Source: Macrostomum lignano
Taxonomy: Eukaryota
NCBI GenBank assembly: GCA_002269645.1
Contig: NIVC01002930.1
Coordinates: forward strand, 62,001-126,000
Reading direction: 5' to 3'
DNA: 64,000 bases
Shown: positions 1 to 64,000 of the stretch, piece by piece
Numbering within the stretch: the first letter of the stretch is position 1
Layout: each line of letters opens with the position of its first letter
Program-made: the position numbers and the translations under genes
The notes under the pieces: generated by a model
What the model was told of the DNA's origin: nothing
Database searches by the model: none
Seen by the model: the letters and a program-made list of their open reading frames with translations, nothing else

Positions 1-2
1 GA

Positions 3-178
3 AATTATGATTCGGTATTGGCAAATGTTGGATGCCCTGGACTGGGTGCCACTCCAGATGTTGCACTAGCAAACACAACAACTCAGCATTTCTGGGCTCT
101 GGCTGGACCCCTCACTGGAGCCGGAGTGTGCGAGTACAAATACGAGTATGCAAGGACTACTTACAAGGACGCAACATG
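3..178 (+). CDS. Possible internal coding exon of an unidentified gene, truncated by the window start
   Basis: Open frame from base 3 (NYDSVLANVGCPGLG...YKDATW) ends at a TG|GTATGT donor at 178/179. No recognisable domain. Confidence 0.3.
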
Positions 179-188
179 GTATGTAAGG

Positions 189-788
189 ACGCAACACTCG
201 AAATCTAAGGTAAATGTTTTGTAGGCCACTTTTCGCCGAAAAACACACTACGGAGATAGGAAGTTGTCAATTTTTCAGCACAAAAGTTGTTATTGCTTTC
301 GATAGGAGGCAGATCCAATGTTCATCTTTTGATATTTTGTGCCTTTCTTATAGCTCTATCGATATATCTATAAAGCTTTTCGTTCGGAAAATTATGTTAA
401 TTTTTTATCCTACGTACATTTCCTGTACTTAAAAATCATTAAAATGCATGGCACAGCTCCAATCCTTGGTTTTATGAATCTATTTTATCATCTCTGTTAC
501 ACATATTGTTACAAAGTCAGCTAAGAATGACAAAATAGATTCATAAAACCAATGAGCTGAGCCGTGCTGAGCCGACATAATATCCTAATTTTCTGAACAA
601 AAAGCTTTATGAATATCGATAGAGCTATAAGAAAGGCACAACACATCAAAAGATGAACATTGGGTCTGCTTCCAATCGAAAGCAATAACAACTTTTGTGC
701 TGTAAAAATGAGAACTTCCTATCTCCGTAGTGTATTTTTCGGCGAAAGGTGGCCTTCAAAACATTTCCATAGATTTTGAGTGTCGCGT
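189..788. mobile_element. Non-autonomous foldback/MITE-like element with ~200-bp inverted repeats
   Basis: 189-392 is the reverse complement of ~586-788 at high identity (e.g. actacggagataggaagtt / aacttcctatctccgtagt), with a ~190-bp spacer and no coding capacity. Confidence 0.75.
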
Positions 789-1285
789 TTTGTATAATAT
801 AGTAAAAGCTTTATGAAAATCGGTTGAGCCGTTTTCTATAAAATCAATCACACACAAACGCAACATATACACATATACATAGGTCGTATTTATATTTACA
901 TGTATAGGAGATAAATAGATAGAGAAAAACCATTTTAATATGATGGATTATTGCTTGAAATGTAGACTAAGTTGATTAAAATCTAAGGTGTGAACTAATT
1001 GCAGTAGTACAATAGATTGTTTTCGCGTTTCTAATCTTTATTATCGAAAAGTACAAAACATCGATAAACGTAAAGCCATCGAAAGAAAAGCGAAATTCAA
1101 AAGAATTTTTAAGATTAGAAAACAAAAATACCTGATATTCAATCGAAGGCGATTTAAAAATCGAATTATATGAATGAGTCTAAAAATTGCAACACTATAT
1201 GCATATAAGTTGCCAAAGTATGCAAGTACAAGTGAATTAATAATTGGGGATAAAATCGAAATCCATCAATTGAAACCCTGCAACA

Positions 1286-2239
1286 TCAGGCCGCCAGCAG
1301 GTGTCTGGCGCCAATCATCGCGACTTCCATATGGTTAGACGCAGTTTTCTGGCAGCCAAAGCACCTAGTCAAACAGGCAAAAACTTTCAGAAAGAAGTTG
1401 CCAATCCTCTTTAAAACTCTGACCAAGCAGCAGTCGCTCGTCTGCTCCCTGTGGTTTCCATTGCTGGCCCCTGGACTGATGCTGATCCCGCCTTGGCGGT
1501 TGACTAAGCGCTGTCGGATCTCCACAGAATCGTCAGTCTGACCGCTGCTCGCGCTGTCCACTGCGGACTGCGGCAGGAGCTCCGGGAATTCGCCGCAGGC
1601 GCAGTTGTGCGTTTCAAAAAACTTTATCTGGCCAGACTTTCCCAGATCAGTTGGACCGTACTGGCCTGGCCACTCCGAGTGCACTGCCGGATCAGTCATT
1701 ATGTAGCCGCCAGCTGTTCTCACGCCCTGCGCATCGCAGACCAGCTCCTTTCCGCCACTGGCGGCGTACGAAAAGTGCGAAAACTCCTGCATGGTCTTCG
1801 AATCGGTATTGTCGATGACGTCACCGTAGTTGAAGTTAAACTTATGGAAACGACCTTCGATGTAAGGCTCCACAAGGACCGGGTCGTCGACAGCGGCGTA
1901 TAGGCCGGACTGCGGATTGGCCTCCGTCACTTTAGCCAGGATCGGCACGATGTAGCGAACCGGCTTCGGATTGTTCGGCCGATCTTTCCGCCAGTCATTG
2001 AAGAGTTTCGCGTACTCGTTCGCATTGGCACTGGCTGCTTGGTCCTGCGATTAGTTTTTTTGTTTTCTATTCTTTGGTTTTTTGTAAATCTTTACCACAA
2101 ATTTGGTACCATTCTGTGGACCAGGGCCTTTATAGACCCCTTCAAATGCGTAATGGCAGCCGCCTTGTCCGAAAGGAGTCGAGTGGAATTCAACAGTGTA
2201 GTGGACACTATCGATTGGTTCTTCCAGATGAGCCTTCAT
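1286..2239 (-). pseudogene. Alpha-kinase (eEF2K/MHCK family) with an in-frame TAA; pseudogene or intron-rescued gene
   Basis: ORFs 2051-2257 and 1286-1948 are in the same frame, separated by one TAA (2051-2053). Alpha-kinase motifs: PFGQGG..YAF, FVVK, A.EYAKLFN, VEPYIEGRFHKFNFN, FSHFSY..SGG..LVCDAQG, MTDPAVHS, YGPTDLG..G...FF..H.C. ATG at 2239. Confidence 0.85.
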
Positions 2240-2603
2240 TGTTAATTTCACGATCACCGTTGCTTGGGCCTAGGTAACTAAGCAGCTTTCAGCAAAGTAA
2301 GGATTATACGGGCTTGGAAGCTCTAGCGATCATCCTTTTAACTCCTGAAAGCGGAACCCTGCCAGTCTGTCTGTCTGTCTAGAGATCGACGGGCGTAGCA
2401 AGTGTGCATAAGTACGTACCTAAAATCCAAACTTTTCCAGTCTTCCGGCCTCCCTTCTTTGTACATTAAACAAGGAAATAACCAGCAGAAATTAAGGGAT
2501 GCTGATGCACGATATCTTGTTTCGGTCTACCCCAATTTTGCACACAGCTTACTCGTACACTGCAATAAGGATCAAATTCAGATCCAGCAATTTGGATGGT
2601 GCT

Positions 2604-3225
2604 ATCATGTGATTTGGGTTGCCTCTCATTTCATGCAGCTATCATGTGACTTGGGTTGCCTCTCATTTCATGCAGCTATCATGTGACTTGGGTTGCCTCT
2701 CATTTCATGCAGCTATCATGTGACTTTGGTTGCCTCTCATTTCATTCAGCTATCATGTGACTTGGGTTGCCTCTCATTTCATGCAGCTATCATGTGACTT
2801 GGGTTGCCTCTCATTTCATGCAGCTATCATGTGACTTGGGTTGCCTCTCATTTCATGCAGCTATCATGTGACTTTGGTTGCCTCTCATTTCATGCAGCTA
2901 TCATGTGACTTGGGTTGCCTCTCATTTCATGCAGCTATCATGTGACTTTGGTTGCCTCTCATTTCATGCAGCTATCATGTGACTTGAGATGCCTCCCATT
3001 GCAGCTAAAGACTGTGACTTGAAGCGCCTCTCATTGCAGCTACAGACTGTGACTTGAAGCGCCTCTCATTGCAGCTAAAGACTGTGACTTGAAGCGCCTC
3101 TCATTGCAGCTAAAGACTGTGACTTGAGGCGCCTCTCATTGCAGCTACAGACTGTGACTTGAGGCGCCTCTCATTGCAGCTACAGACTGTGACTTGAGGT
3201 GCCTCTCATTTCAGCCAGACTGTGA
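2604..3225. repeat. Two related tandem minisatellites (37-bp unit, then 35-bp unit)
   Basis: ttgggttgcctctcatttcatgcagctatcatgtgac x~10 (2604-2990) grades into gactgtgacttgaagcgcctctcattgcagctaaa x~6; both share gtgacttg..gcctctcatt..gcagcta. Confidence 0.95.
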
Positions 3226-3438
3226 TTTTGGCCTTTCTTTCAGCAACAGACCACACAAGACTACATGTTGGTTTTATTCCAAGAGCCAGAGTGAGTCCAG
3301 CGACAGTTCGATCTCAAATCATTTTGTCAGATTTGTTTATTTAGACTTCATCTCAATTCAAACAGCAAACGCACAGAGAAGCGTCAGTTTCTCAGCAAAG
3401 CCTTACTCATCGCAAGCTACTCAAATTGGTTTGTCAAG

Positions 3439-3831
3439 TCACTTTCCACCGATCTTCCGCTGGCCCCTCATAATGGCCGACGCCCGACGCAGAGCCGCCA
3501 GTTCCAGGTCGCGCCGGTAGCGCCTCTGTCGCAGAATCTTCTTAATGGAGCCCAGCACGCCGCGCGGACCCTGGCGCTGCAGCGGCACCCGGGAGTGGCT
3601 GCGGGCGGGCCGGTTGGCCTGGCGCTGGTTGCGCAGCACGAGAACAACGCCAGACTTGCCGGCAGTCGGGGCCTCGATGCCAACAGTCCTGCGATGGATC
3701 AGGCCATTTGAATTGAAGCTGTTGCGGCATTTCAGATTGCCAGCCTCAGTTGAGAATGCTTTGCGGCCGCGTTTGACTAGGAAACAGCTGTTCCGCTTGA
3801 TGAGCTCCCACTGCAGGTCTGCGCTGGCCAT
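3439..3831 (-). CDS. RPL28: 60S ribosomal protein L28 (eL28)
   Basis: 130 aa MASADLQWELIKRNSCFLVKR...NSFNSNGLIHRRTVGI...YRRDL..AALRRASAI match the eL28 signature. The CDS has no intron; a tttcttccccag acceptor lies ~37 nt upstream of the ATG and AATAAA lies downstream (~3335). Confidence 0.95.
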   Translation of the reverse strand: MASADLQWELIKRNSCFLVKRGRKAFSTEAGNLKCRNSFNSNGLIHRRTVGIEAPTAGKSGVVLVLRNQRQANRPARSHSRVPLQRQGPRGVLGSIKKILRQRRYRRDLELAALRRASAIMRGQRKIGGK

Positions 3832-5229
3832 GACTTGAATTTCACTTGCTTTGCTTATTCTTTCTCCTGGGGAAGAAAGCGGCCTAGACTTTCTTGCTGC
3901 AATTCAGGCAATAAGCAAAGTCTGGGGTTAAAACAACAATTAAAAGATAATGTTGAAATTTTCAAGTTTTGAAACCAGAAAACACTGGTTCTTTTTAAAA
4001 GTATTTCAAGGCACAAAATGAAATGACCAAAAGTAGTCCTGAATCTGTAGAAAGACAACTACTAATATGACTACTGCCTACTGATAGTCTAGATAACCCT
4101 CTTAGAATCAAAATGAAAAACTTTATACTATGCCTGATATATTCTACAGATTTTTCCTATTTGTTTTGTTCTATTTTTGTTCTATGCACTCCCTTACAAT
4201 TTTTGGTACTTGGTTGATCAGTTTTGCAACATACCTGCTTGGCTGCCCTATCGCCTAGTCATGCTATAGCAATGAGAGCACTATAGGCTATATATACAAT
4301 ATCCTTTTCTACTCTATTTTTCTCTCTATATATTTTTACAAGACTGAACTGAACCAACTTGAGACTTGTACTTCAATTGTAATTTACAATTTTTTAAGTA
4401 TAAATAGATTGCTTGTTGTGTTAACTTAGATGAAGAAATTAATTAGCACTAATGATTATATATATGACAAGAACATTTTGGCAATATAAAACTATATTTT
4501 TGTTAGCATTGCTTTTCTTTTTGTCTACACAAGAATGATACACTATAATTTCCAAATGACCAATTTATTATTGACATCCACCATAGGACATGAGTTATGA
4601 GCACTTAGGTTTTTTGTCAAAATTGTTATGCCATTTCAAATTTTGACATGCCATTGGCATAAATAGAAAATAGCACTTTGTGAGGCCATATTTAGTTTTT
4701 CCTTTCAGATTCAGATGGGAATGATAATAGCTTGCCAGTTTGGCAACCAGCAAGTATACACAATGTACAACATGACATGAGGACTTGAGCTTAAGGATGA
4801 TTACAGTGACAAACAAGGTAATATTTGAACAAATTTAAAAGCAAAATTGAAATTTGGAATTGGGGATTTAGCATTGGCAGTTTGGCAATGGCATAATGGC
4901 AAAATTGTTATGCCATTTTGGCATAACAGTATCAAAATTATTATGCCATTTTTAATTTTGACATGTCATGGCATGCCTGTGACACAAAAAACCCAAATAA
5001 GCACAAAGCATAGGGGCTAGTGTCTATGTAGATACACATGGCTATATGATAGCATATTCAGTGAAGGTTTTGTGACTTGGTCAATGTGCATGCTAAAGGA
5101 GAAAAGGAGAAGGAGAAAAAGGAGAAAAGTATTTTAGCAAATTAATATCTTTGCAAGGCAGGCAACTACAATACAATTACATAAAAAAGAAAACAATTAT
5201 AATTGTAAATTGTAAAGAGGAAAGAACTT

Positions 5230-8200
5230 TGCTCCCACTTTGGCCAACCCAATAGCAGCAGCCTTAACATCTTTAATGATGGCAGCTGTACCTGCATCAA
5301 CCCGGCTACCAGAGGGAAATCTTCCCCCGATATTACTTTCGCTATGAGTGACCTCTCCTGCAAGGTGACCTGGTCCACGGGCCGAGTATCGGGTCTGATC
5401 ATCTACCCATCTAGACCACATTACTTCAGAAAGCCACTCCCTTCCAAAAAACTGGGAGGAGCTGGTACAATTTCAAGAAAGCTGACTGGGGCTCTTTTCA
5501 TCGCCACACTGACAAGTTCCTGGCTAAACTCCTAGCAAGTGACTAGCTCTCCATCGACAAGGCTCATTCTAACCTCATCGCCCTGATCACCCGGGCTGCT
5601 AGAGCCTCTATCCCTTATGGAAATGGCAAACGCATCAGGCCTCCTTTCTGGAACGAGCGCTGCCAGGAGGCGGCCAACAACAGAGAAGTGGCCTGGCTGG
5701 TAGCTATGGCGAACCCCGAAGATACTGATGCTATCACAGCCCTTGCCAACGCCAAGGCCGCTGCTGCCAGTATCATTAGAGAGGAAAGGTGCCACCAATT
5801 CTACGACTCGGTTGCCTTGCTCGGGCCAGGTGATTTGCTATGGAGACTTATCAAACAATATGATGGTTGCCTGCAATCTGCCCACCTGGCGGCTATCTTC
5901 CCCAAGCCAGCTACTGAGCAATCTGTGGCCAAAAAGGCTGTTACCAACCGCCAAAAAGCCGAGCCTTTCTGTGCTGATTACGCGACAGTCTCTAGGCTTA
6001 AAAAGAACAAGGATGTCAACAGACCAATCATCATTGAAGCCCATGTTGCGACTAACACCTGTGATTGCTCCTGCGGGGATCTTAGGACGGATATCTGTGC
6101 TCCCTTCACCACTACCGAACTCAATGTGGCGACCCATCAGATCAAAAACGGGAAATTGCCCAGAGTCGATGGTATCAATAACAAACTGCTTAAGCAACTG
6201 AGTGATAAAGGGCGAGCTACCCTTCTTGAGCTTTTCAACTGTAGCTGGACCACTGGCGAGGTCCTTGCCACATGGCGATGTGCTGAGATTATTGCTATTC
6301 TCAAAAAAGAGAAAGATGCTAGCGCTACCAGCTCCTACAGACCCATCTCTCTGCTCAGCTGCGTTGGAAAACTGATGGAGCATATGGTCACGAACCGGCT
6401 GTATTTCTGGCTTGAGACCTGCAGCCTGCTAAACCACAATCAGACAGGTTTCTGTAAAGGACACTCTACCATGGACCAACTGATGCGCATCACCCAAGCT
6501 ATTTTTTATGCCTTCGAGCAGAAGAAACCAGAGCGCGCCATCCTTATCCTGCTGGACTTCGCCAAAGCCTATAACCAGGTGTGGCGCCTGGCCTTATACA
6601 CAAAAATGGCATGGCTTGGCATCCCCAAGCATGTTATTCACTTCATCAAAAACCTCCTCTGCGACCGTCGCGCCTGTGTGCGCTGGGGGGGCTGCAACCT
6701 CCAACTGGAAAGTCTTCTCTGATGGCCTGCCCCAGGGGTCGGTCATTGCACCTCTGCTATGGCTTGTTTACGTCCATGACATTGACGACGGCATCAACAA
6801 GAGCATCCACCATTCACTTTTCACCAATGACACGGCACTTCTGGCAACGGGCCGGTCAATGAATGCCTGCGCTGCGAAGATCCAACCTGCGCTGGACCAT
6901 GTCATTACATGGACTAACAAATGGAAGGTGACGCTGAGCCACTCTAAATGCATCTTCACCACTTTCACGCTGAACCACAGTGAATGCGGTGGAAAGGTCC
7001 TTCTGACTCTGCACATTGAGGGTCAGGAGCTTACATACAATCTGTCACCTACTTTCCTCAGTCTACACCTTGACGATCAATTGACTTTTGCTAACCATGT
7101 CAAGGCCATGTGCCAAAAAATGGCCAATAGGTGGCGCTGCCTACAAACCCTTGCTGGCAAGGTCTATGGCACTCATTGGACCACGCTGTGCACTGCCTAC
7201 ATGGCCTACATCAGGTCAGTGTTTGATTACGGAGCTGCCATCTACTTCAATCACGCCGCGCCCACTCTCAGGGACAAGCTGGAGGCTGAACAACATAAGT
7301 GCGCACACATCATCACCTGATGCCTCGGTGTCACGAATTGCCACTCTCTGCTTGCCAAAGCAGACCTTCCGGCACTGCACCTCTGCGCCAAACAGCTCCT
7401 CAGCAATGAATTTATCCGCATCATGAGCCTGCCCAATGATGACCCAGCGCGAGAGTTGCTGTCGATCGCGCCACCGCCACGCCTCCGCAGCAGGGCGAAT
7501 GAAACCTGGAAGTGCGAGGTCGGCCCCAATAAACCTGTCGATATTCTGAGATGGGACGAAGACATTACCTTGAGCAACAAACCTTGTTTCTGCTGCATTG
7601 GACAGTGGCTGTGCGAGCTCGCTGGGTTCCACCTGGAGGATCTCATGCGCCCTGTCGAGCCCGCACTCCCGCCATGGCACTGGCTGGATAAGCAGGTGAC
7701 CATCGCGGTTGACCTGGTTGCCGCCACGTGCCGGAGTGACCCTCCCGACTTCTGCCGGGAGATTGCTGAGAGGACGCTGGGCCTCCTTCATCCGGCGGAC
7801 GTGCTCATCTGGACCAATGGATCCACCCGGCCAGATGGCACTGCATCTAGAGGAGGAGCTGTTATCACCTCGGACCTTTTGGGTATCCAGAAAGATGTCT
7901 ATGTGCCGGCCAGTTGCTGGAACAGTAGCACCAGTGCGGAACTTGTTGCGATCGAAGCGGCCCTTGCCTACCTGGCTGAGCTTCTCCATAGTGGCGGCAG
8001 CCTGGCCATTACTGTCAGGCTATGCACAGATTCCTGTGCCAGCCTCCAAACGATCCTGTGTGGCCTGACTATTGCGGCAGACAATGTCACCTGATGCGTC
8101 TGGACTAATATCGCTGCCCTGCCGAGTGGCTGCAAAATTCACCTACAATGGGTGCCAGGTCACGCTAACCTCCCTAGGAACAAAGCGGCTGATGAGCTGG

Positions 8201-8713
8201 CCAAGAGAGCTACAGAGGCTCAACAACAGCCGATTTCCATCACCCCTATTGCCGCTAGGACTGCCATCAATCATGTTATCCAAGGTTGGCATAAAACGCG
8301 AGACCATATGCACCCATTCCCAAGCTCGACGCCTGGCCACGACGATCTCCTGAGATGGGGCCAGGTCACACTTTGCCAGCTGAGAATGCGCAAATCCCCG
8401 CTCATGCGTGACACACTCCACCGATTTGGTCTCACTGCTAACGACCGATGCACTACCTGTGGAGAGTTGGACTTGGTTGAGCATCTGCTCCTAACCTGCC
8501 CAGGCTACCACCAGGCTCGCATCTGCACCTGGGGTGGTATCAGCATTGATTGGAATACCGTGCTAGGGGGCGAGGGCAGCCTCCTCTGTGATTAACTGCA
8601 CAGGGTAGGCCGCCAAGAACCGCCTATTGACGATCTAGGTGGCAGAGCAGCCCCGATTCGGTCTCCCGCAGGTGGCCGCAGGTCAGAGTGAAGAGAGAGA
8701 GAGAGAGAGAGAG
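5230..8713 (+). mobile_element. 5'-truncated, decayed non-LTR retrotransposon (I-group like: APE endonuclease end, RT, RNase H, C-terminal CCHC)
   Basis: APE C-terminus (LNIFNDGS, SSPDIT, IGSDHLPI) at ~5260-5415. RT in 5688-6722 and 6508-7320 (YRPISLLSCVGKLMEHMV, DFAK, PQGSVIAPLLW; YVHD and FTND at degraded motif positions). RNase H in 7423-8250 (IWTNGS, AELVAI, GHA...N..AD.LAK). CxxC...H....C at ~8450. Several stops and frameshifts; ends in (GA)n. Confidence 0.9.
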
Positions 8714-9199
8714 CAATAGCAACAGCAATAAGAGCAGTAGATGACAGGAGTGTAGCTGATGTCTTGATCAGTGCAGATATGGTATGTCTGGGATAAAGTA
8801 TACATACACACATTAGTTTATTGTATTACAAGTTTGTTTAGGATGGTAGCTTTGACTAAATCAGCCTTACTATCTAAAGCTAGGGCACTTTGCAGCAAAC
8901 TATAGAAGACTGCTAGCCCACTATAGCCACAGCTCTATGTCAGTGCCAAAAGATAAGTAGACATTGACATAGACTTATATACTATTGAAAGCAATGAAAT
9001 TAGTGAAATATCTACCCACCTTAATTTAGACATATCCTTATCTTACTTTTATGCAAACAAATGAAATACATTGCAGATATAATTATATTATTTAATGGAT
9101 AATAGATAATAGAATAATTTATAATGAATTCTATGGTGGAACTCTTGCTACATTTTTGTTCATAAATTTTGTTTCCATTGTGTATTTCCATGCTTGGGT

Positions 9200-9351
9200 G
9201 CAACCTAGGGATTCACCTGGCCATTTCTATTGGCAACACATTCATGTAAGTTGCTATTGGATAGAAAAGTAGTCATGTGACTACTCTTAGCCAATAGCAA
9301 CTTACATGTGTATGTTGCCAATAGAAATGGCTTAGTGATTCCCAAGGTTGC
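9200..9351. mobile_element. 152-bp hairpin (foldback MITE)
   Basis: gcaacctagggattcac...gtagtca / tgactac...gtgattcccaaggttgc: near-perfect palindrome centred at ~9276. Confidence 0.75.
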
Positions 9352-10049
9352 CTATGTATGTCTATTTTTAATGATAATTAAAGCTAATATGAAGAAAAAG
9401 TTGCTATTATAAATTTGTGCAAAATGATATTATTTGGATTAGCAGAATGAAAGATATAATGAAAAGCAACATTACTTTTCTTGGCTTTGTCCCTTCTATT
9501 ATTCCATGGCGATGCCCTTGTATAAATCCTTTCTTTGGTTTACAAAAATCTTTTTTTCTTTTTTGCATTATTTTTTACTTAGCTTTTGCAAAAATTTTTT
9601 TTTGATTTTTCCAATATTCTTATCTAATTCAAATATTCTATTTAATCTTTCTATATCTATGACTATATCTATTCTATATCACACTTACTTTTCAATTTCA
9701 AGGTGCAATTTTAAAATTTAGGCTGCATATATACACTGCGAATAAAAAATAAACCAAGTAAACAACAATTGATTAGGTTTATCTAGTCACTTTATCATTT
9801 ATTAATCAACAATAAAACAATTTAGGTTAGTTTGTCATCTAAGGCTAATAAAGTGGCAGATAACAAAGGGTCTACAATCCAAGGGCTTACCCCTAGCCTT
9901 TTGACTTGAATTAGCCTAGATAAAAATGAATTTTTGTGCCATTCTTAGGTGTCCTATTAAAAAAAATATAAAATTACTATTGATAAATAGTCTTCTTTTT
10001 ATTTAAAGGCTAGCCTAAAAATAATATAGTAGGAGCCTATGCAAACTCA

Positions 10050-10718
10050 AATAGAAGTGTTTATCCCCACAGTCCCATGCCAATAATTCTAATTTTATCC
10101 ACATGGATCTGTCAATAATTTCCAGCTTATCCCTATGGCAGCTTATTGGAATTGGAATAAAGAACCTTAAAATGAATCTGTTCAGAAATTGTCTTTTTGT
10201 TTTTACTGTTTTACAAATCTTCTAAATAAACTACATGTATTAAATATTGAATAGTATCAAGTAACTTTGCTAAAACTTTTTGTCATTAAAAGGGTTAATT
10301 TTAAATATTTGCTTAGTTGCTGACTTTGCTTAGAACAACCAAATGACCCAAAGATTGAGCTGAGCTGAATGAGACTTGCAAAATTCAAAAATTCAAGATA
10401 TAATAATAATGATATTAATACTAATAATAATGACAATATCAATATCAATTTAACATCAATACACAAAGCTAAACACAAACAGCTGCACAATCTTAGCTAT
10501 AGGGTCTCCACAGTGAGGAATGGGGATAAGCTGAAAATTATTAACATGGATTTGTGTGGATAAAATTAGAATTATTGACATGGCCAATATGAGCTAGACT
10601 TGAATGGTGGCAGCTATTTTAATAAGCTGCTATGAGGATAAGCTGGCATTATTGACATTTATCCATGTGGATAAAATTGGAATTATTGGCACAGGACCAG
10701 GAAGATAAACATTTCCAA
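10050..10718. mobile_element. MITE / non-autonomous DNA transposon with ~100-bp terminal inverted repeats
   Basis: gtgtttatcc...gccaataattctaattttatccacatggat...gcagcttatt (10055-10150) is the degenerate reverse complement of 10621-10715. Confidence 0.65.
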
Positions 10719-11881
10719 CTTAAATATGCCTTAGGTGAGGTCAAATTATTAATAAAGTAATAGGCCTATTGGCCTAACTTAATATATTGTATTGAAATTA
10801 GATTAGGCTGGCTATAAAGAGCTAAATATAGGCCTACTCAACAACATTAAAAAGTTGTTACTTTTGAGAGTGCGCAGTAAATTCCAGCTCAGTTTGACTT
10901 TTGAGTGACGCAACTTGCGCCACGCAGAGGGCGAAGAGTGGGAAGAGGGATTGGGAAGAGCAAAGGGCAAAGATTGGATGGATTGAAGCTTCCACCTAGT
11001 TTTATTTGTTTTTCAAGCATTTTTTAATATCAAAATGGCTGGCCAGGTGAGGTGATAGACATTGGTCAAAAGGTACTCATGCTCACTAGGACAAATGGGT
11101 GGCAACTTTTCAATGTTTCTGAGTATATATATAAACAAAAAATATTAACTTTGTAATAATAGTCACCTGATAAAATAGTTACAATTCAACATTGATTTAA
11201 TTAAAAAATGGGTCTATTAAATGAATGCCAGTTTCCAAACAACATTTTGCATAGGGGCCAATTTAAAAATTTTTGTAGGGCCTATGACATGTTACGGCTA
11301 TGTAAAATTTAGGCCTATTTTAGGCTTAGCTGGGCAATATTTTCGATATTGAATAGGCCCCTAATAATACTAATATGCCTAAGCCGAGCAGTTAAATGTT
11401 TTGAAAAAATGTTTTGAATACAAGTATTGAAATAGGCCTATAAATAAAAGATGCTTAGGTTAGGCTAGAAAATATCAACATTAGCAGACGCAGACGCATG
11501 CTTGCTTTAACTAGTAACTGTCTTTTTGTAGGCCTACTTTATTTTTTTCTTCTGCTTTCTTTTCTTCTTTAAAGAGGGCAAAGACAAGTGAGTTCTTAGT
11601 TTAATAACTTAGTTGGATGAGTTTCATCGAAATTATCTAGGCTATAGATGATAATTTGCACTAATCGCGCCCGACTTAAAAGCAAGGACGCAAGCAAGTC
11701 GTCCAGGTTGCTTAAAAGATTAATGCATCTTCAAAATTTGAATGAAATTTGCAAGTTGAAACAACAATTATTAATAATTAATATACGAAGAAATACATTA
11801 ATCGCAAGTTTTAAATATAAAGTTTTTTCATTTAAGTTTATTTAAACCATTTGTTAAAGTTGGTATTGTCCATGCTTGTTG

Positions 11882-12143
11882 GGGCCTTTTCATATTACCA
11901 ATTCCAGAACCAGAATCGGTTCGGAATTCCAAGAAAAACAGCAGTATGTAACTATTAAACTCTGTTAATATTTGACTGCCTTAACAACCTAACTTAGCAC
12001 AATTTTTCACTTTCTTCTTGGCGATTGTCATTCAATAATAAAAACTTTATAGCACGTATCTCCCTCTAGTTATGGAGACAAAAAGTTATACTTCACAAAT
12101 TGGTTCTGGTTCTGGAACCAGAGCAAGCAATATGAAAAGGCCC
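11882..12143. mobile_element. PIF/Harbinger-type MITE
   Basis: Perfect 15-bp TIR GGGCCTTTTCATATT / AATATGAAAAGGCCC and a 3-bp TSD TTG on both sides; further inverted ccagaacca motifs inside. Confidence 0.75.
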
Positions 12144-15140
12144 TTGGTGTTGTTTTTCCATGTAATTCCATGAATAAAGAAGCAAGACCATGGGTGTGCA
12201 AACTGCAGCGCGGAGTCCAGACAAAAAAGCACTTCTTGAGTAATCCTTGGGAAGTGATAGAGAGATCGAGAGAGAGATCGGAGCCAACCTACAAACTTCA
12301 AAAACTACTTCCAGTGCTTTAAAGTTCTGAGGTACCCATTTAATTGTACTGTTCAAATAGATAATTGCCTTAATGAAAAGTTGAATATTCTCATTTCTCT
12401 ACAGTCTACACCACACCACAGTCCACACACTTCAGTAATTCATATACATGGTTACTTACTTGTACAGCAGCAGTATAGCACTTGCGAGGCTTTTTTTAAA
12501 GTAGGCCTAGATATTCAAATGTTTTTTTAACTGATGTCAACCTAGGTCCTAGGGCTAGGCTAATAGAGTTGAAAAAATAAGCTATTTTTAAATGCTATCA
12601 ATATCATGACAACTTTGGATTTGCAATTGCCAATTGCTTATTTAACCTAGGTCCTACTCCTAGGCTTTTGTATTCAAGCATTTTAAATTTTTACTCAGTT
12701 GGTAATAGTAATAACTGGGCTGTCTACCAAATGTTTATATAGGCCCTATGCTATTATTTTTTTCAATTGATTTATTATATTATAAGTGGTAGTAGTCTAA
12801 TCCAATTATGATTTTTGTCTTTTATTTTTAAGCAGATTTAATCAATATATTTTAATAAGTTCTTCAATAGCAAAACAGGTAAAAGACCTATTTTTGATTA
12901 GACCTAAATAGATCATCAACTAATATGATGGTTTTAATTGCCCCTTGCCCTCACTGCACCCCCTTCCCCCTATAGTCCCAAAGATGTTCTATGCATGCCA
13001 TAAAACTTTTTGACCCTATATGCTATATGCCAAGATTATTTAGAAATCTTATGCATAGGCCCCTATTGCATGCCATATGCCAAGGCCCTTATCTATATTT
13101 AGACGCTGTATACAAGACTTAGGAGTTAAAAGCAAAAATGTGCTTGTATATTTTTCAGCACTTTGCTTAAGTAAAAGCAATAAAGCCTGTTTAAACAAAT
13201 TAAAAATGTTCTTTTCCATGGATCAGTTTACTTTTGAGTCTTATTTTGCTGCAAAGTTACAAATATATATATATATTGTATTATAGGCCCTAACTATTTT
13301 AAAACTGTTATAACAAAAGTTATTGAAAAAATAATTTAAAGATATTACCAATTAAAAATTTCCATGATCCAGCCAAATCCAAACCTCTGTTATATTTCTA
13401 AATTAATTTTGTATGTGGCTACATATTAAAAATGTTTTTTATACTTGTATATGCCACTATGGGCAAAGTCTCATTGCATACAATAATATACACAATGCAG
13501 GGGCCAAAAACCCTCATGCATGCTAGGAACTCTTAGAGAAAATAGCATCTTTGGGAGAGTGGCCCCCTTTATGCTATGGTTATGGTTGGCAATGATAGCA
13601 TTTATAATCAAGAAAATTTTTTTTTCATAGAAAATTCTAGCACAAAAAGAGGTTAGATTATGAGCTTGTATATATATGCCATGCTAATGCATTCTTGTCT
13701 AATAGCTGGGATGTCAATAGCAATAGCAAACAAGGGGGAAAATCTGGCATAGTATAGTGCAAGACAAAAACTTATAGCTAGACAATATTTTTGTAAATAG
13801 AAAATTAGCATGTAATTTCTTTTTATTAGCTCTATTTTGTTTGCCTGTATATTTGATGGCTTTTTAATTTAAATATATTAATTTTGCATTTTCTATAAAA
13901 CAGATTCAAATATAAGTTTTACTAGTTTTTTAAAATAGAAAATATTGATTCTTGTATTTGTATATTTTTTCTAGCATTCAGTACTTATTTGATAAGATTT
14001 GTTATAGCATGTTCCAATGCAGGCATTCTGTGATCCTGATTCTTTTCCTTTGCCCTAAAAAATCCCCATTTAGTCAAAAAAGAGGCTTAAATCACATGGC
14101 TAGTTTAAATCAAGAAGATTGTATTTATATGCTTAATTTTTTCAGTACAATGTATCTAATATATTATAGGGCCTAGTGATTTTCTAGTGTTATATAGTAC
14201 TGCCCCTTTGTTTGTTATATATTATAGTGCTATCACTAATTTTTAAAACCCATCCCCATTTTATATTTCTAAATTTGCATTTAATTGCAATTTTAAAAAA
14301 AATAAATTAGTATAAAAAAAGTTAAACATTGCCTATTGCCCTTTGGCTTTAGGCCTATAAATATACTTATCTATATACTAAGCCTAATTGCTTACCTTGG
14401 AACTATGGTAGATAGTGTCTAGCATAAATTAGCTTTTTGTTAGACTAGTATAGTATAGCACAACATGACCATGTGGCATAGTATAGTATAAAATAATAGT
14501 GTAGAAATATAGTATAAAGAAACATGGTGGCACATTTCAATATATTAAAAAAGGTATAGCATAGAAGCAAGATAGGAAGAGATATTGCTAGAGCTTGGCC
14601 TATGCACTCTAAACCAGAGGAGATATCATTTGGATAGCTTGTCCCTTTATCAAAATACTTCTCTACATTTGCCAAGAAGGAACCAAATAAAAAGAAACAA
14701 GATTGCTTATTAGCTTTCTAAGGTTTTTACTATATAATTACTAGACAGTTGCATATATTTCTATTGCCAGAAGTGCATGTCATTAATGATAGTAGCAAAA
14801 GTCTAACTGATTAAGCAAGTTATCTCATGTATAAGAATATAATAAGTTAAGGCCTCTACCCTATGCATGTGACAACTATAGTTATCAAAGGTTTAGCCAT
14901 AGACACTACCATGTCTTTGGACATGTTAGCAGTAAAACTTCAAAGTAAAAAAATTAAGAAAAAAGCTTTTTAGTATTTTTGCTAGACAATATGCCAATTT
15001 TGTAATTGATAGAAATGTTTAGAAGTGTTTTTATCTATATACATACTTATTGATTTAGTTGACAAATGGTTGAAGATAGAAAAAATCTAGTATGACTTAT
15101 TTATTACTATGATTTGAAGTTGTGCATTATTTATTATCAT

Positions 15141-15934
15141 CAGGGGCAGATTTAGGGAGGGAGAAAGGGGTTGGGTGGCCATCCCTCCCCCTTAAAATAG
15201 CTTGATAGAGTATATTGCACCCCCAAAACCAATTTTGCACCATTTAAACTTGATTTTTACCCTTACACACATTTTTTGCCCCTTTCAGGCATTTTTGCAC
15301 CTTTTAAGCTTGATTTTAGCTCTTTAAATGCATTTTTTGCACCTTTTCATGTATAAAAATTGTAAGATCAAAAAATTAAGCTTAAATCAAAGCTTAAAAA
15401 TTGGCACCTTTTATGTTGTTATTGATGTCCCAACATACATGCCCAACCTCAAAATTTCACCTATCCAGTGCAACTTAGTTTAGTCTAGATTTGCGACTTA
15501 GTTTCTCCCAATTGCGACTTAGTTCCTCTTGATTGTGATTTAGTTCCTCCCAATTGCGACTTAGTTTTTCCCGATTGCAACTTAGTTTTTCCTAATTGCA
15601 ACTTAGTTCCTCTCAATTGCAACATAGTTCCCCCAATTGCAACTTAATTTTCACTTTGTATATGACTTTTCTTGCCTTTTTTTTTTTCTTTTCTTTCTCT
15701 TTCTCCTTCCTCTTTCCTTTCTCTCTTTTTCCCTCCTTTCTTTTCCTTTTCTCTTCCTTTACTTTTTTTCTTCTCTGAATTTTTCATTTTTTTCATTTTT
15801 GATTTTGCAACTTACCTGGACCAAGGGCCATTTTACCCATCCAGTTTGGATGGATCAGATAGGTGTTGGACATGTACTTGTATATGTCCCAAACTTGGAC
15901 TACCCCTCAAAATGAAATTTTAGATCTGCCACTG
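15141..15934. mobile_element. hAT-type non-autonomous element
   Basis: Termini CAGGGGCAGATTT...AGATCTGCCACTG; 8-bp flanks attatcat / attatctt (7/8 match); internal ~22-bp tandem repeat (ttgcgacttagtt..) at ~15470-15650. Confidence 0.7.
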
Positions 15935-16057
15935 ATTATCTTTATCATGAATTTATTCATTATCTTTAACTTTTATTTATAAACATGAAAATTGAGCTAT
16001 GGATTGCAAAGCTATGAAAGAAATTCTGGGAATTTTTAGGATACCCCCCATATATTG

Positions 16058-16913
16058 TGATGTGTCCCTTATTACCCGACTTTCGATAATCAAGGAACAA
16101 TCACTTCTAGCTCAGCAGCTAGGCAACCCAGTAAGTCAACAGAAGGTATTCAATTACCTTGAGTCCTTTGGAGATCTCTCGGAGTAGTTCTCGATTGTCT
16201 TCAGTTGCTCTCGTATAGTCACTTCTGACTTTCGTTTGTAGAGCGGGTCCGATTCTTCTTTCTTCTTCAAATAGTTCCGGCCGGATTCTGTTGCTCGGAC
16301 CAATGGGAAGCTTCCGAATTAACAGTGGGATCCCTGCGCCAAACTGTGGTCTAAATTAAGCCTCCTTCTTCGAGCAGTGCCTCTATGCACTCTAGGTATA
16401 GCTCCGGAAACCACTGATAGTCCTCTAAGATCTATCAGGGGCAGTCCTTCTGGAGACTGCAACCAATGGAGTCTAAACAGACTCAAGAGTCTCAACAGAC
16501 TCAAATAGACTCAAGTCTCAATAGACTTGAGCGAGACGTCTCTAACACAACGGCGCAAATAAGGAAGGCTTACCGCAACAACTCGACCGAGTCTCGATGG
16601 ACTTGGTATATCAGGAAGTCCTCCTAAGGCTTCCTCTTCGGAGCGCTCCTCTTCCGTGGGGAGAATGGCTCCGGTACCGCTTCAGATCGCTTGTATTTAT
16701 AGACAAGTTTTTGATCCAAAATAGTATCATGACAATTCACGTGTTGCGCTAAAAGGGGAAAATGGCTCATGGCGTATTATTCTGGTAACATCTTTTTCTG
16801 GTAGCGTGATTCATTCAAAGCTTAGGCGCACATGCGTGTACTTACTTACTTATAGTAGTATTATACGATTATCTTCTTTTTTCCTTTTTTAACGGGAGGT
16901 AGAACACTCTACA
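16058..16913 (-). repeat. 3' LTR (856 bp)
   Basis: Matches 25764-26618 at offset 9706; by eye only 3 substitutions and one 1-nt indel. Confidence 0.97.
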
Positions 16914-16930
16914 AAATCTCCCTTTTTTAC
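16914..16930 (-). promoter_or_regulatory. Polypurine tract
   Basis: Minus strand gtAAAAAAGGGAGAttt directly precedes the TGTAG start of the 3' LTR. Confidence 0.8.
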
Positions 16931-17093
16931 GAAAAAACTCGTCCCGAGTTTTAACAATAAAATTCTGTGGTGATCAGTTAATATAGGAAATAAACAATTG
17001 ATTTTGTGCGCGTCTAGTGAAGCGAGGGTTTGGTCAAAACTCTAAAAACTTTTCAGTACATATTGCGGTCAAAACTCGAATATCGCGTAGACA

Positions 17094-17468
17094 TCAAGTG
17101 GCATCAGGTTTGATCCGACACCACTTTCGAAACGTGCAGTCTCGCGGCATACTATCACATAAGGGGCATCCTATAACGCCCCTACTAGCGGTTTGCTTCA
17201 AACAGTGCATGCAAATAAAATGTTGGTGGTTACAATATTGAAACGTGCGCCAAGAATAACAATAGGCACATTGTCGCAAACTATCTCTACAGAGGGGACA
17301 ATTCTGCCATGGCTGAATATAATGTGAATCGCTTAAACATTGTCCGCAAACTTTATGTTCGTTGATGCAAATAGTCGGTGGCTTGACAGCCAAGTCATCA
17401 GTTAAACATATCGGGCAGTCATATAGCTGCTGAGGCTGGGGCGCCTGTTTCGACAGTGCGTTGCTCAT
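17094..17468 (-). CDS. Tandem RING-finger protein (2x C3HC4-like), accessory ORF of the retroelement
   Basis: ATG at 17468, 124 aa: CPIC-x12-C-x3-H-x2-CGQC...CPLC, then CAYC...C-x3-H-x2-CMHC...CPLC. Lies inside the element between the pol stop and the PPT. Confidence 0.8.
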   Translation of the reverse strand: MSNALSKQAPQPQQLYDCPICLTDDLAVKPPTICINEHKVCGQCLSDSHYIQPWQNCPLCRDSLRQCAYCYSWRTFQYCNHQHFICMHCLKQTASRGVIGCPLCDSMPRDCTFRKWCRIKPDAT

Positions 17469-17588
17469 AATTGTTGTCAATTTGTCGCTGTCTTTGTGTC
17501 GCTCGGATTAGTCGCCTTTTACGACAAGCTTGCGAAGCTGTAGTGCTATTCTTTATCCCGGTCACTACACGGGGTTGCTCTCGAAACT

Positions 17589-20500
17589 CTAGCGTGGTCG
17601 TAGGTTGTAGCCATGTGGCTGGCTCACATCTGTCGTTTGAGTCTCCTCGTGCTTCGTCGCGATGTGGCGGTTCGTTGAACGCGTGCGATCCGCGTTGTCT
17701 AATGTCGGTAGAAACGTCGTGGTGTCAGTGTTGATCTTCTTTAGTCGATGAATGTGTACGTAGAACTGGTGCTGATGTGGATCTTGTACATTAGCCAGGC
17801 GTGCCGTTGTCGGTGACGTTAGTTGGACCACTCGATAGGGTCCTTTATACTTCTGTGCATGTTTATGCGTCTGCTGCGGCGGGTAGTGTAGGTAAACGAT
17901 GTCGCCGGCCGTCAGGGTTGTCGATCTCGCGTCGTTGCCGGTGGTCAGAGCCACCTGGTTGTCAATGTTGTGCTTGGCGATCTTCCATGCGAGGTGTAGC
18001 TGCGTGACAAATTTCTGAATGGAAGTCGGTACTTCCACGTACTGCGATGGTAGCAATTGCTGTGCGAGCAGATTCGGCGGTTGGAAGTCTCGTCCAAACA
18101 TTAGGAAGAATGGCGTATTGTCCGTTGATCGATGAATAGCGCTGTTGTAGGCCATTGTTACAGATTGCAGGTAGATGATCCAGTCTTCCGGCTGTTGGTG
18201 CGCGAAGTGTGTAATCATCTTGTGCAGGTTGCGGTGAAACCTTTCAACCATGTTTGCCTTCGGATTGTAGGTCGATGTGTAGATCTGCGTAATGTTGAGA
18301 ATCCTTACGACTTGCTGAAACAGCTGCGATGTAAACTGCGATCCGTTGTCCGATGTGAGGTTCTTCGGCGTGCCGTACTTGCAAATGATTTCGTTGAAGA
18401 AACTCATTGCCACTGTCTGAGCTGTGATGTCCGGTATCGGTATGGCGATAGCAAACTTCGAGAAGATGTCCAAGGCGGTTAGGATGTAGGTGTAGGCGAT
18501 GCCCTGGAGACAGCTCGGTGGCAGTGGTCCGGTGATGTCGATGCTTAGACAGTCCATTGTAGTCGACTTCGGAATGGACTGTAGCTGCGGTTTCTGTCGT
18601 CGTCCTGTCTTTGATGCAGCACATGAATGGCAGTTGTTGCAATACTGCTTGATGTCGCCGTACATAGTTGGCCAAAAGTAGTATTGTTCCACTCTCGCGA
18701 TGGTCTTTGCGGCCGACAGGTGTCCAGCGAGTGGGTTGTCGTGCAGCTCGTTGAGAATTGCTTGCCGAAACGAATATGGTACGTAGATCTTAGGTTTATT
18801 GTCGCTCATCCAGTAGAGCCGTGACTTATTGATTGTTAGGTGTTGTCGTTGCTTGCGTAGGAATTTTCGTTCCATGGGGCTAAGTTTGATGTTCTTGTCG
18901 TCGTCTTTAACCGCTTGGTAGAAGTTGTCGCGCTCGGTTTCATCCACCAACTCCTTGATGTTAGGGATTGGATGAATGGCGTTGACTTCATAGGCTCTTG
19001 ACAGGGCGTCCGCGGCTTTGTTGGTAATTCCTGGTTTGTAGACGAGTTTGTAGTTGTAATCCTGTATCTTGAGTGTCATCCTGATGAGTCGGTTGTTGGT
19101 CTGTCCTTTTGTAGTTACGACGTAGGTCAATGGTGCATGATCCGTGCGTACTATCGTCTGTATTGGAGAACCATAGATGTAGTAATGAAACTGTCGCAGG
19201 GCGAACAAGACTCCTAGTAGCTCTCGTTCCGTAGCTGACCACTTTGTCTCATTTGGTTTGAGTGCTCGACTGACGTAAGCAATAGGTCGTTCCTTCTTGT
19301 CCTCGGTTTCCTGTAGTTGGACTGCTCTGAGTCCCGTTCCTGAGGCGTCTGTCTCGATGATGAAGGGCTTGTCGAAGTCCGGATGCTGTAGCAGTGCGTC
19401 TGATGTCAGCTGTCGTTTGATTTCGTCGAAACTTTCCTGTTGTCTCTGTGTCCAGTTGTCTTGCTTCCATTTGTCGAACTTGAGCAGGTCGTACAGTGGC
19501 TTTGCTGTCTTTGCGAAGTTAGGTAAGAACTTCCTGAAGTATTGCGCAAGTCCAAGGAATGATTGGACCTTCGTTATACTGGTTGGCGTAGGAAACTTCT
19601 TCACCTTTTCCACGTTGTCTGGGTCCGGTGAGATTCCTTTGGCTGTCACCTGATGTCCCAGGTAACGCACGTTGTCTCGGAAGAATTTGCATTTAGTTGG
19701 TTGTAGCTTCAGACCTTGACGTTGTATAAGCGCGAGGGCCTTCTCCGTCGCTTCATAGAGTCGTTCGAAGTCTTCTCCGTGGGCCAAGATGTCGTCAACA
19801 TAGTGCAACAGGTTCGTGCATCCTGCAAGCATGTATGCTGTTAGTCGGCTCATCGTTGCTGGGCTGTTGCTGAGTCCCATCGGCGATCGATTGTACTCGT
19901 ATACTTGTCCATTGTAGGTTTTGAAAGCCGTGTACTGTCGTGACTCTTTCTCGATTTCAATTTGCCAAAATCCATGACGTAGGTCGAACACCGTGAACAA
20001 TTTTGCCGTGTTGAGCTTTGCTAGTAGTTCGGAGATCTTCGGTAGGCTTTGCTGATCCGTCGGTATGTACTTGTTCAACAGTCTGAAGTCGCATACGAGT
20101 CGTCTTTCGTTTGTCTCCTTCTTCTGTACCAGTAGGCACGGTGAGGAGTAAGCCGAAATAGCTTTGCTGATGATGCCGTGCTTTAGCATTTTATCGATGA
20201 TTTCGTCAAAGTGTTGTTGCAGATGCTTGGCGATCGGGTACGGCTTGCACTGAATTGGTTCCGTGTGCGGCAGAAGTTTGATTTCCTGTTTGATGTCCTT
20301 GGCTCGTCCGATGTCGTAATCATGATGGCAGAAGGCTTCGTTGTACTTCCACAACAGCTGTCGAACTTTCCTCTTTTGCTGTTCCGTAATCGGGCTGTCA
20401 TCCAAATTGATCTTCTTTTGAAATTCTTCCTCTGTTAGTCGTGGAGTCGCTTGTTCAATCAGCATAACCGATGCTTGGGTGTTGAGATGACCGATGCACA

Positions 20501-21338
20501 TTCCTTGTCGTAGATGAACCGTTTCTGTGTTCGGGTTGAAGATTTGTACTGGCAGTTGCTTATCCTTTGCAACCAGCACTAGTGCCGTAGGCATCATGAT
20601 TTGATGTTTTGCCGTGACTCTCCTGTGTGGATCAAATATCATTGCTTCATCTGCCGCGCTGGTCGTTTTCGCTCTGACCCAGCATGCGCTTTCAGGCTGG
20701 ATAATGACATCTTGCTGCAGAGTTACTTTCGGTAGTACTCGAATCTGGTTGATCAGCGGTTGCTCCACCGTGTCGATCCTAAACGTTTGCTTGTTGAAGT
20801 CGAAGGTCAATGGTAGTTGAAGCTGCTTGAACGTGTCGATTCCAACGATGACGTCTTGGTTTGGTAGTCTGTCGATGATGTACGTCGGGACCGTCAGCTG
20901 TTTATTAGCAATTTTCAAGTCGATATCTGCTTTTCCTAGGATGTTGAGTGAATGTCCTCCTGCTCCTGCAACTGCGATTGCTGCTGGTCGTACCGCGAGT
21001 CGTAGCTTGTTGCATAATTGTTGCGAGATGACTGTGATCGAGCTGCCTGAATCCAGTAGTGCTCGACATGGCAAGTTGTTGACAATGACCTGAGCCATTG
21101 CTTTGCCAATCTCGGCGTGTAGCGTACAGACGTAGTTTTCCGGCCATTTTGGCTCGTGCTGTTCTGCTTGATAGTTGGGTGGTTGTATCCTTGGTGCCGT
21201 TGGTGTTGTCGGAATCGATGGATATAGCCGCGTTGCTAGTGTCGGTTGCCCTTGAACCTCACAATGTGCAGTTTCTGTTAGTTCTAAACTGTTGTCGCTT
21301 CCGTTGTCGTTCTTTGCATTATGGCATTCACTGTCTTC
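17589..21338 (-). CDS. pol: Pol: aspartic protease, reverse transcriptase, RNase H, integrase with GPY/F motif
   Basis: LLDSGS (PR); PMGL..SPA and YVDD (RT); ETDAS, ERELL, TDH (RNase H); H..H...C..C and SIDITG / SDNGSQF / ERFHR (IN); KGPYRV; C-terminal YNLRPR. Frame open from 21338; first ATG 21098; uninterrupted for 3.75 kb. Confidence 0.97.
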   Translation of the reverse strand, partial: EDSECHNAKNDNGSDNSLELTETAHCEVQGQPTLATRLYPSIPTTPTAPRIQPPNYQAEQHEPKWPENYVCTLHAEIGKAMAQVIVNNLPCRALLDSGSSITVISQQLCNKLRLAVRPAAIAVAGAGGHSLNILGKADIDLKIANKQLTVPTYIIDRLPNQDVIVGIDTFKQLQLPLTFDFNKQTFRIDTVEQPLINQIRVLPKVTLQQDVIIQPESACWVRAKTTSAADEAMIFDPHRRVTAKHQIMMPTALVLVAKDKQLPVQIFNPNTETVHLRQGMCIGHLNTQASVMLIEQATPRLTEEEFQKKINLDDSPITEQQKRKVRQLLWKYNEAFCHHDYDIGRAKDIKQEIKLLPHTEPIQCKPYPIAKHLQQHFDEIIDKMLKHGIISKAISAYSSPCLLVQKKETNERRLVCDFRLLNKYIPTDQQSLPKISELLAKLNTAKLFTVFDLRHGFWQIEIEKESRQYTAFKTYNGQVYEYNRSPMGLSNSPATMSRLTAYMLAGCTNLLHYVDDILAHGEDFERLYEATEKALALIQRQGLKLQPTKCKFFRDNVRYLGHQVTAKGISPDPDNVEKVKKFPTPTSITKVQSFLGLAQYFRKFLPNFAKTAKPLYDLLKFDKWKQDNWTQRQQESFDEIKRQLTSDALLQHPDFDKPFIIETDASGTGLRAVQLQETEDKKERPIAYVSRALKPNETKWSATERELLGVLFALRQFHYYIYGSPIQTIVRTDHAPLTYVVTTKGQTNNRLIRMTLKIQDYNYKLVYKPGITNKAADALSRAYEVNAIHPIPNIKELVDETERDNFYQAVKDDDKNIKLSPMERKFLRKQRQHLTINKSRLYWMSDNKPKIYVPYSFRQAILNELHDNPLAGHLSAAKTIARVEQYYFWPTMYGDIKQYCNNCHSCAASKTGRRQKPQLQSIPKSTTMDCLSIDITGPLPPSCLQGIAYTYILTALDIFSKFAIAIPIPDITAQTVAMSFFNEIICKYGTPKNLTSDNGSQFTSQLFQQVVRILNITQIYTSTYNPKANMVERFHRNLHKMITHFAHQQPEDWIIYLQSVTMAYNSAIHRSTDNTPFFLMFGRDFQPPNLLAQQLLPSQYVEVPTSIQKFVTQLHLAWKIAKHNIDNQVALTTGNDARSTTLTAGDIVYLHYPPQQTHKHAQKYKGPYRVVQLTSPTTARLANVQDPHQHQFYVHIHRLKKINTDTTTFLPTLDNADRTRSTNRHIATKHEETQTTDVSQPHGYNLRPR

Positions 21339-23641
21339 TTAGCTCTTGGACAAGTTTGACTGAAGCACCGTACGATCGATGAAATGATGAAGATTGCCGT
21401 GACAATCCACACAATGCAAGCACCGTAGAAGATGAATCCTTGATAGAGACTGCCTCTTCCATTGAGCAGCTCCCAGAAGCTATTTGTCCAAAATGATTTG
21501 ATGGCGCTGTCCATTGAAACAAGGACGGGAAATCTTCCTGTCCCGGTTCCTTTGTCCTTTCTTGTGAACAGCTGGTGAATCATCTTGCGTTGGGTGATGA
21601 ACGCTTGCAAGAAGTCGTTGATCGTCCATCCTGGTGTTATCTCGTCAAGTTGGATATCGGCGAATGGCGTATACTTCGTTCTGTTGAATCGGATTTTCAA
21701 ATCCTCCATGTCGTAGTTTTCGTCGACGATTACTTCCGGTTCTGTGACGTTTGCTGTCGTTCCAGTTGTTTTGATGACGTGTAGTGCATTGTCCAGTTGA
21801 TAGTAGTTTGCTGCCGTGGTGCAAGGTCTCGGTATTGCGGTGCCAACGATGATGTTGTGTACCGTGTCCAAGAATCCCTGAATTCGTTTTCCTTCGTAGA
21901 ACGCTTCAATCCTTGGCTTGTCGTAGCAGGTTGTTGACGTGTTCGACGGCAAGATGTTAAAGTGCTGTATCGGCGTGCACTTGTATATTAACAGATGCTC
22001 GTATATTGGAACTGCCAAAACGTTCGTCATTCCGGTGATTTTACGAAAAGTCATCGTAGGGTTGACATAGTAGTTTTGTCTGGCATAATTTAAGTTGATT
22101 GCGTGCATTTTGCAAGTTAGCTGGACCAGTGTTCGATGCAAGTGGTTTAACTGGTTGTGTAGATTGTGATCCAAAGCCGTTATCTTTGCTGACAGTAGTC
22201 GGTTTGACACCAGTTTGGGACGTTCGATGTCACGTCGTCGTCTGTTCTGTTGTTCCTGCTGTTGATACGTTCCGTTGATGATCGCCAGAAAGGTTTGTTT
22301 GTCGTCATCTTTTACGTAGACTGGTATCTCTTGTTCCGAGATGAATAGTGTCTTGTCTGTATCCTTGCATTTCAGTTTTTGCTCGACTGGTTTCTTTTGA
22401 AACGTCAGTGCCAAGTCTCCTGACTTTGCCAAAAACGTATTTGACAGTAGTCCTCCTTCAACTGTGTGATACTTTTGAAGCTTGCAGTCAATTTCCGGCT
22501 CAACTTCCCACGCGAAGAAGTATTGTCGTGACTTAGATGGTTCTTCATATCGTGAGTCGCCTCTGCGTATAATTTGCCATCGATAGTCTTGATGATATGT
22601 TGGACTCAACGGTAAGCTGTATAGTTCCTCATTCCGCAGTATCGGCGTTGGACACCATCCTTTGCTGTATCGGCAGTCGCTTAATTGCAGTTGTAGCGAC
22701 TCCATTTTTTCAAAAGGATTGTGATAGAATGGAATATTCCTGATTAGGTAACTGTTTCGTGTCATGTAGTTAGTCCATGCTTCCGAAAAGTGTACATATC
22801 GTCCGTTTGCTGAGTTCTTCGTTCGGTAAAGTTGTGCCTCCCCCACTTTCTCATCCGGTTCTAGCTGACCATCCTTTGAGAACAGTGTTTGGTTCCATTG
22901 TAGACATTCAGCGTGCGACACATGTAGTTCGTGTTGCCAAAATCGAATTCTGTTCCACTGTCCTCGCCAAACTTTTTCCACTAGGTGCTTGTCTCTAAAG
23001 CACACTATTCCGAGTTGTCGATGCTTCTTGATGTTAGCTTTGTAGAGATCAATTGTGATCTTCTTTGGCTTCGTCTGGTTTGTCTTGAAGTAGCTGCATT
23101 TGATGTCGGTTGGTATCTTGTAGATCATTGGTTGGATATGCGCATCCGTTGGACATATCATTGGTTTCTCCATTGCCGTTGCTTTGGCGACTACTGCTAT
23201 CAGTAGTATCACGATGATCCAGAGCAGCCAGTTTTTCCACTTCTTGGACCTTGCCGTTGTCTTTGCTGGCATTGGCTGCGATTGCCATTCGTTATCCTCC
23301 ATGTCCGCATCGTATTCTTTCGGTTGTTCCATTGGCTGATTCAGGCGGAAGGCTTCTGATTTGCTTTGCTCTTTGGTTATTTCAGTATCTTCGTCTGTAG
23401 CTTCTTCCGATGTTTCCGTTGTTTCACTCCATTGCGTTTGGTATCTTTTCTCTGCCTTGTAGTCGACCGTTTGAATATAGGCTTCACCATTTCGTTTGTA
23501 TCGGATCTCGTAGCATTCGTCGCTGTCGGAACTCGGCTTTTCTTTCATTTGTTCTTTTTCCATTTCTTCATCTTTCCATTGTATTTCGTAGCCTTGATCG
23601 CTGTCGGAACTTAGATTTTCCGCTCTCAGTTCTTCCTGCAT
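21284..23641 (-). CDS. env: Env-like membrane glycoprotein, probably class III (herpes gB / chuvirus-like) fusogen
   Basis: 785-aa ORF: acidic leader, internal signal/TM (WLLWIIVILLIAVVAKATA, ~23174-23230), Cys-rich ectodomain with N-glycosylation sequons, furin site RRRR (22232-22243), NPT...R motif, C-terminal TM (FIFYGACIVWIVTAIFII, ~21378-21441). Confidence 0.85.
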   Translation of the reverse strand: MQEELRAENLSSDSDQGYEIQWKDEEMEKEQMKEKPSSDSDECYEIRYKRNGEAYIQTVDYKAEKRYQTQWSETTETSEEATDEDTEITKEQSKSEAFRLNQPMEQPKEYDADMEDNEWQSQPMPAKTTARSKKWKNWLLWIIVILLIAVVAKATAMEKPMICPTDAHIQPMIYKIPTDIKCSYFKTNQTKPKKITIDLYKANIKKHRQLGIVCFRDKHLVEKVWRGQWNRIRFWQHELHVSHAECLQWNQTLFSKDGQLEPDEKVGEAQLYRTKNSANGRYVHFSEAWTNYMTRNSYLIRNIPFYHNPFEKMESLQLQLSDCRYSKGWCPTPILRNEELYSLPLSPTYHQDYRWQIIRRGDSRYEEPSKSRQYFFAWEVEPEIDCKLQKYHTVEGGLLSNTFLAKSGDLALTFQKKPVEQKLKCKDTDKTLFISEQEIPVYVKDDDKQTFLAIINGTYQQQEQQNRRRRDIERPKLVSNRLLSAKITALDHNLHNQLNHLHRTLVQLTCKMHAINLNYARQNYYVNPTMTFRKITGMTNVLAVPIYEHLLIYKCTPIQHFNILPSNTSTTCYDKPRIEAFYEGKRIQGFLDTVHNIIVGTAIPRPCTTAANYYQLDNALHVIKTTGTTANVTEPEVIVDENYDMEDLKIRFNRTKYTPFADIQLDEITPGWTINDFLQAFITQRKMIHQLFTRKDKGTGTGRFPVLVSMDSAIKSFWTNSFWELLNGRGSLYQGFIFYGACIVWIVTAIFIISSIVRCFSQTCPRAKKTVNAIMQRTTTEATTV

Positions 23642-25057
23642 TCCTTCTTCGGCTCGGTATCCGTTCGTGCATCATGCACCTCGCAGTCGTGATCGTTGCC
23701 GTAACTTATACATTCTTCTTCTTCCTTCATTTCTTTGTCTTTCGTGCTTGTTTTGTTGTCATCCACTGTTGTCGATTCATAGTTGTTTTGTCTGCCAGTC
23801 TTCATCTTTTCTTCGTTGCCGGTGTCGCTCTCCGCCTCCTCCCTTTTTTGTGATTTACTTTCTTCCTGTTTTCTCTGCTGTCTCCGGTGGTCTCTTTTAA
23901 TTCGATCATTTCGGTTTCATTCGCCTCTTCTGTGTTGTCAGTGTTGTCCTCGTGCGTCGTCTTCTTTTCGATCAAGCTGATGTCAAGTTCCGGGACTGTG
24001 AAGTCCATTTCCAAGTCGTCAATTGTGAACACTTGCTGTTCCTGCTGCTCATTTTCCGGTGTGTACGTGATGGCATTCGCGTATCGTGGCATTGCTTGCG
24101 TTGGCTGTCTTTGTGCGTACCTGGCATTGCGTGGCCTGTAGCCATTATTTCTGAAGCGGCCGTCATTTCCGAGCGGCCATCATTTCCGAAGCGGCCATCC
24201 TTTCCGAAGCGTCTCATGTCTTGTTGGCGATTTTGATATTGCTGCCATGGTTTCTGCGGCTTTGATTGTTGAATATCTGTCGCGGCTTGTCGTATCTTGT
24301 TGACCAATGGGACAATTAATCTGATAATGTCCTTCTTGTCCGCAGTAGTAACATCTGGCTGAGGCTTGTTCATTTCGTCTTTTTTGTTCGGCGATAGCAG
24401 CTGTCTGGTGCTGCATTAATTGTTTAATTGCTGCGTCAGTTTCTGCACTTCATTGTTGCCTGTCGTCATTAATGGGGCACTGGCTTCCCATTGCATTCCG
24501 CACCGCAAAAGGTCTTCTTCGGTTTCGATATTTTCACGCAAAAGTCTATCCCGAAGTGACGGCTGTGCGTTGTTTATTACGTGCAGGATGAGGTTTTGTT
24601 CGCGATCCATCAATCGTTGTCTTTCTCTGGCGGCCAATTCTGCCGCTCCCAGTGGCGGTTGGTCCGCAGCTTGCAGCGGTGGCTGATGCAGTGCCTTAAT
24701 TATCTGGCGGATATCGTCCACAAAGGCGAGGAAGGATTCTGTTGCTTGCATCCTTCTGTTATGTAACTTGTGCAGCAGCACTGATCTGTTTGTGCCGCAA
24801 CGGTTGAAATGCGCGCGCAGTTGAATGATTAGTGCTGGATAATTTTGCTGTGTTGCCGCATCCAGCTTGCCGTAAATTTCTCGCGCAGTACCTTGGAGAA
24901 GAGGTGGCAGCAGCTGTGCTTTCTCTGGATTTTGTAGGTTGTATTCCCTACATACCAGGTCAAAGTGGTCGACAAATGTGTTAAAATCTTTCTCCATCGA
25001 GAAGGTACCGACCGTTTCTTTGATGTCTCTGTGTACCGTTGGATTGCGCCGCGCCAT
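23633..25057 (-). CDS. gag: Gag (capsid, CCHC nucleocapsid, Gly/Arg-rich and acidic linker), broken by 1-nt frameshifts
   Basis: Capsid-like segment 25057-24416 (F..FVDHFDLVC..Y......KAQLLP.LLQGTAREIY); zinc knuckle CYYCGQEGHYQINC at ~24310-24355; FG(K/N)DGR repeats; continues through shifted frames into the env leader. Confidence 0.85.
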
Positions 25058-25743
25058 GTTGTTGATAGGATAGAACGGTAGTTCAAGATCTGGATCGATT
25101 TGTAACGGATCGTCCAGTGTGGTGTTTGCCTCGGAATAAACCTCGACTGTAACGAATTGTCTTGTGGTGTCGATTTGTTATTCGCTGGCCTCGGATGCGG
25201 TGTGGCTTGCTGCCACTGGTTGTCCTCAAATGAACTTGTTCTGTTCGCTTGCTGATTTCGCACTTATGCGGCGTCCCGCAAAGTGTATCTTCAAGTTGAA
25301 GTGGGCTTTGTCTTCTTGTTTTGCAAAGTCTTTTTCTCTTCTTTGACTCTCTCTTTTGTCAATTAACTCCGCTCTCCACGAAGTTTCAATTAATTTCGGT
25401 TTTGTTTTTGTGCCGGCAAAATGTTTCAGTTATTTTTTGTTTGTTTTGCGTCGACGATTCTTTTATTTTCGGTTTGTTTTCAGTGTACCGATGAATTTAA
25501 TTTCGGTTTTATTTTAACTCACACTTGCTCGAGCTCGTTAAAACAAAATTTAACACGCGTGCTCAAACTGTACTCAAATTTGACAGGTGCTCAAACCTGT
25601 ACACCAAAATTTACTCGAGTTTCAAAACGTAACGGACTTAAAAAGTGTTAACTCTAACACGTGCGCGCAAAATTAATGAAGTCGCTCTGTCGTCACTTTA
25701 CAATAGCTTGATCAGGGCTATTGCTCAAAGTTTGAGTAGTGCC

Positions 25744-25761
25744 GAGAGGGCGAGATCACCA
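25744..25761 (-). promoter_or_regulatory. Primer-binding site
   Basis: Minus strand: LTR end ...CATCA, 2-nt spacer, then TGGTGATCTCGCCC. TGG pairs with tRNA CCA; closest to the tRNA-Trp-type PBS TGGTGACC, but the tRNA identity is uncertain. Confidence 0.7.
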
Positions 25762-25763
25762 AT

Positions 25764-26618
25764 TGATGTGTTCCTTATTACCCGACTTTCGATAATCAAG
25801 GAACAATCACTTCTAGCTCAGCAGCTAGGCAACCCAGTAAGTCAACAGAAGGTATTCAATTACCTTGAGTCCTTTGGAGATCTCTCGGAGTAGTTCTCGA
25901 TTGTCTTCAGTTGCTCTCGTATAGTCACTTCTGACTTTCGTTTGTAGAGCGGGTCCGATTCTTCTTTCTTCTTCAAATAGTTCCGGCCGGATTCTGTCGC
26001 TCGGACCAATGGGAAGCTTCCGAATTAACAGTGGGATCCCTGCGCCAAACTGCGGTCTAAATTAAGCCTCCTTCTTCGAGCAGTGCCTCTATGCACTCTA
26101 GGTATAGCTCCGGAAACCACTGATAGTCCTCTAAGATCTATCAGGGGCAGTCCTTCTGGAGACTGCAACCAATGGAGTCTAAACAGACTCAAGAGTCTCA
26201 ACAGACTCAAATAGACTCAAGTCTCAATAGACTTGAGCGAGACGTCTCTAACACAACGGCGCAAATAAGGAAGGCTTACCGCAACAACTCGACCGAGTCT
26301 CGATGACTTGGTATATCAGGAAGTCCTCCTAAGGCTTCCTCTTCGGAGCGCTCCTCTTCCGTGGGGAGAATGGCTCCGGTACCGCTTCAGATCGCTTGTA
26401 TTTATAGACAAGTTTTTGATCCAAAATAGTATCATGACAATTCACGTGTTGCGCTAAAAGGGGAAAATGGCTCATGGCGTATTATTCTGGTAACATCTTT
26501 TTCTGGTAGCGTGATTCATTCAAAGCTTAGGCGCACATGCGTGTACTTACTTACTTATAGTAGTATTATACGATTATCTTCTTTTTTCCTTTTTTAACGG
26601 GAGGTAGAACACTCTACA
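25764..26618 (-). repeat. 5' LTR (855 bp)
   Basis: Copy of 16058-16913; followed by the ATTG TSD at 26619-26622. Confidence 0.97.
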
Positions 26619-28214
26619 ATTGACCTATTGTTCAATAATAGTGTCTCATATATTATATTTTATAAGAATGACTAGGGCTATATTCATATCAACTTTAGCC
26701 TACTAATCCTAACCATTAGATGCACATGGAATTGAAAATCTCTTGCTTGAAACATTGACTCTAGTGGACTCTAGGTTCCCTTTACAAAAGCTTTAAAACT
26801 GGAAATATTCATTCATTTCTCTTCTGCTCTACTCCCTATTTATGAAATCCAAGGCTGTATTGGTCTAGAGTGGCCAATGTTATTAGATATTGGAGCTAGT
26901 TAGCTTGTATTAGAAATATGCTCTTAATTTCATATTTATGATATAAACCCTTATTAAAATATTAGAAGCTAACTATAAGATTATATATTTGAACCTCAAT
27001 TCAAAAGCATACCAAAGTAAAGAAAGGTGTTAATGAATAAGAAAAGTTAAAATTATGAAATTTTCTGTAGCACTTCTGAGCTGGTTATCATAGAAATTGT
27101 GTTAATGATACAATAATATTTTTGCATCTTAAATTTTATTCATATTTCATTTGGAGCATCAGTGCTTTTACAATTATTTAGGATTTCAGTGATTTCTAGG
27201 CTTCTAGTAGCTGTCAAAGTTAAGTAATCTGTAAACCTTGAGTCTGCAGACTTCTGCAACATCTTTGGGTCAGAAAAAAAGTGCGCAAAATCACCTAAAA
27301 GATGCCTTGGGTTCAGGAAACACTGCCTCTCTGTCTGACAAATAATGGCTTTAATAGCTTCTTAAAAGGTATTTCCAGTTGCACATCTGGGACACTGATT
27401 GCTGGTCCCCTGGCCTCCAGATGTCAGGTGTGCAGCGCCACTTCTACTGGAGTATCAAACACCAAATAACCCTTTTCAAACTAAGTGGAGAGTGTAAAGT
27501 CCCAGGATCAAGCCCTAGGGCATTGACGGCTTCATCTCCATGCCAGAAGATGGAGAGCATATTTTCGCTAATTGTTGGTAACGCTAGCCCAAACCCGCCA
27601 GGCGTTAAAGTTTAAATGGCGATCGTAAAAAGCAAATGGGCGGGAGGCTGTCGAGGAAGAGGGTAGCAGAGGGGGGGGGGACAAAATTGAAGGGAAAATT
27701 TTGTATTTCGGCGTTTTACTGCTTCGCTAGGAGGGAGGGGGGTGGTGTCTCTATCCCATCCGGCTTCGGCGCGATGAAAGCTTTCCACACTTCCCCAGCT
27801 GCCTTATATATCTGTGTATTTCGCTTTGCGCCGCCTCTGAACTGATAGATGGCCAGCCGGGCTTGACTGAAAAAGGCCAGTGGTTGGCGGTGGCTTTAGC
27901 GCTACCATCTGCGCATTTTAGTAAAAAACACCAGGCTGCATCGGAGAGCAGGCGGTGGGGGGCTTTTTCGTCATCAAATGGGCCCAGCTGCACGTCCTGG
28001 CTGACTGGTATGGGAGGCTTCGGTAGCAGTTTTAACGCCTTCTGTGACCGCTTACTTTTAAAACGTTGCACCATCCTACTGCAGCCTCAAGGCGTAAGCT
28101 AGGCGCAGTGTTAAGGAATCGGATCGACCATACTCCTACTCTAAAATTTGACTTCGCACCAAAAATTTTGGCTTGGCCTCATTTAACCCCGTTTTATTTT
28201 CTTCTGACTGCATT

Positions 28215-29815
28215 GCCAGGCAGCAGCTTGGCCCTGAAGTGTGTCTGAGAGTAGGTTGCAGCAGCTTGGCCCTGAAGTGTGTCTGAGAGTAGGTTGCAGC
28301 AGCTTGGCCCTGAAGTGTGTCTGAGAGTAGGTTGCAGCAGCTTGGCCCTGAAGTATCTGAGGGTAGGTTGCAGCTTGACCCTGAAGTATCTGAGAGTAGG
28401 TTGCAGCTTGACCCTGAAGTATCTGAGAGTAGGTTGCAGCTTGACCCTGAAGTATCTGAGAGTAGGTTGCAGCTTGACCCTGAAGTATCAGAGAGAGGTA
28501 TAGGCTTCGCCCTGAAGTATCTGAGAGTAGGTAGGAGCAGCTTAGCCCTGAAGTATCCGAGAGTAGGTAGCAGTAGCTTGGCCCTGAAGTATCTGAGGGT
28601 AAGTATAGACTTGGCCCTGAAGTATCATCTGAGGGTAGGTATAGACTTGGCCCTGAAGTATCTGAGGGTAGGTATAGACTTGGCCCTGAAGTATCATCTG
28701 AGGGCAGGTATAGACTTGGCCCTGAAGTATCATCTGAGGGTAGGTATAGACTTGGCCCTGAAGTATCTGAGGGTAGGTATAGACTTGGCCCTGAAGTATC
28801 ATCTGAGGGTAGGTATAGACTTGGCCCTGAAGTATCTGAGGGTAGGTATAGACTTGGCCCTGAAGTATCATCTGAGGTTAAGTATGGACTTGGCCCTGAA
28901 GTATCTGAGGGCAGGTATAGACTTGGCCCTGAAGTATCATCTGAGGGCAGGTATAGACTTGGCCCTGAAGTATCATCTGAGGGTAGGTATAGACTTGGCC
29001 CTGAAGTATCTGAGGGTAGGTATAGACTTGGCCCTGAAGTATCATCTGAGGTTAAGTATGGACTTGGCCCTGAAGTATCTGAGGGCAGGTATAGACTTGG
29101 CCCTGAAGTATCATCTGAGGGCAGGTATAGACTTGGCCCTGAAGTATCTGAGGGTAGGTAGCAGCAGCTTGGCCCTGAAGTATTTGAGGGTAGGTAGCAG
29201 CAGCTTGGCCCTGAAGGATCTGAGGGTAGGTATAGACTTGGCCCTGAAGTATCATCTGAGGGTAGGTATAGACTTGGCCCTGAAGTATCTGAGGGTAGGT
29301 ATAGACTTGGCCCTGAAGTATCATCTGAGGTTAAGTATGGACTTGGCCCTGAAGTATCTGAGGGCAGGTATAGACTTGGCCCTGAAGTATCATCTGAGGG
29401 CAGGTATAGACTTGGCCCTGAAGTATCATCTGAGGGTAGGTATAGACTTGGCCCTGAAGTATTTGAGGGTAGGTAGCAGCAGCTTGGCCCTGAAGGATCT
29501 GAGGGTAGTATTAGCTTGTCCCTGAAGGATCTGAGGGTAGTATTAGCTTGTCCCTGAAGGATCTGAGGGTAGTATTAGCTTGTCCCTGAAGGATCTGAGG
29601 GTAGTATTAGCTTGTCCCTGAAGGATCTGAGGGTAGTATTAGCTTGTCCCTGAAGGATCTGAGGGTAGTATTAGCTTGTCCCTAAAGAATCTGAGAGTAG
29701 TATTAGCTTGTCCCTAAAGAATCTGAGGGTAGTATTAGCTTGTCCCTAAAGAATCTGAGGGTAGTACTTATTAGCTTGTCCCTTAAGGATCTGAGGTTAG
29801 ATATTAGCTTGGCCC
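28215..29815. repeat. 1.6-kb minisatellite of ~30-33-bp units in three variant blocks
   Basis: Core cttggccctgaagtatctgagggtagg. Left block has gttgcagc, middle block gtataga with or without a CAT insertion, right block ttagcttgtccctgaaggatctgagggtagta. Confidence 0.95.
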
Positions 29816-30221
29816 TGAAATATCTGAAGGTAAACAGCCTAAAACAAGCAAACAGACAGTACTGCAATGCTTGCGAGTGTATAAAAAGCAGTAAAGCTTG
29901 TTTTATGATGACGAGTAAACACTCAAGAAATAGTGTGAGGCTATAAATGACGGAAGAAACTTATAAGCAATAACTTATAATTGCTCCACACTCTGTTTTT
30001 GTGGTCTGTAAAACTGTTGAATCGTAGCTCTTGATACAGTCGTTTAAGTGCTAAAATTTTGCTAGCTGTGGTGTAAGACTGGCTATAAAATTTCACTCAT
30101 ACTCTGGTCGGGGCGCCTCGCTGTCTATCGTCTCACTTTATAATTTTGATGTTTTTGAGTGTGCCTTGTAAAATATTTCAGAGCCCAAAGCTGTGTCCAG
30201 TTGTGTTTAGATCTTTGTTTA

Positions 30222-30560
30222 GGAGAGTTGGCGCTAGAAGGGGAGTTGCTTCGCTAGAAGGGGTACTGGGGGCGCTAGAAGGGGTGCTGGCTGCGCTAGG
30301 AGGGCTGCTGGCTGCTCTAGAAGAGGCGCCGGGGCGCTAGAAGGAGTGCTCGGGCGCTAGGAAGGGTGCTTGGGGCGCTAGAAGGGGTGCTGAGGTGCTT
30401 GAAGGGATGCCTGGCTGCGCTAGAAAGGGTGCTGGGGCGCTAGGAGGGGTGCTGGCTGCTCTAGAAGGGGTGCTGGGGGCGCTAGAAGGAGAGTTGCTGC
30501 GCTAGAAGGGGTGCTGGGGCGCTAGAAGGAGAATTGCTGCGCTAGAAGGGGTGCTGCGCT
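30222..30560. repeat. Degenerate ~20-bp tandem repeat
   Basis: Reiterated gcgctagaaggggtgctg(g). Confidence 0.85.
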
Positions 30561-32050
30561 GGGGAAGCGGCGTTCTGTCAACAGAGAAGTGCTGGGCGTG
30601 CTGAGAAGCCGCAGTCTCATTATCTCTAGTCTGCCTTCCAGTCGTGACGGAACGCGGTTAATGCGGCAATACGTGCTCTGAAAGGGTTGGGTCATAGTTA
30701 ATCAATTTGATTAGTTTTTTATTTTTTTTACTCTAGGTAAGCTGCTTTTCTTTCTCAAACAGAGAGAGAGATAGCGGCGAAAGAATTGAAGGGCTCATGG
30801 CTCAGCTAAAGTAATTGGCGCAAAAAAATTGAAAAAAGAAACCGGAACAGTCTACACAAAGTCTGCACAGTGGTTTGAGAACGGCATTGCATTGCATTAG
30901 GTTCGCGCTCTTTTTTCACGGCACTCCAGCTGGCTTCAATTCAACTCACTGCATGGCTATTGTTTCCCCAGCTCTCTCGCGCCTCTTTGTCCACTGCGCT
31001 GGGTATTGGTGAGGTGAGGCAGGCAAAGCAGTGCTTGGGGAAGGGAGGGGGGCTATTTATTCACGCTGTTCTCAATTTCGCATGCAGGCTTCACTGTACC
31101 ACTTGGACTCTCTTCAAACTCTCTAACTGTCTGCGCGTCACACCTCTCCTTCTCACCCTAACTCATTTTCCTAAGCTGGGCTGCTTTTCTATACTGTGTT
31201 TACTCAATATTGGGCAATTGAGAAGGGAGGGTATATAGAAAGGTTTTTTTTAGTTGAGAAGAGAAGAGGTCTACCTTCTGCTGCTGCTGCTGGCCGCTCC
31301 CCTCCCTAGTTCACACTCACACCAAACTATAATTCATGTGCACTCGCTCACTCACTGGCGCGGCTCTATTATTCTGCATGCATATAAATTATAAAGCTAA
31401 AGTTTAGCTAGCTGCATTAACAGAAAAGAGGTGAGGAATTGAGTAATGGGATTACCCAGATATTAATATATATATATATATAGAGAGAGGCCTTGCCTGA
31501 CTTTGGTGGCCTTCTTTTTCTTTTTTCTTTCTCTCTTCTCTGGGCTGTGACTGTCAGTTCCCCAACCCCCACCTCCACCCTGACTGGCTAGCGGCCCCAC
31601 ATTGCGACACACAGTCAGCTTATGGTTGCGAAGGTGAGAGCGCTCTTTTAGAAGGTATTGGCGGCTTATTCTGTCTCTCCCACCCACCCTCTCTCTTTTT
31701 CTCCGGTCTGTCGTCATTTTCTTTGAAAGGCAAGTCCCCGAAACCCTCCCCAGCGACACCCCTTCTGACACCTAACCCCCCCGGGTGCCTGGCAGAATCA
31801 AGAATTCCTTTCTCTATTCTATCTAGAAGCAGAAAATAAATTGTGTGAAGCCAGAATCTGAAGGACGCTTGCAGAAGACGGGTAAAGGCGGCAGCGTTCA
31901 GGCAACACCCCGTCTTCTCATTTTTTTGCGTCGCGCGCGCAAGTGTGGCTGTTCACACCTTTCCTTCTTCTCTTCAGAGCCAAGCCACCGTGTGACTGCC
32001 AGGGCTTTGACGTCCAACCCCTGGCCTTGGCCCGTTCCTGCAAACCCAAC

Positions 32051-32053
<3 letters not shown>

Positions 32054-32105
<52 letters not shown>
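32054..32105. repeat. (CT)n microsatellite
   Basis: Uninterrupted ctctct run. Confidence 0.95.
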
Positions 32106-32107
<2 letters not shown>

Positions 32108-32451
32108 GCGTTTTTTAAATAGCTGCGACAGCGCGAGACACCTTTATATCTGATACTCTCTATAGATTTTACCAGCATTCAACAGGGCCTTAAGAAACTG
32201 ACTTGAGTTTGCCTCAAACTCCCTGTTTACAACTCCCTAACGTTTTGTGGCGCACTTCCTGAATTTTTTGAGCATCCAGTGAGTGAGCTGTATTCATTGT
32301 TTTTGTGCTACCATTTCCGTGTCTTAGAACTGTCAATCATTCTTAGATTTACCTGCTTTTAGTGTTGAGTAACAGTTAAAGCATTTTTTAGATCGATATT
32401 TTAGTTTTTTAGATAATATAAAGTCTAGTTTCAATTTTTTTTCCAAAACCT

Positions 32452-32805
32452 CATAATCCGCTTCCCCTTGTCTATTAGAGGATAATCCGCTGCTCCCTTG
32501 TCTATTAGAGGATAATCCGCTGCCCCCTGTCTATTAGAGGATAATCCGCTGCCCCTTGTCTATTAGAGGATAATCCGCTGCCCCCTGTCTATTAGAGGAT
32601 AATCCGCTGCCCCTTGTCTATTAGAGGATAATCCGCTGCTCCCTTGTCTATTAGAGGATAATCCGCTGCCCCCTGTCTATTAGAGGATAATCCGCTGCCC
32701 CTTGTCTATTAGAGGATAATCCGCTGCCCCCTGTCTATTAGAAAGGATAATCCGCTTCCCCTTATCTATTAGAGGATAATCCCATACCCTCCTATTAGAG
32801 GATAA
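32452..32805. repeat. 29-30-bp minisatellite just upstream of the receptor exon
   Basis: ctattagaggataatccgctgccccttgt x~12. Confidence 0.95.
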
Positions 32806-32848
32806 ATCTAGAGATTTAAGCTCCGTGCCGACCCCCGTTGCCTTGCAG

Positions 32849-34672
32849 TCCGCTTCCCCAGGGCCAGAAATGTCAGGCGGCGGCAGCAGCAGACTGCGCG
32901 ACCGCAACGCCACGGTGATCCTGTGCGCCTGCCAGCCGCGAGATGCCAGGCACTGCCCGGCAGGCCAGTGCGCCACGACCTCCAGCTGTTACGCCAAGCT
33001 GCACCCTACAGCTGGCAGCAGCGAGCTGGGCTGCTTCAGCAACCGAACCGAGGGCCATCACGAGCTGGACAGAATGCAGTGCCGATCCAAAGCCCGCCGA
33101 CTCCAGGCCGGCGAAGGCGCTCAAAACGTGTTCTGCTGCGGCAATGCGGACTTCTGCAATAGAAATCTCACTAGCGGCTTGGACATTGGCGAGATTGGCC
33201 AAGCCGGCAGGACCGCCAGGCTGCCATCGGCTGCATCAACCAGGCAGGCATCTGGCCGGAGCGCTTCGGCTGCATCGCCGGGCGCCGCCGCCTTCCTGAC
33301 GCCGGAGCACGCAGCCCTGCTAGCCGTGGTGGCAGCGATGGCCGTAGCCCTGGCAGTCAGTTTAGCGCTGCTATTCCTGCTGTTCCTCAGGCGTCGTCAA
33401 CGAAGAAAAGGCGGCGGCGGCGGCGGCAGAGGCAACGTCAACATCGGCATCCTCGGCGGCCAGGCTGACTGCGGCGGCGCTCTGGTGGTGTCGCCCTCGT
33501 CCAGCTACCAGCAGCAGTCGTACGGGCCGCCAATTGCGGTGGCAGCAGCCGCCGATCCCAGACTGCCGGCCTCGCTATCCAGCCAGTGCGTGACCGACAC
33601 CGCGCTGACCAGCTCCGCCCTGACTGCCAGTTTCGACCTGTCATCTGGCAGCGGTCGGGGAGTGCCGTTCCTATTCGATCGCAGCGTCGCCCAGCAGGTC
33701 AAGCTGATCCGGCAGGTCGGCCAAGGCCGCTACGGCTCCGTGTGGGCCGGCCAGTACATGGGCGGCCGTCTGGCCGTGAAGATCTTCTGCTCCAGAGATG
33801 AGGCCAGCTTCCGTCGGGAATGCCAGATGTACACCAGCTTCCCGCTTGGCCACGAGAGTATACTGACATTCCGGGCTAGCGACATTACCAGCCGGGAGGG
33901 CTGCACCCAGTTCTGGCTGATCTCCGAGTACCACCCGCTTGGCTCGCTGCACGACTTCCTTCAACGGGAGCCGCCGCTGCCAGCCCGCCTGGGCCTTCAG
34001 CTGGCCCTGGGCGCCCTGTCCGGCCTCTGCTATCTGCACACCGAGGTTCGCGGCCTGCACGGCAAGCCGGCCATCGCACACAGGGACGTGAAGTCCAGGA
34101 ACATCCTAGTGAAGGAGAACCTGACCTGCTGCATAGCCGATCTCGGCCTGGCCGTGGTTGCTAGGGAGAAAGCGCCGCCCGAGATGCCGCCCAAGTCCGC
34201 TCGGGTTGGCACTAAGCGCTACATGCCGCCGGAACTGCTGGCTGACAGCTTCAACTGGCACGAGTTTGAGGCGTATAAATCTGCTGACGTGTACAGCATG
34301 GGCCTGGTGCTGTGGGAGATCGGCATCCGCATGGTCACTGAGGCCGGCTCGGCGCGGCCCTACGGCCTGCCCTATCACGAATTTGTTGGCATCGATCCGA
34401 GCTTTGACGAAATGAAAGAAATTGTCTGCCAGCGTCAACTGCGACCGGGCCTGCCGGACAGCTGGGCGGACAGCGCCACAATGCAAGCTTATCAGGCCCT
34501 GCTGGCTGAGCTGTGGCATGAGCTGCCGGCTGCCAGGCTGCCAGCCCTGCGAGCTGTCATGGATTTGACTCGGCTGGCTGAGCGACTGCCGCCGAACTCT
34601 GCGGAACTGTTGCAGAAGCAGCAGATGCTGATGGACACGGAGCCACTGTTAGCCGCGCGGAATGGCGTTTAG
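32849..34672 (+). CDS. ACVR1: TGF-beta/BMP type I receptor Ser/Thr kinase, ALK1/2 (ACVR1/saxophone) subclass; single large exon, signal peptide not found
   Basis: Cys-rich ectodomain with CC-x5-CN box, TM helix, GS box SSGSGRGVPFL, GQGRYGSVW, AVK, L45 loop ASDITSREGCTQ (ALK1/2/Sax type), HRDVKSRN, DLG, GTKRYMPPE. ttgcag acceptor at 32848; first ATG 32870. Confidence 0.9.
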   Translation, partial: SASPGPEMSGGGSSRLRDRNATVILCACQPRDARHCPAGQCATTSSCYAKLHPTAGSSELGCFSNRTEGHHELDRMQCRSKARRLQAGEGAQNVFCCGNADFCNRNLTSGLDIGEIGQAGRTARLPSAASTRQASGRSASAASPGAAAFLTPEHAALLAVVAAMAVALAVSLALLFLLFLRRRQRRKGGGGGGRGNVNIGILGGQADCGGALVVSPSSSYQQQSYGPPIAVAAAADPRLPASLSSQCVTDTALTSSALTASFDLSSGSGRGVPFLFDRSVAQQVKLIRQVGQGRYGSVWAGQYMGGRLAVKIFCSRDEASFRRECQMYTSFPLGHESILTFRASDITSREGCTQFWLISEYHPLGSLHDFLQREPPLPARLGLQLALGALSGLCYLHTEVRGLHGKPAIAHRDVKSRNILVKENLTCCIADLGLAVVAREKAPPEMPPKSARVGTKRYMPPELLADSFNWHEFEAYKSADVYSMGLVLWEIGIRMVTEAGSARPYGLPYHEFVGIDPSFDEMKEIVCQRQLRPGLPDSWADSATMQAYQALLAELWHELPAARLPALRAVMDLTRLAERLPPNSAELLQKQQMLMDTEPLLAARNGV

Positions 34673-34807
34673 TATTCTGCTAAATAATTCATTTAAGCTG
34701 GGGTAATTGATTCTCATTGTTCCAATTTATAAGTTTTATATAATTCCTCTTCTTTGCCTTCTAGGCTGAGCGATAATTAGCCATTGATTGATTGCAAATC
34801 TGTCACT

Positions 34808-35400
34808 AAATAATTAGCTACCTGAGTATTGACTAATTAGCTACCTGAATGTTGACTAATTAGCTACCTGAATATTGACTAATTAGCTACCTGAATATTA
34901 ACTAGTTAGCTACCTGAATATTGACTAATTAGCTACCTGAATATTGACTAATTAGCTACCTGAATATTAACTAGTTAGCTACCTGAATATTGACTAATTA
35001 GCTACCTGAATATTGAATAATTAGCTACCTGAATATTGACTAATTAGCTACCTGAATATTGGCTAATTAGCTACCTGAATATTGGCTAATAAGCTACCTG
35101 AATATTGACTAATTAGCTACCTGAATATTAACTAGTTAGCTACCTGAATATTGACTAATTAGCTACCTGAATATTGAATAATTAGCTACCTGAATATTGG
35201 CTAATTAGCTACCTGAATATTGACTAATTAGCTACCTGAATATTGGCTAATTAGCTACCTGAATATTGAATAATTAGCTACCTGAATATTGAATAATTAG
35301 CTACCTGAATATTGACTAATTAGCTACCTGAATATTGACTAATTAGCTACCTGAATATTGGCTAATTAGCTACATGAAAGGTGAATATCTACTAATTAGC
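34808..35400. repeat. 23-bp minisatellite
   Basis: taattagctacctgaatattgac x~25. Confidence 0.95.
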
Positions 35401-36384
35401 TATCTAAGATTGCCTGAAGGGTTATTCCGCATTGCGCCATCTGTTCTATAATTAAAATAGAACTCATTTAATCTTTAAGTCAGTGTATAAAAAATCTGTA
35501 AATCTGTACATCTGAACTGCCGATCGGCACAGGTCATCACCTTTCTCTTGCAAAACTTGCAAAGGTTTCTTCTTTTATGAGTACAGCTACACCCATTGCC
35601 GCTAATGTCTGTTATATAGCCGCAGTCTTTCCTGCTATTCTGCACTTTCGAATAATCTCTATATACATAAAATATATGCTAACGCAGCTGTATATCGGCG
35701 GTGTGGAAATTCTCTATATACAGAATTGGTTATTGATAGTAGTACATCATATTTTATAAATATGCTGAGCACACTCGGAATCTATTACATATGTATACAT
35801 ATTGCGCTAATATTAATTAATGTATTATTCATAATTGGCATTCATTAGCTTGCCAATTTAAATTGTTCTGCAATTTCTATTTATTATTATTATGTACAAC
35901 TAAATATACACACAAGTACATAATTACAGGGATGCGCGCTATTTGATAAATTCTGTGTCAAATTCGTTGAGAAAATTGTTTTAAAAATAGCTGAATTATT
36001 TGCAAAATCAATTGTTGGCATTTTCTACTACTGAATTGTTAGTAGTGCTTGTGGAACCTGGAGTTCGTAATAAGGTCTGCCTGCTCTCGTACATGTAGTA
36101 CATGTAGTGATCAAAATGCAGCCAATGATTTATGATCCAGCAGACAGATAAATGACGTACGTTAATTAAGGAGCTTTAAGAATCAATAAAAATCTCAATA
36201 AGACTCAATAAGAATACACTGCATTTGGCTGATGCCTCATCCTTATAGCTCCAAATTTTCAAATGATGGTACATGAGACTTCAAAAGTTTCACACAACAA
36301 GCGCTGACGCTGACTCCTGACTCCTGAGCAGAGCTGGAGTGTACAGAAAGTACACCAGACATTTAACTCTAATCGTAAGGCCTT

Positions 36385-36518
36385 ATGTACACTCTGTTGC
36401 CGAGGGGGCTGGCTCTCATCGGTGGTGAATCGCCCGACAACCTTCAGGCCTGTACATGTACACTCTGTTGCCGAGGGGGCTGGCTCTCATCGGTGGTGAA
36501 TCGCCCGACAACCTTCAG
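36385..36518. repeat. Tandem duplication of a ~71-bp unit
   Basis: atgtacactctgttgccgagggggctggctctcatcggtggtgaatcgcccgacaaccttcag occurs at 36385 and 36456. Confidence 0.9.
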
Positions 36519-36554
36519 TCGAAACTTCGTTGGCAAACTTTTAGCTGGAATTGA

Positions 36555-36770
36555 GATCTGAGAAGAGACGCAAACCTTGAGCGGGCCGGGTTGCTATTGT
36601 GAAGTTTCACAGGACCCGAGGGCCAGATGGAGAGGCTTCGCGGAGTTTGCCGACCCCCGCCCTTAAGCCAATGTTTGGTGCCCAACGAGTCCCAAATCGA
36701 ACTAAGGGGTCTTTGGCTGCCCTGCTCTGTAAAAGATTGGGAGCATGCCAATGCTTTGTTCCCCCACCTA
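36555..36770 (-). mobile_element. SINE-like dispersed repeat with a degenerate tRNA-like head
   Basis: B-box-like agttcgatttgg on the minus strand (~36700). A ~70-bp segment (gaagagac.caaaccttgagc.ggccgg.ttgctattgtgaagtttca.aggacccgagggcc) recurs at 49749-49818. Confidence 0.5.
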
Positions 36771-36822
36771 ACTTTGTGTCCCGTTATGGAAATCAATAAT
36801 TATGCTTCAGGGTGACAAAACA

Positions 36823-37263
36823 TAGTGCCTGCAGCGCTAAAATGAGTGCCTGCGGCGCTAAAATGAGTGCCTGCAGCGCTAAAATGAGTGCCTGCGGCGC
36901 TAAAATGAGTGCCTGCGGCGCTAAAATGAGTGCCTGCAGCGCTAAAATGAGTGCCTGCAGCGCTAAAATGAGTGCCTGCAGCGCTAAAATGAGTGCCTGT
37001 GGCGCTAAAATGAGTGCCTGCAGCGCTAAAATGAGTGCCTGCAGCGCTAAAATGAGTGCCTGCAGCGCTAAAATGAGTGCCTGCAGCGCTAAAATGAGTG
37101 CCTGCAGCGCTAAAATGAGTGCCTGCAGCGCTAAAATGAGTGCCTGCAGCGCTAAAATGAGTGCCTGCAGCGCTAAAATGAGTGCCTGCAGCGCTAAAAT
37201 GAGTGCCTGCAGCGCTAAAATGAGTGCCTGCAGCGCTAAAATGAGTGCCTGCAGCGCTAAAAT
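36823..37263. repeat. 21-bp minisatellite
   Basis: gagtgcctgcagcgctaaaat x~21. Confidence 0.95.
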
Positions 37264-37489
37264 GATCGCTGAGCGCTGAAAATTCACCGATTCTAAAAAA
37301 AACATATACGAGCGTACATGTGCATGTAGAATTCTTGGCTTTGTCCCCCCACCATAAAATCCATGGCGACGCCCCTGTGTCTATGGCATGTAGTCAGCTC
37401 TGCCTATTGAAATCAAAGAGGTGATAAAGTTTACTGACTAGCCATTTACTCTGATAAAATTCGTATTTCGCAGAGAAAAAAATTAAAGC

Positions 37490-39368
37490 ATGCTTCGCGC
37501 GGTGGTCATCGAGCAGCTGCCGGGCCTGGCCGTGATGGAGATCCGAGCCAAGATGCAGACAGCCGATGTAATCAGCCGGACCGCCATCCAGCACCGCCTC
37601 ATCACCATGTGCTGGGGCTGCCACCAGATTGTCTGCAACTCCTGCTGTTCCTCGCTGTGCATGCAGTGCCCGCTGTTCTCCGGCCGGCACACCACCTTCC
37701 TGCAGCGGTGAGGCCGGCCTGCCTGACCGACACATGTCCGTTCCAATACGCCCTTCTTCATTCCAATACGCCCTTCTTCATTCCAATCCGCCCTTCTTCA
37801 TTCCAATCCGCCCTTCTTCATTCCAATCCGCCCCTTCTTCATTCCAATCCGCCCCTTCTTCATTCCAATCCGCCCTTCTTCATTCCAATCCGCCCTTCTT
37901 CATTCCAATCCGCCCTTCTTCATTCCAATCCGCCCCTTCTTCATTCCAATCCGCCCCTTCTTCATTCCAATCCGCCCTTCTTCATTCCAATCCGCCCCTT
38001 CCTCATTCCAATCCGCCCCTCCTCATTCCAATCCGCCCCTTCCTCATTCCAATCCGCCCCTTCCTCATTCCAATCCGCCCCTTCCTCATTTCAATCCGCC
38101 CCTACTCATTCCAATCCGCCCCTTCCTCGTTTCAATCCGCCCCTTTCTCAATCCAATCCGCCCCTTTCTCAATCCAATCCGCCCTGCTACATTCCAATCC
38201 GCCCCTGCTAGACTCCAATCCAGCTCTGCTACATTCCAATCCGCCCTTGCTAGACTCCAATCCGGCCCTGCTATATTCCAATCTGCCCCTGCTAGATTCC
38301 AACCAGTCTTTTGTTTTCACCCGCTTATCTTCCCGTGTCGAACCCGCGGCCCCGCAGTTCGTGGGCGCGACAGCTGTCGGAGCGCTCGGACCAGGCCAAG
38401 AAGTCCATGTCGCCAGAGCTGGCACCGAAGTGTCCAGCCTGCGATCGCCTGCTGTGCGTCCTGTGCGATCTGGGCATCTGTCCCGGCTGCCTCAGACCGC
38501 CAAAGGCTCAAGCGCAGCCAGTCGCATCGTGAGTGGCAAAAAATATACCGCTAATTTATTGGGGGGGCGCCTTCTGTGTTATGGGGGGCGTCTTCTGTGT
38601 TATTGGGGGGCGCCTTCTGTGTTATTGGGGGCGCCTTCTGTGTTATTGGGGGGCGCCTTCTGTGTTATTGGGGGGCGCCTTCTGTGTTATTGGGGGGGCG
38701 CCTTCTGTGTTATTGGGGGGCGCCTTCTGTGTTATTGGGGGGCGCCTTCTGTGTTATTGGGGGGCGCCTTCTGTGTTATTGGGGGGCGCCTTCTGTGTTA
38801 TTGGGGGGCGCCTTCTGTGTTATGGGGGGCGCCTTCTGTGTTATTGGGGGGGGCGCCTTCTGTGTTATGGGGGGCGCCTTCTCAGACTGGCTCAGACTGG
38901 AGCTTTCGCTACTGTGTGCCGGCGGCAGCCTGATAAAATAATTTGCGTCAATCATTTGACAAAAACGCAATACTCTGCCAGCGAGCCGCCGAACGACTGC
39001 CCGGACTGCAGCCGACGGCTCTGCTCCGGCTGCGGCCGCTGCGAGTGCCGCCGCTGCCAGCAGGAGCTCTGCCAATCCTGCGTCCGCGTCCGACCTCGCC
39101 GATGTCCGGTCAAGTGTCCGAGCTCCGCATTGACCCTGCGGGACGAGGCGCTGCCCCAGCTGGCCAATGAGGCCGTCAAAGAGAAGAGGGAGGAGCCGGC
39201 GGCGGGGAAGGCGGGAAGGAAGGGCAAGAAGAAGCAGGCCAAGGACAAAAATACGGATGTGAGTTGGCTAAGTCGGGTTTTAATCCAGGATCAGTAAGGC
39301 TTCAAGACAGACACTAAGACAGACAGACAGACAGACAGGCAGACAGACAGACAGACAGACAGACAGGC

Positions 39369-39404
<36 letters not shown>

Positions 39405-39469
39405 GGACAGACAGGCAGACAGACAGACAGACAGACAGACGGACAGACACTAAGACAGACAAACAGACG

Positions 39470-39525
<56 letters not shown>

Positions 39526-39528
39526 CTA

Positions 39529-39565
<37 letters not shown>

Positions 39566-39592
39566 CTAAGACAGACAGACAGACAGACACTA

Positions 39593-39676
<84 letters not shown>

Positions 39677-40006
39677 GGACAGGCACACACCGGCCCTCTC
39701 CAGGCGGGCCAGCAGGCCCCTCCAAAGAACCTCCGCTGCCCAGCCTGCGACCGCCCCTGCAGCCTGGACCTGCTGGTCCGCGTGTTCTGCTGCCGCGGCA
39801 GGTGGGAGCCGCTGGTCAACTGCACGCACGGCAGGAAAGCCGGCCAAAACGAGGACGAGCAGCTCAACCGCCGGTTGGAGCTGGCGCTCTGCAGCTCGGC
39901 GGGCGAGAGCTGCGACTCCGAGGAATCCAGCGAGCCGAACGGCTTTGCCGAACTCATCCCGCCGCACTGCCGCATCTTCACCGGCCAGTGCAAGCAGGAA
40001 TTATGA
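37490..40006 (+). CDS. Uncharacterised 322-aa cysteine-rich (CxxC, putative zinc-binding) protein, 4 exons
   Basis: Exons 37490-37707, 38358-38528, 38982-39258 and 39704-40006 all have GT-AG boundaries, phases 2/2/0, and total 969 nt as one ORF. Repeated CP(A/D)C(D/S)R.(L)C modules. Confidence 0.75.
37750..38290. repeat. Intronic ~20-bp pyrimidine-rich minisatellite
   Basis: ttcttcattccaatccgccc(c) units in intron 1 of the Cys-rich gene. Confidence 0.95.
38558..38882. repeat. Intronic ~21-bp minisatellite
   Basis: gggggcgccttctgtgttatt units in intron 2. Confidence 0.95.
39304..39682. repeat. (GACA)n microsatellite
   Basis: Fills intron 3 of the Cys-rich gene. Confidence 0.97.
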
Positions 40007-40204
40007 GCTCGCAATTCAGCATCAGAGCTCTTAAAAGTGTTGCCAACCAATTGAACCGACAACTTTAAGTTTCCGTTAACATAGGGATTAAGGCTAGTTT
40101 TTGTAAACTAAAAATAGATTAAAAGTAGTTTAAATATTTTATTTTAATAAATTTTTAACAGAAAAATATTTTTTGTCTGTCGGTTTTTTTGTTGCTCCTC
40201 TTTG

Positions 40205-40495
40205 ACCCATCTAATGACCTATCCAGTGACCCATGTTAATGACCGATCCAGTGACCTACCCAGTGACCCACCCAGTGACTCATATCCAATAACCCACCCT
40301 GTGAACCATTCAATGCCCCACCCATGTGACCCATCCAATGACCCGCCCATGTGACCCATCCAATGCCCCACCCATGTGACCCATCCAATGCCCCACCCAT
40401 GTGACCCATCCAATGCCCCACCCATGTGACCCATCCAATGCCCCACCCATGTGACCCATCTAATGACCCGCCCAGTGACCCGTCCAGTGACCCAT
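40205..40495. repeat. ~25-bp minisatellite between convergent genes
   Basis: gtgacccatccaatgccccacccat units. Confidence 0.9.
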
Positions 40496-40711
40496 CTCAC
40501 TCTGACAAAGAAGTACATGTAGTAAAGAATTCGGAACTCGAAATTTTCGGAAAATCTCTGACACGCGACGCAGGCAATACACGCAGCTTCTTAATTATAC
40601 TACTTATAGTATGCAAGCTCTGTGAAAGGATGCTTGAACAAGCTGAGGATACACTAATTTAGCATACAGTACTTGTAATGTCGAAAAATGCAACAGAGAG
40701 CCAACAATCAC

Positions 40712-41677
40712 TCAGTACGGAGTCAGAGCTCCGTTGCCAGACGACCGCACAGCCAGCAGCACAGCTAGCAGCGTTACTATGGCAACCAGGGCGGCAACCA
40801 GCACGGCGGCGGCTATCAGGCGAGCGCGTCTCAACCGGCCAGCCAGCTGGAAGTCGATGATCACCGCCGATTCGAGATTGTCGGCTGCCGATTCGCACAG
40901 TTCGCCGGCGGCCTCCACCGCGGCGCGAACCTCGGCCAGCGCCGGGCCGTCCGCGGCTAGCAGCGCCCTGACCGACAGCATCAGCGTCAGCAGCTCGGAC
41001 AGACGCTCGGACAGGCCGCCGGCGGCCTCGTTGAAGTCGGCGTCACGGCACTCGGCAGCGAGAGCACCCCGGCTGAGCAGCAGGCCGGCGAACCGCCTCT
41101 CCAGCCGGACCAGCCGCCGCTCCGCAGAATCCGCCTGCAGTCGCCGGATTCTCCGCAGCGTCGGGCACGTTGACGAATCGACGCCGTCGACCTCGGCGGG
41201 TTCAACAGCGAATCTGGCCAGCGCCGAGCGGAACGCGGCGATCCGGGACGTCAGCGCCAGCCCGACCGTCAGGCTCAGCTCGGCGCCGCTGCTCTCCGCG
41301 TCAGCTGACCGCAGCGCCGCCTCCAGCGAGTCCAGCTGAGACTGCAGCTCCGCCGCGGCCGTCAGCAGTCGGCGCGCCGCTTCCACCGAGGCGCCCTCAG
41401 GCGGCTCCGGCGTCAGGCTTGTCGCGGACGACGGGACGTCGGCGAGCCGCGGCGGCTGACCGTCACCGCCCGCCGACGAGTCCAGCTGCATCAGCGGCCG
41501 CCATCGTCTCCACTGCCGCTGCCACCAAGGCCGCCCTGGCTGGAACTGGACCCTGGTCACCAGCTCCAGCTCATCGCCCGGACCATCCTCGGCAATCTGG
41601 TCCAGCCGCAGCAGCCGCCGCCTCTCATGCTCCTCGCTGGCCGCTAGCAGCTCCTGGGTTCGATCTCGAACTATCTT
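40712..41677 (-). CDS. Syntaxin-family (Qa-SNARE-like) tail-anchored protein, no intron in the CDS, no N-terminal ATG
   Basis: Frame open from 41677: KIVRDRTQELL (syntaxin N-peptide, cf. MKDRTQEL), helical Habc-like region, SNARE-like heptads (LSELLTLMLSVRALLAADGPALAEVRAAVEAA...NLESA), C-terminal TM LIAAAVLVAALVAIVTLLAVLLAV. Confidence 0.75.
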   Translation of the reverse strand, partial: KIVRDRTQELLAASEEHERRRLLRLDQIAEDGPGDELELVTRVQFQPGRPWWQRQWRRWRPLMQLDSSAGGDGQPPRLADVPSSATSLTPEPPEGASVEAARRLLTAAAELQSQLDSLEAALRSADAESSGAELSLTVGLALTSRIAAFRSALARFAVEPAEVDGVDSSTCPTLRRIRRLQADSAERRLVRLERRFAGLLLSRGALAAECRDADFNEAAGGLSERLSELLTLMLSVRALLAADGPALAEVRAAVEAAGELCESAADNLESAVIIDFQLAGRLRRARLIAAAVLVAALVAIVTLLAVLLAVRSSGNGALTPY

Positions 41678-42049
41678 CTAGGCCTTCTTAATATCGATTT
41701 TTTAACCTGTGTTGCCGCCAACCCGAAACTCAAATCAAAGAGTTTTAGCGCTCCGCGGGGCTCCTCTAGGCGGCTCCAAGCCAGGCTATTAGTCACCCTG
41801 ATAACAGTCAGGTAAGATAGCTGAGTAGGTTGAGCACACCTCACTCCGGAGCTGTGCGCTAGACTTTTTTGTTGCTTTTAACAAAAAGCGTGCAAAAATA
41901 TGTAAGCGATTTTATAAATTTGGACTTTGAGCGCGGAGTGCCAACTTGGGGAGGGGGATTGCGCACTTTGCTACAGGTAAACAGCTTTCTTTCCTTTGCA
42001 CACTTGGATGTACCGCATGTGCAATTTTACAGCTAAGAAATTCCACTCC

Positions 42050-43580
42050 CTTCAGCCCCTCCCCGCTGCTCCCTGCAACCTCTCCCCGCTGCTCCCTGCA
42101 ACCTCTCCCTGCTGCTCCCTTCAGCCCCTCCCCGCTGCTCCCTGCAACCTCTCCCCGCTGCTCCCTTCAGCCCCTCCCCGCTGCTCCCTTCAACCTCTCC
42201 CTGCTGCTCCCTTCAGCCCCTCCCCGCTGCTCCCTGCAACCTCTCCCTGCTGCTCCCTTCAGCCCCTCCCCGCTGCTCCCTGCAACCTCTCCCTGCTGCT
42301 CCCTTCAGCCCCTCCCCGCTGCTCCCTGCAACCTCTCCCTGCTGCTCCCTTCAGCCCCTCCCCGCTGCTCCCTGCAACCTCTCCCTGCTGCTCCTTCAGC
42401 CCCTCCCCGCTGCTCCCTGCAACCTCTCCCTGCTGCTCCCTTCAGCCCCTCCCCGCTGCTCCCTGCAACCTCTCCCTGCTGCTCCCTTCAGCCCCTCCCC
42501 GCTGCTCCCTGCAACCTCTCCCTGTTGCTCCCTTCAGCCCCTCCCCGCTGCTCCCTTCAGCCCCTCCCCGCTGCTCCCTGCAACCTCTCCCCGCTGCTCC
42601 CTGCAACCTCTCCCTGCTGCTCCCTTCAGCCCCTCCCCGCTGCTCCCTGCAACCTCTCCCCGCTGCTCCCTTCAGCCCCTCCCCGCTGCTCCCTTCAACC
42701 TCTCCCTGCTGCTCCCTTCAGCCCCTCCCCGCTGCTCCCTGCAACCTCTCCCCGCTGCTCCCTTCAGCCCCTCCCCGCTGCTCCCTGCAACCTCTCCCTG
42801 CTGCTCCCTTCAGCCCCTCCCCGCTGCTCCCTGCAACCTCTCCCTGCTGCTCCCTTCAGCCCCTCCCCGCTGCTCCCTGCAACCTCTCCCTGCTGCTCCC
42901 TTCAGCCCCTCCCCGCTGCTCCCTGCAACCTCTCCCTGCTGCTCCCTTCAGCCCCTCCCGCTGCTCCCTGCAACCTCTCCCTGCTGCTCCCTTCAGCCCC
43001 TCCCCGCTGCTCCCTGCAACCTCTCCCTGCTGCTCCCTTCAGCCCCTCCCCGCTGCTCCCTGCAACCTCTCCCTGTTGCTCCCTTCAGCCCCTCCCCGCT
43101 GCTCCCTTCAGCCCCTCCCCGCTGCTCCCTGCAACCTCTCCCCGCTGCTCCCTGCAACCTCTCCCTGCTGCTCCCTGCAACCTCTCCCCGCTGCTCCCTT
43201 CAGCCCCTCCCCGCTGCTCCCTTCAACCTCTCCCTGCTGCTCCCTTCAGCCCCTCCCCGCTGCTCCCTGCAACCTCTCCCCGCTGCTCCCTTCAGCCCCT
43301 CCCCGCTGCTCCCTGCAACCTCTCCCCGCTGCTCCCTTCAGCCCCTCCCCGCTGCTCCCTTCAACCTCTCCCTGCTGCTCCCTTCAGCCCTCCCCGCTGC
43401 TCCCTGCAACCTCTCCCCGCTGCTCCCTTCAGCCCCTCCCCGCTGCTCCCTGCAACCTCTCCCCACTGCTCCCTTTAACCTCTCCCTGCTGCTCCCTGCA
43501 ACCTCTCCCCGCTGCTCCCTTCAACCTCTCCCTGCTGCCCCCTTTAACCTGTCCCTGCTGCCCCCTTTAACCTCTGCTCC
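42050..43580. repeat. 1.5-kb 23-bp minisatellite with two interspersed unit variants
   Basis: ccccgctgctccct-gcaacctct and ccccgctgctccct-tcagcccct. Confidence 0.97.
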
Positions 43581-44344
43581 CTTCAAGGGCTAAATCTTTC
43601 AGCTATGAATTAGGAAAATAAAACTTGAACAAAACGACAAAGATTTATAAAAAATAGCATTATAAGTTCACACCCAAAAAGATAAAAAATTTAAAAGGAT
43701 ATGAACAGAAACAGTAACCGTTGAAAGAAGACAAATTAAACACAGTAGGTGTATTATAAATGATATATTTAAACAATAAATTGAGTTCACACTGAACTGT
43801 CCCAATGCAACGCGTAGCAGATAAAGAGAGATAGAAATGCAATAATAACCGCTATTAACATTAATCATAACTTGAGTATGCAGTGAGTAAAAACTAATTA
43901 ATTGACACACAGGGTAAGGAACCGTAGAAAACTGTTTAGATAATAAAATCTAGGATAAAGGAGAATGAGAGATTAGAATGGCTTTTATTAAATACTATTG
44001 TGTTCAGCGTCGAAGATGAACTACCGACAAAAGATTAATAAGTTATCTAAGACCTATGAAAGGCGTTTTAGGGTCACAACGACAAGTATGCTCTGAATGA
44101 TGATCGGTTCGTGTTTTCAGATATTGTTTCTGTTAATTCTAAAAAACCGTCACTCGCGATAAATTTTGCAAAAAAGTAAAGCTTCTACTCTTTTTTCAGT
44201 AGTTTGTATGCGTACTGTCACTTAAATTTAATGTGGCAGTTAAAATTTGGGACCAAACGTCGAGGTGTGCGGCCTCGTGAGCATCCCGTTGGAAAAATTA
44301 TACACCTATGCAACGCAATACGTACGAAACTCTGCCTAGGGGCA

Positions 44345-44720
44345 GGCCCGATCTAGCTCAGCCAGTAAGAGAGAGCAGTAAGGAGAGGTCAGTCAGACAG
44401 ACAAAACCAGCCTTAGGGGGGGGGGGGGGGGCAGACCCAATCTATCTCAGCTAATGAGAGAGGTTAAAGTCAGGCAGACAAAACCAGCCTTGGGGGGGGG
44501 GCAGACCCAATCTAGCAGCCAATGAGAGAGCAGTAAGGAGAGAGGTTAAAGTCAGGCAGCCAAAACCAGCCCTAGGGGGGAGGGCAGGCCCAATCTGGCT
44601 CAGCCAATTAGAGAGCAGTAAGGAGAGAGAGGTTACAGTCAGACAGACAAAACCAGCCTTGGGGGAAGCCCCAATCTGGCTCAACCAATGAGAGCAGCAA
44701 GGAGAGAGGTCAGAGTCAGA
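44345..44720. repeat. ~65-bp degenerate tandem repeat
   Basis: cccaatctggctcagccaatgagagagcagtaaggagag...cagacaaaaccagcctt(g)n x~6. Confidence 0.85.
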
Positions 44721-45137
44721 CACAAGCGGGCAAGAGAAAAGCCAAACTGTTTATCAGCCTGTCTGGGGGCTGGGCGCCACCCCTCTTCTCTCTTGCTCGC
44801 TATGCACACATGCACTGGATTTGGGTTCCAATTTTCCTGCAATTTTCAGTCATTCATTTGTTTTTTTAAAAACAGTCTGGAGTCGGAGCCAAAGGCGGAT
44901 TGTTGCCGCATTAAAAACTTCCAAAGTCTTGTAAATTCTAATAATATGTTATTTTGCTACTAAGAAGAGTAGATGGGCGCATTTAAGAGAATGGCGTGTA
45001 GTTACATATAAATATATTCTCACTTGGTTTGTCACTTATGATCAGATAAAGAAATTCATACTTTAGCAGACAAAAAAAGCAATAATAAAATGCTTATATA
45101 GCTACTAGCGGTAGCGCAGTTAGAATGCATAAATCAA

Positions 45138-51575
<6,438 letters not shown>

Positions 51576-51596
51576 CTGCAATGCAGCAGACAGGGC

Positions 51597-52151
51597 TAAG
51601 TATGAGTAGCTCAGGGGCAATGTGTCTGCAGAGGGCTGAGTATGAGTAGCTCAGGGGCAATGTGTCTGCAGAGGGCTGAGTATGAGTAGCTCAGTGCAAT
51701 GTGTCTGCAGAGGGCTGAGTATGAGTAGCTCAGGGGCAATGTGTCTGCAGAGGGCTGAGTATGAGTAGCTCAGGAGCAATGTGTCTGCAGAGGGCTGAGT
51801 ATGAGTAGCTCAGGAGCAATGTGTCTGCAGAGGGCTGAGTATGAGTAGCTCAGGAGCAATGTGTCTGCAGAGGGCTGAGTATGAGTAGCTCAGTGGCAAT
51901 GTGTCTGCAGAGGGCTGAGTATGAGTAGCTCAGTGGCAATGTGTCTGCAGAGGGCTGAGTATGAGTAGCTCAGGGGCAATGTGTCTGCAGAGGGCTGAGT
52001 ATGAGTAGCTCAGTGCAATGTGTCTGCAGAGGGCTGAGTATGAGTAGCTCAGGGGCAATGTGTCTGCAGAGGGCTGAGTATGAGTAGCTCAGGAGCAATG
52101 TGTCTGCAGAGGGCTGAGTATGAGTAGCTCAGGGGCAATGTGTCTGCAGAG
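51597..52151. repeat. 40-bp minisatellite just upstream of the first visible TONSL exon
   Basis: gtatgagtagctcaggggcaatgtgtctgcagagggctga x~14. Confidence 0.95.
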
Positions 52152-55100
52152 CATAGCTTGTAAACTACAGAAGCTAGGTTTGATTCAATATATGGGATGT
52201 AGAATATCAATTTATGATTTAGAGATAAATATTCTTAACTCCTAAGCACAATTAATACATGCTTAACCTTATATAATTAATGTATAGATATATCATATAT
52301 CATATACTGTACCATATATTTGCTTTATTGTTCAATATAATACTATGATAAATTAAGATCAATAAGATAAAATAATACTATATAGAGCCTTTGATATAAA
52401 CATTATTATTCAAAGTAATAACTGGTATTTCATTGCTAACTTACATAAGAACCATTTTTGGTCACCATTAATGAAAATCTTAACTTCCATTAATAGCAAA
52501 AGTAAAACAAAAAATCTTAACTTATTAATTCTTAATTTGTTAAGTTGATTAAAAGTTAACTGATAATCATTAGTAAGCAGTAATCTGGTAGTATTAACAC
52601 AAAGTATAAGAATTTTGCACTTTTCCAAAACAGACTTTATAATGCAAATGCCTCTGCTTTTCTATCATTTTAGCCAACACAGAGAGGTCATCCAAGCAAT
52701 TTGAGCTAAAAAAGTAAAAACTTGTATATTTAATAAAATATTACTAAAAGTAAATAAAGCAAAAAAATAACTTTTATTTCTTGTCAGACATATTTTTGTT
52801 CATTCTTTGCAGCTTTGGTCTCATTAGCATTGTCTTTAACATTAATGATGAATTTGTCATTGATTCAAAAAATTATTAATGCAAATTGGGTAAAAATCTT
52901 AATATCAGTCTGATAATGTTAATAAAAAATTAGGAGGTAAATATTTAATAATGGACTGGTGCTTAATACTGATAAGAGCATATAATATAATTGGCATCTT
53001 TGATAGGGATTGTTTATAGAATATTGACAAGTACTAGATATTCTTTATAAGCTATTGCATACTATATTAAATTTAATTCAAATGAAAAATTGATCAACAA
53101 AATATTTGGTTGTTAAGAATGTTCTTACAGTTCCTAGAACCTTCTTCCAAGAGTTTTTTTTTAAATGGAAGGACTTTAGGAAAAAAGTTAATTGCTATCT
53201 GAATCAATCACCCTGTCATTTTTTAGGCTGAGACATAATGCTATCCATGTAGAATTTCTTAGGTTACAAGGCAAAAAATTTGTTGAGCTAGTTATCCAAG
53301 GCTTTTTTATTAGCAAAAGTTTTGCTTGTCAAGGCATTGGTTAGGGCCAAGTTGGGGGAGGGGGGGATATGGAGGATGAAGCACCAGTTCCCATCTAAGG
53401 CCCAGTAACTTTTGGCAAGTCACTTTGGCAGTGTGGGGATGAGCATTATTGTGCACAGATTGGACCAGGCCATGATTTGGTTGCTTCTATGCAATAGTAG
53501 CAGCCAATCTATCTAGCTATTAGTAGTATAGATTGGCCATAATCAATGTATTGGGTGGTAGCAGCTCATAGAGGATCACATCTTTATTAGTCCTACTAAA
53601 CACATAGCATGACCATGCGGGTGGAGTTTGGCCTTAGGCTATGGCTTAAGGGTTGCATCAGCATCCACCTATGACTAGCAACACTTGATGTTCATATTAT
53701 AAACACCATTTTTCATTGCCTATAATAATCAACTTTAGCCAGTTGTGTGCACCAATAGGAAAGAAGAGAAGTGGCCACCTTTGCCTTGTATTCCTAGTCC
53801 CAATTGGACAATTCATGGGATATAGTCCATTGAGTCAACTTGTGTACCTTGCCTAGTTGATTTGTTGATACAAATAAGTGGCAATTTTTTGATGTTCTAC
53901 CTACCCTAACAACTTGCATCAATTCATGTGGTTTGTTAGGGGTCAGCCTCAATGAGTGTGTGCAAATAGTCATCATCCACCTTGGGATGTCTTGATTAGG
54001 GCAAATCTTTGAGGCTAAAATCTCACTGGCAAAACTAAGCAAACCAATCTTGTGTAATGTGTTCAAATACAATATTAGCACCAAATGCATTGTTAATATG
54101 CCAGCCTGCTTTGGTGCTAAATTTGAAGTCATAGAGTAATAGACCACAAATATAAGGTCAAAAAATATCTATATAGTTGATCTGGCTAAGATAGCAACAA
54201 TCATAAAAAGTAGTCTCAAGATAGCCTATATTTGCCCTCAATATATATAGCTATATAATTAGCTTCTAGAATTCTCTAGAAAGTTTTAGGATCAAATTTT
54301 GCCATGAGAACATTCTTAATAAACAAATAGCATAGAAAATGAACTAATTTAATGATATTTTCCCAACATTTTTGTTACTATTTCTGTTGTTACTATCAAT
54401 AATTAATTTATTTGTTTTGTTATAATGCTCAGAATATTCTAGAAGTTTCTGGCAATGCTCCTGATGGCTATAAATAAATGGTGCCAACTGCAGATAATCT
54501 TTACCTTCTTATGCTTCTCCTTACATCTTACTCCATTGTCTTTTAACCAAATATAATAAGAACCACCGCCTAGCTCCTTTTCCTTCCTTAATTTGCATTA
54601 AATCCTTAAAGACAACAAAAAATTACTTTTTATAATAAAACAAAATGCATATAATTATAAAATATTTATTTAACATTGTTAAATAATAAAATTTTATTAA
54701 AAAGAATTATAAACAATATCAACTAAAGCACAATATTTTAGCATTAATTATTAAAATCAAAATTTAAATATTTTAAAAAGGCCAAAAGACCTACTATGAT
54801 TAGGCCTAACTTATCTTAAATGTCTTTGATTTCTTGGCTATGGTTTGAAATTTTTAATAATATATTTTTCCTATGGCTATAGGCCTAGTATAGGCCTAAA
54901 TAAAGGTCAAATTGTACAAGATGGTTCTCTAAGGACTAAATATATTAGACTAAATTTGAAATCATTTTAGAATATATGCAAGTTTTCAAACAAAGTTAGC
55001 TTTTTTCTTTGCTATAATATAGGGCCTAAATATTTAACCATTAGGCCTAGGCCTAACTAATATACCAACTATTTCTTATTTCACTGGACTACCATCGCCA

Positions 55101-56847
55101 TTTGCAAAAAACTTCCTAGCTGCAATAGACTCATGCTTTGCCTACTCGGCCTACTTTCTTGAAATGCTAAGAAGTATAAAGACAAAACAAAATAGGGCTT
55201 AAAAGGTCTAGACTTAGTATAATAATAATATTTGTAAATTTATTTTTGGCCTAAAATATTTGACTTATATGCATCATACATGTTGATTTATATGCATCAT
55301 AAACAATTCTATAGCCTATAAGTATAAAAGCAAGTCTTAATAAACTAAGTAGACCTCAATAAGGACTTGGCTCACAGGCAGAGCAGCCAGAGCAAAGCAA
55401 TCAAATAATAAGCCACTATGCCTACATGGCAAATAAATCAGTTTGAATCTGAAATAAATTACTTTGAATCTGATAGGCCTAGCATGTACATTTCGGCAAA
55501 AGAAAGTGACCAGTTCGGCGAAAAGATGGGCTATGAAAAAATCTTCAGCGAAGCTTGGAATAAATTTTTTCGCCGAAATAGTCAGCTTTAGCCTAGACGA
55601 AATGGTCGTTGCGAAAGTTTTTTTCGCCGTTATTGACTTTCGCCGAAAATTCTTTCGCCGAAGTAGGTCGAAACCTTTCAAAATACGAATCTAGGCTATT
55701 TTACGAATTGGAATCTATTGAAATTAACAAGTTGATGATTTTATGTAAGACACTAGATTTAATAATATAATATAAATAAATCGAGACTGAAACAGTGAAA
55801 CTGGAACAGAGGCAAGTTTTTGAAACATGGTAGCAAAGTCAAGTCAAGTATTCGTATACATTAAACAGATAATACTTAAGACTTAATTAATCAAATAAAC
55901 AGAATGAATAGGCCTATACTAGTAGAAACTTTAATTGTAGGTAGCTAGAGCCTAGCCGTAGTAGTACTCGTAGTACAAGTAAAAGATCTTTCTTCTCGCT
56001 TGGCAGCGTGGCCGCGGGAGCGGGGCCACTAGCTGCGCTGGCGCTGGGCCCACGCACGAGTTCTCGCTTAAATGGAGGTTTAAGGTTTAAGATGGTACGA
56101 AAACTGAAGGTTTTAAATAAATAAAAATGGTTACAGTTTTGCCATTGCCGACTTCCAAATCAAAAAGGGTATACCCAGTTTCCTTAAAAAATGTTTTAAA
56201 AATCTTTAAAAATCTGATAGATTATCTGCACATGCTGTCATTTAGCGTCGCATTATTGTGAATAAAATCAGTGGAAAGCCTAGTCCTAAGAAAATGCTGT
56301 ATTGTGATCGTACATCTACCATGCTCACCGCGTGAGGGCAAGAAAATGACAAGAGTCGCATTGACATTCTATTTGGGTCATAAATATATTCAACGATTTA
56401 TTTTCTATTAACTATTAATTTCAGTCAAATTTTGGCAATCGCATTTAGTGCGGCATGTTTGAAATGCTGTTCAGAGCATGCCACAAGAGCGATAAGAGAG
56501 GTTTCACTTGCTTTTTCGCTGTAACTTCATTTGACTAAATTCTGTGGACTGTCTGGTGAGCTTTTTCAGCATCAAATCATTTACTGTTACATGTACATTC
56601 GCACATGTACGTTTGCATTTGCAGTCCTCCATATCCAGACTTTTTAACATGAAAAAGATAACGAGCAGGCCAGAATTTAAGAGATAATAAACGGGTATTG
56701 TCAATCTATAAGAATTCGTGAAAGTCGCTTAGCAACTGAACTCTTGCTGCTGCATTTCTTTATTTTTATTTTACCGCCCGAAAGATTTTGTCTGCCTTCT
56801 TGCGAGCGTAAAAATCCTCTAGCTTATAAATAATTTGCATTTTCATC

Positions 56848-57842
56848 ATGCCGGAAAATCAGCAAATGTTCGGCGTGTGGAAGGCCTACAAGAGCGAGAA
56901 CATGGCCGCAGTGCTTGAGAAGGCAGGTACGTTTCGCGATCGAGTCATGATGCAATGGTACAAAATATATATGATAAGTTAACATACATTGTATACGCAG
57001 CTAGCTGTACGTCGCTTGTACAAGCAAGAGTTGACCCCCGGAAAAAATCCTGGAGCCCTGGTCCAGCTGTCTCAAACATTATAAAGTTTAAATCCAACTA
57101 CAAAAGTTCATTTTAAAACCACAGGCGCACCCTGGATGGCCAGAAAGATGGGCGCCAACGCCACGCCAACCGTGACGCTGACTCGAGTCGACGACAAGCA
57201 AATCAAAATGACCACCAAGTCGGCCATCTTCTCTATGGATCAGATCTTCGTGGTCGGCGAGATTGTCGAATTCAAGCCACCATTCCAGAACGAATCGCAG
57301 ACGTTCCTGACAGAATGGACAGATGACGGGCGCCTTATTTTCTTCCAGGGCCCGGCTGGCAGCGACGTGAAGAACACCGGCATCAAGCAGATTCGCAGCC
57401 TGGAGCCCAACGGAGAGATGCTTGTGGTAGGAAACTGCATGGGCTATATTTGTTTATTAACTGTTCTCAGAATATAACCACCGGAGAGTACGTGCCTGAG
57501 TACTACGGGAGCCGAAAAGGACTGACAGATATAGAGATATCCTCCATTGTATAGACAATGAGTATATATAATACTTGAAGCAATCTGAAATACATATAGA
57601 AGTGAGTGTTTGACCCACAGACAGGAGAGTGACTGATCTGCCAATTAGGGTGCAGTGACTGACCCATGGACTGAGTAAGAGTGACTGACAGGAGAGTGAA
57701 CTGACCCTTGGACAGGAGAGTGACTGATTCACAGACAGAAAAGTGACTAAAGTTTAAAACCAACTTCGACCCTGTTACCTCCCCGCAGACGTCTATCCAA
57801 GGAGATGTGACGGGATACCGCTGGTTCAAACGGGAGAACTAA
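56848..57842 (+). CDS. FABP: Fatty-acid-binding protein / intracellular lipid-binding protein, paralogue 1 (144 aa, 3 exons)
   Basis: Exons 56848-56926, 57125-57426 and 57789-57842 (GT-AG; 435 nt). FGVWK..KSENM...LEKAGAPW..RK.G....PTV N-terminal signature; R.LEPNGEMLV; C-terminal GYRWFKR. Confidence 0.88.
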
Positions 57843-58127
57843 GAGCTTGAGTTGGAGAAAGCATGCAACTATTGAAGACATCTGGTCAACAGGAAACGTG
57901 ACCTTGACAGATAACAAGTTTTCTTTCAATCCTTACTTGAAGACAAGATTTAATACTGCATAAATACACTTTTCCATCGTTCTGCCCAAGAATATAATTC
58001 TACATGTACGTAATAATCAGAGCAGAATTCCATTTCAGTTCTTAGACATCAAATAAACATAAGGTTTTTGTTTCAGTAATAGGAGACTTGCTTTTTTTGA
58101 AATCTCTTCAGTCTTAAAAAATCTTCT

Positions 58128-58400
58128 TCCACTCTACTCTACTCTGCTCTACTCTACTCTACGATCTGCTCTACTCTACTCTACTCTAGTCTACTCTATT
58201 CCACTTGACTCTATTCAACTATACTATACTTTACTCTAGTCTGCTTGATTCTAGTCTACTCTACTGTACTCTACTGCACTATACTTTACTTCCACTCTAC
58301 TCTACTCTACTCTGCTTTACTCTACTCTGGGCGATTCTACTCTACTCCACTCTGCTCAACTCCACTCTACTCTGCACCTGTACTTTGCTCTCCTCTCTCC
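58128..58400. repeat. (CTCTA)n degenerate microsatellite
   Basis: ctctactctactct runs between the FABP genes. Confidence 0.9.
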
Positions 58401-58935
58401 TTTAATGTTATCTCCAGCCTCGCTCGCATACACAGGCAATTCTCAACATTGAAATGAAACATCGCGCGAAGAGGTAATCGCAACAGCGAGAGCACAGAAC
58501 AGCAATTTATCAGCAGCAGTATGTCAAAATTTTCTTAGCTAAGCTGATAAACCGCTAGACTGCTTGGGCAAGCAGAATCAAGTTTGGAACTTTGGAAGAC
58601 TCGATAACGCCGTTTTGGCAAAGCGCTATAGGAACGGGGGGGTCGTTCGTTAGGGTACGCGAGGATAGAGTTTTCGGCAGAGGAGAGAAACGAGAGGACA
58701 CAGAAGTGTAAAACGCTTTCAACCCATTCACCCGACGCATGTACGGGTAAAAGTGTACGGGCTGGAATGTACACCAGAGACACAGGTCAGCACTCCATAC
58801 TGAAAAGCTCTGCTTTAAAGAACAGCCCCATTTAAGTACTGAAAACGACTAAGCTTCAATTCCCAGGGTTATTAAAGAGAAATCTAAACGTTCTATCTTT
58901 AATAGAAGCAGTGAAAATCCTTGATTGAAGCCGCC

Positions 58936-60753
58936 ATGGCAGTTGCTGGCAAAGAGAATTCTCAGCTATTCGGCGTGTGGAAGGCCTACAAGAGCGAGAA
59001 TATGGCAGCGCTGATGGAGAAAGCGGGTAAGGCGGTGGAGGCTGGGTTATGAGCTGAGATAGACACAGGCTGAGGCAGGCACAGGCTGAGGCAGACACAG
59101 AATGAGGCAGACACAGAATGAGGCAGACACAGGCTGAGGCAGGCACAGGCTGAGGCAGACACAGAATGAGGCAGACACAGAATGAGGCAGACACAGAATG
59201 AGGCAGACACAGGCTGAGGCAGGCACAGGCTGAGGCAGACACAGAATGAGGCAGACACAGAATGAGGCAGACACAGAATGAGGCAGACACAGGCTGAGGC
59301 AGGCACAGGCTGAGGCAGACACAGAATGAGGCAGACACAGAATGACGCAGACACAGAATGAGGCAGAATGAGGCAGACACAGAATGAGGCAGACACAGAA
59401 TGAGGCAGACACAGAATGAGGCAGACACAGAATGAGGCAGACACAGAATGAGGCAGACACAGAATGACGCAGACACAGAATGACGCAGACACAGAATGAG
59501 GCAGACACAGAATGAGGCAGACACAGAATGACGCAGACACAGAATGACGCAGACACAGAATGACGCAGACACAGAATGACGCAGACACAGAATGACGCAG
59601 ACAGAATGAGGCAGACACAGAATGAGGCAGACACAGAATGAGGCAGACACAGAATGACGCAGACACAGAATGACGCAGACACAGAATGACGCAGACAGAA
59701 TGAGGCAGAATGAGGCAGACACAGAATGAGGCAGACACAGAATGAGGCAGACACAGAATGAGGCAGACACAGAATGACGCAGACACAGAATGAGGCAGAC
59801 ACAGAATGACGCAGACTGAGGCAGGCTGGATCAGACACAGGTAGACAGACCAACTTAAGGCAGACAGCCGATTCAAGCCGATCCCCAATGTCATGCAGGC
59901 GCCCCGTGGATGGCCCGAAAGATGGGCGCCAACGCCACGCCAACCGTGACGATGACTCGACTGGACGATCGCCGGATTAGCATCAGCTCCAAGACGATGA
60001 TGTTCAACATGGAGCAGGTGCACGAGCTTGACACCCTGGTGCAGGGCGACATGGCGATGGCGGGCAAGCAGGTGGAGTACTACACCGAGTGGACCGATGA
60101 TGGAAAACTCGTCGTTTACCAGGCCGACGTGGGCGCTGGCGGCGACTTGAAGACTACTGGAATGAAAACTGTTCGAAGCTTGGAGCCCAACGGAGAAATG
60201 CTGGTGGTTCGTGCGGGCTTTCTAAATCACTGAATAACTTAAGATCCTATTGAGCTCGAATCAGTAGTCCTGAGTTCGAATCTCATTTCTTGAATTCGAA
60301 TCAGTGGTCATGGGCTCGAATATCATTTCCTGAATTCGAATCCATGGTCCTGTGCTCGAATCTCATTTCTTGAATTCGAATCAGTGGTCATGGGCTCGAA
60401 TCTCATTTCTTGAATTCGAATCAGTGGTCATGGGCTCGAATCTCATTTATTGAATTCGAATCAGTGGTCATGGGCTCGAATCTCATTTCTTAAATTCGAA
60501 TCAGTGGTCATGGGCTCGAATCTCATTTCTTGAATTCGAATCAGTGGTCATGGGCTCGAATCTCATTTATTGAATTCGAATCAGTGGTCATGGGCTCGAA
60601 TCTCATTTCTTAAATTCGAATCCTAGGTCCCGAGCTCGAATCCCATATCTCAACTCTTAACTTAAAGAGTCAGAGGTAGACCCGTGTATCGCATTTTAGA
60701 CCGTGAGCATGGACAACGTGGTTGCCTACCGGTGGTTCAAGAGGCAGACTTGA
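58936..60753 (+). CDS. FABP: Fatty-acid-binding protein / intracellular lipid-binding protein, paralogue 2 (150 aa, 3 exons)
   Basis: Exons 58936-59026, 59899-60206 and 60700-60753 (GT-AG; 453 nt); same intron positions as paralogue 1 and near-identical exon 1 and start of exon 2. Confidence 0.88.
59060..59818. repeat. Intronic 16-bp minisatellite
   Basis: ga(g/c)gcagacacagaat units in FABP2 intron 1. Confidence 0.95.
60255..60645. repeat. Intronic 40-bp minisatellite
   Basis: tctcatttcttgaattcgaatcagtggtcatgggctcgaa x~9 in FABP2 intron 2. Confidence 0.95.
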
Positions 60754-61159
60754 AACTTCAGACATAAAACCGACTTTCAATTTTAGCAGATAAAAAAACG
60801 AACAACGTAAATTCCGTGCTATATTCTTAGTGCATTGTCGTTTATATTATTTATTATATTTACACGTAGAAACAGTATGGCAAAGTTTGTTGGATTTTCT
60901 ATCATTATCTTCCTGTCTTACCTCCAACCTCTATTAGGAGGATATGATATTATTTCTCAGAAATTAGACTGAATGATTGCCACATTGAGCGTCCAAAATA
61001 ATTTATAAAATTTGAAAGCTAAATAAATATTTCAATTATTCGACATTATTCAAAGGTCACGGTATACTCTTAACACGTACGAGTTCTCGATCGTATACCC
61101 GTTTTTATTTTTTGTGTTTTTAAAAAAGTGAGGAATAAAATATGGGAGAGAAGATGAAC

Positions 61160-62335
61160 AGCAGGAAGATAATTGGGAAGACAGGAGGGAGAAGGGATGA
61201 AACAGCAGGAAGATAATTGGGAAGACAGGAGGGAGAAGGGGATGAAACAGCAGGAAGATAATTGGGAAGAGAGGAGGGAGAAGGGGATGAAACAGCAGGA
61301 AGATAATTGGGAAGACAGGAGGGAGAAGGGGATGAAACAGCAGGAAGATAATTGGGAAGACAGGAGGGAGAAGGGGATGAAACAGCAGGAAGATAATTGG
61401 GAAGACAGGAGGGAGAAGGGGATGAAACAGCAGGAAGATAATTGGGAAGAGATAAGAGAGAGAAGGAGATGAAACAGCAGGAAGATAATTGGGAAGAGAG
61501 GAGGGAGAAGGGGATGAAACAGCAGGAAGATAATTGGGAAGAGAGGAGGGAGAAGGGGATGAAACAGCAGGAAGATAATTGGGAAGAGAGGAGGGAGAAG
61601 GGGATGAAACAGCAGGAAGATAATTGGGAAGACAGGAGGGAGAAGGGGATGAAACAGCAGGAAGATAATTGGGAAGAGAGGAGGGAGAAGGGGATGAAAC
61701 AGCAGGAAGATAATTGGGAAGAGAGGAGGGAGAAGGGATGAAACAGCAGGAAGATAATTGGGAAGACAGGAGGGAGAAGGGGATGAAACAGCAGGAAGAT
61801 AATTGGGAAGACAGGAGGGAGAAGGGATGAAACAGCAGGAAGATAATTGGGAAGACAGGAGGGAGAAGGGGATGAAACAGCAGGAAGATAATTGGGAAGA
61901 CAGGAGGGAGAAGGGGATGAAACAGCAGGAAGATAATTGGGAAGAGATAAGAGAGAGAAGGAGATGAAACAGCAGGAAGATAATTGGGAAGAGAGGAGGG
62001 AGAAGGGGATGAAACAGCAGGAAGATAATTGGGAAGAGAGGAGGGAGAAGAAACAGCAGGAAGATAATTGGGAAGAGAGGAGGGAGAAGGGGATGAAACA
62101 GCAGGAAGATAATTGGGAAGAGAGGAGGGAGAAGGGGATGAAACAGCAGGAAGATAATTGGGAAGACAGGAGGGAGAAGGGGATGAAACAGCAGGAAGAT
62201 AATTGGGAAGAGAGGAGGAGAAGGGGATGAAACAGCAGGAAGATAATTGGAAGAGAGGAGGGAGAAGGGGATGAAACAGCAGGAAGATAATTGGGAAGAC
62301 AGGAGGGAGAAGGGGATGAAACAACAGGAAGATAA
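61160..62335. repeat. 45-bp purine-rich minisatellite
   Basis: gatgaaacagcaggaagataattgggaaga(c/g)aggagggagaaggg x~26, downstream of the RING gene. Confidence 0.97.
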
Positions 62336-62376
62336 AGTTTGCGACGAAGTCAGTTAGCTGAGTACAGAAGAAGCCA

Positions 62377-62757
62377 TCACGCGAAGCACTTGTCCGCATT
62401 GCGCAACAGAGCCTCGCGGTGTTTGTCCTTCAAGTGCAGCAGGAACTCCGGCGCCAAGCCCTGGTACTGGCAGTCCGGCGCCGGGCATTTGATCGGCCGG
62501 CGCTCGCAAGCGACTTCGTGTTCGCGAATTTCGCCGCGCGGGCCTCGTCGATCGCAGTGCGGACATTTGAAGGGCAGACTGTCGATCATCCGACGGGCCA
62601 AGGCGCTGGCCTCGGCTCGCACAGGCTCGTGGCGGCACTGGGCGCACCTGTTCACCCGGGCGACGCAGGCGCGGCAGTGCACCTGGTGACAGCAGCTGGT
62701 CTCCATAGCCTGATCGGCTATCTCAAGGCAGATCGGGCATCTTAGCCAAGCTTCCAT
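62377..62757 (-). CDS. Small RING-HC plus TRAF/SINA-type zinc-finger protein (putative E3 ligase), 126 aa
   Basis: CPICLE...C.H..C..C......C..CR (RING); L...I.SL..KCPHC; HE..C.RRPI.CP..DC.......FL.HL..KH (TRAF/SINA zinc fingers). Confidence 0.8.
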   Translation of the reverse strand: MEAWLRCPICLEIADQAMETSCCHQVHCRACVARVNRCAQCRHEPVRAEASALARRMIDSLPFKCPHCDRRGPRGEIREHEVACERRPIKCPAPDCQYQGLAPEFLLHLKDKHREALLRNADKCFA

Positions 62758-63574
62758 CGCTTAGTAAAATAATAAGACTGCCTGGGTTCGTATTGTGAAT
62801 TGAAACGAGAAACTGCTGGAAGGGTGTATCTGGGGGGGGGGCTTTTCTAGCAGTCAAATCGCTTGCGGCGTACGCGCTGCCTCCGGGGAAGGAGGGAGCG
62901 CAGGGGTGAGACGGATTGGAATGGACATTCTATGCCGGGGTCTGAGGGTTGGTACGAGATTACACATTATAGCTGCTTGTCCTGCTAGAGGAGAGGGGGA
63001 CGAATGTACGCAAGCCCACGCTAGTAGTTTGCGAGTACATCTGTACACTTTGCTCAGAGAGAGGGTAGTTTGTTCAGTACAGTTTTGTAGAGATAAACAG
63101 CCCTAACGCCGGTAACTCAACATTTCTCAAAAAAATGCTAGCTATAATACTGTCAACATATTTAAAAGATTTTGATTACTTTAAAAACAGATCTCTCTTG
63201 CACCTTAACCATATATACGGACTGGTAGAACATATCCAATTCATTCGGCCCTACCATCCCCTCTCCTCCTCTCCTCTCTGCCCTTCATGCATTGACCTGC
63301 CAGGAAAATGACAGGAATTTCAATTTTTCTCCCAAATTACCTTTCCAAATTTTCCAGGTCCATTAGAATTGCTTGCAGACGAACCATCGAGATTTGCCCC
63401 GCGATGCATTGATTTAGCCTTGTGGCATTTTGCCCCAATGGGGAACGACATCGTATATGCATGCATTAATAGCTTACCGATGCACATGTACACAAGGACC
63501 ACTGTAGTAGGACTCAGGACCACAGTGGTCCTTGCATGTACATCGGTTGGGGGGGGGGGGCAAAATGCAGGCAA

Positions 63575-63910
63575 ACCTTGGCGGGAAAAGCCGGGCGGGT
63601 AAACCTTGGCGGGAAAAGCCGGGCGGGTAAACCTTGGCGGGAAAAGCCGGGCGGGTAAACCTTGCGCGGAAAACGGCGCGGGCAAAGCTTGGCGGGAAAG
63701 CCGGGCGGGTAAACCTTGGCGGGAAAACCGGGCGCGGCAAACCTTGGCGGGAAAAGCCGGGCGGGCAAACCTTGGCGGGAAAAGCCGGGCGGGTATTCGT
63801 AAACCTTGGCGGGAAAAAGCCGGGCGGGCAAAGCTTGGCGGGAAAAGCCGGGCGGGCAAAGCTTGGCGGGAAAAGCCGGGTGGGCAAACCTTGGCGGGAA
63901 AAGCCGGGCG
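63575..63910. repeat. 28-bp GC-rich minisatellite containing TTGGCGGGAAA
   Basis: aaaccttggcgggaaaagccgggcgggt x~12. Confidence 0.95.
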
Positions 63911-64000
63911 GACTTTAATTCCTTGTGTTTACATCAATCAATCAATCAATCAAAATATACAGAAGACAGTTCTTCGGTGAAGATTCTGATTCGGAATTTT

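Follow-up and report, generated by a model that had tools for sequence, protein, structure and literature searches.

Three ESCRT late-domain-type motifs, LYPSI, PTAP and PPNY, lie together in the predicted cytoplasmic tail that joins Env to Pol in a gag-env-pol retrotransposon of the window, the 64,000-nt stretch of Macrostomum lignano DNA analyzed here, and they probably act as late domains that recruit host ESCRT to release enveloped particles. Judged from sequence, this reading is given a probability of roughly 0.6. HIV and Ebola virus bud from cells with the help of motifs of this kind. Use of ESCRT for enveloped particles is likely since distant relatives of the element carry such motifs at the same place. 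The parts of the element are listed below in window positions, following the minus strand.

26622-26619 and 16057-16054: target duplication CAAT, 4 bp
25764..26618, minus strand: 5' LTR with TG...CA ends, 851/857 aligned positions the same as in the 3' LTR
25750..25761, minus strand: primer-binding site; its reverse complement is the 12-mer given for Mlig_errantivirus_2
23630..25057, minus strand: gag, with a CCHC zinc knuckle (zf-CCHC, E 7.8e-6) and an acidic linker to env; in several frames in the window copy
21284..23671, minus strand: env ORF, class III (herpes gB / Monjiviricetes-type) fusion glycoprotein (PF24664 and gB profile matches)
about 23230-23174, minus strand: internal signal segment of Env, hydrophobic, near its start
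22243-22232, minus strand: RRRR furin-type site of Env
21383..21439, minus strand: predicted C-terminal membrane anchor of Env (hydropathy window)
21141..21382, minus strand: predicted cytoplasmic tail/linker from Env anchor to protease, 79 residues in P0011; frame of the window copy broken at ~21,300
17589..21338, minus strand: pol ORF, with protease, RT, RNase H and integrase in Ty3/gypsy order (Pfam on P0001)
21213..21227, minus strand: LYPSI, a YPx[L/I] motif of ALIX type (motif match); a YxxPhi sorting signal also fits
21192..21203, minus strand: PTAP motif, TSG101 type (motif match)
21171..21182, minus strand: PPNY, a PPxY motif of Nedd4 WW type (motif match)
21141..21146, minus strand: Trp-Pro dipeptide 31 residues ahead of the catalytic Asp, at which the protease may be cleaved at its N-terminus
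17094..17468, minus strand: 124-codon ORF after pol, within the element; its two RING-like Cys/His clusters lie in tandem (zf-RING_2, E 0.0028, below cut-off)
16058..16913, minus strand: 3' LTR with TG...CA ends; polypurine tract just before it, at about 16928-16917

The near identity of the LTRs, their TG...CA ends and the flanking CAAT duplication argue for a young insertion. The protease-RT-RNase H-integrase order, the two LTRs, the primer-binding site, the polypurine tract and the target duplication are those of Ty3/gypsy elements (Metaviridae), and env lies between gag and pol, as in errantiviruses of the GAG-ENV-POL type. Env matched PF24664 at E 1.7e-5, under the curated cut-off, while a profile of 20 Env relatives matched herpesvirus gB chains, the best being EBV gB (E 1e-10); the Atlas lead for Env was 0.86. 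By hydropathy the Env ectodomain is flanked by two hydrophobic segments, and it is predicted to be class III and gB-like. The acidic linker between gag and env contains a 78-nt tandem duplication (23495-23650). The RING-like ORF (17468-17094, minus strand), with an Atlas score of 0.91 to viral RING clusters, could encode a ubiquitin ligase that helps budding or opposes the host; several loose contig ends near 17,500 suggest that copies differ around it. Outside the element, positions 28100-64000 hold dense minisatellite arrays with units of 8-45 nt, which give many long spurious ORFs.

The minus strand at 21227-21171 reads LYPSIPTTPTAPRIQPPNY and carries all three motifs in one frame within 19 residues, and the positions first reported for them (LYPSI 21227-21213, PTAP 21203-21192, PPNY 21182-21171) were exact. 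The block belongs to the 1249-codon pol ORF (21338-17589, minus strand) and lies upstream of the first ATG of that ORF, at 21098; the pol frame contains a single instance of each motif, the env frame none. The late-domain patterns P[TS]AP, PPxY and YPx[L/I] were all matched by the block. LYPSI had been regarded as an imperfect match to LYPxL; it is instead a proper match, given that YPx[L/I] has been published as a motif of PalA/ALIX type (PMC3346829) and that the late domain of Rous sarcoma virus is LYPSL (PMC8402826), as stated in the sections of these papers covered here.

Continuity of Env and Pol was compared across copies. In the window copy env ends at 21284, and pol follows in a different frame, with the break near 21,300. 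In three deposited copies, P0003 (ALD16272.1), P0012 (ALD16273.1, 1488 aa) and P0011 (PAA64473.1, 1914 aa), env, tail, motifs and pol form a single ORF with an identical motif block, and contigs from 4/4 runs carry a one-letter indel relative to the window near 21,300. Since the run contigs differ there by one-letter indels, the frame breaks are a feature of the window copy or of its assembly; other contigs also differ from the window by one-letter indels at several places in gag. The original prediction of an env-pol fusion is thus supported at the level of reading frames, and since env, motifs and pol form one protein in the three deposited copies, the motifs map to the predicted cytoplasmic tail that links the Env anchor to the protease, where they had been placed. 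This is predicted to be a cytoplasmic, exposed position in a structural polyprotein, after the C-terminal anchor and before the protease. That the copies share an identical block carries no information, because the whole 79-residue tail has only 4 differences between them. A protein labelled M. lignano was identical over the searched stretch of pol. In P0014 (Env 52% identical) and P0015, gag continues into env in one frame. Among 63 Env matches, the anchor is followed by a protease in one protein in 19, a CCHC knuckle is present in 27, and 12 have both.

Other ways of producing the tail, or of removing it, were considered. The gene model P0013 omits exactly the motif block by skipping 99 in-frame nt bounded by GT and AG (21262-21164, minus strand), but it also skips parts of env and RT and is read as an artefact, so that a 99-nt intron is improbable. 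Neither a gag-pol splice joint nor the 99-nt skip was among the 6 joints listed in the four runs, three of them presumed to be RNA, whose contigs drop rare forms. Inspection by eye of the 55-nt env/pol overlap found no X XXY YYZ heptamer for a programmed -1 frameshift, and such a frameshift is not needed because other copies are one ORF. The catalytic Asp is usually preceded by 25-37 residues. The first ATG of pol (21098) lies just 15 codons before the Asp of the DSG at 21053-21045, short of that length, and an independent start there was rejected.

Shuffling was used to ask how often the cluster would arise by chance. All three motif types were found at a frequency of 1e-5 in 200,000 shuffles of the 79-residue tail and of 4.7e-4 in shuffles of the 19-residue block itself. 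For the 1914-residue polyprotein P0011, the triple within 25 residues was obtained in 0, 1 and 7 of 20,000 shuffles of the whole chain, of 50-residue blocks and of 25-residue blocks, respectively. The six frames of the window contain 34 P[TS]AP, 12 PPxY and 84 YPx(1-3)[LI] matches, and the only triple among them is this cluster. The claim that three motif types within 19 residues are unlikely to be chance is therefore borne out by the tail, block and whole-polyprotein shuffles, all of them post hoc, since the cluster was already known when they were run; independent evidence comes from the test on the tails of relatives.

To obtain these tails, Env was searched against 1.84 billion representatives, yielding the 63 matches, mostly 22-30% identical and many of them fragments or gene models. 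An anchor was found automatically in 43; removal of the model from the element's own family and of one 6-residue tail left 41, and removal of three tails whose hydrophobic window was judged by eye not to be an anchor left 38. P[TS]AP was present in 6/38 tails against 0.33-0.56 expected (6/41 with the three by-eye removals kept in), a count reached in 0 of 5,000 shuffles of whole tails or of 25-, 15- or 10-residue blocks. With P0015 and P0018 counted once, 5 cases remain (Poisson p 3e-4). The density of P[TS]AP was 1.58 per 1,000 residues in tails and 0.13 in the remaining protein, and anagrams of P, P, A and S/T scored 0-1, except [ST]APP, which scored 5 and overlaps PTAPP. YPxL was found in 5/38 tails against 0.63-0.75 expected, as reached in 1-4 of 5,000 shuffles; one of the five sits on the boundary with the anchor, and when the first five tail residues are left out the count is 4 against 0.52 expected. 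The longer form [LI]YPx[LI] was present in 3/38 (0.14 expected). PPxY, also at 3/38, was not significant (0.9-1.1 expected; 266-407 of 5,000 shuffles reach 3). The expectation that the motifs would be conserved in relatives thus holds in part: P[TS]AP and LYPxL recur, whereas PPxY is not significantly enriched and the three-motif cluster was seen only in the window family.

The excess was not found in the Gag-side linkers (n=24; 1 P[TS]AP and 2 PPxY, not above shuffles) or in the Pol regions (n=18), and the Gag part of the family model P0013 has zero P[TS]AP, PPxY or YPx(1-3)L. Gag-side late domains were rejected on the linker counts. In the lumenal ectodomains P[TS]AP was counted twice, with 0.22 expected (9 of 500 shuffles), each time in a loop that precedes a conserved cysteine; because of this excess, P[TS]AP may be over-represented without function. 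No DNA loci of the relatives were found in viral contigs or metagenome contigs, and wider alignments offered no conserved stretch of use.

A quick tree was made from the 400 residues up to the anchor (40 rows). Within the element's own Env clade (SH-aLRT 99), P[TS]AP is present in 4/4 members, one tail being placed by eye, and these span long branches. Four further cases of P[TS]AP fall on separate branches; two of these carry the names of nematode hosts, Haemonchus contortus and Caenorhabditis angaria. P0015, a single gag-env-pol ORF of 2852 aa, represents another family of M. lignano and is 31% identical over 1617 columns; its linker has PSAPP followed by LYPTL, the reverse of the order in the window family, and its tail can be aligned only by opening long gaps. 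Such a change of order is the behavior of short linear motifs under selection, as these putative motifs would be. Several other features of the relatives were observed. In P0015 the furin site is preceded by a long, mucin-like insert rich in Thr, at residues about 1030-1180, such as might form a glycan shield. P0063 has an overlapping PSAPLPPY at residue 1527, upstream of the first hydrophobic segment of Env; P0080 and P0081 have LYPNL at residue 126, near the N-terminus, and the tail of P0080 also has PSAP. A gammaproteobacterial MAG is the recorded source of P0087, a gag-env-pol polyprotein of 3336 aa; this is probably animal DNA in a bacterial bin.

Sorting signals are usual in the tails of glycoproteins, which is where these motifs are placed. 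The motifs might accordingly bind ESCRT and Nedd4 proteins yet steer traffic or turnover of Env-Pol, or movement of particles inside the cell, with no release from it: YPSI could act as a YxxPhi endocytosis signal, PPNY could direct ubiquitination, and sorting could be into multivesicular bodies. Strict motifs are absent from most relatives (28/38 tails, and 13/18 of those complete to the protease), in keeping with such a role, and in LINE-1 a YPXnL motif makes contact with ALIX without leaving the cell, according to the portion of PMC5478143 covered. Generic YxxPhi is not enriched in tails, however (19 against 16.5 expected), whereas the ALIX-shaped form is, and PTAPP or PSAPP is found in 3/38 tails against 0.08 expected. 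Since the gB-type fusogen is intact, with its furin site and anchor, an enveloped stage is implied, and on balance a purely intracellular role is a serious but clearly less probable explanation than particle release.

Retroviral proteases cleave aromatic-Pro bonds, and it is also conceivable, though improbable, that PTAP is the only true ESCRT motif, LYPSI being a cleavage site for the element's own protease and PPNY incidental. WP and WPxL are enriched in tails as YPxL is (14 against 4.3 and 4 against 0.35 expected), so that aromatic-Pro-x-Leu may be retained for another reason; YP or WP is found 31-46 residues before the catalytic Asp in 6/18 relatives complete to the protease, and PPxY is the motif that did not reach significance. 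Against this, FP and FPxL showed no enrichment in the relatives' tails, the YP of LYPSI lies 57 residues before the catalytic Asp, the separate WP being the one at 31 residues, and the window element, P0015 and P0033 all have [LI]YPx[LI] together with such a separate downstream WP. That the cluster arose by chance in a disordered spacer rich in Pro and Thr, and has no specific function, is the least probable account, for although tails are Pro-rich (9.2% against 5.7%), the cluster was picked by eye, P[TS]AP has its 34 six-frame matches and two PTAPs occur in ectodomains, the excess survived composition-keeping and block shuffles and the anagram control, is specific to the region, and includes P[TS]AP in every member of the element's own clade over long branches.

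Release of enveloped particles through late domains, the preferred reading, would proceed as follows. The element would make a single Gag-Env-Pol chain, whose first hydrophobic segment, following Gag, would pass the ectodomain into the ER lumen and whose second would return the chain, so that Gag and tail-Pol would end up on the cytoplasmic face. Env trimers and the capsid would then display many tails at the bud, where PTAP would engage TSG101 (ESCRT-I), LYPSI would engage ALIX and PPNY would engage a Nedd4-type ligase. ESCRT-III would sever the neck of the bud, either at the plasma membrane or during budding into endosomes, and the protease would free itself, probably at the Trp-Pro behind the motifs, and then mature the particle. 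More tentatively, and with the odds somewhat against so broad a statement, gag-env-pol Ty3/gypsy elements of flatworms and nematodes may be budding infectious agents built on one twice-membrane-spanning chain with late domains in the Env tail, a separate invention of retrovirus-style exit of which the window family, with three motif classes and a double-RING gene, would be the most complete example.

An intact env provides a way into a cell, not out of it, and at issue is whether env-carrying Ty3/gypsy elements outside insects leave the cell. Late-domain motifs kept at a single position in lineages of both flatworms and nematodes point to an exit route, and, if true, late domains in the Env tail would explain membrane assembly of a single Gag-Env-Pol chain; budding is one among several possible uses of an ESCRT-binding tail. 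The motifs also offer a simple handle, by peptide binding or ESCRT knock-down, in M. lignano, for which RNAi and transgenesis are available, and perhaps in Caenorhabditis. In a literature search with subscription journals outside its coverage, no paper was found on ESCRT late domains in env-carrying gypsy LTR retrotransposons; a query for errantivirus with ESCRT, budding or late domain returned no errantivirus among the best 15 of 484 matches, and no paper was found on the envelope of M. lignano LTR retrotransposons. The sections covered of the Macrostomum papers PMC12801592 and PMC4604429 hold nothing on env or the window family, and those of PMC10309623 and PMC5408684 do not mention late domains. 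Placement of late domains on a fusogen tail continuing into Pol is likewise absent from the covered part of the review PMC8402826. Both the class of element and the motif classes are known; the placement and the cross-phylum pattern were not found described, and the predicted motifs are likely to be real late domains.

The closest known systems are elements of the same kind. Ty3/gypsy elements of GAG-ENV-POL type with a gB-type ENV are described from flatworms, nematodes and bryozoans in the available text of PMC13524379 (eLife RP108449), which catalogues Platyhelminthes_Rhabditophora_Mlig_errantivirus_2 with an LTR of 864 nt, an LTR spacing of 9,727 nt and 16 copies; in the table of clades of that paper, 9 flatworm, 36 nematode and 10 bryozoan rows are of this kind, and the terms late domain, budding, cytoplasmic, fused, single ORF, frameshift, polyprotein and RING are absent from its main text. 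As catalogued there, Mlig_errantivirus_2 shares with the window element its species, a gB-type Env and the primer-binding 12-mer, and differs slightly in LTR length (864 against 855 nt) and LTR spacing (9,727 against 9,705). Judged by the landmarks of primer-binding site, LTR length and spacing, the window element very probably belongs to this family. Non-canonical endogenous retroviruses of nematodes (Sacco et al. 2022, doi 10.1099/jgv.0.001739, as cited in PMC13524379) have an ENV captured from an RNA-virus glycoprotein and placed before POL, and the ENV-before-POL order is common to the window element. Several of the Env matches obtained here were labelled Haemonchus, Caenorhabditis or Ditylenchus.

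In HIV, p6 stands at the junction of Gag and protease. The tail of the window element precedes the protease as p6 does, but with env inserted upstream. LINE-1 ORF1p offers a second likeness, since LINE-1 is a retrotransposon and employs a late-domain motif together with ESCRT, through YPXnL and ALIX; in the covered text of PMC5478143, LINE-1 differs from the window element in being non-LTR and envelope-less, with one motif and a proposed intracellular action. The nearest parallel for the motifs themselves is retroviral Gag, in which the same three classes occur, several together in a short Pro-rich spacer (PMC8402826). As listed in the covered part of that review, HIV-1 p6 has PTAP and LYPXnL, MLV has PSAP, LYPAL and PPPY, Rous sarcoma virus has PPPY and LYPSL, and late domains are also present in HERV-K(HML-2). 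Retroviruses often have multiple late domains that are interchangeable and position-independent, MLV having all three classes (PMC8402826). Unlike those of retroviral Gag, the motifs of the window element, known here from sequence, come after the Env anchor and belong to a Metaviridae-type chain that runs on into Pol.
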